This document shows positions 1-64,000 of a stretch of DNA of 64,000 nt, piece after piece (the stretch's first letter is position 1; the number at the start of each line of letters is the position of its first letter). Origin of the DNA: Lachnospiraceae bacterium (GTDB lineage: Bacteria > Bacillota > Clostridia > Lachnospirales > Lachnospiraceae); NCBI GenBank assembly GCA_963661545.1, contig CAVLCU010000001.1:51-64050 (forward strand), given 5' to 3'. Under the pieces are notes generated by a model. The model was not told where the DNA came from and did not search any database. It saw nothing but the letters and a program-made list of their open reading frames with translations. Made by a program: the position numbers and the translations under genes.

Positions 1-67
1 GTGAGTTGAACATAGTGGATGGAAAAGCCAATTTGTATGTGCGCCGCATTTGAAGAAGGTAAGATTA

Positions 68-172
68 TACTTTACAGCAGGCGGAATGGTTGATATACCG
101 ACAGAGCAAGAACTCCTTGCCATATTGGACGAGGTTCAGCGAAATCCTCAGGAATTTCGATTTATCGCCTAA
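68..172 (+). pseudogene. Probable 3' remnant of a large serine recombinase (TnpX/TndX-like C-terminal tail)
   Basis: Frame 2 reads YFTAGGMVDIPTEQELLAILDEVQRNPQEFRFIA-TAA(170-172), which resembles, from memory, C-termini of clostridial serine recombinases. An in-frame TGA at 2-4 means no intact upstream frame. Confidence 0.45.
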
Positions 173-181
173 ACAAAAAAT

Positions 182-209
182 CGGTGCAACCCATCTCCGA
201 GTTGCACCG
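182..209. terminator. Intrinsic terminator hairpin downstream of prfB
   Basis: CGGTGCAAC-10 nt loop-GTTGCACCG, preceded by an A-run that gives a U-tail on the minus strand. Confidence 0.7.
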
Positions 210-270
210 TAGCTATTACATTAAAGCATCCTTATGTGGTGTTAGCATTCGCTTCCGCCCTTGTTTTTTC

Positions 271-1381
271 TTATTTCTTCAAGGCAATCCACTTGAGATA
301 GGCATTGATAAAGGGATCAATATCTCCATCCATGACTGCGTCCACCTGACCTCGTTCCTCATTGGTGCGATGGTCCTTGACCATGGTATAGGGCTGCATG
401 ACATAGGATCGGATCTGGTTGCCCCAGGCGATATCTGTGACCTCTCCCCGAATGCCGGACAGCTTGGCCGCCTGCTCTTCCTGGGCCAGCATGTAGAGCT
501 TGGCCTTCAGCATCTGCATGGCCTTGTCCTTGTTCATGTGCTGGGACCGCTCATTCTGGCAGGTTACCACAATTCCTGTGGGAAAATGGGTAATCCGAAT
601 GGCGGAGGAGGTCTTGTTGATATGCTGACCGCCGGCGCCGCTGGACCGATAGGTATCGATCCGGATGTCCTCGTCCTTGATCTCAATATCGATATCGTCC
701 TCTATGTCCGGCATCACATCGCAGGACACAAAGGAAGTCTGCCGCTTGCCATTGGCATTGAAGGGGGAGATGCGAACCAGGCGGTGGACTCCCTTTTCCG
801 ACTTGAGATAGCCATAGGCATTCTCTCCATTCACCTGGAAGGTGACAGACTTGACTCCGGCCTCATCTCCCTCCAGGAAATCCAGCTCCTCCACGGAAAA
901 TCCCTTCTTCTCTGCCCATCGGGTATACATCCGGTAGAGCATGCCGCACCAGTCCATGGCCTCGGTGCCGCCGGCGCCCGCATTCAGCTTCAGGATGGCA
1001 TTGCAGCGGTCATATTCCCCGGACAGGAGGGTCTTAATGCGGATGCTCTCGAACTTGTTCTTGAACTCATCCAGCATCTCCTGTATCTCCGGAATGACGG
1101 AGGCATCGTTCTCCTCGTAGCCCATCTCGATCAGGGTTTCCATATCCTCCTTGGCTGAAGTCAGCTGCCGATAGGTATCCCGATCCTCCTTAAGGCTTCC
1201 CAGCTCCTTCATCTGTTCCTGGGCCTTTTCCGGCTGGTCCCAGAATCCGGGCTCTTCCATCTTCCTCTCTAGTTCTTCGATCCTCTGCTCCTTATTAGCG
1301 AGGTCAAAGTGAATCCCTCACTTCCACTAATGGTCCCTCGTAGGAATTCAATTCCGTCTTGAATTGATCTAATTCAACCAC
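271..1381 (-). CDS. prfB: Peptide chain release factor 2, programmed +1 frameshift
   Basis: GGQ and SPF motifs present. First segment starts GTG at 1381 (MVELDQFKTELNSYEGPLVEVRDSL) and ends at CTT-TGA-C (1309-1303); the +1 frame continues DLANKEQRIEELERKMEEPGFW. Confidence 0.97.
1303..1318 (-). promoter_or_regulatory. prfB frameshift cassette (internal SD AGGGA + CTT TGA C)
   Basis: Minus strand reads GTG AGG GAT TCA CTT TGA C, the canonical RF2 autoregulatory site. Confidence 0.93.
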
Positions 1382-1410
1382 AGTTTCACCCACTTTCTTT
1401 TTTTATTGGA

Positions 1411-1476
1411 TTGGACGGGCTTGCGCCCACAGCATTGCTTCTATGCTTTGACCGGCTTGCGCCCACAGCACTGCTT
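1411..1476 (-). repeat. 36-bp-period tandem duplication of the secA 3' end
   Basis: AAGCAGTGCTGTGGGCGCAAGCCGGTC-AAAGCATAG followed by AAGCAATGCTGTGGGCGCAAGCCCGTC. Confidence 0.85.
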
Positions 1477-4017
1477 GTACTTCTTGCCGCTGCCACAGGG
1501 ACAGGGGTCATTGGGATAGATCTTCTTATTCTCCCTTTGTACCGGCTTCTTAGGACCGCTGTCGTCCTTGTTGGTGCCGGTTACCTTGGCTACCTGCTCC
1601 CGCTCCACCTTCTGCTCGATCCTTACATGATAGAGGAGACGGATGGTATCCTGCTGGATGGAATTGGTCATCTCATTGAACATGTCATAGGCGGTCATTT
1701 TATATTCCACCTTGGGATCTCTCTGGCCATAGGCCTGCAGGCCGATTCCCTGGCGCAGCTGGTCCATATCATCGATGTGATCCATCCATTTCTGGTCGAT
1801 GACCTTCAGAAGAATCACACGCTCCAGCTCACGGATCTGCTCTGTCTGGGGGAATTCTGCCTCTTTCTCCTCGTAGAGCTGGATAGCATTCTCCTTCAGC
1901 TTTTGCTTGAGCTGATCCTTGCGGATTCCCTTGACCTGGTCCTCCGTCAAAGGTTTTAGGGGAATGACAGGAAGCAGCAGCCGGTTCAGCTCTGTCAGAT
2001 CCCATTCCTCACTGTCCCCATCCTCGCCGATGCACATATCCACCGTGCCATCTACGGTATCGTAGATCATCTTGAAGATGGCATCCCGCATGTCTTCCCC
2101 ATCCAGAACCCGTCTTCTCTCCTTATAGATGATCTCCCTCTGCTCATTGTTGACCCGGTCATAATCCAGAAGATTCTTCCGGATTCCGTAATTGTTGCCC
2201 TCAATCTTCTTCTGGGCCTTCTCTATGGCTGAGGTAAGCATCTTATGTTCGATCTGCTCATCCTCCGCCACACCCATAGCCCGGAACATCCCCATGAGCT
2301 TCTCCGATCCGAAGAGTCGCATAAGATCGTCCTCCAGGGATATGTAGAAGCGGGACTCGCCGGGATCTCCCTGACGGCCGGAACGGCCTCGCAGCTGATT
2401 GTCGATCCGTCGGGATTCGTGTCGCTCCGTGCCGATGATCTTCAAGCCTCCGGCGGCCTTGGCCTCCTGGTCCAGCTTGATATCGGTACCACGGCCGGCC
2501 ATATTGGTGGCAATGGTAACCGTGCCTGCCTCTCCGGCATGGGATACAATCTCCGCCTCCAGCTCATGGAACTTGGCATTCAATACCTGGTGAGGGATTC
2601 CTTCCCTCTTGAGCATCTTGCTCAGCAATTCCGAGGTTTCGATGGTAATGGTACCTACCAGCACCGGCTGCTTCTTCTCGTGAGCCTCGATGATCTCCCG
2701 AACCACCGCATGGAACTTCTCCTTCTTGGTCATATAGACCGCATCCTCATAGTCCACCCGGATCACCGGCATGTTGGTAGGAATCTCGATCACATCCATG
2801 CCGTAGATATCCCGGAATTCCTGCTCCTCCGTCAGGGCAGTACCGGTCATACCTGCCGTCTTCTCGTATTTGTTAAAGAAATTCTGGAAGGTAATGGTGG
2901 CCAGGGTCTTGCTTTCTCTTCTGACCTTGACATGCTCCTTGGCCTCGATGGCCTGGTGGAGACCGTCCGAATAACGGCGTCCCGGCATGATACGTCCGGT
3001 AAATTCGTCTACGATCAGAACCTCATCGTCCTTCACCACGTAATCCTGGTCACGGAACATGAGATTGTGGGCCCGCAGAGCCAGGATGATATTGTGCTGA
3101 ATCTCCAGGTTCTCCGGATCCGACAGGTTCTCGATATGGAAGAACTTCTCGACCTTCTTGACGCCCTCCTCGGTCAGGGTGACCACCTTGTCCTTTTCAT
3201 TGACAATGAAATCCCCTGTTTCTACGATTTCCTCTCCCATGATGGCGGTCATCTTGGTCATCTCTCCGGAGGCTTCGCCTTTTTGCAGCTGCTGGGCCAG
3301 AATATCACAGGTCTCATAGAGCTTGGTGGACTTGCCGCTCTGACCGGAAATAATCAAAGGAGTTCTGGCCTCGTCGATCAGGACCGAGTCTACCTCATCG
3401 ATGATGGCATAGGACAGGTCTCTTTGCACCAGCTGTTCCTTGTAAATGACCATGTTGTCCCGCAGGTAGTCAAATCCCAGCTCATTGTTGGTCACATAGG
3501 TGATATCGCAGGCATAGGCTGCCCGCCGCTCGTCATTCTTCATGGGATTGAGGACAACGCCCACCGTCAGGCCAAGGAATTCATGTACCTTGCCCATCCA
3601 TTCTGCGTCACGGCTGGCCAGATAATCATTGACCGTTACGATATGCACGCCCTTACCGGCCAATGCATTCAGATATGCAGGAAGAGTGGATACCAGGGTC
3701 TTACCTTCACCGGTCTTCATCTCAGCGATACGCCCCTGATGCAGGATAATACCTCCAATGAGCTGAACCCGATAATGCTCCATATTCAGGACACGCTTGG
3801 CCGCCTCCCTTACCACCGCAAAAGCCTCCGGCAGCAGGTCGTCCAGGGTCTCCCCGGCAGATAGTCTCTCCCGGAAAATCTTGGTCTTGCCCCGCAGCTC
3901 CTCATCTGACAGCTTCTGCATGTCCGGTCGAAGAGACTCTATCTTGTCCACCAAGGGCTTGATTCTCTTTAGCTCGCGGGCACTGTGAGTGCCAAATAAT
4001 CTCTCAGATAACTTCAT
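1441..4017 (-). CDS. secA: Preprotein translocase ATPase SecA
   Basis: MKTGEGKT Walker [33 protein letters not shown] and C-terminal SEC-C ([14 protein letters not shown]). Confidence 0.99.
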
Positions 4018-4171
4018 TCTTATTGCTCCTGTTGAAACGGATTCTCCTTACAAAATACGGCTGCACCAAGACCGGCAGCCAAGGAATCTGGTTACGCTTT
4101 TTCTATTCTAGCACTTTATCCGCCATTAAACAATAAATTTTTCGTGAATCTGCCATCCCACCATATAGGAA

Positions 4172-4199
4172 AGGCGGTTGCCCCGGGGGGCAACCGCCT
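4172..4199 (-). terminator. GC-rich hairpin downstream of hpf
   Basis: AGGCGGTTGCCCC-GG-GGGGCAACCGCCT perfect inverted repeat; U-tail is weak. Confidence 0.6.
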
Positions 4200-4200
4200 C

Positions 4201-4268
4201 TGGGTCATCCAGCTCCTATCCCACTGACATGTCAGCATGTCCCGGACTCAGGCTTTTGACCCTGTAGC
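4201..4268. repeat. Dispersed intergenic MITE/REP-like element, copy 1
   Basis: GGGTCAT...CCCACTGACATGTCAGCATGTC...CTCAGGCTTTTGACCCTGTA aligns with the reverse complement of 9173-9241. Confidence 0.7.
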
Positions 4269-4276
4269 CATCCTCT

Positions 4277-4804
4277 TCAATCCTCCGGCTCGATCAAGCC
4301 GTAGGTATTGCCTTTTCTCTTGTAGACCACGTTGACCTTCTCGGTCTCTGCGTTACAAAATACAAAGAAGTTATGTCCCAGCAGCTCCATCTGTACGCAG
4401 GCATCCTCCGGATACATGGGCTTGATGTCAAACTTCTTGGTTCTAAGGATCTGAATCTCCTCATTCTCCAGGTAATCATTCTCGAGATAAGCCTTCTGGA
4501 AGTTGCCATTGGACTGCTTCTTGTCTACAATCTTGTTCTTATACTTGCGCAGCTGCCGCTCAATGACCTCCTCCACCAGATCGATGGATACATACATATC
4601 GTTGCTGACCTGCTCGGAACGAATGATATTGCCCCTCACGGGGATGGTAACCTCTATCTTCTGCCTCTCTTTTTCTACACTGAGGGTAACAATAACCTTG
4701 GTATCCGGTGTGAAGTACCGCTCCAGCTTTCCTAATTTCTCTGTTACCGCGCTTTTCAGTCCCGGTGTTATCTCAATATTCTTGCCGCTGATGGTGATAT
4801 TCAT
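4277..4804 (-). CDS. hpf: Ribosome hibernation promoting factor (long HPF, RaiA/YvyD family)
   Basis: MNITISGKNIEIT..., DMYVSIDLV, and C-terminal KPM..EDA..QMELLGHNFFVF domain. Start placed at ATG 4804, after an SD-like AAGGGG. Confidence 0.95.
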   Translation of the reverse strand: MNITISGKNIEITPGLKSAVTEKLGKLERYFTPDTKVIVTLSVEKERQKIEVTIPVRGNIIRSEQVSNDMYVSIDLVEEVIERQLRKYKNKIVDKKQSNGNFQKAYLENDYLENEEIQILRTKKFDIKPMYPEDACVQMELLGHNFFVFCNAETEKVNVVYKRKGNTYGLIEPED

Positions 4805-4902
4805 AACATCAACCCCTTTGCTTATTATTTTACAGACCTTTTCCTTCTCCGTTCTGTAATTTAGTTCCATTATATCAATTGTCGGCTCTAAATGCAATGA
4901 TT

Positions 4903-7900
4903 CTATTCTACACTCTTGAGAGATTCTATCATATTGATTCGCCGCAGGCGATAGAACATGACGATATTGACCAGCAGGGAAAAGAGGAGAGTGATGACCC
5001 CGCTTTTCAGATAACTCAGGAAGCTGATCACCCGGCCAAACATCATGAGATCCACCTCTACCGTCAGGATGGTAATGCGATGCAGGGCTGCCCCCATACC
5101 GGCACCTACCAGGATGCCCATGATGGTAAGGAGGATATTCTCCCGGTAGACATACCAGGCCACCTCTCCGTCATAGAAGCCCAATACCTTGAGGGTGGCC
5201 AGCTCCCGCTGGCGCTCGGTAATATTGATGCTGTTCAGGTTGTAGAGCACCACAAAAGCCAGAAGACCGGCAGAACAGATCAAAACATATATGACAATGT
5301 TGAGGCTCTGAAGCATATCCTGGATCTGGCTCTCCAGCTCGGAGACAAAGGAAACCCCGGAGCAGGCTTCCCAGCCCATGAGTTCTCGGCCCAGCTTCCG
5401 CTCCTGCACCGTCTGATCTTCCTTAGAGTCCTCCTTGTAGTTGATATACATGGTATTGTAAGCCGGCTGCTGGCCAAATAGGTCTTGGTAGGTCCTCGGA
5501 GACAGGAAGGCATAATGCTGGATATAATTTTCCACAATCTCCGTCACCTGGACGGCTGCCGGACTGCTGTCCTCACTGGTCTTGATCTCTATGGTATCTC
5601 CCAGGGAAACCCCCAGCATTTTGGCCGTCTTCTCCGCCAGTGCCACCCCCTCCTGGGGATAGGCATAGTCCTCCCCTGTTTTCCGATCCTTCAGGCTCAG
5701 ATAATCGGCGATCTTTTGGGTATCCGAGGGCACATAGAGGTAGGCGCTTCTGGTATTATCCCCCGCCTCCAGATCCACGCTGGTCTGATAGATCGAAAGA
5801 CATCCGGCCACCTCCTCCTTAGCCTCCACCGCCTCCACAAAGGCTGTCATCTCCTGGTCTGTGGCCTTGCTGTTGAGCGTCACAGAGACATCGTATGTAA
5901 AGATCTCCACATATTGGCGTTTGGCAATCTCTGTGATGGAATCCTCCAGGCCAAAGCCCACCAGCATCAGGGCCATACAGCCGCCGATGCCGATGATGGT
6001 CATGAAAAATCGTTTTTTATAACGGATCAGGTTCCGCAGGGTGGACTTGCGGGTAAAGGTCAGGCGTTTCCACAAGAAGGTGATCCTCTCCAGAAAGACC
6101 CTTTTCCCCCCTTTGGGAGCCTCCGGCCGCATCAGCTCCGCAGGCTTGGCCCTCAGCTGGTTCAGACAGGCTGCCAAAGTGGCAATTCCCGTGGAAGCAG
6201 CTGCGGCTGCCAAAGCCATGATGGCCTGATCCCAATTGATGGGGGTTCGGCATTCCAGCATACCGGTATACATCATCTGGTAGGAGTCCAGCACCACATA
6301 GGGCAGGAGCCTTTCTCCCAGCAAAACTCCCACAATGCTGCCGCTGACCGTAGCCAGCATGGCATAGCTGAAATATTTCATGGCAATGGTTCGATTCTTA
6401 TATCCCAAAGCCTTCAGGGTTCCGATCTGCAGTCTCTGCTCCTCCACCATACGGGTCATGGCAGTCAGGCTCACCAAGGCTGCCACCAGGAAGAACATGA
6501 CGGGAAATACCTGCCCCAGGTTCTTCATCCGCTCCGCATCCTGGCCATAGCTGGCACAGGAGGAAATTTTGTTGCGATCCAGCACATACCACTGACCCGC
6601 TTCCAGATCCTCCAGCTCCTTTTGGCCGTCTGTGATCTGCTGTCTGGCATCCTCCAGCTCCGGCTGGGCCTCCTCATAGGCCTCCTGGTAGTCTGCCTGG
6701 CCCTGGGCCAGCTCCTGCTTCTTGTCCTCCAGCTCCCGGCGGGCCTCCTCCAGCTGCTTTTGTCCCTCCTCCAGCTGAGCCCTGGCCTGGGCCAGCTCCG
6801 CCTCAGCCTCCTGAAGCTGGGCTTCTCCCGAGGTCAGCTCCGCCTTCCTGGCCTCCAGCTCCTGTCTGCCGGACTCCAGTTCTAAGAGGCCCTGGGCCAG
6901 TTGCGTCTCGGTGGCATCCAGGGTCGCCTTGGCTGCCGCCAGCTGAGCCCTGGCCTCTCCCAGCTGGACAGCGGCGGCATCCAGCTGGCTCCTGCTTCCA
7001 TCCAGCTCTTGTCGGGCAGCCTCCAATTGGGCCTTAGCCTCCTGAAGCTGGGGATCACTGGCCGGATCCAACCCCATGGCCTGGTATTGGGCTGCTGCTG
7101 CCTGGTAGGCTTGCTCTTGCTGCTCATATTGAGCCTCTCCGGCGGTATAAGCCTCCAGCCCCTGGTCGTATTCTGCCTCTTTCTGGTCAAAGGCAGCCTT
7201 ATTTTCCTCATATTGAGCCAACCCGGCTTGATATTGCACCCTGCCGTCGGCCAGGGACTGTTCCGACTGGGTCAGCTGGTCTTCTGCCTCCTGGATCTGT
7301 CGGCGGCCATCCTCTAAGCTCTGGCGGCTGTCTGCCAGCTCCTGCTCTCCCTGGGTCAGCTCTTCCTGACCCTCCTTCAGCTCCCGGTCCTTGTCCTGCA
7401 AGGTGGTCTCCGCCTGGGCCAGCTGCTTCTGGCCCTCCTCCAGCTCTGCCCTGGCATCGTCTAACTCCTGCTGACCGTCCTCTACCTTCTTACGGGCATC
7501 CTCCAGCTTCTCCCGGGCCTCTCTATAGACCTCCTGATAACGGCGGTCTACTGCCTGGTCGCTGATGGCCTCCAGCCTGTCTGCAACCTCCTCCACCAGG
7601 TCTTCATAGGCATCGCTGTAGCTTAAGAGCTCCTCCGCCCCCTGAACCTGCACATAGGCCTCTGTATAAACCTCCTGTTGGAATACCTGGGGCAAAACTA
7701 CCAGAAAAGCATCGATAGAGCCGTCCCCGATGGTTCCCACCCCCCGGGTCAAATCCACATAATAAGGAAGGTAGCCTGCCCCCACAATGGTATAAGTCTG
7801 CCGGGTCAGAGAATCCTCTAAGGCATCCTCGGTACCGGACTCCAGGGTGATGACATCACCGATCGCATAACCCTTTTGCTCCAGGAGAACTACATCCGCT

Positions 7901-8292
7901 ACGCACTCGTCCTCCCTCTTCGGCAGCCGCCCCTGCTGCAGGGTGAGACAATTCACATCCTCCGTAAGGGCAATCATTTTCAATACCAGTTCCTGATCCT
8001 GGGTATCACAGAGAACCTCCTGGGTATGACCGCCCGTTACCGATGCCACGCCCGCAACTGCCCTCATATCTTCCAGATCCTGGTCGGTCAAGCCCAGACT
8101 CCCCAAGACCCGGATATCCATCAATTTGGCCTTGTCATAATAGCAATCTGCCGAATATTTCATATCGTAGCTGGAGGACCGAATCCCCGCATAAAAAGCC
8201 GTCCCCAGCAGAACAATGAAAAAAATCGAGATAAAGCGTCCTGCATTCTTACGTATCTCGCGAAAAAAATCTTTTCTCAGCATGTTTTTCAT
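4903..8292 (-). CDS. ABC transporter permease (FtsX/MacB-like) with long coiled-coil insert
   Basis: Two FtsX-like TM blocks (MTRMVEEQRLQIGTLKALG; NITERQRELATLKVLG) and a central Q/E/A-rich coiled coil. Confidence 0.9.
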   Translation of the reverse strand: MKNMLRKDFFREIRKNAGRFISIFFIVLLGTAFYAGIRSSSYDMKYSADCYYDKAKLMDIRVLGSLGLTDQDLEDMRAVAGVASVTGGHTQEVLCDTQDQELVLKMIALTEDVNCLTLQQGRLPKREDECVADVVLLEQKGYAIGDVITLESGTEDALEDSLTRQTYTIVGAGYLPYYVDLTRGVGTIGDGSIDAFLVVLPQVFQQEVYTEAYVQVQGAEELLSYSDAYEDLVEEVADRLEAISDQAVDRRYQEVYREAREKLEDARKKVEDGQQELDDARAELEEGQKQLAQAETTLQDKDRELKEGQEELTQGEQELADSRQSLEDGRRQIQEAEDQLTQSEQSLADGRVQYQAGLAQYEENKAAFDQKEAEYDQGLEAYTAGEAQYEQQEQAYQAAAAQYQAMGLDPASDPQLQEAKAQLEAARQELDGSRSQLDAAAVQLGEARAQLAAAKATLDATETQLAQGLLELESGRQELEARKAELTSGEAQLQEAEAELAQARAQLEEGQKQLEEARRELEDKKQELAQGQADYQEAYEEAQPELEDARQQITDGQKELEDLEAGQWYVLDRNKISSCASYGQDAERMKNLGQVFPVMFFLVAALVSLTAMTRMVEEQRLQIGTLKALGYKNRTIAMKYFSYAMLATVSGSIVGVLLGERLLPYVVLDSYQMMYTGMLECRTPINWDQAIMALAAAAASTGIATLAACLNQLRAKPAELMRPEAPKGGKRVFLERITFLWKRLTFTRKSTLRNLIRYKKRFFMTIIGIGGCMALMLVGFGLEDSITEIAKRQYVEIFTYDVSVTLNSKATDQEMTAFVEAVEAKEEVAGCLSIYQTSVDLEAGDNTRSAYLYVPSDTQKIADYLSLKDRKTGEDYAYPQEGVALAEKTAKMLGVSLGDTIEIKTSEDSSPAAVQVTEIVENYIQHYAFLSPRTYQDLFGQQPAYNTMYINYKEDSKEDQTVQERKLGRELMGWEACSGVSFVSELESQIQDMLQSLNIVIYVLICSAGLLAFVVLYNLNSINITERQRELATLKVLGFYDGEVAWYVYRENILLTIMGILVGAGMGAALHRITILTVEVDLMMFGRVISFLSYLKSGVITLLFSLLVNIVMFYRLRRINMIESLKSVE

Positions 8293-8298
8293 GGGCTC

Positions 8299-9003
8299 TT
8301 ACCATTCAATCTCTTCTACCGGAATCGGATGGGGATTCTCCTCCACCCCACTGACTCTGCCGCTGCGGATATGGATGACCCGATCCGCCATGGGAGTCAG
8401 AGCCGTATTGTGGGTGATGACAATCACCGTCATCCCCTTCTGTCTGCAGGTGTCCTGCAAAAGCTTCAGGATGGACTTGCCCGTTACATAATCCAAAGCA
8501 CCCGTGGGTTCATCACAGAGCAAAAGCTTGGGATTCTTGGCCAAAGCCCTGGCGATGGCTACCCGCTGCTGCTCTCCCCCGGACAGCTGGGCCGGAAAGT
8601 TATTCTTCCGCCCGGCCAGCCCCACTTCCTCCAGCACCCGATCCGCATCCAGGGGATTCTTGCAGATCTGCAAGGCCAGCTCCACATTCTCCAAAGCCGT
8701 CAGATTCTGCATCAGATTGTAGAATTGAAAGACAAAGCCGATATCCTCCCTGCGGTATTGAATCAGCTGCCTCCCCTTCAAGCCGGACACATCATGACCA
8801 TCCACCCGCACCAGACCGCCGGTGGCCGTGTCCATGCCCCCCAGAATATTGAGTACCGTGGTCTTACCGGCTCCGGAGGGTCCCACGATCACGGCAAATT
8901 CTCCTTTTTGGATCTCAAAATCAATGCCGTCGCAGGCCTTGATCGTAATCTCTCCCATCTTGTAAACCTTGGTCACATCCCTTAATTCCACATAGGAAGA
9001 CAA
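8299..9003 (-). CDS. ABC transporter ATP-binding protein (LolD/MacB-like)
   Basis: [17 protein letters not shown] and LLCDEPTG motifs. Likely TTG start at 9003 after SD GAAGGGGG. Confidence 0.93.
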
Positions 9004-9172
9004 AAAAATACCCCCTTCTGCACGTATCCTCTTGCTGACTGCTCCTGCAGCCATGGCCGGATAGCAGCGACAGCTTCCTTCCGGCTGTCGGCTCCCCTCC
9101 GGGACTTTTCGTGATAGTTAGGGGTATTATAGCATAAATTGCCCCGGTAAAACCTTAAAAAAAAGTAAAATT

Positions 9173-9245
9173 GGTTACAGTGTCAAAAGCCTGAGCCCAC
9201 GACATGCTCGCATGTCGGTGGGGGAATGGCTTTATGACACGCCCC
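9173..9245. repeat. Dispersed intergenic MITE/REP-like element, copy 2
   Basis: GTGTCAAAAGCC...GACATGCTCGCATGTC...GGCTTTATGACAC: imperfect terminal inverted repeats around an inner hairpin. Confidence 0.7.
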
Positions 9246-9376
9246 TCAATGAGGGCCAAGTGGGGCCAAACTGACTTTGTCGATTTTGACAAAATCCGAG
9301 GGTCAACTTAGCCACTGTGAATAATGCCAAACCGCTCCAAAGGGACTACAATGGAAAAAAGAAAGGAAGAAAAATT

Positions 9377-10612
9377 ATGGGAGAGAAAAAAGTCAAAAAC
9401 CGCTATCTGATTCTTGGCGGACTATTCGTGAATTCTTTTTGTCTGGGAGGAGCCTACGCCTGGAGTGTATTTGCCCTTCCCTTATCCAATGCCAGAGGAT
9501 GGGATTACGGGATGGTAACCCTGGCCTATTCCCTCTATCTTCTGATCAATGCCTTTTTCGGAATTCCCGGAGGCAAACTACTGAATAGTGTGGGACCTCG
9601 GAAGCTTTTGCTAGTCTCCAGCGTCCTGTTTGGCGGGGGCTGGCTGATGACGGGCTTCGCCTCCAACACCCCCCTTTTGTATCTCTTCTTCAGCGTCTGC
9701 TGCGGCATCGGCTGCGGCATCCGCTACAATCCCTGTGTGACCACGGCAACCCTGTGGTTTCCGGATAAGAAGGGGTTCGCCTCCGGCCTGGTTCTGGGCG
9801 CCATGGGGCTGGCTCCCCTGATTCTGGCGCCTGTGGCCAATGCCTTGCTGGTAAGCTTCAACGTATTGGTGGCCTTCCGGATCTTGGGGCTGATTTTCTT
9901 TGTTATCTCTCTTCTTGCGTCACTGCCGGTAGACGCTCCGCCGGAGGATTACGCTCCGGAGAAGATGACCACCCCCCAAGCGGGGGCAGAGATAAAGCCG
10001 GGAAAAAGCTGTACCTGGCAGGAAATGATGAAAACCGGTAAGTTTTACCTGCTCTGGATGGTATTCCTGGGCAGCTGCGTTGCCGGATTGATGCTCATCG
10101 GTCATGCCTCCGCCATCGGGCAGGAACTGGCGGGCATCAATGCCGGACAAGCGGCCATGCTGGTGGGAATCCTGGCCCTGGCCAATTTCGGCGGCAGAAT
10201 GATCATGGGTAGTCTGTCTGATGCCATCGGGCGCTATCCCACCCTGATCATCTGTCTGGCAGGGAGTACCCTGGATATGATCCTTATGGCCAAGAGTCAT
10301 TCCTTCCCCACCTACCTGGTGGCCATCGTCCTGGTGGGCATTACCTTCGGCGGTGTGCTGGCCACCTATCCTTCTATTGTATCCGACAGCTTCGGAAGCA
10401 AGCACATGGGAATCAACTACGGTATCGTCTTCACTGCCTACGGGATAGCTGCCGTGGTGGGACCTATGACCGCTACAGCCTTGAAGGCCAATACCGGCCA
10501 CTATACCGCAGCCCTGATCTTCGCTGGAATCTGTTCTGCCGCAGCTCTGGTTCTGACGGTGGGGCTTGCCCTGGCGGGAAGTAAGGACAAGAAAGCCAGG
10601 CAATCCCTGTGA
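9377..10612 (+). CDS. MFS transporter, OFA (oxalate/formate antiporter-like) family
   Basis: About 12 hydrophobic segments; GGAYAWSVF, WFPDKKGFASG and FGSKHMGINYG motifs. Substrate not assignable. Confidence 0.85.
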   Translation: MGEKKVKNRYLILGGLFVNSFCLGGAYAWSVFALPLSNARGWDYGMVTLAYSLYLLINAFFGIPGGKLLNSVGPRKLLLVSSVLFGGGWLMTGFASNTPLLYLFFSVCCGIGCGIRYNPCVTTATLWFPDKKGFASGLVLGAMGLAPLILAPVANALLVSFNVLVAFRILGLIFFVISLLASLPVDAPPEDYAPEKMTTPQAGAEIKPGKSCTWQEMMKTGKFYLLWMVFLGSCVAGLMLIGHASAIGQELAGINAGQAAMLVGILALANFGGRMIMGSLSDAIGRYPTLIICLAGSTLDMILMAKSHSFPTYLVAIVLVGITFGGVLATYPSIVSDSFGSKHMGINYGIVFTAYGIAAVVGPMTATALKANTGHYTAALIFAGICSAAALVLTVGLALAGSKDKKARQSL

Positions 10613-10620
10613 CCATAAAA

Positions 10621-10660
10621 GAGAAAAGCCCCAACAAGCAGTCGGGGCCTTTCTCTTTTC
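10621..10660. terminator. Terminator between the convergent MFS gene and rsmI
   Basis: GAGAAAAGCCCC...GGGGCCTTTCTC followed by TTTT. Confidence 0.55.
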
Positions 10661-10723
10661 TCCCGAAGGGTTTTCACGGCACATCTATGCCTTTTCGGCA
10701 AGCGCCCCATGACCATACACCTT

Positions 10724-11569
10724 CTACTTTCTCATAATTTCCTGATATACCTCTCGCCTGGAACAGCCCCGATCCTGGGCCACCTGCCGCATAGCGGCCT
10801 TGCGTTCCATGCCCTGTTGGATATAGTAGGCCATATGGTCTTCCAGAGGCATCTCCAGCCAGGCTTTCTGTTCTTCCCGGATCTTCTCTTCCCGGGGCCT
10901 TCCGGCCAAGACCAGCACACACTCCCCCTTGGGAGGCTCTGCCTGGTAATAAGCCAGGGCCTGCCCCAGGGTGGTGCGAAAGACTGTCTCATGCTTCTTG
11001 GTCAGCTCCCGGCAGACGGTCACCTGCCTCTCCGGACCCAAACATTCCTGCAGCTCCTCCAGGGTCTTGCAAAGTCTATGAGGAGCTTCGTAGAGAAGGA
11101 TGGTTCGGGTCTCCTCCTTCAGCTCCTCCAGAATTGCTTTTCTCTCCTTCTTGTCCGAGGGCAGGAAGGCTTCAAAGGCGAAACGGCGGGTGGGAAGCCC
11201 TGACAGAGCCAGGGCAGTGACACAGGCGGAGGCTCCGGGCAGAACCGTCACCGGAATCCCTGCCTCATAGGCAAAAGCCACCAGCTCCTCCCCGGGATCC
11301 GAGATCCCCGGCATGCCGGCATCTGTAATCAGAGCAATCTTCTTCCCCGCCCTCAGCTGTTCCACCAAATCACGACCCTTATCTATCTTATTATACTCGT
11401 GATAGGAGGTCATGGGAGTATGAATATCAAAATGATTCAGCAGCTTGATACTGTTCCTGGTATCCTCCGCCGCGATCAGATCCACTTCCTTCAGGATCCG
11501 CACCACCCGGAAGGTCATATCCTCCAGATTCCCGATGGGAGTTGCACACAAATATAAGATTCCTGACAT
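10724..11569 (-). CDS. rsmI: 16S rRNA C1402 2'-O-methyltransferase
   Basis: MSGILYLCATPIGNLED, AAEDTR, DAGMPGISDPG, YEAPHR and RELTKKHE. Start at ATG 11569; the ORF-track upstream extension overlaps the neighbouring gene. Confidence 0.95.
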   Translation of the reverse strand: MSGILYLCATPIGNLEDMTFRVVRILKEVDLIAAEDTRNSIKLLNHFDIHTPMTSYHEYNKIDKGRDLVEQLRAGKKIALITDAGMPGISDPGEELVAFAYEAGIPVTVLPGASACVTALALSGLPTRRFAFEAFLPSDKKERKAILEELKEETRTILLYEAPHRLCKTLEELQECLGPERQVTVCRELTKKHETVFRTTLGQALAYYQAEPPKGECVLVLAGRPREEKIREEQKAWLEMPLEDHMAYYIQQGMERKAAMRQVAQDRGCSRREVYQEIMRK

Positions 11570-11583
11570 CTCGTCTCCCTCTT

Positions 11584-12324
11584 CTAACGTCCGTCTCCGT
11601 AGATTGCCCGAATATCCCGGGTATAGACTCCCTCTTTCTCGTAGACGATCAAGGGCTTGTCCACCCGAATGCGGGGATTGCCCCCCTTGCAGGCCTCCAG
11701 CAGAACCAGGTTGGGCTCCCGATCCACATAGGGATAGACCAGCTGCATCCTTTTGGGTTCCAGACCATATCGCATCAGCATGCCCATAAGCTCGGCCAGG
11801 CGAAAGGGCCGGTGAACCAGATAAAACCGCCCCCGGGAGGTCAAAACTCCAGCTGTCTCCCTTACCAGATCCTCCAGGCTGCACAAGACCTCATGTCTGG
11901 CTATGGCCTTGGCTGTCTGGGGATTCACAAGGCCATGATGCGCCGTCATATAGGGGGGATTGCTCACCACCACGTCAAAGGAAGCCGGGCCAAAGATGGC
12001 GGCGGCTTCTCTTATATCTCCCTCTACAATCCGGATTCTTCCCTCCAGGTCGTTATATCTCACACTGCGGGCAGCCATATCTGCACTTTTTTCCTGGATT
12101 TCCAGGCCCGTAAAGGACTCTCCCTGGGTTTTGGCTGCCAAAAGAATGGGCAGGATTCCCGTGCCGGTTCCCATATCCAGAACCCTCTCCCCCGCCTTGA
12201 CCCTGGCAAATCCGGACAAGAGAACCGCATCTATGCCATAACGGAAGCCCTCCCGGGACTGGATAATGAAAAAACCATTCTGCAGATCATCCAGGCTCTC
12301 ATCTTCCCTCAGTATTCCCTGCAT
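11584..12324 (-). CDS. tRNA1(Val) A37 N6-methyltransferase family (YabB/TrmN6-like)
   Basis: LDMGTGTG SAM-binding motif, NPPY, ARHE; conserved yaaT-yabB-rsmI gene order. Confidence 0.88.
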   Translation of the reverse strand: MQGILREDESLDDLQNGFFIIQSREGFRYGIDAVLLSGFARVKAGERVLDMGTGTGILPILLAAKTQGESFTGLEIQEKSADMAARSVRYNDLEGRIRIVEGDIREAAAIFGPASFDVVVSNPPYMTAHHGLVNPQTAKAIARHEVLCSLEDLVRETAGVLTSRGRFYLVHRPFRLAELMGMLMRYGLEPKRMQLVYPYVDREPNLVLLEACKGGNPRIRVDKPLIVYEKEGVYTRDIRAIYGDGR

Positions 12325-13524
12325 TTAGGAGCCCTCCTGCTCACTGCTGCGGTCTTTTCTCCGGTCTCTGCTTCGTCTTCGTTCCTTTCCCGGGACTCTT
12401 CCCGGATCTCTGCCTTGATCTCTGCCCTGACCTTTTCCCGCCTCCCCGGCCTCCGGATTGCGATCCTTGCCGTGATCCTTGGCCTGGTTCTTCTCTCGAT
12501 TCTTCTCTCGGTCTTTGGCATTCTGGTCTTTGGCATTCTCCCTGCTTCGGCTCTTGTTACGATCCCTGCCCTTATTCTTCTCCTTTGGCCGGTCGGAAGC
12601 TGCCTTAGCGCCCGCCTTCTTCTCCGACTCCTCTTTTCCCCGCAGTCTGGCCTTTTCCTCTCCTGCTTCCTCCGGATTGGCCTGGGAGTGGTCCTCGGGA
12701 CCCTTCTTGATCTTGGGTCTGATCTTCAATTCTCCCACGGGATAATCCTGCAATTCCTTCTCATCCCCCTCTTCAATCAGAACTCTTACGGTCTGACGAA
12801 GGACATTGACTGAATGCACGGACCCCCTTACACCATCCGGGGTAAGCACCAGATCTCCCACCCGTGGAAGCTGCTTATTCAGATATTCATAGGTATCCTG
12901 CTCATTCTTCAGGCAGCACATGAGCCGGCCGCAGGTTCCGGATATCTTGGCAGGATTCAGGGACAGGCTCTGCTCCTTGGCCATCCGGATAGAAACCGGG
13001 ACAAAATCCGATAGATACGTATGACAGCAAAGGGGGCGGCCGCAGATGCCGATGCCCCCCAGAATCTTGGTCTCATCCCGCACCCCAATCTGCCGCAGCT
13101 CAATCCGGGTCTTGAAAACGGAGGCCAGGTCCTTGACCAGCTCCCGAAAATCCACCCGCCCATCTGCGGTAAAATAAAACAAGACCTTACTGTTGTCAAA
13201 GGTATATTCCGCATCAATCAGCTTCATATCCAGGTTCCTGGCTCGGATCTTCTCCTGGCAAAGCCGGAAGGCCTCTCGCTCCTTTTGACGGTTATTCTCT
13301 TCCTTTGCCTGATCCTTGGGGGTGGCAATCCGCAATACCGCCTTCAGGGGCTGGAGCACCTTCTCCTCTTCCACCTCCCGGGGTCCCAACACTACCCTGC
13401 CATATTCGACCCCTCTGGCTGTCTCTACGATAACAGAGTCCCCAGCCTTAATGTCCAGAGATGCGGGATCAAAATAATAGACCTTCCCCACATTTCTAAA
13501 TCTAACTCCAATGATTCTGATCAT
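12325..13524 (-). CDS. ricT: PSP1-domain protein YaaT/RicT with charged low-complexity tail
   Basis: FYFTADGRVDFRELVKDLA, GGIGICGRPLCC and CGRLMCCL motifs. Confidence 0.88.
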   Translation of the reverse strand: MIRIIGVRFRNVGKVYYFDPASLDIKAGDSVIVETARGVEYGRVVLGPREVEEEKVLQPLKAVLRIATPKDQAKEENNRQKEREAFRLCQEKIRARNLDMKLIDAEYTFDNSKVLFYFTADGRVDFRELVKDLASVFKTRIELRQIGVRDETKILGGIGICGRPLCCHTYLSDFVPVSIRMAKEQSLSLNPAKISGTCGRLMCCLKNEQDTYEYLNKQLPRVGDLVLTPDGVRGSVHSVNVLRQTVRVLIEEGDEKELQDYPVGELKIRPKIKKGPEDHSQANPEEAGEEKARLRGKEESEKKAGAKAASDRPKEKNKGRDRNKSRSRENAKDQNAKDREKNREKNQAKDHGKDRNPEAGEAGKGQGRDQGRDPGRVPGKERRRSRDRRKDRSSEQEGS

Positions 13525-13526
13525 GC

Positions 13527-14549
13527 CTAGTTCTCCCTGATTGTCAGGAACAGCAGCTCCATAGCCAGGTCAAAATTCACATTGGCCCGCAGGCGGCTGT
13601 CCCCTGTATGAATTGCCTCAAGGATCCGTTCCAGGCCCTCATAGGAGCTGATGGCAGCCCGTTCCTTGATGGAATTGATCTCTTCCTTAAATACCAGATG
13701 ATCCACTTCTCTGGTGGCTTTGAACAGGAGGACATCCCTAAACCAGATCTGGAAGAGGTTGAGATAATCCTGAATATTCTGCTTATCCGCGGACATGACC
13801 TTCACCGCGTCCACCAGCTCGTAGACCTCCATCTCCCGGGAATGCTTCAGCAATCGCAGTGCATTGTCCGTCAATTCCCTGAAGTCCCCTGAACCGGCGA
13901 TCTGTCTGGCCCTACCCACGTTTCCCTGGGCAAAGGAAGCCTGAATCTCCGCCTGGTAATCGGGAACATGCATCTGGTCCATCAGATATTCCTTGACCAG
14001 GCTGTCCCCCACCGGCTTCAGATTCAGCTGTACGCAGCGAGAGGTGATAGTGGGCAGAAGAGCCTCCGGATTATCTGCCAGCAGGAGAAGGATCCCATAA
14101 GCAGGAGGCTCTTCAATGGTCTTCAGGAGGGCATTCTGAGCCTGCAAGGTCAGCTTGTCTGCTTCATCGATGATATAGATCTTGTAAGGACTCTCGTAGG
14201 GCTTAATGGTTATGTCCTGGATGACCTGACTGCGGATCTCCTCAACACCGATGGAATTGGGCTTCTCATGGGTCACCCAGATGATGTCCGGTTGATTGCC
14301 GGTCAGAGCCTTCTTGCAGGAAATACAAGCCATGCAGGGCTCTGCCTCCTGACCCCGGTCCCGGCATTGCAAGGTCATGGCAAATAAGGAAGCCAGGGTC
14401 TTCTTGCCTGAACCATGCTCCCCGCTGAAAATATATGCATGGGACACCTTGTCCCGGCAAATGGCCTGCTGCAGGTGGGCGATAATCTCCTCATGCCCTA
14501 CCAGGCCCCCAAAACCCTTGGTCACTCCCAATTCCTCCATCTCATTCAC
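13527..14549 (-). CDS. holB: DNA polymerase III delta' subunit
   Basis: SHAYIFSGEHGSGKK, Zn-binding CxxCxxC, AQNALLKTIEEPP, TITSRC. Confidence 0.93.
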   Translation of the reverse strand: MNEMEELGVTKGFGGLVGHEEIIAHLQQAICRDKVSHAYIFSGEHGSGKKTLASLFAMTLQCRDRGQEAEPCMACISCKKALTGNQPDIIWVTHEKPNSIGVEEIRSQVIQDITIKPYESPYKIYIIDEADKLTLQAQNALLKTIEEPPAYGILLLLADNPEALLPTITSRCVQLNLKPVGDSLVKEYLMDQMHVPDYQAEIQASFAQGNVGRARQIAGSGDFRELTDNALRLLKHSREMEVYELVDAVKVMSADKQNIQDYLNLFQIWFRDVLLFKATREVDHLVFKEEINSIKERAAISSYEGLERILEAIHTGDSRLRANVNFDLAMELLFLTIREN

Positions 14550-14652
14550 CTCCCGAAATACAGCTCTAAGCGGTGGATTCCAGCGCCGCTCTCAGAAGCA
14601 ATTTCATCCTACAGTATAGCATAGATTCCGCGGGAGTGTCAAAATATCTTGC

Positions 14653-14688
14653 AAAAAAGCCCTGTGGGATCATGGATCCCACAGGGCA
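14653..14688 (-). terminator. Intrinsic terminator after the 2068-aa surface protein gene
   Basis: GCCCTGTGGGATC-ATG-GATCCCACAGGGC with an A-run on the + strand (U-tail on the minus strand). Confidence 0.8.
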
Positions 14689-14724
14689 TAGGCTTTTGAC
14701 CCTGTAAGCAGGGCTACTTATCCC

Positions 14725-17700
14725 TTACTTCTTGCTTTTCTTTTTGACCCGATAGACCACCAGGCCTCCCAGGGCTCCGCAGCATACCACCAGGGCAAGC
14801 ACCCAGGGCAGGGAATTCGTGGTGTCTCCCGTGTTCACATTCTTGCTTGTTTTGCTGCTTCCGGAGGTCTTACTGCCGGAATTTCCAGAGCCAGTCGGCG
14901 TAGCCGTTGGGGTCTGTCCATCCGGGGTAATCGACGGCTTCGTTCCATCCGGAGTAGGTGTCGGTGTCGTCTGTCCATCCGGAGTGGGAGTAGGTGTCGG
15001 CTCCTCATCCTGCTTCTGATAGGTATATTCTGCTGTTCCGCTGGTCCAAAGGCCTTCCTTTACCGCAATGGCCTTCAAGGTCGTGGTGGCAGCACCCTCA
15101 AGAACCGTAATGGTTTCTCCCTCCTGGTAGAGCTTACAGGTCTCGCTTTCCTCTGCTGTCGGCTCAGAGCCATCCAGGGTGTAATAAATGCTGGCACCTT
15201 CTGTCTCACAGGTCAGACGGACATATTGCTTATCTGTATAAGTCCCCGACTCCAGGGATGCCACCGGCACGGCCACGCTGGCCGCCGACTCTATGGTCAC
15301 GGTCAAGCTGACCTCTGTAGATACCTGACCTGCATCCACATATTCCGGTATGGCAACACTGCCGGTAATGGTTCTGATCTGGGCATTCAGATCCGATGCA
15401 TCATAGACCGGCTCCTCATTCCAGGTGATGGAGGTCTTCACCGATGTGGCATCGGACAGGATCAGAGTGGTCTCCGTAGGCAGGTTCCAATTGCCCGCTG
15501 CCGCATTGTCTCTGGAGACACCCATGTCTTCCGGCTGTCCCACGGAAATGAGCTTGGCTTTTCCTGTCTTGGGGAAGGTGATATTGAGGACTTCCTTGCC
15601 CTCCTCCTTGCTTACCCTGGCAGTTACCTCCACCTCTTCTCCGCTGGTATCCTTTACCTTTACCACAAGCTTATCCGAGAGGACGTACTTCATAGCCGAT
15701 CCCTGACTCTCAGAATCAAAGGCAAGCTTGGCGGTATAGGCCGTATCATAGGCTGGCATGGTATCCCCGGGATTCCATACAAGCTTCTTGATATACTTTG
15801 TGATATCATATTGCTCTTCCACCGTAGCATAAGCCTGGGTGACACTTTCTGCCAGCTCTCTTCCCAGAGTCGGCGCTTCCATGGTCAGATCCAGCTGGGC
15901 AACAATGGGGTTGTAGATAGCTGTCAATTCCACATTGCCGGTCAAACTGTCGATGGTCAGGGTATCGCTGGTCTTGTCTCCGCTGACACCCTCCGGGAGG
16001 GACTCCCACTGTTCGAACTGTTCTCCACCCTCGCTGGGAGCTACTATGACAACCTTATCCCCCTTATAATAGGAGTAGGTCTTAGGAGTATCCCAAAGGC
16101 CCTCTGTCTTGAAACCGGTATCCTTCCCCTGGATGGATAAGGTAAAGGGATTATTCAATACATAGGCTGCCGCTGTCCCGGTGGATTTGCCCCCCAGCTC
16201 ACTTTCTGCCCAGGCTGTCACATAGAAGCTGGACTTGCAGCCCTCCTCACCGGTCAGCACAAGGCTTCCCTCCGTATAAACCCGGGGCGAGCCGCCATCC
16301 ACCTGGTAATAGATGGTTGACCCTTCTGTCTCACAGGTCATAACAATACTAAGGCTCTTCTGGTTATAGGTGCCGCCCTCTGTTACAATGACCGGAGCCG
16401 CTGTTACCGGCTTCGCATGGACGTTGAGAACCACCTTCAGGCTCTGCTTGTCTTCCTCTGCCTGCAGATCCGTCACAGACGAAAGATCCAGAGGTATCTG
16501 GAAGCTTCCACCTGTCTTAACAATGCCATCCACCAGGAAGGCGGACAGATCCAGGTTGGACAGATCCAGGGGCAGGCTTCTGTCCCCGATCTGGGTCATT
16601 ACCACCGTACTCTGAGGAAGCAATGCCCGCAGGGCTTCCTCTGTGGTATCATCCGTAACATCCAGGGTAAGATCCGGCACTTGGGTAATCTTAGCCTTAT
16701 CTGTCACAATGGCATTTCCTTCCAGCTGAAGCTTGCCCTTGTCATCCACAGAAGCGCTTGCCGCCTGCTGGGCTGCCTCTCCGCTGTATACTACCTGAAC
16801 ATTTTCCTGAGAAAGGTCATAGGCAAATACCAGATCCTTCTGCAGATCCGAAGCTAGGGAGACTACAACCGCATAAGCGGTGCCATAATCCGCATTGCCG
16901 GTCACCAGACGACTGCCCTCTTCCTTGATCTCCTTCCAGAGTACCGGTACGGTTGCTGTTTTTTCACCGCCATCGGTGCCTGTCCAGGAAAGAACTCCGG
17001 TCTCGGCAAAGGCTGCATTGGCCACCGGCTTATCCACGGTCAGAGTCAGGCTGCTGATGCGGGTCACATAATCCGCTGTCAGTTCTACCTCTGCCTCCGG
17101 CATGGTAAATCTTGCCACTACATCGGTCATATCCGCCAGGGTAATATCCTGGATCTCCTCTCCCTTCACGGAAACTGCCTTCGTCCAGGCCTTGAAGGCC
17201 TTGCCGGTGTCTGTTCCTGTTCCGTCAATCTCCACCGCAAGTCCGGCTCGATAGCTGCCAACCACCTCTCCGTTGACCTTCACACTGTAGCTTCTGCCGA
17301 CGGTATAGGTCTTGGTTACTACCTCAGAGGTATTCCCGCAATATACCGCAGTCATCTGCACCTCATATGTGGTATCCCCACTGGTATCTGAGGTCAGGGT
17401 AATGGGCTTATTGTAGGGCTTCCAATCTCCATAGTCTGCATCCCCGGACTTCCTGGTCCGGTAATAAATGCCGGCTCCCTGGGTAGAGGTACTTAAGGTC
17501 AGGGTAGCGCTGCTCTCCGTCCATTGATCGGTCACAGAGGGTACCACATCCGTTACAATCTGATAGGTCTTGTTGGCTTCGTTGCTGGTATAGAAGCTGT
17601 CATAGGAACGCAGCCATGCATAGTTAATCTCCGGATAATGTCCCTGGGCCAGGGCTGTGACATTGTTGGCCAAGGTACCTACCACCACCTGCCAGGGGTA

Positions 17701-20700
17701 GTTGTCGGTATAATTTTCATTGGTATTGGTAATGCCCTCCGTGACCTTGGTGGTGGCGCCTCCCTCCAAGGCCTTGCTGCTATTCCAATCTTCTACATAG
17801 TTATTATAATCCACCTCCACAAGGCGCAGAACAATATCAATCAGAGTATTCATGGCCTCGTGCAGTTCACTCTTCTCTTTATCCGTCAGGTAGCTGGCAA
17901 CGGATTGTCCGGCCACCGGCTTCTTCTCGATCAGGGTATTCCAGAAGGTGTCAAACCAGCCTTTGCGTTCTGCTGTGGTACGGTCTGTCCAGGTACCAAT
18001 GCACTTTCTCCAGATCGATGTGGTATCGAGACTGCTGGCATTGGCCATTACTGCAGACAGCATCCCATCCAGCTCTTCACTGCTCTTGCTGAAGAAGATC
18101 TTGGTCAGGGTCTGAAGGGCGGTCTGGAAAGTAACCGTCGCTCCTCCCCGCTCTGCCACATATTCATTGTAGCTCTTGCGGAAATCCGCCTCTCCTCCCT
18201 TATAGAAGCCCCAGGACTGAAGTGCTCTGCAGAAGATCTGGAGGTAATCCTCCTGGGTCATACGAGAACCCTTCTGGGGTTCTATCTCGTCAATCATATC
18301 ATATCCGATCATGGTTCTTACGTAATTCACCGTAGCCAGTCGGAAACGATCATAGAAGTAAATATTCTCCGCATCCACCGATGCCAGCTGCTTCAGCATC
18401 AGGGCACGCTGTTTGCCATAATTGGTCTTGTCCGTTACCGTATCATCCACGGTATAAGAACTGTTGTCATGCCAGGTTTTGTAGCTGCTGGCCCAGGACT
18501 GTCCGCTGACAAAGGACCAGTTGCTGGTATCGCTTGACACTGTAGTCTCTGCTGCACTGCCCGGTACATAGTGATCTACACCATAACGGATGAAGCCCAT
18601 CTCCTTGGGAGCTACCAGGGGAACAATATCTACCTTATTGATGCAATTGTGAATGGAATAATAAGCGCTTTCCTCGCATTGCATCTCTGAATTCAGACCG
18701 CCCTTGGGAGCCTCAAAGCAATAAGCATAGACCTGATTGCTCTTTGCCAGGTCATTGTTGTCCTGACTGCAGGCATAGGCCTCGATCAGCCTCTTGGCAG
18801 TCAGATTGGACACAGCTCCTCCTCGGGAATATCCCGCTATCCAGAACTTGATCCGTCCCTTGCTAAGCGCATCCTCCAGGCCATAATTCTTGATATAGGC
18901 CTGAACCAGTTCAAAGACGGTATTTGCCGCAGTTGCAAAGCCTTGATGTTCCCCGCTGGTTCCTACCGTTGTATTGCCGTACCACTCTCTTTCATAACCG
19001 GCGCCACGCATGGCAATAGGTACCAGGATATATTCCTCGTCACCGCTGGTGATGGTTTTCTGACCGATAGCCACTCCGATGGAATCGATAGAGGGCTTCA
19101 CGGTTTGGGTCTCACTGATATAGATATCATCCGTAGCCACCCCTATATCCGTGAAGAGCTTCTCAATATTCTGTGACTTATAGGTATATTTCCGGTTTTC
19201 TGATTCCAGGGAACCATCGTTGCCGATATTGGAATAAAAGCCGGCGAGAGCCATGGACATGGACATGGTGGCCAGATGCTCATTGTATTGGGTCGGATCT
19301 CCGGCATCCCCATCCTGGTCTCCATTCAGGAAAAAGCCGTCCGAATAATAGAACTTTGCATCCAGGTCCTCATCCGACTCTACCACGGATGGATAAGAGA
19401 AATATCCCTCCAGCAGATCCTGGCCATTATAGCCATTCTCGGTGACCTTGGTATCGGGAGCGACCTCCTCAATGGTAGTCGTAACATCCGAAGCGGATTT
19501 TTTCTTGATCTTTAACTGGGAGGCACCCTCATCATACTTGATGATATATTCCTTGCCATCCTTGTCATTGTCATAGAAGAAGGCATTGGCATAGAAGAAG
19601 CTGGCCTCCTTGCCGATGACTCTTTCTGTTTTCCCCTCCGTCCGGATTCCGATCTCCGATCTTCCGCTGGGCGCGCCGATGATATAGGCTGTCGATGCCA
19701 GTCCATCCTGCAGATACAGGTCATCGTCCGTGGAAGAGTCCCCATCTCGTTTATTGTCCTTGATAATAACCCTTCCGCTTAAGGCAATATCATTCAGGCT
19801 GTCCGAATAGACACCGCCGCCCGCCTCGCTGGCCTTGTTGCCAGTAATGGTACAGGAGGAAATGGTATTCTTATCATTGTTATTGTAGATACCGCCGCCA
19901 TTGCCGCCGGATGCACAATTTACGATCTTGCAGTTGGCAATTGTGATGCTCTCCTGATCCAGGTAAATGGCGCCGCCATGGCTAAAGGAGGAATCCCCGT
20001 CAAAGGTAATGCCGCTGATAGAACCTTCGTTGCTAGTGCCGGTTTGACAAGTATAAATAGCTCCTCCATATCCGCCGCCACTGCCTTTCCTGGCCCTATT
20101 TTTGGAGATAGAACCCGTGGAATCCGTAGAGGTCAGGGTGAATTCAGGATAATTAAAGTAAATTCCACCGCCAGCCTCCGCAGAGTTGGAATCAATCCTG
20201 GAATTGTTGGTCATCTCAATGACGCAATGCCGATCGCCGGAATAGATACCGCCTCCATAAGGCCCGGCATAGTTATTGGAAATACTTGCATTGTCCATGC
20301 GAAGGGTAAAGTATTCCTCATAGGCATAAATACCGGCGCCATATTTTTCACATTGGTTATCTGTGATGGCAGCACCGTTTCTCATAACAACTTCACAATT
20401 ATCGCCATTGATCGACACACCGCCGCCATAGCCTGCGTTGTAACAGCCTGCAATGGCCACATTGTCAAGGATCAGCTTGGAGCCCTCTTTCATATGTACA
20501 CCGGCGCCGTCTTCATCGCAATTCAGGCAGGTAATCAGACCGCCTGTGGTAATGGAAGTATACCGATAGTTGATAGAGGTCTGGGGTCTGTTATTACCCA
20601 AAAAGGTAAGGGTGGAACCCTTCCCCGCATAGAAGACCGGCCCATAGGCGGAATAAATCCTATATCCATTCATCTCTATGGTAGCCGTTTTGTTGTCGGG

Positions 20701-20931
20701 AAGGGTAAGGCTCTTCTCTCCCATCTCCCAATTGCGTTGAAGGATAATCTTCTTCCCGGCCGTTGCCGCATTCCAGGCAGCATCCACGGAGGTATATTGC
20801 GCCCCGTCCTCAGATACCGCATAAGCCTCGTCCGCTGCCAGAACAGGCAGGGGCTCGATCAGGGTTGCGGATATCATAATCAGTGCCAGCAAAAAACTTA
20901 TGATTTTTTCTCGCCATCTGTGCTTTCCCAT
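14725..20931 (-). CDS. Large sortase-anchored surface protein: beta-helix repeats, lipase-like alpha/beta hydrolase, Ig/Fn3-like stalk
   Basis: Signal peptide; repeated GGGIY/GGAIY units; WIAGYSRGG nucleophile elbow, DIVPLV and GHYPEINYAWL; repeated TCETEGxxIYY (chitobiase/Fn3-associated) modules; PT linker; VNTGD + TM + KKKSKK. Confidence 0.8.
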   Translation of the reverse strand: MGKHRWREKIISFLLALIMISATLIEPLPVLAADEAYAVSEDGAQYTSVDAAWNAATAGKKIILQRNWEMGEKSLTLPDNKTATIEMNGYRIYSAYGPVFYAGKGSTLTFLGNNRPQTSINYRYTSITTGGLITCLNCDEDGAGVHMKEGSKLILDNVAIAGCYNAGYGGGVSINGDNCEVVMRNGAAITDNQCEKYGAGIYAYEEYFTLRMDNASISNNYAGPYGGGIYSGDRHCVIEMTNNSRIDSNSAEAGGGIYFNYPEFTLTSTDSTGSISKNRARKGSGGGYGGAIYTCQTGTSNEGSISGITFDGDSSFSHGGAIYLDQESITIANCKIVNCASGGNGGGIYNNNDKNTISSCTITGNKASEAGGGVYSDSLNDIALSGRVIIKDNKRDGDSSTDDDLYLQDGLASTAYIIGAPSGRSEIGIRTEGKTERVIGKEASFFYANAFFYDNDKDGKEYIIKYDEGASQLKIKKKSASDVTTTIEEVAPDTKVTENGYNGQDLLEGYFSYPSVVESDEDLDAKFYYSDGFFLNGDQDGDAGDPTQYNEHLATMSMSMALAGFYSNIGNDGSLESENRKYTYKSQNIEKLFTDIGVATDDIYISETQTVKPSIDSIGVAIGQKTITSGDEEYILVPIAMRGAGYEREWYGNTTVGTSGEHQGFATAANTVFELVQAYIKNYGLEDALSKGRIKFWIAGYSRGGAVSNLTAKRLIEAYACSQDNNDLAKSNQVYAYCFEAPKGGLNSEMQCEESAYYSIHNCINKVDIVPLVAPKEMGFIRYGVDHYVPGSAAETTVSSDTSNWSFVSGQSWASSYKTWHDNSSYTVDDTVTDKTNYGKQRALMLKQLASVDAENIYFYDRFRLATVNYVRTMIGYDMIDEIEPQKGSRMTQEDYLQIFCRALQSWGFYKGGEADFRKSYNEYVAERGGATVTFQTALQTLTKIFFSKSSEELDGMLSAVMANASSLDTTSIWRKCIGTWTDRTTAERKGWFDTFWNTLIEKKPVAGQSVASYLTDKEKSELHEAMNTLIDIVLRLVEVDYNNYVEDWNSSKALEGGATTKVTEGITNTNENYTDNYPWQVVVGTLANNVTALAQGHYPEINYAWLRSYDSFYTSNEANKTYQIVTDVVPSVTDQWTESSATLTLSTSTQGAGIYYRTRKSGDADYGDWKPYNKPITLTSDTSGDTTYEVQMTAVYCGNTSEVVTKTYTVGRSYSVKVNGEVVGSYRAGLAVEIDGTGTDTGKAFKAWTKAVSVKGEEIQDITLADMTDVVARFTMPEAEVELTADYVTRISSLTLTVDKPVANAAFAETGVLSWTGTDGGEKTATVPVLWKEIKEEGSRLVTGNADYGTAYAVVVSLASDLQKDLVFAYDLSQENVQVVYSGEAAQQAASASVDDKGKLQLEGNAIVTDKAKITQVPDLTLDVTDDTTEEALRALLPQSTVVMTQIGDRSLPLDLSNLDLSAFLVDGIVKTGGSFQIPLDLSSVTDLQAEEDKQSLKVVLNVHAKPVTAAPVIVTEGGTYNQKSLSIVMTCETEGSTIYYQVDGGSPRVYTEGSLVLTGEEGCKSSFYVTAWAESELGGKSTGTAAAYVLNNPFTLSIQGKDTGFKTEGLWDTPKTYSYYKGDKVVIVAPSEGGEQFEQWESLPEGVSGDKTSDTLTIDSLTGNVELTAIYNPIVAQLDLTMEAPTLGRELAESVTQAYATVEEQYDITKYIKKLVWNPGDTMPAYDTAYTAKLAFDSESQGSAMKYVLSDKLVVKVKDTSGEEVEVTARVSKEEGKEVLNITFPKTGKAKLISVGQPEDMGVSRDNAAAGNWNLPTETTLILSDATSVKTSITWNEEPVYDASDLNAQIRTITGSVAIPEYVDAGQVSTEVSLTVTIESAASVAVPVASLESGTYTDKQYVRLTCETEGASIYYTLDGSEPTAEESETCKLYQEGETITVLEGAATTTLKAIAVKEGLWTSGTAEYTYQKQDEEPTPTPTPDGQTTPTPTPDGTKPSITPDGQTPTATPTGSGNSGSKTSGSSKTSKNVNTGDTTNSLPWVLALVVCCGALGGLVVYRVKKKSKK

Positions 20932-20942
20932 GACTTCCTCCT

Positions 20943-23246
20943 TTAGTATCTTTTTTTCTTAATTCCCTTGCTTACTCCCAGGACTGCCCCGCCGGCTATC
21001 AGCAGGAAAGTCCAAAGCCACAGGTCTGACCCATCTCCGGTCTTTACCGCATTCACGGCAGAAGCCTGTCCCCCTGTGGAAGTCTGCTTGCCCGTATCCG
21101 TCTGATTCTGAGGCGTAAGAGGATCCTGCTTGCTTGTATCTTCCTGCTGATCATCCTCCTTCTTATCCTCCTGCTGACCGTCATCCTGTCCATCATCGAT
21201 GGGCTCCGTATCCATAGCCCGCAGCCAGGATAGGATGACCTCATTATTGTGCACCCTCAGGAAATTATTGCCCAGAATGGTGGCAGCTACCTTGATCTTA
21301 TGGATGGCTCCATCCAGGCTCAAGGGATCCTCTGTTCCAAACAGACCCTGAGCCGCCACCAGACTCAGCATCTGGGGATTGTTTCCCTGAATCAGCGGGT
21401 GCTGACTTAAGGCCTCCCCGCTATATCCGCAGGCCCCAAGACCTGCACTCAGAACATTCTTCATATAGATCCCCGCAATCTGACGGTAGATCGTCAGGAG
21501 GGTACCATAGTCTGTGATGGGCTGACCATTGTTATAATCGTTTTCCAGGTTGTCCGATGTCATCTGGCTATAAATCTCCTGGTAGATCTCAGAGCCAAGA
21601 ACCGCCTCTTTGATCACTTCCTCTTCGCTCTTGCTGTCCTGGTCTGCATCCTCGCCACCCTGGACATCTACGTCTGCCTGGACATCCACATCTGCCTGGG
21701 CTTCCACATCTGCCTGGGCTTCCACATCTGCCTGAGCTTCCACATCTGCCTGGGCTTCCGCATCTGCCTGAGCTTCCACGTCTGCCTGGGCTTCCACATC
21801 TGCCTGGGTTTCCGCATCTGCCTGAGCTTCCACATCTGCCTGGGCTTCCGCCTCCTCGCCCTCTTGCTTGCCGGAGGCCTGATCCTCCTCCGAGCCGGTC
21901 CCATCCTCTGCCAGGCTCGGAAGCAATGCCTCTTTCCAATTCTCATCCAGCGGCGTATCTGCCAGATTCTTACTATTGATATATTGCTCTACCCAATTGT
22001 AGAGGAAGAGCATCACAAGCAGGGGTTTCGCTGATTTGCTTGCCGCCGCCCCACTGGTAAATGCAGCTACTGTATCGTCATCCTCTCCGATCAGAAATGC
22101 GGTAGCCTCGGTAACCGCCTCCTGATATTCCTGGGCATAGGTTGTCCGATCCGGAATAATGGTATTGCTGATCGCCTGCAGCCGATTGATGACAAAATCC
22201 CGTTCGGTAGTGGTACTCTCCGGATCCGGTACGATAGAAATACTGCCATCCTCCGTCACTCCCAACTTCATACCCTGGAAGTTATCCGGATCCTCACTGG
22301 TTGTATAAGTCTGATATACCGCCGGATTGGTTTGAGCAAGATAGGTAAGCATCCGAGCCTTGGTATCCCCATTGTGGACATCCAGGGCTTCATCCTTGCC
22401 ATAGCGGTCAAAACCCCAGACAGCCATGGGCAGCATGGCAACTGCATCGTAATCCGCATAATAATTGTGAATATTGTTGTATTTCTCGTCCCTGGGATTT
22501 AATTCCGCAGCCGCTGTAAAGGGAGTTCCAAAGGTATAATCGTATACATTTTCCGGAGATACCTCCAGTCCGATATAGGTCTTGGAATCCTCCACCAAAG
22601 CCGCTCCAATCAGGTTGGCCACGGCAGCCCCCCTGCTATATCCGGCTGTCCATACCTTCACCGTCTTGCCTGCAAAGGCCTCCGGATAGCGGCTGACATA
22701 ATCCCGGGCAAAGCGAAAGATAATATCCCGTCCTGTCTGAAAGCCTGCATGCAATCCACTATCGCCTATATTGAAATTACCGCCCCATTCCGCCTCATAT
22801 CCGGCACTTCTGGGAACCAGCGCCAGCAAGACGGAGTCCCCCAGATCCTTGTAGGCCGCTATGGCACCCATGGAATTCTGGCTCATCTTCTGCTGATAAT
22901 CCTCATTCACCTCAATGTTCTGAAATCCCAGCTGGTTCAGCAGATCCTGGATATTCCTGCTCTTCTGGGGATAATCCACATCGTTGCTGCTGATGGAGGA
23001 GGATGCCAATATCATGGACATCACTGCCAGGTGAATATCCGTTTCGTAGGCTGATTTGCTAAAGAAACTGTCGCTGTAGACATAGGAATCCGTCAAATCA
23101 TGATCATTGTCATGGGCAGCAAAAGTAAAGGTTCCCTTAATACAAGTGGAACCTGCTGCTGCAGCCGGCAGACAAGAGCCTACCACCAAACCGGCCGTCA
23201 CGATCGCCGCACAAGCCTTTCTCCCCAGCTTCCTCATAAAATTCAT
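20943..23246 (-). CDS. Sortase-anchored lipase-like alpha/beta hydrolase with internal acidic repeat
   Basis: Signal peptide; WTAGYSRGA, DAVAMLP and VHNNEVILSWL; VKTGD + TM + KKKRY. Confidence 0.8.
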   Translation of the reverse strand: MNFMRKLGRKACAAIVTAGLVVGSCLPAAAAGSTCIKGTFTFAAHDNDHDLTDSYVYSDSFFSKSAYETDIHLAVMSMILASSSISSNDVDYPQKSRNIQDLLNQLGFQNIEVNEDYQQKMSQNSMGAIAAYKDLGDSVLLALVPRSAGYEAEWGGNFNIGDSGLHAGFQTGRDIIFRFARDYVSRYPEAFAGKTVKVWTAGYSRGAAVANLIGAALVEDSKTYIGLEVSPENVYDYTFGTPFTAAAELNPRDEKYNNIHNYYADYDAVAMLPMAVWGFDRYGKDEALDVHNGDTKARMLTYLAQTNPAVYQTYTTSEDPDNFQGMKLGVTEDGSISIVPDPESTTTERDFVINRLQAISNTIIPDRTTYAQEYQEAVTEATAFLIGEDDDTVAAFTSGAAASKSAKPLLVMLFLYNWVEQYINSKNLADTPLDENWKEALLPSLAEDGTGSEEDQASGKQEGEEAEAQADVEAQADAETQADVEAQADVEAQADAEAQADVEAQADVEAQADVEAQADVDVQADVDVQGGEDADQDSKSEEEVIKEAVLGSEIYQEIYSQMTSDNLENDYNNGQPITDYGTLLTIYRQIAGIYMKNVLSAGLGACGYSGEALSQHPLIQGNNPQMLSLVAAQGLFGTEDPLSLDGAIHKIKVAATILGNNFLRVHNNEVILSWLRAMDTEPIDDGQDDGQQEDKKEDDQQEDTSKQDPLTPQNQTDTGKQTSTGGQASAVNAVKTGDGSDLWLWTFLLIAGGAVLGVSKGIKKKRY
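21659..21850 (-). repeat. In-frame 18-bp tandem repeat, about 10 copies of (A/T/V)QAD(V/A)(E/D)
   Basis: CATCTGCCTG(G/A)GCTTCC(A/G) units on the + strand; protein EAQADVEAQADAETQADVE... Confidence 0.95.
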
Positions 23247-23396
23247 AGGTTTTTCTCCTTTTTTCCGGCACTGATCTGCCTCTGGTTACACATACTATCC
23301 CCATTATAAACAGATTCTCCTGATTTGGAAAGAGAAAATTAGCCTAAAATTCCCTTCCGGGCAAAAAAAATTCCGGCAAACCTTCCAAGCCGGGAA

Positions 23397-23984
23397 TCAA
23401 TCCCTGGCAAGCTCTGACCGGATCCTCTCCAGGCAGTCCTCCAGGCTGGTATTGTTGGAAAAACGGGTCCCAATACCTGCCTGCCGGATCTTCTCCTCTG
23501 AGAAATCCTGACAATCCGCCAGAAAGCGGCGGCACATTTCTGCATACCTGGGTTCCTCCTGCTTCTTTTCCCGATCCAGGGCTCGCTGCAGGCGGATTCC
23601 ATCCTCCGTTTCTATATAAATGGGACAGATCTTGTCCTCCCCGAAATATTCCTTCATTTTCTGATAGGATTCCAGGGTACCGATTCCTATATAATCCCGG
23701 ACATCCAGCTGGAACTGACCCAGATCTGCCGTAAAATAATACCAAGGTCCGCAGACCGTATCATATCTGCGCTCCTCTATGATCCTGCCCTGCTTTCGCA
23801 AGGCACACAATTCCTCCTGGTCAACAAAAAAATACTCCCGCCCATTGCATTCCCCCTTACGAATCGGGCGGGTGGTATAAAGGATCAGGGGGGACAGCTT
23901 CAGGCTGGGATCCTCCTTCAAGGCCTCATAGATATGATCCTTTCCACAGGCACTTTTCCCCATGATATAATAAATCTTTCCCAT
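23397..23984 (-). CDS. Guanylate kinase-like protein
   Basis: GKSACGKD P-loop and YTTRPIRKGECNGREYFFV. Confidence 0.8.
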   Translation of the reverse strand: MGKIYYIMGKSACGKDHIYEALKEDPSLKLSPLILYTTRPIRKGECNGREYFFVDQEELCALRKQGRIIEERRYDTVCGPWYYFTADLGQFQLDVRDYIGIGTLESYQKMKEYFGEDKICPIYIETEDGIRLQRALDREKKQEEPRYAEMCRRFLADCQDFSEEKIRQAGIGTRFSNNTSLEDCLERIRSELARD

Positions 23985-24023
23985 AGACAGCTTCCTTCTG
24001 TTCCAATCTCGCCTGAGCCTGGC

Positions 24024-24713
24024 TTAGACCTTAAAGCGGTAGCCCACGCCCCAGATGGTTTCAATATATTGGGGTTTGGCTGTGTTGAACTCGATCTTTT
24101 CCCGAATCTTCTTGATATGAACCGTAACCGTTGCGATATCTCCGATGGACTCCATGTCCCAGATCTCCCGAAAGAGCTCCTCCTTGCGGAAGACGTGGTT
24201 GGGGTTCTGAGCCAGGAAGGTCAGGAGGTCGAATTCCTTGGTGGTAAAATTCTTCTCCTCCCCGTTTACCCAGACCCGGCGAGCCGTCTTATCGATCTTG
24301 ATTCCCCGGATCTCTATGATGTCATTCTGGGGCATGCCGCTGCTGATCAGGCGATCATATCGGGCCAGATGCGCCTTGACCCTGGCCACCATCTCGCTGG
24401 GGGAAAAGGGTTTGGTCATATAATCATCGGCCCCCAGCCCCAGACCCCGGATCTTATCAATATCATCCTTCTTGGCGGATACGATGATAATGGGCGTATT
24501 CTTCTTATCCCGAATCTCCTTACAGATCTCGAAGCCGTCCACCTCCGGCAGCATCAGATCCAGAATATAGAGATCGAATTCCTCCTTCAGCGCCCGTTCC
24601 AGCCCTCTATCACCCCGATTCTCGATCTCTACCTCAAAGCCTGACAGCTCCAGATAGTCCCTCTCCAGATCGGCGATTGTCTCTTCATCCTCAATGATCA
24701 ATATCCTGCTCAT
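24024..24713 (-). CDS. OmpR-family response regulator
   Basis: IIEDE, LDLMLP, GADDYMTKPF, and winged-helix IETIWGVGY. Confidence 0.95.
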   Translation of the reverse strand: MSRILIIEDEETIADLERDYLELSGFEVEIENRGDRGLERALKEEFDLYILDLMLPEVDGFEICKEIRDKKNTPIIIVSAKKDDIDKIRGLGLGADDYMTKPFSPSEMVARVKAHLARYDRLISSGMPQNDIIEIRGIKIDKTARRVWVNGEEKNFTTKEFDLLTFLAQNPNHVFRKEELFREIWDMESIGDIATVTVHIKKIREKIEFNTAKPQYIETIWGVGYRFKV

Positions 24714-26263
24714 TTGTCCTTCCCTCCCCCTGCTTCCTGGTCCTCCGGTGTTACCTCTTGGTATTTTCTTAATACAAAATACATGACAGTTCCCACACCC
24801 TCCCTGCTGGTGGCCCAGACCTTTCCTCCGTGATCCTCCAGGATCTTCCGGACGATAGACAGGCCGATGCCGCTGCCGCCCCGGGCGGAATTCCGGGAAG
24901 CATCGGTCCGATAGAAGCGGTCAAAGATCTTGGGCAAATCCTTCTGGGCGATGCCCTTTCCATTATCCTCAATCTCCACCTGTATGAAATCTCCCACATC
25001 CCGAAGGCGGATATTAATGACCCGGCGGGGCTTATCCATATATTTCATGGAATTGCTGATAATATTGTTGATGACCCGCTTCAATTGCTCTGCATCTGCG
25101 ATGACGATCTCATCCCCCTCCAGATAATTGAAGTAGATCAGCTCGATATGCTTAGACTCCAGTTCCAGATTCAACTCCTCCACACAATCCTCGAAATAGT
25201 CGGAGACCTGGATCTTGGTAAAGGTATAGGGAATCCGGTTGGTATCGATCTTGGAATAGAAGGTCAGCTCATTGATCAGACGATCCATCTCATTGGCCTT
25301 GTTATAAATGGTTCGAATGTAACGATCCATCTTCTCCGGGGTATCCGCCACCCCGTCCATAATCCCTTCCACATAGCCCTTGACTGCCGTGATAGGGGTC
25401 TTCAGGTCATGGGAAATATTGCTGATGAGCTCCTTGTTATCGGCATCAAAGCCGATCTTCTCCTCTGCCGACTCCTTCAGCCGCCGCCGCATCTCTTCAA
25501 AATCCTCACAGAGGTCATTGACCTCCTCCACCCCGTTGCCCTCCACGGTAAAATCCAGATTCCCATCCCGGATATTCTGGGCTGCCTTCTTCAGCTGGGT
25601 CAAAGGAGTGATAACCCCCCGATAGATCCACAGGCTCATAGCCAGGCTGGTCATAACCAGGATAATGGTCACGATAATGGCCAGATCCAGGACCCAGCTC
25701 CGGATGCCGGGGGAAACCTGATTCATGCGGATAATGAGGAAGATACTGCCTTTACTTCCGTCCTGAAAGGTAAAATCCACCTGTTTGACCATGGACTGGT
25801 CTTCCGTCCGGATATAGGTGGAATTATCCGAGCCGGCATAGACATCTCCGTATTGGGGCAAATCCTCCAAAAGATCCTTATCGCTGACGCTGGTAGAACC
25901 ATTGTAATAAATCCTGTCATCCTTACGTACCACCAGATAGGCATGATCCTTGCCTAAGTCCTCATTGAGCTGGTTCAGATAAGCATTATCCTCCAGCCGA
26001 TCCGGTTCCTGCTCCGCCTGCTGGCGGATCTTCTGGAGCTCCGAGGCCATCATCTTGGAAACCAGAAATGAATTGTCATAGATGGTCTCATAGGTCAGAT
26101 TCTCAATCCCATATTCCTTGGCAATGCTCTTTAACTTATAGTGCAAAAAGCCATAAAAAACCACCCCGGTCAGAACGACGGGGATCAGGATGATCGCCAA
26201 AAAAGCAATGGCGATACGGGTTTTCAATTTCATACTGCTTCTGACCTTATTCTTTGCCTTCAT
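24710..26263 (-). CDS. HAMP-domain sensor histidine kinase
   Basis: Two TM segments, HAMP, ISHDLKTP, N-box, DNGKG and GSGIGL. ATGA overlap with the regulator. Start may be 26233. Confidence 0.93.
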   Translation of the reverse strand: MKAKNKVRSSMKLKTRIAIAFLAIILIPVVLTGVVFYGFLHYKLKSIAKEYGIENLTYETIYDNSFLVSKMMASELQKIRQQAEQEPDRLEDNAYLNQLNEDLGKDHAYLVVRKDDRIYYNGSTSVSDKDLLEDLPQYGDVYAGSDNSTYIRTEDQSMVKQVDFTFQDGSKGSIFLIIRMNQVSPGIRSWVLDLAIIVTIILVMTSLAMSLWIYRGVITPLTQLKKAAQNIRDGNLDFTVEGNGVEEVNDLCEDFEEMRRRLKESAEEKIGFDADNKELISNISHDLKTPITAVKGYVEGIMDGVADTPEKMDRYIRTIYNKANEMDRLINELTFYSKIDTNRIPYTFTKIQVSDYFEDCVEELNLELESKHIELIYFNYLEGDEIVIADAEQLKRVINNIISNSMKYMDKPRRVINIRLRDVGDFIQVEIEDNGKGIAQKDLPKIFDRFYRTDASRNSARGGSGIGLSIVRKILEDHGGKVWATSREGVGTVMYFVLRKYQEVTPEDQEAGGGKDK

Positions 26264-26445
26264 GCGTAAAGCCTTCTCTTTCCTGCAAGCCCTAAGCCGC
26301 CGGCTCCTCTCTTGGAGGCTCTTCGCCCCCGGCAGAGCCTTATTTCAACTGTAGTATAACACACACTTTTTCGATTTTCACCTAAAGTAAACAGGTTGAT
26401 TCTAAAGTTTTTGTAAAATGCAAGCCCGGCGGGAGCCTCCGGGGA

Positions 26446-26540
26446 GTCCGGGAAATGGGACATTTTCGCAGGAGTGTCCGGGAAATGAGACATTTTCGCA
26501 GGAGTGTCCGGAAAGTGGGACATTTTCGCGGGAGTGTCCG
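26446..26540. repeat. 30-bp tandem repeat, about 3 copies, in the divergent kinase/metK intergenic region
   Basis: GTCCGG(G/A)AA(A/G)TG(G/A)GACATTTTCGC(A/G)GGAGT repeated without spacers. Confidence 0.92.
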
Positions 26541-26558
26541 AAGAGGGGGAACTCCCTC

Positions 26559-26587
26559 TTGACGCAGGGTCAAAAAGGGTTTAAGGT
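26559..26587 (+). promoter_or_regulatory. Putative sigmaA promoter for metK
   Basis: TTGACG-17 nt-TAAGGT, upstream of the riboswitch. Confidence 0.55.
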
Positions 26588-26621
26588 AGCTAACGAAGAT
26601 GCTGTTAATCTATCGGCTTTT

Positions 26622-26734
26622 CTCTTATTCAGAGTGGCGGAGGTACATAGGACCTGTGAAACCACGGCAACCCCGGTGATGGAAGGTGCCAGCCTGAGCG
26701 AAATATTCGAACAGAAATATTCGAACAATAAGAG
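26622..26734 (+). ncRNA. SAM-I (S-box) riboswitch aptamer
   Basis: CTCTTATTCAGAG...GGAGG...GAAACCACGGCAACC...GGTGCC...AATAAGAG with P1 pairing CTCTTATT/AATAAGAG, directly upstream of metK. Confidence 0.88.
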
Positions 26735-26758
26735 GATTTCATCTTGCAATCGCTTGTT

Positions 26759-26783
26759 GAGTCCATCTTATGATGGGCTTTTT
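26759..26783 (+). terminator. Riboswitch expression-platform terminator
   Basis: AGTCCATC-TTAT-GATGGGCT followed by TTTT. Confidence 0.75.
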
Positions 26784-26848
26784 GCATTTCAGGACATTCC
26801 TTTCCAGGAGAAGAGAACGAAACAACTGACCAATGAGGAGAAGAAAGA

Positions 26849-28039
26849 ATGGAAAAAAGACTTTTTACTTCTGAATCTGTTACGGAAGGCCATCCGGACA
26901 AAATCTGTGACCAGATCTCTGATGCGATTCTGGACGCTTTGGTAGCCCAGGATCCCATGAGCCGTGTAGCCTGCGAGACCTGCACCACCACCGGTGTTGT
27001 GATGGTCATGGGAGAGATTACCTCCAATGCCAGGATCGACATCCAGCAGATCGTCCGTGATACCGTGGCTGAGATCGGTTATACCCGCGGCAAGTTCGGC
27101 TTTGATGCCGAGACCTGTGCGGTCATCACAGCCCTTGACAAGCAATCCACCGACATTGCCATGGGCGTTGACAAGGCTCTGGAGGCCAAGGAGAATACCA
27201 TGTCCGACGCTGACATCGATGCCATCGGCGCCGGTGACCAGGGAATGATGTTTGGCTATGCCAACAATGAGACGGAGGAATATATGCCTTATCCCATCGC
27301 TCTGGCCCATAAGCTGGCGCTGCGCCTGACCCAGGTGCGCAAAGACGGCACCCTGCCCTATCTGCGTCCGGATGGCAAGACCCAGGTGACCGTGGAATAC
27401 AATGAGGAGGGCAAGCCCTTCCGCCTGGACGCCGTGGTTCTGTCTACCCAGCACGGTCCGGAGGTCAGCCAGGAACAGATTCACGAGGATATCAAAAAAT
27501 ACGTATTTGATCCTATCCTTCCCAAGGATATGCTGGATGAGGAAACCAAATATTTCATCAATCCCACGGGCCGCTTCGTCATCGGCGGACCCCACGGAGA
27601 TTCCGGCCTGACCGGCCGTAAGATCATCGTAGACACCTACGGCGGTTATGCCCGTCACGGCGGCGGCGCCTTCTCCGGCAAGGACTGCACCAAGGTAGAC
27701 CGGTCTGCAGCCTATGCCGCCCGTTATGTGGCCAAGAATCTGGTGGCTGCCGGTCTGGCTGACAAGTGTGAGCTTCAGCTGTCCTATGCCATCGGGGTAG
27801 CTCATCCCACCTCCGTTCAGGTGGATACCTTCGGAACCGGCAAGCTGTCCGATGACCAGCTGACCCAGATCGTCCGTGATAACTTCGACCTTCGTCCCGC
27901 CGGCATCATCAAGATGCTGGATCTGCGTCGTCCCATCTACAAGCAGACCGCAGCCTATGGCCACTTTGGCCGTAACGACCTGGATCTGCCCTGGGAGAAG
28001 CTGGACAAGGTAGAAGTTCTAAAGAAGTACCTGCATTGA
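26849..28039 (+). CDS. metK: S-adenosylmethionine synthetase
   Basis: [26 protein letters not shown] and GGGAFSGKD. Confidence 0.99.
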
Positions 28040-28124
28040 TCCTGCCGGATTTTATCCTAAGCATCCTTCCGGGCGGATTCGAGACTTTCACCCATTAGAA
28101 ATGTGCACCGCCTGGCTCACGAAT

Positions 28125-28170
28125 AAGAAGGCCTGCTGCCATGGTTTTTCCATGACAGCAGGCCTTTCTT
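28125..28170. terminator. Bidirectional terminator between metK and the MBL gene
   Basis: AAGAAGGCCTGCTGCCATGG...CCATGACAGCAGGCCTTTCTT. Confidence 0.75.
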
Positions 28171-29777
28171 CATCGATCCCACTTATCACACAGGGCTTGA
28201 ATCTGGTTAGTGAATTTGGCCAAATCCTTGTTGGCGCCCCCTTCGTTATGACGGATTACCGTCAACAGACGCTGACCGGCAGCCAGGAGCTTTTCAAAGA
28301 CTGCATTGGCACGTTTTGCCTTCATCTTCTCTGCCTTCCGGGCTATCTTCACCGGATCCGGTGCTTCTATGACGACGCCAAGCTCCAGATCAAAGAGAGT
28401 TCCACTATAGGGAGCCTCGGCATCATAGGACAGCTCCCTGCGCAAGCGCTCCGCAAAGATCTCCGTCACCTGATCTTCCCCATGGGTCACAAAAACCTTT
28501 TGGGGCTTATCCCGGAAGGAAGCGGCCCAGGCCATCAAGCCCTGATTGTCCGCATGGCCGCTGACCCCCGGCAGGGTCTTAACCTGGGCCTTCACCTGAA
28601 TGGTTTCCCCTAAGAGTCTTATCTCCTGGGCCCCGTCCACCAGAGCCCGCCCCGGCGTGCCCACTGCCTGATATCCCACGAAGAGAATCGTAGATTCCGG
28701 CCTCCACAGATTATGCTTCAGATGGTGCTTGATCCGTCCCGCATCGCACATGCCGCTGGCGGAAATGATCACCTTGGGCTCCTCATCGAAGTTAATGGCC
28801 TTGGAATCCTCGCTGGTGATGGAGGTCTTAAGTCCCGGAAAGCGAATGGGGTTGATTCCCTGGGCAATCAGCTTCTTGGCCTCCTCATCAAAGCAATCCT
28901 GATCATGCCTGTCAAAGATACTGGTGGCCTCTATAGCCAGGGGACTGTCGATATAGACGGGGAATCTGTCATGTCCCTTCACCCGCTTCTCTTCCTTGAT
29001 CTGGCGGATAAAATAGAGCATTTCCTGGGTTCTTCCCACGGCAAAGGAGGGAATGACCACATTGCCTCCCCGATCCAGGGTCGTTTGGATCACCTCCGCC
29101 AAAGCCTTCACATAATCCGGTGCTGACCCGTGGCTGCGATCTCCGTAGGTAGATTCCATAATCACATAGTCTGCGGATTCCGGGTAGGTGGGATCCTGGA
29201 TGAGAGGCTGGTGGACATTGCCGATATCCCCGGAAAATACTAATTTTCTTTGAACCTCCCCTTCGGTCAGCCACAGCTCGATGCTGGCAGAACCCAATAA
29301 GTGTCCTGCATCGATAAAACGAACCTCAATTCCAGGAGCCAGGGTCAATCTGCGACCATAGGGCTGGGCAGCCAGCTGCCGAATCAGCCCCATAGCATCC
29401 TCCATGGTATAAACAGGCGGTTCCTCCTCCCGGCCTGCTCTGCGATTCTTCCGATTCTTCCACTCCGCCTCAAACATCTGGATATGGGCACTGTCTCGCA
29501 GCATAATGCTGCACAGATCTGCTGTTGCCTCCGTCGCATAAACCGGTCCTCGAAAGCCATGGGCATAGAGGACCGGCAGGTTGCCGGAATGGTCAATATG
29601 GGCATGGGTCAGAAGAACAAAATCCAGCTGAGAAGCCGGAATCGGAATGGGCTGATTCACATAATCATCCGGTCCCTGCTCCATACCGCAGTCCACCAGG
29701 AACTTCTTGCCTGCTGCCTCCAGATAATAGCAACTTCCTGTCACCTCATGTGCTGCTCCCAGAAACATAAGCCTCAT
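28170..29777 (-). CDS. MBL-fold beta-CASP ribonuclease (YSH1/CPSF73-like)
   Basis: HAHIDHSG, AGHLLGS, FSGDIG, ESTYGDR, AVGRTQE, SGHAD and HGE motifs. Confidence 0.9.
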   Translation of the reverse strand: MRLMFLGAAHEVTGSCYYLEAAGKKFLVDCGMEQGPDDYVNQPIPIPASQLDFVLLTHAHIDHSGNLPVLYAHGFRGPVYATEATADLCSIMLRDSAHIQMFEAEWKNRKNRRAGREEEPPVYTMEDAMGLIRQLAAQPYGRRLTLAPGIEVRFIDAGHLLGSASIELWLTEGEVQRKLVFSGDIGNVHQPLIQDPTYPESADYVIMESTYGDRSHGSAPDYVKALAEVIQTTLDRGGNVVIPSFAVGRTQEMLYFIRQIKEEKRVKGHDRFPVYIDSPLAIEATSIFDRHDQDCFDEEAKKLIAQGINPIRFPGLKTSITSEDSKAINFDEEPKVIISASGMCDAGRIKHHLKHNLWRPESTILFVGYQAVGTPGRALVDGAQEIRLLGETIQVKAQVKTLPGVSGHADNQGLMAWAASFRDKPQKVFVTHGEDQVTEIFAERLRRELSYDAEAPYSGTLFDLELGVVIEAPDPVKIARKAEKMKAKRANAVFEKLLAAGQRLLTVIRHNEGGANKDLAKFTNQIQALCDKWDR

Positions 29778-30001
29778 ACTGTCAAAACCTCCCCTGCTGT
29801 CTCCGGCCTGCGTAAGTAGTATAAGCTCTTAGAGATTACGCAGGCCGGGGCCTTGCTCTTACTTAATTGTGATATTCTTCCCTCTCTTCTCCTTCCCTCT
29901 TCATTTCTTCTTATACTACACTAAGAATACGTCTGAGACAGAAGGAATGTTACACCTTGCAGATATCTTTTGATGAGCTTGGAACGACAGCCTTTCACAC
30001 C

Positions 30002-30030
30002 TTGACTTTTTCTGCCTGCCGCCGGATAAT
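30002..30030 (+). promoter_or_regulatory. Putative sigmaA promoter for murG
   Basis: TTGACT-17 nt-GATAAT. Confidence 0.55.
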
Positions 30031-30123
30031 AAAGCCAGTATATAGCTGGTTCCCTATCTTGCACTCCCCCACAGGCATGGATCCGCCGGATCCTCGCCTG
30101 CACTTAAGGAAAGGATGTTAGCC

Positions 30124-31206
30124 ATGAAACATATCATACTTACCGGCGGCGGTACTGCCGGACATGTGACGCCCAATATTGCCCTGATCCCCGGACTTTG
30201 GGATCTGGGATACAGGATTTCCTACATTGGCTCCCACCAGGGCATCGAGAAGAAGCTGATCGAGGATATGGATATCCCCTATTATCCCATCTCCTCCGGC
30301 AAGCTTCGCCGCTACTTCAATCCAAAGAACTTCTCGGATCCCTTTCGCGTGCTGAAGGGTATCCAGGAGGCCAAGGCTCTGATGAAGGAGCTGAAGCCGG
30401 ATGTGGTCTTCTCCAAAGGGGGCTTCGTCTCCGTTCCTGTGGTGCTGGCTGCCAAAAGCTGCAAGGTTCCGGTGCTGATCCACGAATCGGATATGACTCC
30501 GGGTCTGGCCAATAAGCTGTGCATTCCCTCTGCTTCCGTCATTTGCTGCAATTTTCCGGAGACCCTGGACCACCTTCCCAAGAAGAAGGCGGTGGTAACC
30601 GGTACCCCCATCCGCCGGGAGCTCATGTCCGGCGACAAGGCTGCCGCCTTGCACTTCTGCGGATTTACCCCGGACAAGCCGGTTATCCTGGTCATCGGTG
30701 GCAGCCTGGGTTCTGTAGTAGTCAATGATGCGGTTCGCCATATCCTGCCGGACCTTTTGGAGGACTTCCAGGTAATCCACCTCTGCGGCAAAGACAAGCT
30801 GGATCCCTCTCTCCAGCACCTGCAGGGTTATGCCCAGTTCGAGTATATCAAGAAGGAGCTGGCGGATCTCTTCGCAGCCGCCTCCCTGGTCATCTCTCGA
30901 GCCGGTGCCAATGCCATCTGCGAGATCAGTGCCCTGGCCAAACCCAACCTCCTGATCCCCCTGTCGGCCAAAGCCAGCCGGGGAGACCAGATCCTCAACG
31001 CCCGCTCCTTTGAAAAGCAGGGCTACAGCATGGTATTGGAGGAAGAGGATCTGACCCATGAGACCCTCCTTGCTGCTATCCACTGCCTCTATGAAAATCG
31101 CCAAACCTACCGATCCGCCATGGAAAATAGCAGTCATACCGATGCTGTGAAAACCATCCTGGCTCTCATCCAGGAATACCAAAAGCCCTCCGGGGAATCC
31201 CTGTAG
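30124..31206 (+). CDS. murG: UDP-N-acetylglucosamine:lipid I transferase MurG
   Basis: TGGGTAGHV, KGGFVSVP, HESD, GGSLGS, SRAGANA and DQILNA. Confidence 0.95.
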   Translation: MKHIILTGGGTAGHVTPNIALIPGLWDLGYRISYIGSHQGIEKKLIEDMDIPYYPISSGKLRRYFNPKNFSDPFRVLKGIQEAKALMKELKPDVVFSKGGFVSVPVVLAAKSCKVPVLIHESDMTPGLANKLCIPSASVICCNFPETLDHLPKKKAVVTGTPIRRELMSGDKAAALHFCGFTPDKPVILVIGGSLGSVVVNDAVRHILPDLLEDFQVIHLCGKDKLDPSLQHLQGYAQFEYIKKELADLFAAASLVISRAGANAICEISALAKPNLLIPLSAKASRGDQILNARSFEKQGYSMVLEEEDLTHETLLAAIHCLYENRQTYRSAMENSSHTDAVKTILALIQEYQKPSGESL

Positions 31207-31226
31207 GATCTGCCCTCCGACACGGG

Positions 31227-31796
31227 CTACAGGATTTCCCGCAATTTGCTGCTGAAATTTTGGCGAAGCCAGCTCTTAGCGCGGCAGTGCTTGACTCTTA
31301 GATTGCCATCCGAGATTCTCAGCTGCTGCGCTGTTTCCTTCAGGGAGAAGCCTCCTACATCCAGGTATAGGATGATTCGATACCACTCCGGATTCTTCTC
31401 CTGCAGTTCCCGGAAGACCCTGTGGCCGAACTCCCTTAGCTCCATCTGCCGATCCAATCCCTGGTTGGCAAGCTCCCACTCTATTTCCTTCCCATCACCG
31501 GCGCCGGACAAGATGCCCCGGGAGCTGTCTTCCGGAGGAATCATGCCCGTCATTGCCTCCTGGTCTGTCTGGCGCTTCCTTCTTCTTTGGTAGTCGATAG
31601 CCGTATTCTCTGTCACCACCTCCAGCCAGGCTTTCAGCCCCTCCTCCCTGATATGATCCATGCGCTGATGCAGCTTCAGGAAGACCTCATGGCAAATATC
31701 CTGGGCCAAATGATAATCGTGAATGATGCTATTTGCCACACAATGAACCAAATCCACATATTTGCGATAGATATTCTCAAACTCTGCTCTGTCCAT
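31227..31796 (-). CDS. ECF-type sigma-70 factor
   Basis: Region 2 (AQDICHEVFLKL...KAWL...NTAIDY) and region 4 HTH (SLKETAQQLRISDGNLRV..RAK). Confidence 0.85.
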   Translation of the reverse strand: MDRAEFENIYRKYVDLVHCVANSIIHDYHLAQDICHEVFLKLHQRMDHIREEGLKAWLEVVTENTAIDYQRRRKRQTDQEAMTGMIPPEDSSRGILSGAGDGKEIEWELANQGLDRQMELREFGHRVFRELQEKNPEWYRIILYLDVGGFSLKETAQQLRISDGNLRVKHCRAKSWLRQNFSSKLREIL

Positions 31797-31813
31797 ACAT
31801 CCCCCCTCTGGTG

Positions 31814-32224
31814 TCAGGACAGCTGCTGAGCTACTTTATCCAGGATCTCCTGCTTGGCCTCCTCCGTCAATTCTCCCGGCTTCCAGGTCACTCCCGCCTG
31901 ATCCCCTTGGTATCTGGGAATCAGATGCATATGGAAATGGAAAACCGTCTGACCGGCAGCCTCTCCATTGTTTTGTACCAGATTAAATCCGTCACAGGAA
32001 AGCGCCCGACTCATGGCAGTTGCCATCTTCTTCGCCAAAAGCATGGCCTTGGCTGCCAGTTCCTCCGGAATCTCATAGAGATTGGCATAATGCTGCTTGG
32101 GCAGGATCAACGCATGTCCCTTGGTAGCCGGACCAAGATCCAGAATCACTCGAAAATTCTCATCCTCATACAAAGTTGCCGATGGAATCTCCCCATTTGC
32201 TATGCTGCAAAAGATACAATCCAT
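31814..32224 (-). CDS. HIT family protein
   Basis: CIFC and HFHMH histidine triad. Confidence 0.95.
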   Translation of the reverse strand: MDCIFCSIANGEIPSATLYEDENFRVILDLGPATKGHALILPKQHYANLYEIPEELAAKAMLLAKKMATAMSRALSCDGFNLVQNNGEAAGQTVFHFHMHLIPRYQGDQAGVTWKPGELTEEAKQEILDKVAQQLS

Positions 32225-32265
32225 TCTTATACACCTCTCTTTCTACATTCGCTGCGGTGGCAGTA

Positions 32266-32916
32266 TCAGTCGCCATAAATCTGTGAGCCGCAGGCGATCC
32301 CTCTTCCCAGCCGTAACAGGAAGGTCAAACCTGCTCCTGCCAGAAATCCTCCCAAATGAGCCATGGCGTCTACCCCCGATGACTGAAATCCTACCATCAG
32401 TGACAGAACTGCCATGAGCAGGACCCGGGGCAGGCTGAGATCCTCCAACCGTCCCCTGTGGAGCAGGAGCAAAACCACGAGCCCTCCCAAAAGGGCGAAG
32501 ATGGCACCGGAAGCTCCGGCCGACACCACCTCTTGTCCCTTCCCAAGCTGGGTCCAATAGGAGAAAAGGCTGGCCAGAAAGCCACCCAGGAGATAGAGGA
32601 TCAGATATCGCACCTTTCCCAGGAAACGCTCCATATAATCCCCCAGGAAAAAAAGCAGAAGCATGTTGTTCAGCAGATGCTGCAGTCCAAAATGCAAAAA
32701 CATGCAGGTGAAGAGACGGTAATATTCCCCCTGCTGAATCAAGGGCGTATAAGCAGCCCCCCATCGGATCATATGTGCCGTATTCTCCGAGCCGCCGGTT
32801 AGCTCCAACAAAAAGAAAATCATAAGATTGGCTGCTACCAGCAGGTAATTCACTATGCTCTTCTGCGGGCGTTTTCTCATCCTGTCGATGATGTCTTCCT
32901 TGGGATCGTATTGCAT
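32266..32916 (-). CDS. Rhomboid intramembrane serine protease
   Basis: YYRLFT, HLLNNM, GASG and AHLGG. Start ATG 32916 after SD GGAGGAGG. Confidence 0.9.
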   Translation of the reverse strand: MQYDPKEDIIDRMRKRPQKSIVNYLLVAANLMIFFLLELTGGSENTAHMIRWGAAYTPLIQQGEYYRLFTCMFLHFGLQHLLNNMLLLFFLGDYMERFLGKVRYLILYLLGGFLASLFSYWTQLGKGQEVVSAGASGAIFALLGGLVVLLLLHRGRLEDLSLPRVLLMAVLSLMVGFQSSGVDAMAHLGGFLAGAGLTFLLRLGRGIACGSQIYGD

Positions 32917-32933
32917 GCTGCCTCCTCCTCTAG

Positions 32934-33139
32934 CTGGCTGCCGTACGGGGCTTGACCAGAAAGCCAGCTGCTCCGCACTTCGTGCTCTCGCAGCTGCCGC
33001 CTCTATTCGCATTCCGCCCTCCCGGGCTCCATGCTCATATCGGCTTGCCCGTCCGATATCCATGCTTCGGTGCATGTCCCTCACGGGACTAGCTTCGCGT
33101 CGCAAGCATGCCCCTCAGCCTGGCTGCCGTACGGGGCTT
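32934..33139. repeat. Hairpin-rich insert bounded by 20-bp direct repeats
   Basis: CTGGCTGCCGTACGGGGCTT at 32934-32953 and 33120-33139; several short internal palindromes. Confidence 0.75.
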
Positions 33140-33150
33140 TCTTTATTATA

Positions 33151-34488
33151 CTACCACTGGAAGGTGTACGTCAAATCAGCGAAGCGGATTTGGTCGCCGG
33201 GGTGGAGGGGGAATTGGTGACCGGCTTCCAGGGGGACTTGGTTGAGGTAGGTGCCATTTTTGGAATTGATATCCTGGAGGCAGTAGGTTTCCCCATTCCA
33301 GGTTAGGCGGGCGTGGATCCGGCTGACGGCAGGGGAGTGGAGCTGGATGTCTACGTAGGATCTCTGCTTGCCCAGGAGGTAACTGTGTTTGTCTAAGGAA
33401 ATGATTTCCCGGGCGGCGGGGGAGATGGCGGGGGAATCGGTGAGGGGGATCAGACGTGCTTTTTCCTTCCATCTTCCCGCCTCCTGGTTCAAGGCAGCCA
33501 GGCAGATCGTTTCCTCTTCCCTGTCTGGGTCTGTTCTCCTTTCTTCCTCCGGAAATTCTTTTGCGAATTCCTGGGGCCTTTCCCTGGGCACTTCCTTTTC
33601 CTCTTCTTCCCGGGACATAGAAAGATAGCGATCCATTGCTTCTTCCCCTTCTCTGGCCTCTCGGCGAGCCTTACCCAGGAGACTGAGCAGCAGCAGAAGA
33701 CCTGCAGCCCCAGCTGCGGCAAAGCAGGGAAGGCGCAGCTTCCCCTGCAGGCAGATTCCTGCAGGAATTCCTGCAAGCCCTGCCATAATTCCTGCATAAA
33801 ATAAAACCCTTCTGGGATTCCATTCCCCCTTTTCCCCAGGGGCTTCCGGCTCAAAGAAGGAATTCAAAACTTCCTGTCTCACCGCAGCCGCCTCTTTGTC
33901 CTCTCCAGGCGGCGCCTCCTCCGGCGGAACCTCCTGTCTGGAAAGACCTGCCCGATGAACCAACTCCGCCAAAAGCTCTGCCGTTACCGCCTCCTCTGTG
34001 CATTTTTGATAAAAGAGATATCCCAGCATCACGGCTTCTCTGTCTGTATGATCCAGCTTGGGAAGCAGATATTCACTCAGCTCCCTCAGCTGCTGCTGAA
34101 AGGTTTCTTCCTGCCCGGGATAGTAACAAAACCACAGCCGATGGTCTGCCAGGTCCAGATAGATCAGCTCCGGTTTCAATCGAAGACCATTCAGATCCAA
34201 GAGGTAATTTCTTATATTTTCCAAGGCCTCCAAGAGCTGGGTCAGGATCATTTGCAGCATTTCCCGGTCTACCTGCCGATGTTCCAGTAAAAGCTGCAGG
34301 GGCTGTCGAGAGGTGATCTCATAATAAAATAGGATGTTCTGATCCATCTGCTGGATCTTACAGGGCAGAAATCCTGCGATAGCATTGCCCAGGAGCATCC
34401 GTACCTGATAGGAGGCCGGGTCCGGCGTCTGTCCCCCGGAGAGGATCAGGTAATTGTGATAAATATCCCTTCTGTATTCGATTTTCAT
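33151..34488 (-). CDS. Tad-associated DUF6382-like + TM + FHA domain protein
   Basis: C-terminal FHA motifs (LGK..., SRIHA, SKNGT), two TM segments; last gene of the Tad locus. Confidence 0.8.
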   Translation of the reverse strand: MKIEYRRDIYHNYLILSGGQTPDPASYQVRMLLGNAIAGFLPCKIQQMDQNILFYYEITSRQPLQLLLEHRQVDREMLQMILTQLLEALENIRNYLLDLNGLRLKPELIYLDLADHRLWFCYYPGQEETFQQQLRELSEYLLPKLDHTDREAVMLGYLFYQKCTEEAVTAELLAELVHRAGLSRQEVPPEEAPPGEDKEAAAVRQEVLNSFFEPEAPGEKGEWNPRRVLFYAGIMAGLAGIPAGICLQGKLRLPCFAAAGAAGLLLLLSLLGKARREAREGEEAMDRYLSMSREEEEKEVPRERPQEFAKEFPEEERRTDPDREEETICLAALNQEAGRWKEKARLIPLTDSPAISPAAREIISLDKHSYLLGKQRSYVDIQLHSPAVSRIHARLTWNGETYCLQDINSKNGTYLNQVPLEAGHQFPLHPGDQIRFADLTYTFQW

Positions 34489-34511
34489 AAGATCTTACCT
34501 CCCTTGTTCCC

Positions 34512-34919
34512 CTAGGTTCCGCTTCCTGTCAATCCTTGCAAAGCCCAAAGCCCACGCAGTGCCTCCACCGGCCGAACCTTATCTGCCTGGGCCTTCACCT
34601 CCAACTTCCAGAGAGGATAATCCGCCCCATAGACGACCTGACAGCCGGAGGCAGTCAAAGTGACGGATATACTGGGGCGGTTACCGGGCATAACCTGCTC
34701 GTCTGCCCGTTTGCCGGCCTTCTCCTCCACAAGCTCCTCTGCCTTCTCTCCCCATGGGATTCTCCCATTTCCCAGCAATACCGCTTCATAGGCTCCTGCG
34801 GTATACCAGACCCTGTTATGGACATAAAAAGTACCTAACAGCAATAAAGCCGTCAGCAAAATGGCGATGGGCAGAAGAATTGCCGCCTCCGGCATATAAC
34901 TTCCCTTCTTCCAATGCAT
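34512..34919 (-). CDS. TadE-like minor pilin
   Basis: KKG|SYMPEAAILLP prepilin motif followed by a hydrophobic helix. Confidence 0.75.
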   Translation of the reverse strand: MHWKKGSYMPEAAILLPIAILLTALLLLGTFYVHNRVWYTAGAYEAVLLGNGRIPWGEKAEELVEEKAGKRADEQVMPGNRPSISVTLTASGCQVVYGADYPLWKLEVKAQADKVRPVEALRGLWALQGLTGSGT

Positions 34920-34956
34920 GTCTTTCCTCCTAAACAGGCCTTTGTGGAACAGGCCT

Positions 34957-35376
34957 TTATAGATGCCGGAACTCTCTCAGAATAAAAGCTCCCCATAAAA
35001 AGGGAACAAAGGGGAGCTCCTTCTTCCTCCGGCGGGTCAGCCAAAGGAGAACACAGGCTCCAAAGGCCAGCCAAAGAGCCTCCACCAGAATCTGAAGGAT
35101 GGGGAAGAAACCCAGCCAGATTCCTCCCGTCCAGACCACCCATCCGTCTCCCAATCCGATCTTTCCCTGGGTCGCCCTGCTCAGACAGAGCAAAAGGAGG
35201 CCGGGAAGCATGAAAAAGAAGAGATTCCACAGGGAACTTTCCTTCCACAAAAGCTGCCACAGAGCTCCCGCCAGACCGGTAAGAAGGGTGAACCAGGGAA
35301 GGATTTCTTGTTTTCGCAGGTCCGTGACACTATTGACTGCCAAAACCAGCAGGGTAACCCCTTCCCCCAGGCTCAT
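34957..35376 (-). CDS. A24-family prepilin peptidase (TadV-like)
   Basis: TDLRKQEI, IGLGD and ELPFVPFL. ATGA coupling to the upstream TadE-like gene. Confidence 0.8.
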   Translation of the reverse strand: MSLGEGVTLLVLAVNSVTDLRKQEILPWFTLLTGLAGALWQLLWKESSLWNLFFFMLPGLLLLCLSRATQGKIGLGDGWVVWTGGIWLGFFPILQILVEALWLAFGACVLLWLTRRRKKELPFVPFLWGAFILREFRHL

Positions 35377-36191
35377 GATGCGGCCTCCAAAGCCTGGCAG
35401 CGGCTGCAGCAGGACAAGCCCTCCAGCTCTGACTCCTCCTTGAGAACCACGCTCCGCTTCAAGCCGCTGCACTCCAGGGAATTATGGTAGCGGTCCCCCT
35501 GTTCCGTGATATAGAGGAGGCTCTTTTTTCCCTCCTTCCCCACGCACTTCTCACAGGCCTTATAACGTTTTCCCCCTGCATTTCTTCTGCTGCCCACCAG
35601 GCTGGCGGATACCTGCTGAATGCTTAGAGACAGATGGCTGCACCGGGAGGTGGTATGATAGACACTCTCCCATTCTGTCACATAAACCATGCGGCGGTTC
35701 GAGGAAGTGGAATCCGCAATCTCCTCCCCTGTTCTTCCCCTCCAGGGACGTACCCTGGCCTTGACCGCAATCCGGATGCCCGGAAAGGGAAAGGGCAGCC
35801 ACAGGGGATGGTAGGTTTCCGTGGAAGTTTTCTCCACCATGGCTTCCCCGAATCGGTCAGAGCTGATGCCGGCGGCAGCGGCTCCATACATTCCCATCTT
35901 TTCCGCCTGCACCTGCACCTCCACCATATTCTTCACATAGATCCCATAGACATCCATAAGGCCGATGAGACTGATGAACATCAGGAAAAAGAGGGGAATG
36001 ACCCATGCAGCCTCCGGCGTCAGACTGGCCTTTGAGATTTTGAAGGTGCACAAGGCTGCCCTTTTATCGGACCAATGCCTGCTTCTTTCGGGAAAAAGAA
36101 GGTCTGTTCTGTTCTGCGCAGTATCCGGAAGAGAGTATATTTCACTCCTGTTATTAGAAATCTTTGTTTTCCTTGTCAGATAAAAGGACAC
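35373..36191 (-). CDS. TadE-like minor pilin with Cys-rich C-terminal domain
   Basis: KA|SLTPEAAWVIPLF; VYVT..VYH...CSHL, CEKC, YHNSLEC, CCSRC. Confidence 0.75.
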   Translation of the reverse strand: MSFYLTRKTKISNNRSEIYSLPDTAQNRTDLLFPERSRHWSDKRAALCTFKISKASLTPEAAWVIPLFFLMFISLIGLMDVYGIYVKNMVEVQVQAEKMGMYGAAAAGISSDRFGEAMVEKTSTETYHPLWLPFPFPGIRIAVKARVRPWRGRTGEEIADSTSSNRRMVYVTEWESVYHTTSRCSHLSLSIQQVSASLVGSRRNAGGKRYKACEKCVGKEGKKSLLYITEQGDRYHNSLECSGLKRSVVLKEESELEGLSCCSRCQALEAAS

Positions 36192-36236
36192 CCTTATGCA
36201 CCTCCCTTATTGTTTGGAACTTCCCGAACCCAAAGG

Positions 36237-37685
36237 TCATTTCATGTCATATCCATAGCTTCTGCTGATAGAAAAGCTGGTTTTTTCTATCTCGGCTGTC
36301 AGGCAAAGCTCTGCTGCGTCCACGCAGGAATCCAGGCAAAACCAGGACTGCCCCTCCCGGATTCTCATATCATATTCCACCAATTCCATGGCCGACTGAG
36401 CCAATGCATCCTCTCCCTTACCAAAGAGCAAAATGCGCAGATACCATGGATAATCCAGCCCATCGCCGGAGGGACCTTCCGAATCCATCACCTCTCTTAC
36501 CTGGGCCAGACTGTTCAGGGACAGCTGCCAGGAGGCATCGTCTTTAAATAAGGGAATCTTACCCCCCTCTAAGAGTTTCCGCAGATCCAGCAGACTTTCG
36601 CCGAATGCCCAGCAGCCCTTCAGGATCAGGGAAATCAGCTGAGCAGCTTCCGGAATCAGCAGGAAGCTGCTGATGGTCAAGGCCATGGCATCTGCCTGGG
36701 CAGACTTGGTGGGGCTGGTATAGAGATAGGCAAAATTCAATGCCTCCCGCAGGAGGAGCAGCTGGTTCAGCACACTCTTCAGGTTCTCCAGGTCACTGCT
36801 TTTCCCGCCCAGAGCATATTCCACCTGATAACGAAGACCCTCTGCTTCTTCCTGGCTGGTATAACAGGGGAATACTTCCACCAGGTATTCCAGGAGAAGC
36901 AATTTACTCTGGGCTGTGCTGTTGGCCTTTGGCAGCAGCCCCATGCCCTGCTGCAGCTGTCTCTCATGAAGTCTTTTTTCTCCGCTGTCCAGGACAGCTG
37001 TAGACAGACCGGCAGGATCCGGAATGACCAGGCTAAGAATACCCAGACTCCGCAGCTGCTGGATCACCCCAATAGGATTCACAAAATCAGCCGGCACCTC
37101 CGCAGGGGTCTGATCTTCTGCCTGGCCATTATCCTGTGACTCCCCGGCAGCCGCCGCCAGCTCCTTTTGCCGCTCATATTCCTCCTGCAGACTCTCCAGA
37201 TCCTGGGCTTCGTATTGGGTCACCTGACTTTGGGCGCTTTCCCCTCTTTCCTGCAGCTGCTGGCTGAGCCATTGAAGCCCGGATATACCCAGCCGCTTTT
37301 CCATAGTCTGACACACTTGTCTGCGAAAGGCTGCCCCCTGGTTGTCTGTCGCCAGCACATACCCTGTCATGGTTTTTTCCTGCAGGCTAAGTCCAAGGAG
37401 TCCCTCCGGATCCACAACCTCCTGGGCAATCTCATAGACCTCCCGGCACATTTCCTCTGGCTTTAGGTTCTTGCTCCCATATCCTCCTTCCAGAAAAAGC
37501 AGGCCGAAGCTGTCATAGAGCTCCCGATCATATCCGGCGAACAGGGAATATAGGCCCTGCTCCATGCCGCAAGCCAAAGCTGTTCTCCCTGCTGCCAGAC
37601 GGGCGGAATGAAGACCCGTTATCACCAGGGACAAGACTACAGACATGACCAGGCAAAGGTATAAGGTCATACTTCCCTGTCTCAT
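36237..37685 (-). CDS. DUF5702-like TadG/pseudopilin-type protein
   Basis: RQG|SMTLYLCL prepilin-like N-terminus after SD GGAGG; YQVEYALGGKSSD and GLDYPWYLRILL. Alternative start 37760. Confidence 0.7.
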   Translation of the reverse strand: MRQGSMTLYLCLVMSVVLSLVITGLHSARLAAGRTALACGMEQGLYSLFAGYDRELYDSFGLLFLEGGYGSKNLKPEEMCREVYEIAQEVVDPEGLLGLSLQEKTMTGYVLATDNQGAAFRRQVCQTMEKRLGISGLQWLSQQLQERGESAQSQVTQYEAQDLESLQEEYERQKELAAAAGESQDNGQAEDQTPAEVPADFVNPIGVIQQLRSLGILSLVIPDPAGLSTAVLDSGEKRLHERQLQQGMGLLPKANSTAQSKLLLLEYLVEVFPCYTSQEEAEGLRYQVEYALGGKSSDLENLKSVLNQLLLLREALNFAYLYTSPTKSAQADAMALTISSFLLIPEAAQLISLILKGCWAFGESLLDLRKLLEGGKIPLFKDDASWQLSLNSLAQVREVMDSEGPSGDGLDYPWYLRILLFGKGEDALAQSAMELVEYDMRIREGQSWFCLDSCVDAAELCLTAEIEKTSFSISRSYGYDMK

Positions 37686-37759
37686 AGATGCCCTCCTCCC
37701 CGGGGCTGCAGCCCTGGTAACAGCTGGAGCCCCTGTAACCGTTTCACCTCTTTGTCCCA

Positions 37760-37927
37760 TCAAATACTATTGCTCTGGTTCGTGATCTTGGACAGGATGT
37801 TCTTGACCAGGCTGGTAATCTGCTTTTTGAATAGCACAGCCAGCGTAACGCCGATCAGAACCAAAAGCACGATTTCCACCACAGCCACTGCATCCTCTTC
37901 CATCAAAAATGCTTTGATTTCCCTCAT
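37760..37927 (-). CDS. Flp1-family type IVb major pilin (55 aa; absent from the ORF track)
   Basis: SD AAAGGAGG, then MREIKAFLMEEDA|VAVVEIVLLVLIGVTLAVLFKKQITSLVKNILSKITNQSNSI-TGA with Glu at +5. Confidence 0.88.
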   Translation of the reverse strand: MREIKAFLMEEDAVAVVEIVLLVLIGVTLAVLFKKQITSLVKNILSKITNQSNSI

Positions 37928-37975
37928 CTCCCTCACCTCCTTTCACGGGGCATGCCTGCTCACGGTGCTTTCTTC

Positions 37976-39250
37976 TCACAGGGTGCCTCCCAGGGATAAA
38001 AGAGCCGGTGCCATGACCAGGATCAGCACCACCACCAACATCATGCTCATGGGAACCATTAATTTGACTGCTGCCTTGTCTCCTGCGGCCCTGGCATTTC
38101 TCTTTCTGGCCGCAAAGGCAGCCTGGGCCTCCTGGCCCAGAAGTTCCGCCAGCCCCTTTCCCCCTTTGCTCAGATTCTGAATCAGGAGAACCGAAAGATT
38201 CTTGTAGGAGGCCAGGCCGACTCGGTTTCCCAGGCGCTCATAGGCCTCCTGCTCTGGGATCCCCCTCTCCATGTCATACCAGGTACGGGCAGCCTCCTCA
38301 TAAATCCACCTTTTTTTGGATCTTTTCCTTCTCCCTTGTTCTGCCCGGTAGGCCAAAGTCAGGCGCTCAAAGATCTTCCGCATGGTCAAACCGGCACTCA
38401 GGAACATCTGCATCTTGCCCACCAGCTCCGGATATTCCCTCTGCATCTCCTCCTGCCTTTTTTGCTTCTCCTGCTCCTTCCTGCGATCTCCGGCCATCAC
38501 ATACAAGCCCCCCAGGAAGACAGAAGCCAGGGAAAGCAGAAGTCCGGTCCCCTCGGGTTTGCGGCTCCATTGTATCTTCTGACCCTTCCACTCCTCCGGC
38601 AGCTGATAGCTGTCATCGGCATTCTCCTGATTGAGCTCCTTCAAGGCCTCCCTCAGCTGATTTTCCAGGCTTTGGGAGGCAGCCCTGGGATAAACTACAA
38701 TCCTTCGCTGATAGTCCAGGGTCTGATCCTGCAGGGTCAGAAGAGCCTCCAGCAAAACCTCTGTTCCGGATTCCTCCGCTGCCTCTCCCACTGCCCCTTC
38801 CCAGTCCAATACCTCCGGCCGGTCGCTGTTCCATTCCACCGTAATGGGAGAATCTGCAAAGGAGGTGGGCAGATTCAGGTTCCGGTCTACATGGGTCAGA
38901 GACTTGTTCTCCCCCAGAATCAGCTGATCCAGCTCCTCCCTCTTGTCCTGGAGCAGCTTCCTGGCCGTCTCCTGGTCATATTGGACTTCCGGCACCTCCA
39001 CGACAAGATCCGCCCTTTGTCCATCCTCGGTCTCAGCCTGCAGCTCCACTTGGCGGCTGCCCTCTCCATAGGCCTGTTTTTGCAGCCGGGTCAACTGGTG
39101 ACGGGAGTCCTGTGCCTCCTCCCCTATGGTCCATAGCAGACCCAGGAGGCCTCCGGCAAGAACCAGGATAAAAATCTTTTTTTCCACCCTTCTTCTGCGA
39201 AAGAGAACCAGGGAAGCCACCAAAAAGACGGCCGGTATCACCACGACCAT
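37976..39250 (-). CDS. TadC-like type II secretion system F-family protein
   Basis: YPELVGKM..LSAGLT, EQEAYERLGNR and KLMVPM TM pattern. Confidence 0.82.
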   Translation of the reverse strand: MVVVIPAVFLVASLVLFRRRRVEKKIFILVLAGGLLGLLWTIGEEAQDSRHQLTRLQKQAYGEGSRQVELQAETEDGQRADLVVEVPEVQYDQETARKLLQDKREELDQLILGENKSLTHVDRNLNLPTSFADSPITVEWNSDRPEVLDWEGAVGEAAEESGTEVLLEALLTLQDQTLDYQRRIVVYPRAASQSLENQLREALKELNQENADDSYQLPEEWKGQKIQWSRKPEGTGLLLSLASVFLGGLYVMAGDRRKEQEKQKRQEEMQREYPELVGKMQMFLSAGLTMRKIFERLTLAYRAEQGRRKRSKKRWIYEEAARTWYDMERGIPEQEAYERLGNRVGLASYKNLSVLLIQNLSKGGKGLAELLGQEAQAAFAARKRNARAAGDKAAVKLMVPMSMMLVVVLILVMAPALLSLGGTL

Positions 39251-39253
39251 ATC

Positions 39254-40072
39254 CTACACCTCGATTCTGACCAGCCTGCGTCCCAGGACGAAGGCTCCTG
39301 TGTAAATAGCCAGACAGACCGTCATGAGAAGAATGCCCAGGGCATTTCCATACAGTCTCTCCATAAAACCGGAAAAGGTAAACCGCAGATATAGGATAAT
39401 ACCCGCCGGCATCAGACTCATAAAGTTCTGTTCGTACCTCTTGGAAGCAATCACCGTATCGATTTCCTGCTTGGTATCAATTTTTTCACAGAGGGTCTTC
39501 CAGGTATCCTGCAAAACTGCGGAGAGATTGCCCCCGGTTCGTTTGGCCACCTGCAGCATTTCACCAAAATTCTGAATGTCCTCAATGCCGCTTCTGCGGC
39601 CCAGCTCCAGGAAGAGACTCTCCACAGGAATCTGCAGTCCCATCCGCCGGATCATCTCCGTCAGCTCCTGAACCAGAATATCCTCCCGCCCATATAGCTT
39701 TTCCAGATCCTTTCTGGCACTGCGAAGGGCATTTTCCACCGAATATCCAGCCCGCAGACCCATCTGCAGAGAGGAAAGAAATTCCTTAAAGTGATAATGA
39801 AGCAGGCGTCTTTTTTCCTCCAGAAGGGTCTTCCTGCGTTCTCTCACAAAAAAGAAGGCAATCACCGCCGCCAAAGGCCAGCCCCAAAGGGTATGATAGC
39901 AAATCCATACCACAAAGCAGCCCACTGCCGCCCCCTCCGACAGGTAGAGAAGCCATTGACCCGGAGTAAAGGAATAGACATCATACTGGAGACTGCTGCC
40001 CTTTGCCCTGGCTGCCCCTGGATTGCCTTCCCTTTCACCCTTGCTCTTTTTCCTTCTTTTCCTTTCTTCCAT
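39254..40072 (-). CDS. TadB-like type II secretion system F-family protein
   Basis: LRAGYSVENA, AKRTGGNL and C-terminal TM segments. Start estimated. Confidence 0.82.
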   Translation of the reverse strand: MEERKRRKKSKGEREGNPGAARAKGSSLQYDVYSFTPGQWLLYLSEGAAVGCFVVWICYHTLWGWPLAAVIAFFFVRERRKTLLEEKRRLLHYHFKEFLSSLQMGLRAGYSVENALRSARKDLEKLYGREDILVQELTEMIRRMGLQIPVESLFLELGRRSGIEDIQNFGEMLQVAKRTGGNLSAVLQDTWKTLCEKIDTKQEIDTVIASKRYEQNFMSLMPAGIILYLRFTFSGFMERLYGNALGILLMTVCLAIYTGAFVLGRRLVRIEV

Positions 40073-41273
40073 AGTATCTCTCCAGCTTCTCCCTCCTGCG
40101 CAGAGGATTTCGACAGACCAATCGGCCCCTTTCATCCCGGCTGTAGAGGGTCTGAATCTCCACCTCTTCCCCCTGCATACCGGTAATCTCCCCAATCTCC
40201 TCCACCATCCGTTTTCCCTTCTTGTCTCGTGTCAAATGCACTAAGATCTCCACACCGGAGGCAATCTGACGGCGAATGACAGGAACCGGAAGGTCTATTC
40301 CCATCCGAACCATCATTTCCAGCCGACCGATCATATCTCTCACACTGTTGGCATGGGCACTGCCCAGGCTGCCGCTGTGTCCCGTATTCAGACAGGCCAG
40401 GAAGTCCTCTGCCTCTGCGGACCGAACCTCCCCGATAATGATACGGGAGGGCCGCATCCGCAGGGCTGTCTTGATCAGATCACGGATGCTAATCTCATGA
40501 CTTTCCTCCAGATTGGCTGCCTTGGCCTCCAGACGCACCAGATTCTCAATCCCCTGAATCTGCAGCTCCGCATTATCCTCTATGGTAACCACCCGCTCCC
40601 GGGAGGGAATAGAATTGGACAGGGCATTCAAGAAGGTGGTCTTGCCGGTGGAGGTCCCACCTCCCACCAAAATCGTATAAGAAGCCTCTACCAGCTCCTG
40701 GAGGAATTGGGCAGCCTGGGGAGGAAGACTTCCCAGGCTCACCAGCCTGTCCATGGTAATGGCCTCCTTGGGAAACTTGCGAATGGTCAGCACCGGTCCG
40801 TCCAGGGCCACCGGCGGCATCACAATATTCACCCGAGATCCGTCCTCCAGGCGGGCATCTGCGATGGGCCGCTGTTCATTCACCACCCGATTGCACTTCC
40901 CGGCAATCTGCTGGATCACGTCCCGGAGGCGGTCCTCCGACCGAAAGGACTTGCCCCATTTCGTCAGGCAGCCCTCCCTCTCTATGAAAATATCCCGATA
41001 ACCATTGACCATGATCTCCGTGATACTGTCATCCTCCACCAGCTCCTGGAGGATATCCAGCTTCCGCACGGAATAGAAGAGCATTTTGCGCAATTCCTCC
41101 TTCTCCCGCAGGGTCAGGAGGAACTCCCTGCCCTTGGCCGGAACCAGATCATCGATCTCCTCCAGGATCTCCTCATCCCTCAGTTCTCCCCGTCCCTCTA
41201 ACCGAAGAAGGAGGTCCTCCCTGATAGGATCAAAGTAACCCCCCAGGCAGGGGCTTTCAAAGCAAGCATTCAT
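40035..41273 (-). CDS. cpaF: CpaF/TadA pilus assembly ATPase
   Basis: GGTSTGKTT, TIEDNAEL, ALRMRPSRIIIGEVR and NTGHSGS. Confidence 0.93.
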   Translation of the reverse strand: MNACFESPCLGGYFDPIREDLLLRLEGRGELRDEEILEEIDDLVPAKGREFLLTLREKEELRKMLFYSVRKLDILQELVEDDSITEIMVNGYRDIFIEREGCLTKWGKSFRSEDRLRDVIQQIAGKCNRVVNEQRPIADARLEDGSRVNIVMPPVALDGPVLTIRKFPKEAITMDRLVSLGSLPPQAAQFLQELVEASYTILVGGGTSTGKTTFLNALSNSIPSRERVVTIEDNAELQIQGIENLVRLEAKAANLEESHEISIRDLIKTALRMRPSRIIIGEVRSAEAEDFLACLNTGHSGSLGSAHANSVRDMIGRLEMMVRMGIDLPVPVIRRQIASGVEILVHLTRDKKGKRMVEEIGEITGMQGEEVEIQTLYSRDERGRLVCRNPLRRREKLERYYGRKEKKEKEQG

Positions 41274-42289
41274 GGCGGCTCCTTTCTCAAGAGCTGACGG
41301 ACATAATCCCCCAACTCGCTCCAGACCAAATCCTCTATATATCCCTTTCCGCTTCGACTGGTGCTGTGGTAGGGAAGCTTAATCTTCTGGATTTTATCCA
41401 GAATGGTCTGATACTCCCAGATCCGCAGCAGATTCTCGAATTGGGCCAGCTTGGCTGCAGACACGGCATCCCCCCGCACCGGCAGGTAGATGCGATGGCA
41501 AATATCCAGAATCTGACAGATGTCCTGGACCCCGTCTCCCAGATCCAGAATCAATATCTCATAGGTGCTGTTACCTATGATTTCCCGAAAGAGACCAATC
41601 CACTCAGCTGCTGCAGTTGATTGAATATCCAGAGGAGACAGAGCCGGAGGCACATAATCCAGATTCTGCAGGGATTGAACCATAGCTCCCAGCCGGTGGA
41701 TCACATTGGCATTTTCCCGGCGGACATAGTAGAGCAGGTCTCCCAGATTCCTCTCATAGGTCTCCCCCAGCAGCTGCTCAAAGCCGGAATAGGACTCCAG
41801 ATTCAGGTAGAGGGTTGCCTGCTCCCGGGCCAGAATCTGTCCCAGGGTCAGGGCAAAGGAGGTCTTCTGGGTCCGCCCCACGGGGCTATAGACACCGATG
41901 ATGCGGGTATTTCTCTTGGAAATGGGCAGATAGTCGGCCAAAACTTCCTCGGCTCCATAGCAGTCCATCACCTCCCGAACCACCTGGTCCGAGGACTGGT
42001 ACTTGTAGATACTGGGATATTGGTCCAGCTCCGGGTGAGGAGCCCCCTCCGTCAAGATCAGCAATTTGCCCACCTGCAGATGACGAACCTCCTCGCACAT
42101 GGCCTTATCCGAGATCAGCAGGATCTCTATGGGCTGATTCTTGGCAGATTGACAGAGAGTCTCCACGGAGGTAAAGGCCTGAACCTCAAAGGGCAGATTC
42201 CGTCTCTGGTTCAGATATTCCATGAAATGACAGGCATATTCCACCTCCAGATCACAGACGGCAAATATATTCTTCTTTCTCTGCTTCAA
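41270..42289 (-). CDS. CpaE/TadZ-like receiver-like + ParA/MinD-type protein
   Basis: IIGVYSPVGRTQKT deviant Walker A, LYLNLE and ILDLG. TTG start overlapping the upstream stop. Confidence 0.75.
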   Translation of the reverse strand: MKQRKKNIFAVCDLEVEYACHFMEYLNQRRNLPFEVQAFTSVETLCQSAKNQPIEILLISDKAMCEEVRHLQVGKLLILTEGAPHPELDQYPSIYKYQSSDQVVREVMDCYGAEEVLADYLPISKRNTRIIGVYSPVGRTQKTSFALTLGQILAREQATLYLNLESYSGFEQLLGETYERNLGDLLYYVRRENANVIHRLGAMVQSLQNLDYVPPALSPLDIQSTAAAEWIGLFREIIGNSTYEILILDLGDGVQDICQILDICHRIYLPVRGDAVSAAKLAQFENLLRIWEYQTILDKIQKIKLPYHSTSRSGKGYIEDLVWSELGDYVRQLLRKEPP

Positions 42290-42801
42290 TAAACACCTCC
42301 CATCCACAACAGAACCCCCATCAGGATGGGAACGGAAAAATGCAGATGCTCCGCCCCCTCCCCGGCGCTGCGGTAAGGTTCTCTGATGCCTGTTGTGAAA
42401 TATTTTCTGATATAATCGGTAAAATAGAGCAGACGCGACAGCCAGCTGCCGCAGATTGACAGGATTGCGACGGAGAAGATTGCTCCGAAGAGAAAAGACC
42501 AGAAGATACAGGGCAGGATGGCCTCCCGGCCCATGATTCCCCCCAGAACGGATAATAGCTTAATATCTCCCGCCCCCAACATGCGGAAGCGAAAGAAGAT
42601 CCAAAGGATCAAAAGGGGAAGGCTAAAGCCCGCCACATAGGCCAGGGCTCCCCGCCCTCCTGGGTGAAAAAACTGGTAGCAAAAGCCCAGGATCCCGGCC
42701 ACCAGGATCCAGCCGTTGGAAATATGCTGGGATTTAAGATCCATCCCCACAGCTCCCACCGCCACCCAAAGAGCCAGGCAGCCAGGCAGAGACACAGACA
42801 T
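42286..42801 (-). CDS. A24-family prepilin peptidase (first gene of the Tad operon)
   Basis: MDLKSQHISN and LGAGDIKL catalytic aspartate motifs. Confidence 0.85.
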   Translation of the reverse strand: MSVSLPGCLALWVAVGAVGMDLKSQHISNGWILVAGILGFCYQFFHPGGRGALAYVAGFSLPLLILWIFFRFRMLGAGDIKLLSVLGGIMGREAILPCIFWSFLFGAIFSVAILSICGSWLSRLLYFTDYIRKYFTTGIREPYRSAGEGAEHLHFSVPILMGVLLWMGGVY

Positions 42802-43096
42802 ACAGACGCCCCCTCCCTCTATTCACCATAGAAATGATAAAAGGCAAAAAAACAAACAAGGGAAAACAAAAGAAAGCAAAGTCAGAAAAGAAAAAGCAAG
42901 TTTCTCAAAAGAATTGTTATCTGCTCATTTCAGAAGTGTAATTAAATATAGTGCTATTATAACACCCATTTATGATTTGTCCATAGAAATCCCAAGGAAA
43001 AAAAATATTTGTAACATTCCCACAAAAAACAGGATGACATTTGTGCACTTTGAAAGCCCCGGCCACTTTCCTCCTGTCTCCTGAGGCTTGACGCAA

Positions 43097-43128
43097 GGAG
43101 CCGGGGGGTGATCCCACCCCCCGGCTCC
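43097..43128. terminator. Strong hairpin downstream of the NRAMP-like gene
   Basis: GGAGCCGGGGGGTG-ATCC-CACCCCCCGGCTCC. Confidence 0.6.
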
Positions 43129-43138
43129 TCCATCCCTG

Positions 43139-44341
43139 CTAAAACAGGCTTGCTATACTTGAAAGTGATTTGATTCCGGAAAATGTCATAAATACCGTTA
43201 CCACCAAACACAATATCGTCAGCCAGATCGGATGCCTGTAGTCTCCTATAATGGATTTCTTTTTGAGTGCTAAAAGCATAATGATCAAGGTGACCGGCAG
43301 CACCAGTCCGTTCAGTGCTCCGGTAAGGATCAGCAAGCCCGCCGGCTTTCCCAGGAAGAGGAAGATCAGGCCGGAAAGCAGGATGAAGACGATACTCAGC
43401 TTACTTCGGTGATTTTCTATGGTTTCTGAAAAAGGAGCCAAAAAAGACATAGACGTATAGGAAGCTCCGATCACAGAGGAAACAGACGCAAACAGCATAA
43501 CGATACCAAAAAACTTATATCCTACCGTGCCTGCTGCCTGAAGAAAGGCATCCGCAGCCGGATTATCCGGATCAAGAGTGATTCCCTTTGATACCACGCC
43601 CAGGATTGCCAGGAACAATAAGATTCGGATCAGATTGGCCACGACGATCCCTATGATTGCCGACTTGTCCATCTGCTTCAGATTGTCTTTGCCGGAGATT
43701 CCCCCCTCCAGCAGCCTGTGACCTCCGGCAAAGGGATGGTAGCCACCGACTGTTCCGCCGATCACTGTCAATATAGCCATAAAGGGTATGGTCTCCGGCT
43801 GCAGGGTTCGGTAGAGTGCCTCGCCTACAGGGGGCTGCGTGGATATGGCTACAAAGGCAATAAGCAGGATCATCCCCACTCCCAGTATCTGAGTCAGCTT
43901 ATCCATCGCTTTTCCGGCTTCCTTCGACAGAAAAATGGCCACCGAAAGAAAGATCGAGAGGATGGTTCCTATTCGGATATCGATCCCAAAAATAACATTC
44001 AGACCCAGGGCACATCCGGCTACATTTCCTATGTTGAAGATAAAGCATCCGGCTACAATCAGAAAGGTCAGGACATATCCAAGTCCCGGAAAAACCATAT
44101 TGGCGATTTCCGGTCCCTTACGTCCCGAAACGCCGATTACCCTCCATACCGTGATCTGGACAACGATAGACATGAGAACAGCCACAAGAATCACAAAACC
44201 AAAGGTTCCCCCCAGTTCTTCTGTAAATGTGGCACTCTGTGTTAAAAAGCTAGGTCCCACCGCTGCCGTTGCCATAAGAAAGGCGGCGCCAAGTATGACT
44301 GACAGGTTCTTTTCCCCCTGTTTGTTCTCTCTTTTCTCCAT
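43139..44341 (-). CDS. NRAMP-superfamily transporter, YcsG-like
   Basis: GAAFLMATAAVGPSFLTQ, FNIGNVAG and GGTVGGY motifs; about 11 TM segments. Confidence 0.8.
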   Translation of the reverse strand: MEKRENKQGEKNLSVILGAAFLMATAAVGPSFLTQSATFTEELGGTFGFVILVAVLMSIVVQITVWRVIGVSGRKGPEIANMVFPGLGYVLTFLIVAGCFIFNIGNVAGCALGLNVIFGIDIRIGTILSIFLSVAIFLSKEAGKAMDKLTQILGVGMILLIAFVAISTQPPVGEALYRTLQPETIPFMAILTVIGGTVGGYHPFAGGHRLLEGGISGKDNLKQMDKSAIIGIVVANLIRILLFLAILGVVSKGITLDPDNPAADAFLQAAGTVGYKFFGIVMLFASVSSVIGASYTSMSFLAPFSETIENHRSKLSIVFILLSGLIFLFLGKPAGLLILTGALNGLVLPVTLIIMLLALKKKSIIGDYRHPIWLTILCLVVTVFMTFSGIKSLSSIASLF

Positions 44342-44353
44342 GTCGATCCCCCC

Positions 44354-45505
44354 TTATACCAAGGTGACCGCATGAAGGGGGCATAGCTGCTGGCATACCC
44401 CACAGCCGTCACATTTTGCCGGGTCGGCAAACCGCGCTCCCTCCTTTTCGCTGATGGCGCGATACATACATATTTTCTGACAAAGGCCGCAATTCGAACA
44501 GGCATGGGCATCGATCCGGGCATGCTTTGCCGGAAGCTTGGCCAGCTCTTCCACGGTTGTGATATCTTTTAAAGCGATTCCTCTTATCTCATCAAAGGAC
44601 TGATATCCTTTTTCATCCATCCACTGATTCAGGTCGTTTATGATCTTCGTGATTCTTTCATATCCGTTCCACATAAGGGCGGTACACAGCTGAACTGTTG
44701 TTGCTCCCAGCATAATATACTCTATCACCTCATGATAGCTATTTACCCCTCCTACAGCCGAAATCGGAAGATCTACCTTCTTTGCCACTTCCGAGAGGTG
44801 ACGCATAACGATGGGTTTGATGGCTGGTCCTGTATATCCCCCATAACCGCACAGATAGGGCTTGCCGGTCTCAATATCCACACCTGCAAAGGATCTGACC
44901 GAGTTGCTTATGGTGAGTCCGTCCGCACCTGCCTCCTTGGCGGCCTGGGCGATTTCCACCATATCGGCAACGTTAGGAGTCAGCTTCACGGTAAAGGGTA
45001 TCTTAGCCGCACTGCTTCCTGCCTTGACCTGCTGATAGGTTCTGTCCGCACTTTTTCCGATATGCATCCCTACGGTGGAAGCAGGCATGGGACAGGAAAC
45101 ATTCAGTTCCAGAAGATCTGCCATACCTGTAGATTGAATCTCTTCCACAAGCTTTGCCGTATCCTCCGGATCCGGCATGGCCAGAATACTGATATGCATG
45201 GTGGCGCCGCCTTCTTTGGCAATGGCAAGCTCCCTGGTAAGCCATTCATCTCTGGTCATTGTGGTAAAAAGCTCAAGATTGATCTGACCGATGGGCTTTC
45301 CCTGGTACCGATGCATAAAAATTCGCCCGTTACAGGGATGGGCGGCCCAGTCCTGTTTGGGTCCGATGGTCTTGGGAATCACCCCTCCTATCCCTGCCTG
45401 CGCCGCCAGCTTCATGCCCTCTCCGTCCCATCCCGGCGTTGCAGACGCAAGAACCAGCGGATTACGATAATTCACACCACAGTAATTTACAGTTAAATTT
45501 GCCAT
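44354..45505 (-). CDS. Dihydropyrimidine/dihydroorotate dehydrogenase-like flavoprotein (PreA-like) with 2x[4Fe-4S]
   Basis: NPLVLAS, KTIG, ELNVSCP, KLTPNV and GGYTGPAIKP; C-terminal CxxCxxCxxxC twice. Confidence 0.82.
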   Translation of the reverse strand: MANLTVNYCGVNYRNPLVLASATPGWDGEGMKLAAQAGIGGVIPKTIGPKQDWAAHPCNGRIFMHRYQGKPIGQINLELFTTMTRDEWLTRELAIAKEGGATMHISILAMPDPEDTAKLVEEIQSTGMADLLELNVSCPMPASTVGMHIGKSADRTYQQVKAGSSAAKIPFTVKLTPNVADMVEIAQAAKEAGADGLTISNSVRSFAGVDIETGKPYLCGYGGYTGPAIKPIVMRHLSEVAKKVDLPISAVGGVNSYHEVIEYIMLGATTVQLCTALMWNGYERITKIINDLNQWMDEKGYQSFDEIRGIALKDITTVEELAKLPAKHARIDAHACSNCGLCQKICMYRAISEKEGARFADPAKCDGCGVCQQLCPLHAVTLV

Positions 45506-45688
45506 ACATTTACTCTCCCTCTGATCTTATTCCTTGGCCAAGCCTTGGCTTTCCTGAAGTTTTTTCACGAGTAAGAGTTTAGCACAGCATTTTCCGTCAA
45601 GTCATTAGTACATAGTCCCAATCGATTTTTCTAAATTCTGTTTCAAGAGTCTAAACAGCCATCCTTTTCGGTCTAATCAGCCACCCTT

Positions 45689-47344
45689 TCACGGATCCAG
45701 CTTTAACTGACGTATTTTCAGGCACAGCTGCAGATCAAATAAGACCTCCGGAGAGGACAGACGAATCCCCAGAAGGCTTTCGATCTTGTCCAGCCTGTAG
45801 ATAATGGAATTTTTGTGAACATACATTTCTCCTGCGGTTTTTCTTAGATTCATCCCATTCTTAAAATACGTTTCTAAGGTATCCAGGAGTATGCCGTCGT
45901 TTTTCTCATCATAGGCTTCCAGTGGCTTCATGTATGTATCGTAAAATACTTTCATTGCCCGATCCTGCCTTAATTTTCCGATAAAGGTCAAACAGCCCAG
46001 CTGTTCAAAACAGAAAACACACTCTTTTTCTTTTCTGTTCAGATGTTCTCCTGCAGTCATTGCCTGATCTGCTTCTTCATAGCTTTCCGGGATTTCTTCC
46101 AGTCTGTTTTTTACCAACCCCATACCTGCGGTAAAATCCACCCTTCGAAAGGTTCTTTTTAAGCTTTTTATCGTAAGATAGAGAATATTTCGGAGTCTTT
46201 CTCTGTCATTGTCCCCCTGTATTTGCATCAGTCCTATGATTTTCACACCACTGGTCGTGATCAGATTGCCCATACGAGCCTCATCGATCCGCTGCAAAAG
46301 CTCTATCATCATATCCGCTTTCATTTTTTGGATGGAAGATTCAGAAAGCGCAGAATATTTCTGTTCAAAATCATGGATACCCAAGACAAATACGCAGCTT
46401 GGCTTCATAAAATCAAAGCCGGTAAACCTGCCTCTTTTGAGGATGATTTCCTCGTCTGTATATCTCTGGGAGAGCAAATCATCTAAGAGCTGTTCTCGAA
46501 CCTTCCTGTCCCTGTACAGGGTTTCCTGCTCCTTGAGGAGCTCCACAGCGATCAGCGTGCCCGCCTGTTCATAAGAAATACGTTCCTGATCATTGATTTC
46601 CTTTTCGCTTTTACAGAGAAAGTAGGCAAGATGGTCTTTTTGTGCAAATAGGGGTATGCATAAAAGCTCTTCCCCCTTTGACCCAAAGATCTGATTGCAC
46701 TTATTCTTTTTCATTCTTCGAAGCGTTGTGACCGAAAAATGAAAAGACCGAATCGTTTGGAGAAAATCATTCAGGTCTCCTTGCTTGTCTTTCGCCATGG
46801 ATATGCCAATCACATATCCCTTGGGACTTACGACTGCCGCACCTCCTCCTGCTATTTGGCTTAAAAAGGCACATATGCCCTCAATCCCCTTTCCCTCCAC
46901 AATGACCTGCAAAAGCTTTTCATGCAGCTCCTCATTCTGTCTCAGCATACCTACCTGCCACCTGGTAATATGATCCAGTATGGGAACGATACAGTCCATG
47001 TAGGGAAGATCAGCGGGAAGAATGAAAAGCGGAAAATCAAGCGCATTGGCCCGGTCAAGCATTTCTTTGGGAACCTCTTGCAGATATTCTCCCGGCTTTA
47101 TCGCAATTCCTGCCGCATCCTTTTCTTTGAGTGCATTCAGCAGTTTTACACCGTTTTTGGCGGTCCGAAAGGAGTATCCTGAAGTAAATAAGAGTTCCCC
47201 TCCGTGAAGCCACCGCTGGACATCCGGCACCTCCTGTATATTGGCGGAGGTCAATTTCCTGTTGATTCCTTTTTCCCCCGCCGCCAATTTTGCCCTTGAA
47301 AAGGGATAGATTTTCATTGCGTCCCTAACTGATATCCCGGCCAT
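45689..47344 (-). CDS. PucR-family transcriptional regulator
   Basis: N-terminal PucR domain (EVPDVQRWLHGGELLFTSG) and C-terminal HTH (MYVHKNSIIYRLDKI). Confidence 0.92.
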   Translation of the reverse strand: MAGISVRDAMKIYPFSRAKLAAGEKGINRKLTSANIQEVPDVQRWLHGGELLFTSGYSFRTAKNGVKLLNALKEKDAAGIAIKPGEYLQEVPKEMLDRANALDFPLFILPADLPYMDCIVPILDHITRWQVGMLRQNEELHEKLLQVIVEGKGIEGICAFLSQIAGGGAAVVSPKGYVIGISMAKDKQGDLNDFLQTIRSFHFSVTTLRRMKKNKCNQIFGSKGEELLCIPLFAQKDHLAYFLCKSEKEINDQERISYEQAGTLIAVELLKEQETLYRDRKVREQLLDDLLSQRYTDEEIILKRGRFTGFDFMKPSCVFVLGIHDFEQKYSALSESSIQKMKADMMIELLQRIDEARMGNLITTSGVKIIGLMQIQGDNDRERLRNILYLTIKSLKRTFRRVDFTAGMGLVKNRLEEIPESYEEADQAMTAGEHLNRKEKECVFCFEQLGCLTFIGKLRQDRAMKVFYDTYMKPLEAYDEKNDGILLDTLETYFKNGMNLRKTAGEMYVHKNSIIYRLDKIESLLGIRLSSPEVLFDLQLCLKIRQLKLDP

Positions 47345-47416
47345 ATTTCACCCCATTGCATTTCCCTGTGTTTTTGTTTATGATGGTAGACATATCAAAC
47401 CAGGAGGTTCCTTCCC

Positions 47417-48187
47417 ATGCCCACCCCCCCTATGAGGCTCTCTCTATCCGGCGCCCAGCTAAAATATCTGGCCTGCGCAGCCATGCTGGCAGACCACCTG
47501 TCCAAGGTCATCCCCCTGCCCCAGACCTTAAGCTTCTTCCTCAGCGGACTTCTGGGACGGATCGCCTTCCCCATCTTCTGTTTTCTGCTGGCGGAGGGCT
47601 TTTTCTATACTCACAGCCGGAAATGCTATATCCGCAACCTCCTGCTTCTGGCCCTGGTCTCGGAGCTTCCCTTCGACCTGGCCCTGCACCAAACCCTGGC
47701 GAAGGCTCCCCTGCTGATAGAATTCTCCCAGCAAAATACCTGCTTTACCCTCCTGTTGGGGCTTCTTCTCTTCTCCTGCCTGGACCGGATCCGGCAGCTG
47801 GCCATCTCCTTGCTCTTGTCACGGCTTCTGCAGGGCGCAGCCCTTCTTCTGGTCTGCGCTGCCGCCTGGATCCTTCATACCGACTACGGTCCCTGGGGCA
47901 TTCTCTGCCTGGCCGCCTGCTATCTCCTGCGAAAGAATCCCCCTTTCGCCGCCTTCTGGAGCTGCCTGCTCCTGAATCTGGATGGCCTGGCAGACTTCCA
48001 GGCTACCTGGATCCTGGCTCCGGAAAACTGTTTCAGTTCTCCCGGTGCCTTCCTGGCTCTGATCCCCCTGTCTTTCTACCAGGGAAGCCGGGGAAAACAG
48101 GTCAAATACGGCTTCTACCTCTTCTATCCCGGCCACCTGCTTCTCCTCTTCCTCCTTAGCCTGCTTCTGGGCGCAGGAGCCGCCTAA
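47417..48187 (+). CDS. TraX-family membrane protein (putative acyltransferase)
   Basis: LKYLA..AM..DH, GRIAFPIF..LLAEGF, SELPFD, DYG and FYLFYPGHL. Confidence 0.85.
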   Translation: MPTPPMRLSLSGAQLKYLACAAMLADHLSKVIPLPQTLSFFLSGLLGRIAFPIFCFLLAEGFFYTHSRKCYIRNLLLLALVSELPFDLALHQTLAKAPLLIEFSQQNTCFTLLLGLLLFSCLDRIRQLAISLLLSRLLQGAALLLVCAAAWILHTDYGPWGILCLAACYLLRKNPPFAAFWSCLLLNLDGLADFQATWILAPENCFSSPGAFLALIPLSFYQGSRGKQVKYGFYLFYPGHLLLLFLLSLLLGAGAA

Positions 48188-48194
48188 AGACAGA

Positions 48195-48247
48195 AGCAAG
48201 CCTCCCGGACGGCTCACCCCCAGGCAGGAGCAAGCCTCCCGGACGGC
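48195..48247. repeat. 19-bp direct repeat between the convergent traX-like gene and glgB
   Basis: AGCAAGCCTCCCGGACGGC at 48195 and 48229. Confidence 0.8.
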
Positions 48248-48280
48248 CAGGCTTCCCCAACCGAGGCTTGCAGGGTCTGC

Positions 48281-50188
48281 TTAGAAGCGGAAGACCGCCG
48301 CCCCATATCCGGGCAGGTCGTAACCGATGGAAAATGGCTGTCCATCGCACTCCCCCTTGGTGGCCCGATAGACCGGCCGGGCCTCGTGGTCTCCCCCGTA
48401 TTTGGGACAATGACTGTCCAAAACCAGGGTATATTGCTTCTTCTTGGGCACACCCACCCGATAATCCGGCCGGGCCACCGGGGTAAAATTGCAGACAAAG
48501 AGGAGATGGTTTCTGCCCGTGGGAGACCAGCGAATGAAGCTGAAGATGCTCCGGTCACTGTCATCGGCATTGATCCACTGGAAACCCTCATATCCGGCAT
48601 CATTGCCATACAAAGCCGGATACTTCCGGTACAAGGCCAGCAGATCCTTCACGTAAGCCTGCAAATGCGCATTGTCCTTCTCCTGCAAAAGGAACCAATC
48701 CAGTTCCCTCTCCTCGCTCCATTCCCGGAATTGCCCGATATCCTGCCCCATGAAGAGGAGCTTCTTCCCCGGATGACCCATCATATAGGTGTATCCAACC
48801 CTCAGATTTTGGAACTTCTCTCTTCCCTCTCCCGGCATCTTGTTGATCATAGAACATTTCAGATGCACCACCTCATCGTGGGACAGAACCAGGACATAAT
48901 TCTCGCTGAAGGCATAGGTCAGGGAGAAGGTCATCTTGTTATGGTTGAACTTACGGAAATAGGGATCCAGCTTCATATATTCCAGGAAATCATGCATCCA
49001 GCCCATATTCCATTTCAGGGTAAAGCCCAGACCACCCTCATGGACATCTCCTGTCACCTTGGGCCAGGCTGTGGACTCCTCGGCAATCATCATTACCCCC
49101 TTATTCCGTCCCGTCACCAGGGAATTCAGATGCTTAAAGAATTCCACCGCCTCCAGGTTCTCCTTGCCCCCGTACTGGTTGGGAATCCACTGGCCATCCT
49201 GCCGTCCGTAATCCAGATAGAGCATGGAAGCCACCGCATCCACCCGCAGGCCGTCTACATGGAACTCCTCCACCCAATACAGGGCATTGGCCAGGAGGAA
49301 GTTCTTCACCTGGGGCCGTCCGTAATTGAAGATCTTGGTTCCCCAGTCCGGATGCTCTCCCCGCCGGGGATCGGCATGCTCATAGACCGCATCTCCGTCA
49401 AATTCCGCCAGCCCATGGGCATCCTTGGGAAAATGAGCGGGCACCCAGTCCAGGATGACCCCGATCTTATTCTTATGGAGATAATCTACCAGATATTTGA
49501 AGTCCAGGGGACTTCCATACCGGGAGGTAGGGGCATAATAGCCGGTTACCTGATAACCCCAGGAGCCGTCATAGGGATATTCGGCGATGCCCATAAGCTC
49601 CACATGGGTATATCCCATATCCTTTACATATTCCGTCAAGGCCCGAGCCAGCTGCCGGTAATTGTAGAAGCCCTCCGGATTCTCCTCCGTGGCTGGATTC
49701 TTCTTCCAGGAACCGGGATGCACCTCATAGATGGCCATAGGGGAGGTCTTGGGTGAAAAGGACTGGCGCTTGTCCATCCAGGCTCCGTCCCCCCAGGAAT
49801 AACCGTCAATGCGGGCAATGCGGGAGGCGGTGCCAGGTCTTTTCTCGGCATAAAAGGCATAGGGGTCCGCCTTATAGAGACCTCTCCCGTCCCGGGCATG
49901 GATATAATATTTGTAGAGGTCTCCCTCCCTGGCCTCCGGCACAAAGCACTCATAGATTCCCATGTCCGCAATCTTATCCATGGGATTCTTGTCCGGCTCC
50001 CAGTCATTGAATTCCCCTACGACAGACACGGCCTGGGCATTGGGGGCCCATACCGCAAACCAGACCCCCTCTATGCCCTCCCTTTCTCCCGGATGGGCTC
50101 CCATCTTCCTGTAAATCTCATAATGGGTGGCCTGTCCGAATAAATATTGATCCAGTTCGCCGAAATATTCCTGCTCTTTTTCCATCAT
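48281..50188 (-). CDS. glgB: 1,4-alpha-glucan branching enzyme (GH13)
   Basis: FAVWAPNA, SWGYQ, DWVPAHF, DGLRVDAVASM, IAEES and LSHDEVVH. Confidence 0.97.
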   Translation of the reverse strand: MMEKEQEYFGELDQYLFGQATHYEIYRKMGAHPGEREGIEGVWFAVWAPNAQAVSVVGEFNDWEPDKNPMDKIADMGIYECFVPEAREGDLYKYYIHARDGRGLYKADPYAFYAEKRPGTASRIARIDGYSWGDGAWMDKRQSFSPKTSPMAIYEVHPGSWKKNPATEENPEGFYNYRQLARALTEYVKDMGYTHVELMGIAEYPYDGSWGYQVTGYYAPTSRYGSPLDFKYLVDYLHKNKIGVILDWVPAHFPKDAHGLAEFDGDAVYEHADPRRGEHPDWGTKIFNYGRPQVKNFLLANALYWVEEFHVDGLRVDAVASMLYLDYGRQDGQWIPNQYGGKENLEAVEFFKHLNSLVTGRNKGVMMIAEESTAWPKVTGDVHEGGLGFTLKWNMGWMHDFLEYMKLDPYFRKFNHNKMTFSLTYAFSENYVLVLSHDEVVHLKCSMINKMPGEGREKFQNLRVGYTYMMGHPGKKLLFMGQDIGQFREWSEERELDWFLLQEKDNAHLQAYVKDLLALYRKYPALYGNDAGYEGFQWINADDSDRSIFSFIRWSPTGRNHLLFVCNFTPVARPDYRVGVPKKKQYTLVLDSHCPKYGGDHEARPVYRATKGECDGQPFSIGYDLPGYGAAVFRF

Positions 50189-50273
50189 ATTCTATTCTCT
50201 CTTTCTGCCGTCTATCAAAGAAATCTGCCGCATCCCCCTGCAGCCCTTTGCGCAGCCTGTTTTCCACCCCAAC

Positions 50274-51038
50274 TTACACTTGGAAGAGCCTCCTGGCATT
50301 CTCCTGCGTCACTGCCATTACCTTCTCCCCATCCATTCCCTTCAAACGGGCAATCTCCTGCACCACATAAGGAAGATACAAGGAAGAATTCCTCTTGCCC
50401 CGGTTGGGCTCCGGTGCCAGATAGGGACTGTCCGTCTCCAGCAAAATATGGGAAATAGGAGCATATTCCACCACTTCCCTGAGTTTGCGGGCATTTCGAA
50501 AGGTGACCACCCCGCCGATTCCCAGATAAACCCCCATATCCAGGTATTCCCGCGCCATTTCTTTGCTATAGGAAAAGCAGTGCATGACCCCGCCAATGTC
50601 GGCCAATCTGCCCCTTTTGGCTGTCTCCAGGGTATCGGCCGCCGCCTCCCGGCTGTGGATAATCACCGGCAGCTTCTCCTGCCTGGCCAGCTCCAGTTGG
50701 CCTTCAAACCAATGGATCTGTACCTCTTTGGTCTCTGTCATCCAATGATAATCCAGACCAATCTCGCCTACTGCCACCGTCTTCTTCCTGTGGCAGAGCT
50801 CCCGCAGCCGATCCATTACCCTTTCGTTCATGCAGCCTACATGATCCGGATGGATGCCCACTGCCCCATAGACAAAGTCATACCTATCCATCAGCTGGGG
50901 CGTGGTCTCCAGGCTCTCCGGATCCGCGCAGACATTGATTACAGCGCCGATTCCCTGTCCCGGCAGGGAGGCCAGAAGGGCATCCCTGTCTCCGTCAAAT
51001 GCCCCATCGTCATAATGGGCATGTGTCTCAAATATCAT
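50274..51038 (-). CDS. tatD: TatD-family hydrolase
   Basis: THAH, GIHP, GEIGLDY, HSR, HCFS and ETDSPYL. Confidence 0.93.
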   Translation of the reverse strand: MIFETHAHYDDGAFDGDRDALLASLPGQGIGAVINVCADPESLETTPQLMDRYDFVYGAVGIHPDHVGCMNERVMDRLRELCHRKKTVAVGEIGLDYHWMTETKEVQIHWFEGQLELARQEKLPVIIHSREAAADTLETAKRGRLADIGGVMHCFSYSKEMAREYLDMGVYLGIGGVVTFRNARKLREVVEYAPISHILLETDSPYLAPEPNRGKRNSSLYLPYVVQEIARLKGMDGEKVMAVTQENARRLFQV

Positions 51039-51123
51039 GGTTTCTCTCCCCTATGGTCCCTGCCTTGCTCCGGCCAGACTTCTATCGGCTGACCCTTTGC
51101 TCCTGCCCGGCTGCACGGGTTGA

Positions 51124-53115
51124 TCAGCAGATCTCTGCTCCGGAGGGCATATCCCGTTCCGGTGTCAGCAAGGACAGTCTGCCTTCGGCGTCCTCTGCGC
51201 ACAGAAGCATACCCTCTGACAGAACTCCCGCCAGCTTGGCCGGTTTCAGGTTCACCAGGACCATAACCTTCTTCCCCACCATTTCCTCCGGTTTGTAATG
51301 AGCCTTGATACCGGATACAATCTGCTTCACCTGGTCTCCGATCTTCACCTGGGAGCAAAGGAGCTTCCGAGACTTGGGAACCTCCTGGCAGGCGATGATC
51401 TGGCCTACAGCAAATTGCATTTTGCCGAAGTCCTCAAAGCTGATCTCCGGCTTGAGATCCAGATGGAGATCCTTAGCACCCTCAGCATCCTCAGCCTGCT
51501 GTCCTTCTTCCTGGCCTGCCCCTTGGGCGGCATGGAGGGCTTCCGCCTTGTCCAGGACCTCCTTGACATCCAGGCGGGCAAAGAGGATCTCCGGATGATC
51601 CGTCACATGACCGCCGGAGGGATAAAGGCCAAATTGATCCAGCTCCTCATAGTCCCTTTTGCTGGCTCCCAGCTGGTTCAGAATCCGCTGGGTGGTCTCC
51701 GGCATAAAGGCCTCCAAAAGGGAAGCTCCTACCGTAATACTGTCTACCAAATGATAGAGCACCGTAGCCAGCCGGTCCCTCTTGGCCTCATCCTTGGCCA
51801 GAGCCCAGGGCATGGTCTCATCAATATACTTGTTGCACCGCTTGAAGAGGTTGAAAATCTCCGTCAGGGCATCCGCCACCCGCAGCTCCTCCATCTTGTC
51901 TGCCACCTTGGCAGCCGTGCCGGTTACCACCGCCTTCAGATCCTGATCCACCGCTTCCTGGACACCTGGATTGGTTACCAATCCCCCGAAGTACTTGCCG
52001 GACATGGAAATGGTTCGGTTAACCAGATTGCCCAGGGTATTGGCCAGGTCGGAATTCATCCGCTCCACCATCAGCTCCCAGGTAATCACCCCGTCATTTT
52101 CAAAGGGCATCTCGTGGAGGACAAAATAACGCACGGCATCCACGCCGAAGATGCTGACCAGATCATCCGCATAGAGAACATTGCCCTTGGACTTGCTCAT
52201 CTTGCCATCCCCCTGCAAAAGCCAGGGATGACCGAATACCTGCCGGGGCAGGGGCAGATCCAAAGCCATCAGGAAGATGGGCCAGTAAATGGTATGGAAG
52301 CGGATAATATCCTTGCCGATCAGGTGCAAATCCGCCGGCCACAGCTTCCGGAACTGGTCGCTGCCGGTTCCGTCGCAATCATAGCCGATCCCTGTAATGT
52401 AGTTGGTCAGGGCATCCAGCCATACATAAACCACGTGCTTGGGATCAAAATCCACCGGAATACCCCAGCGGAAGGAGGTTCTGGATACACACAGATCCTG
52501 CAGGCCCGGCAGGAGAAAGTTGTTCATCATCTCATTCTTCCGGGAAACCGGCTGGATGAATTCCGGATGGGCATTGATATGGTCAATCAGCCTCTGGGCA
52601 TACTTGCTCATCTTGAAGAAATAAGCCTCCTCCTTGGCCGGGGTCACCGGACGTCCGCAATCCGGACACTTCCCGTCCACCAGCTGAGACTCGGTAAAAA
52701 AGGACTCACAGGGGGTACAATACATGCCCTCGTAATATCCCTTATAAATATCTCCCTGATCGTAGAGCTTCTTGAAAATCTTCTGGACCTGGCGCTCATG
52801 GGGGGCATCGGTGGTGCGGATAAACTTGTCATAAGAGGTATTCATCAGGTCCCAGATTCCCTGAATCTGACCGGACACCTCATCCACAAACTCCTTGGGA
52901 GTCACCCCCTTCTCCTCTGCCTTCAGTTCAATCTTCTGGCCATGCTCATCCGTTCCCGTCTGAAAGAATACATCATAGCCCTGCTGCCTGCGAAAACGGG
53001 CAATGCTGTCCGCCAGGACGATCTCATAGGTATTTCCAATATGAGGCTTGCCGGAGGTATAGGCAATCGCCGTTGTCATATAATATTTCTTCCTGATTTT
53101 TTCCATCTCTCGCAT
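51124..53115 (-). CDS. metG: Methionine--tRNA ligase
   Basis: PHIGN (HIGH-like), KMSKS, Zn knuckle and C-terminal tRNA-binding OB domain. Confidence 0.98.
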   Translation of the reverse strand: MREMEKIRKKYYMTTAIAYTSGKPHIGNTYEIVLADSIARFRRQQGYDVFFQTGTDEHGQKIELKAEEKGVTPKEFVDEVSGQIQGIWDLMNTSYDKFIRTTDAPHERQVQKIFKKLYDQGDIYKGYYEGMYCTPCESFFTESQLVDGKCPDCGRPVTPAKEEAYFFKMSKYAQRLIDHINAHPEFIQPVSRKNEMMNNFLLPGLQDLCVSRTSFRWGIPVDFDPKHVVYVWLDALTNYITGIGYDCDGTGSDQFRKLWPADLHLIGKDIIRFHTIYWPIFLMALDLPLPRQVFGHPWLLQGDGKMSKSKGNVLYADDLVSIFGVDAVRYFVLHEMPFENDGVITWELMVERMNSDLANTLGNLVNRTISMSGKYFGGLVTNPGVQEAVDQDLKAVVTGTAAKVADKMEELRVADALTEIFNLFKRCNKYIDETMPWALAKDEAKRDRLATVLYHLVDSITVGASLLEAFMPETTQRILNQLGASKRDYEELDQFGLYPSGGHVTDHPEILFARLDVKEVLDKAEALHAAQGAGQEEGQQAEDAEGAKDLHLDLKPEISFEDFGKMQFAVGQIIACQEVPKSRKLLCSQVKIGDQVKQIVSGIKAHYKPEEMVGKKVMVLVNLKPAKLAGVLSEGMLLCAEDAEGRLSLLTPERDMPSGAEIC

Positions 53116-53270
53116 TCTCTCCTTATCTCATGGCCAGGGAAGCCCTCCCCGGCCATATCTTCCCCTATCATAGCATAAACGACTTGTAAAGACAACGACT
53201 TTGAAAGCCCCGGCAAGCAGCCCGATAGGAAATGAAAGCGAGCTCAGACCAGGTCTGGGCTCGCTTTCGT

Positions 53271-54398
53271 CTATTTCATGGGGTCTATGGTTTCCTCCGC
53301 AAGGTCTTCCGGCAGCCAGGCGGTTCCCGGCGGAAGCTTTCTCAGGAAGATCCGTCCCTCATTCTCCGGATATTTGGATTGATGAAATTTGAAGAGAAGG
53401 GTCCCGTCCGGCATTTTCCCGGCTATCTCTATCTTGCCCAGGGGATGGGACATACAGAATCGGAAGCATTTGCCCAGGCCATTTTGCTGGGCCTTTGCCT
53501 GCTCCACGATATCATAGCCCCTTTCCAGGGGTACCTGGAAGCGGTTCTTGACTCCGCTGACCGGTCGGCATTGAAACAGATAATAGGGCACAACCCCCGC
53601 GGCTGTCAGCTTGCGCAGAAGCAGCCCCAGGGTCTGAGGAGAATCGTTCACCCCCCTTAGCAGAACCGTCTGATTCTTGACCACAATCCCGCAGGTACGC
53701 AAGGTCTCCACAGCGGCCAGAGCCTCCCGGGTCACCTCATGGGGATGATTAAACTGGGTGACCAGATAAATCTGCTTTTTCCTGGCTGTCTTTCCTAAGA
53801 GGGCTGCCAGCTCCGGATCTTTTGTGATACGCATGGGAAAGGTCACCGGGATGCGGGAGCCTATCCGGATCAGGTCCAGATGTTCCATGGAAGAGAAAAC
53901 CTCCAGATAATGCGCCAGCATTTCCTGGGACATCATGAGGGCATCCCCTCCGCTTAGAAGCACATTGGTCACTTCCTTATGGTGGCTGACATAAGCCGCA
54001 ATTTGGTCAAAATGCCGGGCAATCTCCTCCTCAGAAAGCCCTACCAGCCGCCTTCGAAAGCAGTGACGGCAGTACATGGCGCATTGATTGGTAGTCAAGA
54101 TCAGAGCCGTCTCCCGGTATTTGTGCTGGAGACCCTCACATCTGGTATTGCTGGCCTCATCGCTGGTATCCAATCGGCCGCTTCTGTCCAGCTCCAGGAG
54201 GCCGGGGATGCACATCCTTCGTATGGGATCGTCGGGATCCTCCCAGTTGATCAGGGAAAGATAGTAGCGAGTGACCGACATGGGATACTCCTGGCACAAT
54301 TCCCGCATGGCTTCCGTCTGCAGCCTATCCAGCCCAAGCTGTTCGCTGAGCCTTCCAATATCCCTGATATTCTGTTCCAGTTCCTTCTTCCATGTCAT
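53271..54398 (-). CDS. KamA-family radical SAM protein (lysine 2,3-aminomutase-like)
   Basis: GLQHKY, CAMYCRHCFRRR, VLLSGGD, NQTVLLRGVND, PYYLFQC and SHPLGKIEI. ATGA overlap with the upstream radical SAM gene. Confidence 0.88.
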   Translation of the reverse strand: MTWKKELEQNIRDIGRLSEQLGLDRLQTEAMRELCQEYPMSVTRYYLSLINWEDPDDPIRRMCIPGLLELDRSGRLDTSDEASNTRCEGLQHKYRETALILTTNQCAMYCRHCFRRRLVGLSEEEIARHFDQIAAYVSHHKEVTNVLLSGGDALMMSQEMLAHYLEVFSSMEHLDLIRIGSRIPVTFPMRITKDPELAALLGKTARKKQIYLVTQFNHPHEVTREALAAVETLRTCGIVVKNQTVLLRGVNDSPQTLGLLLRKLTAAGVVPYYLFQCRPVSGVKNRFQVPLERGYDIVEQAKAQQNGLGKCFRFCMSHPLGKIEIAGKMPDGTLLFKFHQSKYPENEGRIFLRKLPPGTAWLPEDLAEETIDPMK

Positions 54399-55546
54399 AT
54401 GGCACTCGCCTCCTTGCTGACAGTCCTGGTTTGGGTGTCCCTCTCCATCCACTGGGCTCCTGCCTGCAAAAAGGCCTCTGTTTTGGCACAGAGATAGTCC
54501 GGCAGGCCGGTAAATTCTCCCGTCTCCGCCTGGGCTACTGCCGGACAAATCTCACAGATTTCCTTCCATTGACAGGCGGTACAGGGGGCGGGCAGGAGAA
54601 TCTTCTCCCTCTCTGCCCGGATAGCATCCCAGGAGGAGACAAAGCCCCTCTCTCTCACATCCACCGTGGGATGGTTCATCATTCCGCAGGGACGCATCTG
54701 CCCATCGAAGGTAATCCAGAAGGTGGTGGCACCGGCCCGGCAGCGAATGGGCTCTGTGGGGAATTCCTGACATTCCTGCATCTTCCTCACGGCCAAGCCT
54801 GACCCCATACGGGCGGTTCTCTCCCTGAGTTCCTCCGGATCAAAGCGATAGGTTTCATACTCCCATTGGACCCGCCCGGCCTCCTGGGGACTTAGCCTTG
54901 CGGATAGCCGGCCCTGGCCTTCCCAGACCCTCACCGGGGGAAAGAGGTAGGAGGCGGTCTGGACCAGCAGGTCGTTGGCCCGGGCGAAGTCATAGACGGC
55001 CGGCAGATCCCCCACATTCCAGGGTGTTGCGCTGTAATTCAGCTTGATCCGGATTCCGGCCTCCTTCAGAGCCTTCACCGCCCTGTAGGTTCGCTCATAG
55101 GCAGCGAGATCCCCGCACAGCCTTCCGTAAGTCTCTGCCGATGCCCCATAGAGGGTGATATTGACCCGCAGGGGGGGATTCCGGCGGAAGAATTCCACCA
55201 TCTCCCCATCCACCAGGCTGCCATTGGTATTGATCGACAAGAGGAGCCCCAGATCCCTGCAGCCCTTGTAGATCTCCCGAAAATCCGACCGCAGCAGGGG
55301 CTCCCCTCCAGTCAGCAGGAGGAGGAGCATCTGCCTGTCCCTGGCGGTCTGCGCCAGAGACAGCCATTCCCTGGTGGTCAGTTCCCTCCTGGCCGCCTCC
55401 CCATCCTTCTTTCTCTGATGGATATAGCACATGCGGCAGTCCAGGTTGCAGCGGGCGGTCAGTTCAAAAGTCCCCGACAGGGGCAGCCCGGGCTCATGAC
55501 TTTTGGCAAATAAAGAATCAATCCATTGCGAATAGGATAGGGTCAT
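54395..55546 (-). CDS. Radical SAM/SPASM-domain peptide maturase-like protein
   Basis: ELTARCNLDCRMC, TGGEP and NTNG; SPASM-type Cys pattern CRAG..ITFDGQMRPC...CTACQWKEICEICP...C. No N-terminal RRE visible. Confidence 0.88.
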   Translation of the reverse strand: MTLSYSQWIDSLFAKSHEPGLPLSGTFELTARCNLDCRMCYIHQRKKDGEAARRELTTREWLSLAQTARDRQMLLLLLTGGEPLLRSDFREIYKGCRDLGLLLSINTNGSLVDGEMVEFFRRNPPLRVNITLYGASAETYGRLCGDLAAYERTYRAVKALKEAGIRIKLNYSATPWNVGDLPAVYDFARANDLLVQTASYLFPPVRVWEGQGRLSARLSPQEAGRVQWEYETYRFDPEELRERTARMGSGLAVRKMQECQEFPTEPIRCRAGATTFWITFDGQMRPCGMMNHPTVDVRERGFVSSWDAIRAEREKILLPAPCTACQWKEICEICPAVAQAETGEFTGLPDYLCAKTEAFLQAGAQWMERDTQTRTVSKEASAI

Positions 55547-56451
55547 CTTCCACAGTCCTCCATCGTGCGCTCCAGACACCTGACGGCTCCCTCCTCCGGT
55601 CTGCAGGAGAGTCGGATCACAGGAATCCTCTGCATCAGGGGCAGGAGACCTTCCATCAGCCTTTGATGGCAATCTTCCACCTTATTATGGCCAAAGGTAT
55701 TGTTCAAAAGGCCCGACAGGGCCTCCGCTCCCTGCACCGGCTCTGCCCGATTGTCCTGCCCCTGACTTAAGAGGACAAGGGCGCGAAGGGGCAGCCGATA
55801 GTCCTGACAGATCCCGGAGGTGCCGCAAAAGGGCAGCCCCCAGGCCAGGGCCTGGCCCTCCCGGCAGGAAAGAGCCACCTTATCTCCATTGAGGGGCCAA
55901 GCTCCCCTCAGCTTTTCCCAGAGAGCCGCCTGGGTGGATTTCCCCACCCCGGAGGGACCCACAAAGGCCACCACGCCCCCCTGGAAAGCCACCGCCGAGG
56001 CATGCAGGACCACCACCCCCTGAAGCAGCAGCTGGTAAGGCAGATCCATGGCAGGCCATATATTACGGATAAGGCTGGCATATTCCACCATGCCAGCCTC
56101 CGTCATCAGGCGAATCTCCCCGCCCAGGACCGGGTAATCCGCCCTCAGGCAGGCCTCCCCGGTCCATCGATTCAGGGTCACCAGGGACAGGCGGGTCTGG
56201 TCCTGTCCCCGGTAGAGTCTGGTGAAGGGCCCCTGCCCCAGCAGAATCCCCCCCGGCCGGGGCAGGTTATCCACCAGCTCTATCACCACTCCTATATCCC
56301 TCCTCGCTTCTTCTCTCCCCCTTCTTGTCTCTTTCGCCTCTTCCCTGGAATCCCCCCGGCGGAAGAGGCGGGAGTTGGGATCCTCCCTCAGAGCAAAGGG
56401 AGCTTCCAGTCTCAGAACCAGGCCTCCTATCCCATAATGATAGAGGTACAT
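55543..56451 (-). CDS. HPr-kinase-like P-loop protein (putative peptide kinase)
   Basis: LHASAV...GPSGVGKSTQA, LNGD and PFCGTSG. ATGA overlap with the radical SAM gene. Confidence 0.78.
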   Translation of the reverse strand: MYLYHYGIGGLVLRLEAPFALREDPNSRLFRRGDSREEAKETRRGREEARRDIGVVIELVDNLPRPGGILLGQGPFTRLYRGQDQTRLSLVTLNRWTGEACLRADYPVLGGEIRLMTEAGMVEYASLIRNIWPAMDLPYQLLLQGVVVLHASAVAFQGGVVAFVGPSGVGKSTQAALWEKLRGAWPLNGDKVALSCREGQALAWGLPFCGTSGICQDYRLPLRALVLLSQGQDNRAEPVQGAEALSGLLNNTFGHNKVEDCHQRLMEGLLPLMQRIPVIRLSCRPEEGAVRCLERTMEDCGR

Positions 56452-56458
56452 GCCTGTT

Positions 56459-56692
56459 CTAGGAATTCATCAGCAGGTTGCTGGTGGAGGTAAAATAGCA
56501 ATAACCAGTCAGGGGGTTTGATTGGCACTGGGCTGAATCTCCCGTGAGAGCAAATTCCTGAAAAATAGGATTCCTGGGACAGGAATTTTCTTCTGTCAGA
56601 TTCATATAGAGTTTAACACCACAGGCGGCAATGCCCTCGGATAACTCGAATTTCACCAGCCGGGCCTCCGGCTTCACATATTTTTTCTTCAT
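56459..56692 (-). CDS. Putative RiPP precursor peptide (77 aa, 4 Cys, C-terminal Ser)
   Basis: SD GAAGGGAGG; MKKKYVKPEARLVKF leader; Cys24/38/56/65; ends LLMNS; 7 nt upstream of the kinase start. Confidence 0.8.
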   Translation of the reverse strand: MKKKYVKPEARLVKFELSEGIAACGVKLYMNLTEENSCPRNPIFQEFALTGDSAQCQSNPLTGYCYFTSTSNLLMNS

Positions 56693-56715
56693 TTCTCTCT
56701 TCCTCCCTTCCGGGG

Positions 56716-59700
56716 TCAGGTTGCTGCCTGAATGGTTACAGAAATGGGCTGGCTGGCCTTGCCCTCCCTGTCATAAGCAGTCACCACATAGGTATAGGAA
56801 CCGGCCTGGGTCTGCTTAAAGCTCTTGCTGAAGGAATAATCCTTGACCTTTCCTGCATCCGCCGCCTTCTTGTTGGTGGGAGTCAGGGTAACGGGCTCTT
56901 CCTGGCCGGGAAGCTTCACCGTAACATGATCCACATCCTTGGAGGTGGTCACCTTCAAGGTATAGCTTCGATTGATCTTAGTAGATGCCGGGAGGCTTAC
57001 CTCCAGTTTTTCCGGCTGGAAGGCATTCCCCGCCTGCTCCACCAGCTTCACCACCTGCTCCCCCAGGTTTCCGCTGGCAACCGGGCGAATATGGCTGCTG
57101 ACCTTCAAACCGCTGAGGGAGAGAATTCCCGTGGAATCCGCCTCATTGGTGATGACCACATAATCCATGCCCAGCTGGCCCGTCTCATCCTGGGTCACCT
57201 CCACCGGGTAATACATCTCTGTGGCGGTGGAAGCCAGTCCTTCGATGGAAGAGGTCACTGTTCCCTCCCCCAGCTGCTTGGCACTGACCTGAACCGTATC
57301 TCCCGCCTGGTAGCCCACCAGACCAAAGGCAATGGTGGCGCCGGGAGCCAGGTAAACCTCATTCTGCGGTCCCTGCTGCTTGTAATTGGCTATATCCGCT
57401 GTTCCGGTGGAACCCTCGTATTCGATATAAACCGCCGCATTCTCTATGATCCCGTCTTCCTCCAGCTCATTAATGGTGGTTTTCAGGAAGTCGAAGAGGG
57501 AATAATAGGAGGTTCCCTGCTCGGCGCTTTCGTAGCTCTCCTCATTTTCCAAAGGCTGGTAGACCCGGAAGGCGTCGATATAGACAGCGATCTCTGCATT
57601 GCCCGCACCCTCGGAGGCCGTCCTCGTGGATGCCGCAAACAGAGAGCGGAAGAAGCTGCTAAACCGGGAGAAGAAGCCCCTGCTTGTCTTCTCCTGGGTC
57701 TCGCCGGAGTCTGTCTCCTCTTCTGTCCTTTGTCCAAGGTCCGGACCGCTTCCCCCATTGAGCAGGCTGTTGTCATCCATAAAGGAGACCTCCACCCCTG
57801 CTTCCAGATATTCCTCCATGCCTGCTGCGGTCAGGATGGCCTCCGGGGACACCGAGCTAGTCTCCTGACTGGACCCCTGGCTGATCTCCTGACTTGTCGC
57901 CGGGCTGGCCTCGGATGCCTCATCGGCATAAAGGAGATTTTCCGCCTGGAGGAAACCTGCGGTTTTGGCCTTGCTCCCGCTTCCGCCCTGGCTGGCCGGG
58001 CTGATATCATTTTCTGTACCGGAGCCCTGGGCTGCCCCGGAACCGGCCGTCAGATAACCCTTTACCGTGACCCTATAGGTGCCATAAGGCAGTCCCTGCT
58101 TTCTGACCACCGGAACCTGATAATCCAGGATGCCACTGCCGGTTACCAGGGAATCATCTCCCCGGAAATAGGTATCCACCAGATAGCCCTGGACCACCTC
58201 TCCCTGGGCATTCTTCAGACCTACCACCAGGAGGCCGGTATTGGTTCCGCACTCGGAGATGAGATCGAAACCGGTTCCTGTGAAGGTAAAGGCAGCCTCA
58301 TCTGTGGCAGTCTCCAGACTCAGGACTGCCTTCTTGGCACTTCCCAAACTGAAGCCGGTATCCTCTGCATAGGCCTCTGAATAGCCATAGGGGATCTCAT
58401 GATCCGCCACCTGCCTGCTTTCTGCCCCCTCCGTCTGGCTTTCTGCCTCCCCGGTCGGCACCCAGGCGCTGGTCTCCCCGGGGGTACTTACCAGGTTTTC
58501 CTCATACAGGACATTCGTCTCCGGCAGGAAGGTAATGGCCTTATTGACCTTATAATTTCCGGCAAAGGTCAGGGTCAGATTGGCCCTCCTGCCGGTATTG
58601 ACCTCCGCCGGTGTATAGGTGACTGCATTGGCCTGTCTGTCCAATAGGACATCGGGAGGATTCCCCTCCAGGGTAACCCCGGCAGCCTGCTTTTCTACCT
58701 GGTTGGTTCCGGCCAGGACTCCCTCATACCGGTTGCCTATCCCAAAATCATAGGTATAGGTCAGAGCCTGGGGCTCATAGGTGATGGTCAGCTTGCCCGA
58801 AGTGGTCGTAATCCGATAGGTGTTGGAAATGTCATTTCCCTGGCTGTCCTTTACCAGCACCGTACTTGAATAGCTAATGCCATTGTCATATATGCCGGGA
58901 TTGATTCCCCGGGCGGTGGTAAAGATCACATTCTGAATGATGCCATTTCCATCTGTGGTCAGGTAGGTTCCATCCTCTCTTCTGGTCAGCTTTTCTGTCC
59001 CCATATAGATTGCAAATCCGGGAACCGTCTTTTCGCTGCCGTCATAGGGCTGGATATCACTGTCCGCCACGATACGGATGGCCTGGCGATCCAGGGTGGT
59101 ATACAAGACCTGGATGACATTGTCCCCTTCCACCACTGTATAGGGCAGAGTCCCCTGCTGTACTCCATCGCTTACATTGGTATTTCCGGCCGTCTGGATG
59201 GCCTCCGCCTTTTTATAATTCAAGTTGTTGACTTCATAGCCCTCCGCCAGACTGATCTGGGTTCCCACCGGAACACCGGTGATAAAGCTGGTGTCCAGAA
59301 GATTCCCCTCCTCCAGGGTATCCAGGTAATACTTCACCTGTACCGTGGCCGTCTGCTGGGAGGTCTTGGTCAGCTTGAGCTTGAGTTCATCCATACCTCC
59401 GTTTATACTGTTATCAAAACAGTAAATATCCATATGGATCCTTTTCCCGGCCAGGGACTGATTCCCATAGTGATTTTTCAAGACCGTGGAAATGGTGGCG
59501 CCGTCTGCGGAGACATACCAGCCATCCGTATGATTCAGATAGGAGGCATTGGGTATGGCTACCACTCCTTCCTTGGTCACCGCCTGATTGGGATAAACCC
59601 CATAAAAAGCACGGGTAGCATAGGTTCCATGATAAGAAGCAGGCACAGTCCTTCCCCAGTCAGCGCTGACATTTGTGACATCCGACCAGATTCCCTTGCC

Positions 59701-61266
59701 CACGGTTCCGGAATAGAAGGCCAGATAGGAATCATCTTCCAGACTGGTGGGGGCATCTCCTTCCATGTATACATAGACATACATGTCGTCATTGATGGCG
59801 ATGATCCTCCGGTTGCTGACTCTGGCGCTGGACCCCTCATGCTCCTCAATATAATCATAGATGGGCTGATACTTGCTGTCATTGGCCGAGACCAGGGTGA
59901 TGGTATCATCCAGGTCATAGCCCTCGGGCCAGACAAAGGTTCCGGATATCTTGCGGACATCCGCTTTTTTCCAATCCTGGGTTCCACTGGGCCAGTGATT
60001 CCAGGTCGCCGCGCTGATTCCCTCCCCGCCCACAGTGCTTTTATTGGAATATTGGCTTGCGGTATTATAATCCCATACCGTCATGGAAGAATCCGTATCC
60101 AGGTTCAAAACATCCCCATCCGACCAGCTGATGGTCTGGTAATCCCCGGTTCCCCCCTGGTCGATATATTGCAGATCCCTTACCAGCTTCCCGTTGGTCC
60201 CCTGGCTATAGGTGACATTGTATTTTGGCTCCAGGGTTCGTGACCAGGTGATCTCCGGATAGACAGCCGTAACTGCCTTCAGGGCATCCCTGGCTGCCTT
60301 CAGGGCTGTCATAGTGGTCAGACCAGCCACTGCCTCCTCCTGGCTGGCATAGGTTTCCACTCTCTCGTAGGCCGTCTGAGCCTTCTCCCGGGCAGTCACA
60401 AAATCCGCCCAGCTACTTACCGAATAATCATCCCGGTTCAAAGCCTGGGACTCCGTCAGCAGGCTAGCCGCCGCTTCCGTCCACTCGATCCCATAAACCG
60501 TCCCGGCAGGCTCCGTGGTTTGATGGAAGAGGTAGAGGTCACTGCGGTTTCCGTAGCTAGACGAATAGCTGTTCTCTTGGCTGCTATAGACCAGATAATA
60601 GGAGGCCTGAGATGCCATATACGTTGCTCCAATCTGAACAGAGCTTTCTCCCGTAATGCTCACGGGATAATAGGTATAAAAAGTGGAATTTCCTGTCGTA
60701 ATCTGTCCAGCATACGGATAGAGGTAGGTTCCATCCTGGTCCTTCAGATAATAATAAGTGCCGTTTGCCTCCAGGGTGAACTCTGCCGTCTCCTGGCTTG
60801 TCCGGATCTTGCCATCGGTAATGGTTACCGGGGCACTCCCCCCGGTCTTGGTCAGGGCATAGGCATCTCCGCTGTTGGAGCTGAGGATCAGGTACTTGTC
60901 CCCTGCCACGATTCCCCCGGCTCCATTGGCCACCAGGTCATAATAGGTTTCCCCGCTGCCGCTGGTCTGGGTCACCCTGCCATATTCTGTCACTGTCCCC
61001 CCATCATCGGGATGATCTCCCCCGTCTTGCCCCCCTGCATCCACAGAGGCGGTCTGCAGGCTGCCGTCACTGCCTACAATCGTATATTCATATCCCTTTT
61101 CCGGGTCTGCGGTGGTATCCGTGTAGGTGCCCCCCTCCACCGTTCCCAGCAGTTCCCCATATCCCTGGTCGCCCTGGTCTGTCCTGTCTGCCAAGGCACT
61201 GACAGGCAGGAGGGAAAGCACCATGCAGATCGACAGCAGGAAGGACCATATTCTACTCTTTTTCAT
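56716..61266 (-). CDS. Large secreted multidomain protein (about 1516 aa) with no recognisable wall anchor
   Basis: Signal peptide MKKSRIWSFLLSICMVLSLLPVSALA; FIVAR-like DYSVSSWADF; MBG-like YDG..V; beta-rich C-terminal region; no LPxTG, SLH or TM tail. Alternative GTG start 61275. Confidence 0.8.
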   Translation of the reverse strand: MKKSRIWSFLLSICMVLSLLPVSALADRTDQGDQGYGELLGTVEGGTYTDTTADPEKGYEYTIVGSDGSLQTASVDAGGQDGGDHPDDGGTVTEYGRVTQTSGSGETYYDLVANGAGGIVAGDKYLILSSNSGDAYALTKTGGSAPVTITDGKIRTSQETAEFTLEANGTYYYLKDQDGTYLYPYAGQITTGNSTFYTYYPVSITGESSVQIGATYMASQASYYLVYSSQENSYSSSYGNRSDLYLFHQTTEPAGTVYGIEWTEAAASLLTESQALNRDDYSVSSWADFVTAREKAQTAYERVETYASQEEAVAGLTTMTALKAARDALKAVTAVYPEITWSRTLEPKYNVTYSQGTNGKLVRDLQYIDQGGTGDYQTISWSDGDVLNLDTDSSMTVWDYNTASQYSNKSTVGGEGISAATWNHWPSGTQDWKKADVRKISGTFVWPEGYDLDDTITLVSANDSKYQPIYDYIEEHEGSSARVSNRRIIAINDDMYVYVYMEGDAPTSLEDDSYLAFYSGTVGKGIWSDVTNVSADWGRTVPASYHGTYATRAFYGVYPNQAVTKEGVVAIPNASYLNHTDGWYVSADGATISTVLKNHYGNQSLAGKRIHMDIYCFDNSINGGMDELKLKLTKTSQQTATVQVKYYLDTLEEGNLLDTSFITGVPVGTQISLAEGYEVNNLNYKKAEAIQTAGNTNVSDGVQQGTLPYTVVEGDNVIQVLYTTLDRQAIRIVADSDIQPYDGSEKTVPGFAIYMGTEKLTRREDGTYLTTDGNGIIQNVIFTTARGINPGIYDNGISYSSTVLVKDSQGNDISNTYRITTTSGKLTITYEPQALTYTYDFGIGNRYEGVLAGTNQVEKQAAGVTLEGNPPDVLLDRQANAVTYTPAEVNTGRRANLTLTFAGNYKVNKAITFLPETNVLYEENLVSTPGETSAWVPTGEAESQTEGAESRQVADHEIPYGYSEAYAEDTGFSLGSAKKAVLSLETATDEAAFTFTGTGFDLISECGTNTGLLVVGLKNAQGEVVQGYLVDTYFRGDDSLVTGSGILDYQVPVVRKQGLPYGTYRVTVKGYLTAGSGAAQGSGTENDISPASQGGSGSKAKTAGFLQAENLLYADEASEASPATSQEISQGSSQETSSVSPEAILTAAGMEEYLEAGVEVSFMDDNSLLNGGSGPDLGQRTEEETDSGETQEKTSRGFFSRFSSFFRSLFAASTRTASEGAGNAEIAVYIDAFRVYQPLENEESYESAEQGTSYYSLFDFLKTTINELEEDGIIENAAVYIEYEGSTGTADIANYKQQGPQNEVYLAPGATIAFGLVGYQAGDTVQVSAKQLGEGTVTSSIEGLASTATEMYYPVEVTQDETGQLGMDYVVITNEADSTGILSLSGLKVSSHIRPVASGNLGEQVVKLVEQAGNAFQPEKLEVSLPASTKINRSYTLKVTTSKDVDHVTVKLPGQEEPVTLTPTNKKAADAGKVKDYSFSKSFKQTQAGSYTYVVTAYDREGKASQPISVTIQAAT

Positions 61267-61350
61267 ATCCTCCACTCATCCTTTCTTCCAAAACCTATAC
61301 GTCTCTGTCACCCTTCTTGTCTTTACCCCGGTGGTCATCTTGCTGCCTGC

Positions 61351-64000
61351 TTATTTCTCCCGTCGGTAAATCTGATAGGTAACCCCTTCTGTGGCCTCCC
61401 ATACCAGGTTCACCATTCCCTCCTGGTCTCTGGAGGCAGAGGCCGTCTGATCCGGCAGGATGGGCTCTGTCTGTCCCCGGCTGATCTGGTAGGACGCCCC
61501 GGCTGTCGTATCAAAGGTAAAGATCCCATTTTCCCCACGGACCTCCACAGCCTCCCCATTGCAGGTTACGGAAATATTCTCCCAGCCCGTCTTCAGGGAG
61601 CAGGTTCCCCCATTGCGGGAGACTATGTCAAGACTAATCAGCCCAAGGTTCTCCCAGTCGGCGCTGACCTCAAATCCCCCTTTCGCCAAAAGGCCCCGGA
61701 AGGAGCCGGAGGACCAGGCAGAAGGAAGGGCAGGCAGGACTTCGATATAACCCATATTGGACTGCAGGAGCATCTCCCCGAAGGCTGCGGAATAACCGTA
61801 GTTGGCATCAATCTGGAAGGCCTTGCCGTCCCCGCCGTAACCGCCATAGTCATGGTAGCCCCAGAGATTCTTCATCACACCATGGTTCAATACCGAAGAC
61901 AGGTAATCATAGGCATTGTCCCCATCTCCCAGGGCTGCCCAGGTACAGGCCCGCTGAGCCAGGCTCCAGCCGCTGACGGTATTCTTTCCCCGAAGGTTCA
62001 GGGTATTGACAGCCGCTGCCTTATCCGTTTCATAATCCCCGCTGATGGAACCCAACATACTGCCGGGGAAGATGCCCAGCATCTGGGAGATATGGCGGTG
62101 ACTGGGATCGTCCTGATTATAGCCATTGACATAATCATTTTCATCATACCATTCCCTGATATAGGAAGAACCGGAGGACACCCCATTGCGGGAGCTGCCG
62201 GTGGTTCCCAGGAAGCTGGTATAGAGCCTGCTGCGGGTATCCTCCATAGCCTGAATGACCCCCCTGTCTTGATTCAAGGCTCGGGCTGCTTCTATGGTAT
62301 CGGTATAGAGCTGCCAGATCAGGGACTGCTCGTAGGTATTGCCGTAGGTCATGCCCCCGATCTCCGGAGAGATGGACAGAGGGAAGACCAGCTTCCCATC
62401 CTTTTCCTCCAGCAGCTGGTCATACATGGCCACCTGCTTCTCCAGCAGGGGATAGAGGGTTTCCTCCAGATATTGCCGGTCCCCGGTATATTGGTAATAA
62501 TCGTAGCAGGTTTGCAAGAGCCAGGTAGCGGCCGAGGGGGACCAGCCCCAGGAATAAGACCAGCCGGGGCAGGTATATCCATAGGGGGTATTCTGGGTAT
62601 GCATCATCATGCCCCAGCTGGCATCCGTATAAGCCTGCACCGTCCGGTTGCCAGGCTCATACATGGCCTCCATATATTGACACAAGGGCTTGAGGCAGGA
62701 GGCCAGGTTGCCGGTTCCCGCCAGCCAATAGTTCATCTCCAGGTTGATGTTGGTATGGATATCCGAATACCAGGGGGCCTGGTTATTGTTATTCCAGATG
62801 CCCTGCAAGGTGGTGGGCAATTGGCTGTTCTCCCGGCTGCCGCTGATGAGAAGATAGCGGCCGTATTGGTATTGCAGGGTCTCCAGATATCGTTTCTCCC
62901 CATCCGAGGCTGTGGAACGGGAGTAGCTGGTCAGGAGGGCATCCGTAGTCTGATCACTGCTGCCTCCCAGATCCACCCAGGCTCCCTCATAGAGGCTCTT
63001 ATAATCCGCCTGGTGATCCGCCAGCACCTGGTCATAACCCTTGCTGAGAGCCCCATCCAGGACAGCCCTCACCCGGGCCTTCAGCTGGTCGGCACTCTCC
63101 CCCGTCCGGTAGTAATATTCTTCCCCTCCCTCCGGGTTGGAAAAGCTGGTGGAATAATCGGTAGCCGCCGTTACATAGACCGTTACCCCGGTAGCCTGAC
63201 TGACCTGAATGCCAGTGCCGGAGACAGTAAGGCTTCCATCCTCCGCCACCACGGCCAGCTGGGTATTGTGGAGCAGGCCGTTATTGGAGACACTTCCCTC
63301 GCAATTCATATAAGCCACCGGACTTTGATCCCCCTCCGTCCAGGCGGAAATGCTGCCATTTTGCTTACTGGTCAGGGAAAGGGTAAAGGACAGGCTGTCA
63401 CCGGTCAGACGTGCCACAATGACATTGTCCGGATTACTGGCAAAATAGGTCCGACTGTAACCCCTGTCGGAGACCGAAGCCAATCCCTCCTCCAGATCCA
63501 GATCCCGGACATAAGCATCCGTCTTACCGCTTCCCCCGCCGGTAAATTGAAAATACAAGTCCCCCAAAGCCTGGTAGCCCTCATAATAACCGGTGGAGAC
63601 TCCCTGAAGCTTAGCAGCATTCACACTCCCCCCATTCAAGATGGTGGACACCATGCTATTCCAGTCTTCATCGGTAATCCCGGCATTGCCTCCCATATTG
63701 CTGCTGTCGTAATTGCCCCCGGACCAGAGGGTCTCCTCGTTGAGGGTCAGATGCTCCTGCTCCACCTCCCCGTAGATATTAGCCCCCAGGCGCCCATTTC
63801 CGATGGGCAGGGTAGCACTTTGCCAAATGCCATTGGAATTCCACCAGGCCGAGGCAGTCTGGCTGGCAGGCTCATCGTACCAAAGCCGCATTCTGCTGCT
63901 GGTCTGGGCATCCGTCCTTATCGGCTGCCCCGGCAGGGAAGAGACCACCGCAGCCGCCAGACACAGGCTGAGCAGCTTCCCCTTTTTTCCTCTCCCACCT
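61351..64000 (-). CDS. Secreted GH95 alpha-L-fucosidase-like glycoside hydrolase (5' end beyond the window)
   Basis: LPIGNGRLGA, LNEETLWSG, QYGRYLLIS, LQGIW, HTNINLEMNYW, SPE, HRHISQ, FQIDANYG and LPALP. The frame stays open to the window edge and encodes a signal peptide ..KKGKLLSLCLAAAVVSSL..DA. Confidence 0.92.
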   Translation of the reverse strand, partial: GGRGKKGKLLSLCLAAAVVSSLPGQPIRTDAQTSSRMRLWYDEPASQTASAWWNSNGIWQSATLPIGNGRLGANIYGEVEQEHLTLNEETLWSGGNYDSSNMGGNAGITDEDWNSMVSTILNGGSVNAAKLQGVSTGYYEGYQALGDLYFQFTGGGSGKTDAYVRDLDLEEGLASVSDRGYSRTYFASNPDNVIVARLTGDSLSFTLSLTSKQNGSISAWTEGDQSPVAYMNCEGSVSNNGLLHNTQLAVVAEDGSLTVSGTGIQVSQATGVTVYVTAATDYSTSFSNPEGGEEYYYRTGESADQLKARVRAVLDGALSKGYDQVLADHQADYKSLYEGAWVDLGGSSDQTTDALLTSYSRSTASDGEKRYLETLQYQYGRYLLISGSRENSQLPTTLQGIWNNNNQAPWYSDIHTNINLEMNYWLAGTGNLASCLKPLCQYMEAMYEPGNRTVQAYTDASWGMMMHTQNTPYGYTCPGWSYSWGWSPSAATWLLQTCYDYYQYTGDRQYLEETLYPLLEKQVAMYDQLLEEKDGKLVFPLSISPEIGGMTYGNTYEQSLIWQLYTDTIEAARALNQDRGVIQAMEDTRSRLYTSFLGTTGSSRNGVSSGSSYIREWYDENDYVNGYNQDDPSHRHISQMLGIFPGSMLGSISGDYETDKAAAVNTLNLRGKNTVSGWSLAQRACTWAALGDGDNAYDYLSSVLNHGVMKNLWGYHDYGGYGGDGKAFQIDANYGYSAAFGEMLLQSNMGYIEVLPALPSAWSSGSFRGLLAKGGFEVSADWENLGLISLDIVSRNGGTCSLKTGWENISVTCNGEAVEVRGENGIFTFDTTAGASYQISRGQTEPILPDQTASASRDQEGMVNLVWEATEGVTYQIYRREK

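Follow-up and report, generated by a model that had tools for sequence, protein, structure and literature searches.

A split fibronectin type III-like domain as a probable tether between a predicted GH95 alpha-fucosidase and the product of the adjacent gene

In chaperone-usher and type V pili, a single donated strand completes an incomplete Ig-like fold, and the subunits polymerise. In cellulosomes, secreted enzymes are docked by cohesin-dockerin complexes. The fibronectin type III (Fn3) fold is a seven-strand sandwich with the sheets A-B-E and C'-C-F-G, and its core motif consists of a Trp in strand B, a Tyr in strand C and a Tyr in strand F; the C-C' loop is also called the CD loop. According to PMC11666773, the two peptides obtained by cutting a monobody (engineered FN3) in the CD loop reassemble, and they were called the most efficient fragment pair, with a Tm of about 45 C versus about 78 C for the unsplit monobody; the same text cites Dutta et al. 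2005 for split FN3. The mucinolysome of Limousia docks secreted glycoside hydrolases including GH95 non-covalently, and the words "Fibronectin", "FN3" and "split" are absent from the main text of that report (PMC12997984). In the literature searched, which was largely without subscription journals, no natural mid-domain split of an Fn3 was found.

The locus described here is read from the minus strand of a 64,000-nucleotide stretch of DNA, which is called the window in the following. The first gene (61351-64000), whose start codon lies about 30-90 nt past the window end, encodes a GH95 enzyme (P0002) with three GH95 Pfam domains in residues 39-839 (PF14498, PF22124 and PF21307, all far above cut-off). 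Its nearest solved structure is 2EAB (E 1.6e-136), and N417, N419, E546 and D731 align to the corresponding 2EAB motifs; these residues, assigned from AfcA positions, are presumably the catalytic Asn, Asn, Glu and Asp. The enzyme is thus predicted by its domains and catalytic residues to be an alpha-fucosidase. It is also predicted to be secreted, with an N-terminal leader that is basic and then hydrophobic (in sequence beyond the window end), and no LPxTG motif or TM segment was found in it, nor was a wall or membrane anchor seen. The C-terminal end of the ORF reads ...VNLVWEATEGVTYQIYRREK and is followed by a TAA stop at 61353-61351. The preliminary description had read this end as strands A to C of an Fn3, and the final 30 residues (61354-61443) do align to the first part of an intact domain in a single-chain homolog, P0003.

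After an 84-nt spacer (61267-61350), the second gene starts with an ATG at 61266 and extends to 56716, and it encodes a partner protein of 1516 aa (P0001). The last 21 nt of the spacer are purine-rich, Shine-Dalgarno-like and the same in a second species of the same genus (G004), while the remainder has diverged; no terminator-like site was found on the minus strand of the spacer. Residues 1-26 of the partner (61189-61266) form a signal-peptide-like start, predicted by inspection and hydropathy, and the claim that this gene has its own Shine-Dalgarno sequence and signal peptide was upheld. Residues 36-75 (61161-61042; YGELLGTVEGGTYTDTTA...YEYTIVGSDGS) make up the second half of the domain, strands C', E, F and G, by their match to P0003 1030-1059. 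By sequence and model, a variable region, a jelly roll, a MucBP-like repeat and a C-terminal module follow. The domain is therefore not contained in a single polypeptide, being distributed over two genes with a stop, a spacer and a second signal peptide between its halves. The leaders of both proteins, as judged by inspection and hydropathy, suggest that they are exported separately.

P0003 (3033 aa) carries both halves in one 88-residue domain, in which a short loop joins them, and in this protein the GH95 is followed by the joined halves and these by a stretch that shares 34% identity with P0001 310-1511 (E 8e-172). The model of this domain (pLDDT 88) has seven strands, and the window stop falls in the loop between strands 3 (C) and 4 (C'). 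The top Foldseek rows for the domain were Fn3 domains (probability 1.00, E about 1e-3, none of the Fn3 rows with E <=0.001). A profile built from the P0003 domain, the halves and four intact GH95-linked domains matched two solved relatives of the module, 3MPC (E 2.7e-10) and 5G56 (E 1.4e-8). In the source alignment of this profile (A4), MAFFT had put four second-half rows partly beneath the first half, and the fold and profile results from A4 arose despite those misplaced rows. W867 of strand B and Y875 of strand C are invariant in all five split GH95 rows, and Y59 and Y61 of strand F are invariant in 21 of 21 partner rows, a row set that was selected using the second half; the motif is aligned to 3MPC. 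The Pfam fn3 family (PF00041) had no match in P0001, P0002 or the intact domain of P0003, and no Pfam or NCBIfam family reached its cut-off for P0001. The split domain is Fn3-like by structure and by the 3MPC match, and it is not a member of PF00041. Because a natural homolog holds both halves in a single domain, and this natural joined form folds as an Fn3, the Fn3 reading goes beyond chance resemblance. The fold of P0003, the Foldseek rows, the 3MPC profile and the two-chain model described below agree with the original proposal of one Fn3 broken in the C-C' loop. Furthermore, 32 proteins were found to be longer relatives of the GH95 C-terminus, and many of them run past the position of the window stop into a complete Fn3-like module.

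The same break was found in four loci of three lineages, namely the window, G004 (locus L006), L012 and L070, and G004 has the same two gene ends as the window. In a GH95 cluster of 38 members, all 15 that were examined have their C-terminus at the same residue; in a partner cluster of 23 members, 14 of the 15 examined have the second half at their start, the other one being N-terminally shorter. A profile spanning the signal peptide and the second half had 239 matches among 50%-identity representatives, and 150 of these matches were examined. Of the 150, 35 had the second-half match near the N-terminus; three of the 35 were excluded as multi-Fn3 fragments that bring first halves of their own. 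For the remaining second-half proteins (at least 32, from the same 150 of 239), the first-half motif was nowhere in the chain in 32 of 32, and 31 of the 32 had a typical leader at the start, by inspection. The long second-half proteins are relatives of P0001 with approximately 27-48% identity. The family alignment was selected with the second-half profile, so the conservation of the second half in it is biased.

A metagenome scan with motifs of the partner core gave 77 loci. In L012 and L070, the partners share 36% and 30% identity with P0001 and have the second half, and the gene upstream is in each case a signal-bearing GH95 with its stop at the end of strand C. The upstream first half was foreseen blind and confirmed at both new second-half loci (2/2), although their clusters were in the query alignment. 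These two loci had the second half and the GH95, 75 had neither, and none had only one of them. The 75 negatives consist of 73 loci from a single lineage, 57 of which have 1 kb or more of upstream sequence, together with L013 and the 5'-truncated L059, and they amount to about one independent loss, because the three negative rows in the tree form one clade (100/99). Upstream genes were covered for three lineages, and approximately 30 second-half clusters are without DNA context and may include orphans. The break is family-wide rather than strain-specific and the fused form is the exception, with homologous pairs found in G004, L012 and L070 and a single-chain version in P0003.

A two-chain model of GH95 residues 843-882 and partner residues 27-78 had a score of 0.61 in three runs, versus 0.02 for the best of 3 controls. 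The runs shared at least 94% of contacts, and the pLDDT of the partner was at least 75. Of the solved complexes, 116 of 157 reached the score mark, as did 2 of 215 mismatched pairs (rough counts, custom alignments having been used), and the pass, which may reflect likeness to solved Fn3 domains, indicates compatibility and not binding. In the model, strand C (875-879) is in contact with both F (61-65) and C' (39-43), and strand B (864-865) with E (48-49), in Fn3 register, so that the modelled halves restore the Fn3 topology together. Since each half gives strands to both sheets, with C between C' and F and with E paired to B, neither half would be a sandwich alone.

We consider it likely that the split Fn3 docks the GH95 onto its large partner as a complementary-fold tether after export. 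As the trees below suggest, a GH95 lineage with an intact Fn3 behind the catalytic part would have been split in the C-C' loop; today the first gene stops after strands A-B-C, and the second, which has a ribosome-binding site and signal peptide of its own, opens with C'-E-F-G. Each protein would be exported separately, and the halves would fold together into one Fn3, which would hold the enzyme, itself without an anchor, at the mature N-terminus of the partner in a one-to-one manner. The likely purpose would be to keep fucosidase activity beside a glycan-binding, surface-retained partner. The docking by fold complementation that had been suggested at the outset gained a modelled complex, while the "enzyme complex" of the same suggestion is better understood as one dedicated pair. 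This genome gives no support for a multi-enzyme platform of the cohesin kind, because the whole source assembly (93% complete, 249 contigs) contains a single copy of each half, and all first halves seen are on a GH95. The description of the arrangement as cohesin-free holds, with no cohesin or dockerin Pfam match in the window proteins or in 18 partner relatives.

The halves might instead each function with a different partner, for example if the second half self-associated or bound another protein. A neighbour is visible for few second-half clusters, and in a genome that is 93% complete the true partner could be unassembled. This reading is improbable, as the assembly holds each half just once, all 32 second-half proteins lack a first-half motif within the same chain, P0003 joins exactly these halves, and a swap to an unrelated chain drops the model score to 0.02 or less.

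Comparison with G004 gave an estimate of the constraint on the split domain. The first half has 29 of 30 residues identical (dN/dS 0.04), the second half 37 of 40 (dN/dS 0.14) and the partner signal peptide 23 of 26 (dN/dS 0.08); the GH95 body has a dN/dS of 0.17, and the variable region right after the second half one of 0.39. The first and second halves have 8.5 and 8.0 synonymous changes and 1.5 and 4.0 nonsynonymous changes, respectively. Pooled constraint on the halves was not significantly higher than on the rest of both genes (Fisher p 0.08), which would fit a fission relic, that is, halves that are harmless, non-functional tails of an old split, as would the persistence of one clade without the second half and the GH95. 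But the halves gather synonymous changes and few amino-acid changes, the buried-core residues and the exact end point are kept in proteins that are 30-46% identical, and both halves are present or absent together across the 77 metagenome loci, so we regard a relic as very improbable and a working tether as the better explanation.

The direction of change was read from two trees. In an 18-row GH95 tree, which was midpoint-rooted and had two long branches outside the clade in question, the five split enzymes form one clade (100/99), and this nests in a clade (100/100) whose other rows have an intact Fn3. Because of this nesting, the intact Fn3 is the likely ancestral state of the split GH95s. 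The tree of the partner core (26 rows) places P0003 as the sister of the split-form P0148 (100/98), with P0146 next (100/100), and this grouping sits inside a larger split clade (100/99). In identity, the catalytic region of P0003 (residues 432-930) is closer to four intact-type GH95s (57-79%) than to three split-type ones (37-55%), whereas its first half is closer to split-type halves (53-60%) than to intact ones (10-40%). P0003, a single mosaic sequence from one contig, is probably a secondary fusion or recombinant. Residues 931-976 of P0003 look like a recombination joint from an intact-type GH95 to a split-type first half.

Among the genomes searched, the split system has a rare or patchy occurrence. 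In a family sample of 400 genomes, 33 matched the N-terminal profile, and the second-half motif was present only in the window's own locus among the 30 loci inspected. In a class sample, 0 of 398 other genomes had a split locus (2 genomes were unscored), and among the 8 genomes of a genus sample the full partner was found in G004 only. Three other orders gave 0 of 18, 1 of 239 (a partial C-terminal match only) and 0 of 7 genomes, and a scan of genome contigs with one protein query returned L006 only. There was no match among plasmids. Viral contigs gave five loci, namely one intact Fn3 that belongs to an unrelated protein and four weak matches read as chance, and no match to the partner core. 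A comparison of the partner profile with solved sequences gave no genuine match (best E 0.43).

The conserved core of the partner (residues 336-730; 59077-60261) was modelled by AlphaFold2 (pLDDT 89) as a galactose-binding-like jelly roll plus a MucBP/B-repeat-like domain. The jelly roll resembles the sugar-binding domains of beta-galactosidases, a middling resemblance (best VIA Z 7.1, rmsd 3.2 A, 128 aligned), and the Foldseek rows for the core included YwfG/SraP, which are lectin-plus-stalk surface proteins, at a TM of about 0.2. Going by these middling matches, the partner may be a lectin-like, glycan-binding surface protein. No SLH, LPxTG or TM anchor was found in the window partner; its relatives add ricin-like, CBM32-like, FIVAR or SLH domains, with SLH present in P0037, P0103 and P0106, and we infer that the window partner is retained at the surface. 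Its C-terminal module recurs in giant secreted paralogs that start with an in-chain GH20 or GH88, so the proposed tether site is the position where the paralogous giants hold an in-chain glycoside hydrolase. This module, without a Pfam name and with the motifs YEENF, FTGTGFD and GPQNEVYL, was seen in many giant secreted proteins with varied N-terminal catalytic domains (G000 C39:9091-14739; L129 5193-10445; L130 2190-8828; L131 3344-7315). A Phe-rich amphipathic stretch, GFFSRFSSFFRSLF, possibly a membrane-binding helix, lies at about 57630-57690 (-) of the window (P0001 residues about 1192-1212); P0035 has a similar stretch, as do P0003 close to its N-terminus and the L129 and L131 proteins at one end.

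Downstream of the partner gene lies a cassette of a ScmC/HprK-like P-loop gene and a radical SAM/SPASM gene (54395-56451, -), and neither member of the pair reached the cut-off of any NCBIfam family. The cassette adjoins the partner family and the giant paralogs (GH20, GH88, PA14-like) in the window, L006, L012 (14228-16278), L032 (14200-16189), L070 (2-2000), G000 C39 and L129-L131. It accompanies the partner family and not the split specifically, being found also in L032, beside a relative that lacks both halves, and the giant secreted proteins might be its substrate. Directly after the cassette, the window has a KamA-family radical SAM gene (53271-54548, -; TIGR00238 above cut-off). In G004 (L006 12363-13710), two genes that resemble a restriction-modification pair by eye, one of which we take to be an MT-A70-like methyltransferase, lie between the KamA gene and metG, and they are not there in the window. 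In L012 the cassette is followed by genes for an NTP_transf_5 nucleotidyltransferase, an ABC transporter, an S26-like peptidase and Wzc-like proteins, and in L032 (16541-20245) a secreted GH85 with CBM32-like and B-repeat domains stands just after the radical SAM gene.

These neighbours and the spacer bear on whether the two pieces are joined covalently, either by read-through of the stop or by ligation through the radical SAM, kinase-like or peptidase neighbours. In the window the two ORFs are in one frame across the 84-nt spacer, and a modification cassette is linked to the family. Against this, the window spacer contains a second in-frame stop, the spacers of L006, L012 and L070 (115, 79 and 76 nt) are out of frame, and the cassette also occurs beside relatives and paralogs without the split domain, which makes covalent joining most improbable. 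Conserved read-through was rejected on the spacer lengths (84, 115, 79 and 76 nt). The L012 spacer (9922-10000) has a GC-rich hairpin, with the whole spacer folding at -26.4 kcal/mol, which the other three spacers do not have; this hairpin could tune the ratio of the two proteins. Finally, an assembly or gene-calling artefact, for which one could cite the fragmentation of the source assembly into 249 contigs, is hardly credible when independent assemblies give the same ends (15/15 GH95 and 14/15 partner members; L012 and L070).

Non-covalent tethering of the GH95 to its partner remains our preferred reading, and a broader version of it is more doubtful. The half-Fn3 pair could conceivably be a portable plug-and-socket, with the socket at the N-terminus of variable surface proteins and any first-half enzyme swappable, which we think rather unlikely. 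If it were portable, lineage-specific pairs would be expected, and enzymes other than GH95 would dock in some lineages. Such swapping is hinted at by P0003, in which a GH95 of another type has been joined by recombination to a first half of the split type.

If the tether is real, a broken domain would serve as a docking device between separately exported proteins after a mid-domain gene split, and it would be a further route, beyond cohesin-dockerin, SLH and sortase, to attach secreted glycan-degrading enzymes. The split shows that gene fission need not respect domain boundaries, and modules of this kind are missed by Pfam and by single-protein folding. The clostridial-type GH95s P0005, P0006, P0022 and P0025 have the same GH95 and adjoining Fn3-like module, but their module is intact and is followed by binding and anchoring domains in the same chain, whereas here these domains are supplied in trans. 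Cohesin and dockerin are two complete domains that serve many enzymes, whereas here one domain is common to one pair. In the donor-strand systems of pili, an incomplete Ig-like fold of a secreted protein is likewise completed by another protein; however, a single donor strand meets a six-strand acceptor there, while three strands would meet four here according to the models, and each pilus subunit has both donor and acceptor so that the chain grows, while here each protein has one half, no growth would follow and the cargo is an enzyme. The engineered split FN3 shares the fold family and the cut site with the present case; it is a human domain split by design, whereas this one occurs in nature, is divided between two neighbouring genes that each encode a signal peptide, and is conserved in distant lineages. 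The family offers approximately 30 natural variants of a tag/catcher pair, at the site that engineers found best for splitting FN3.
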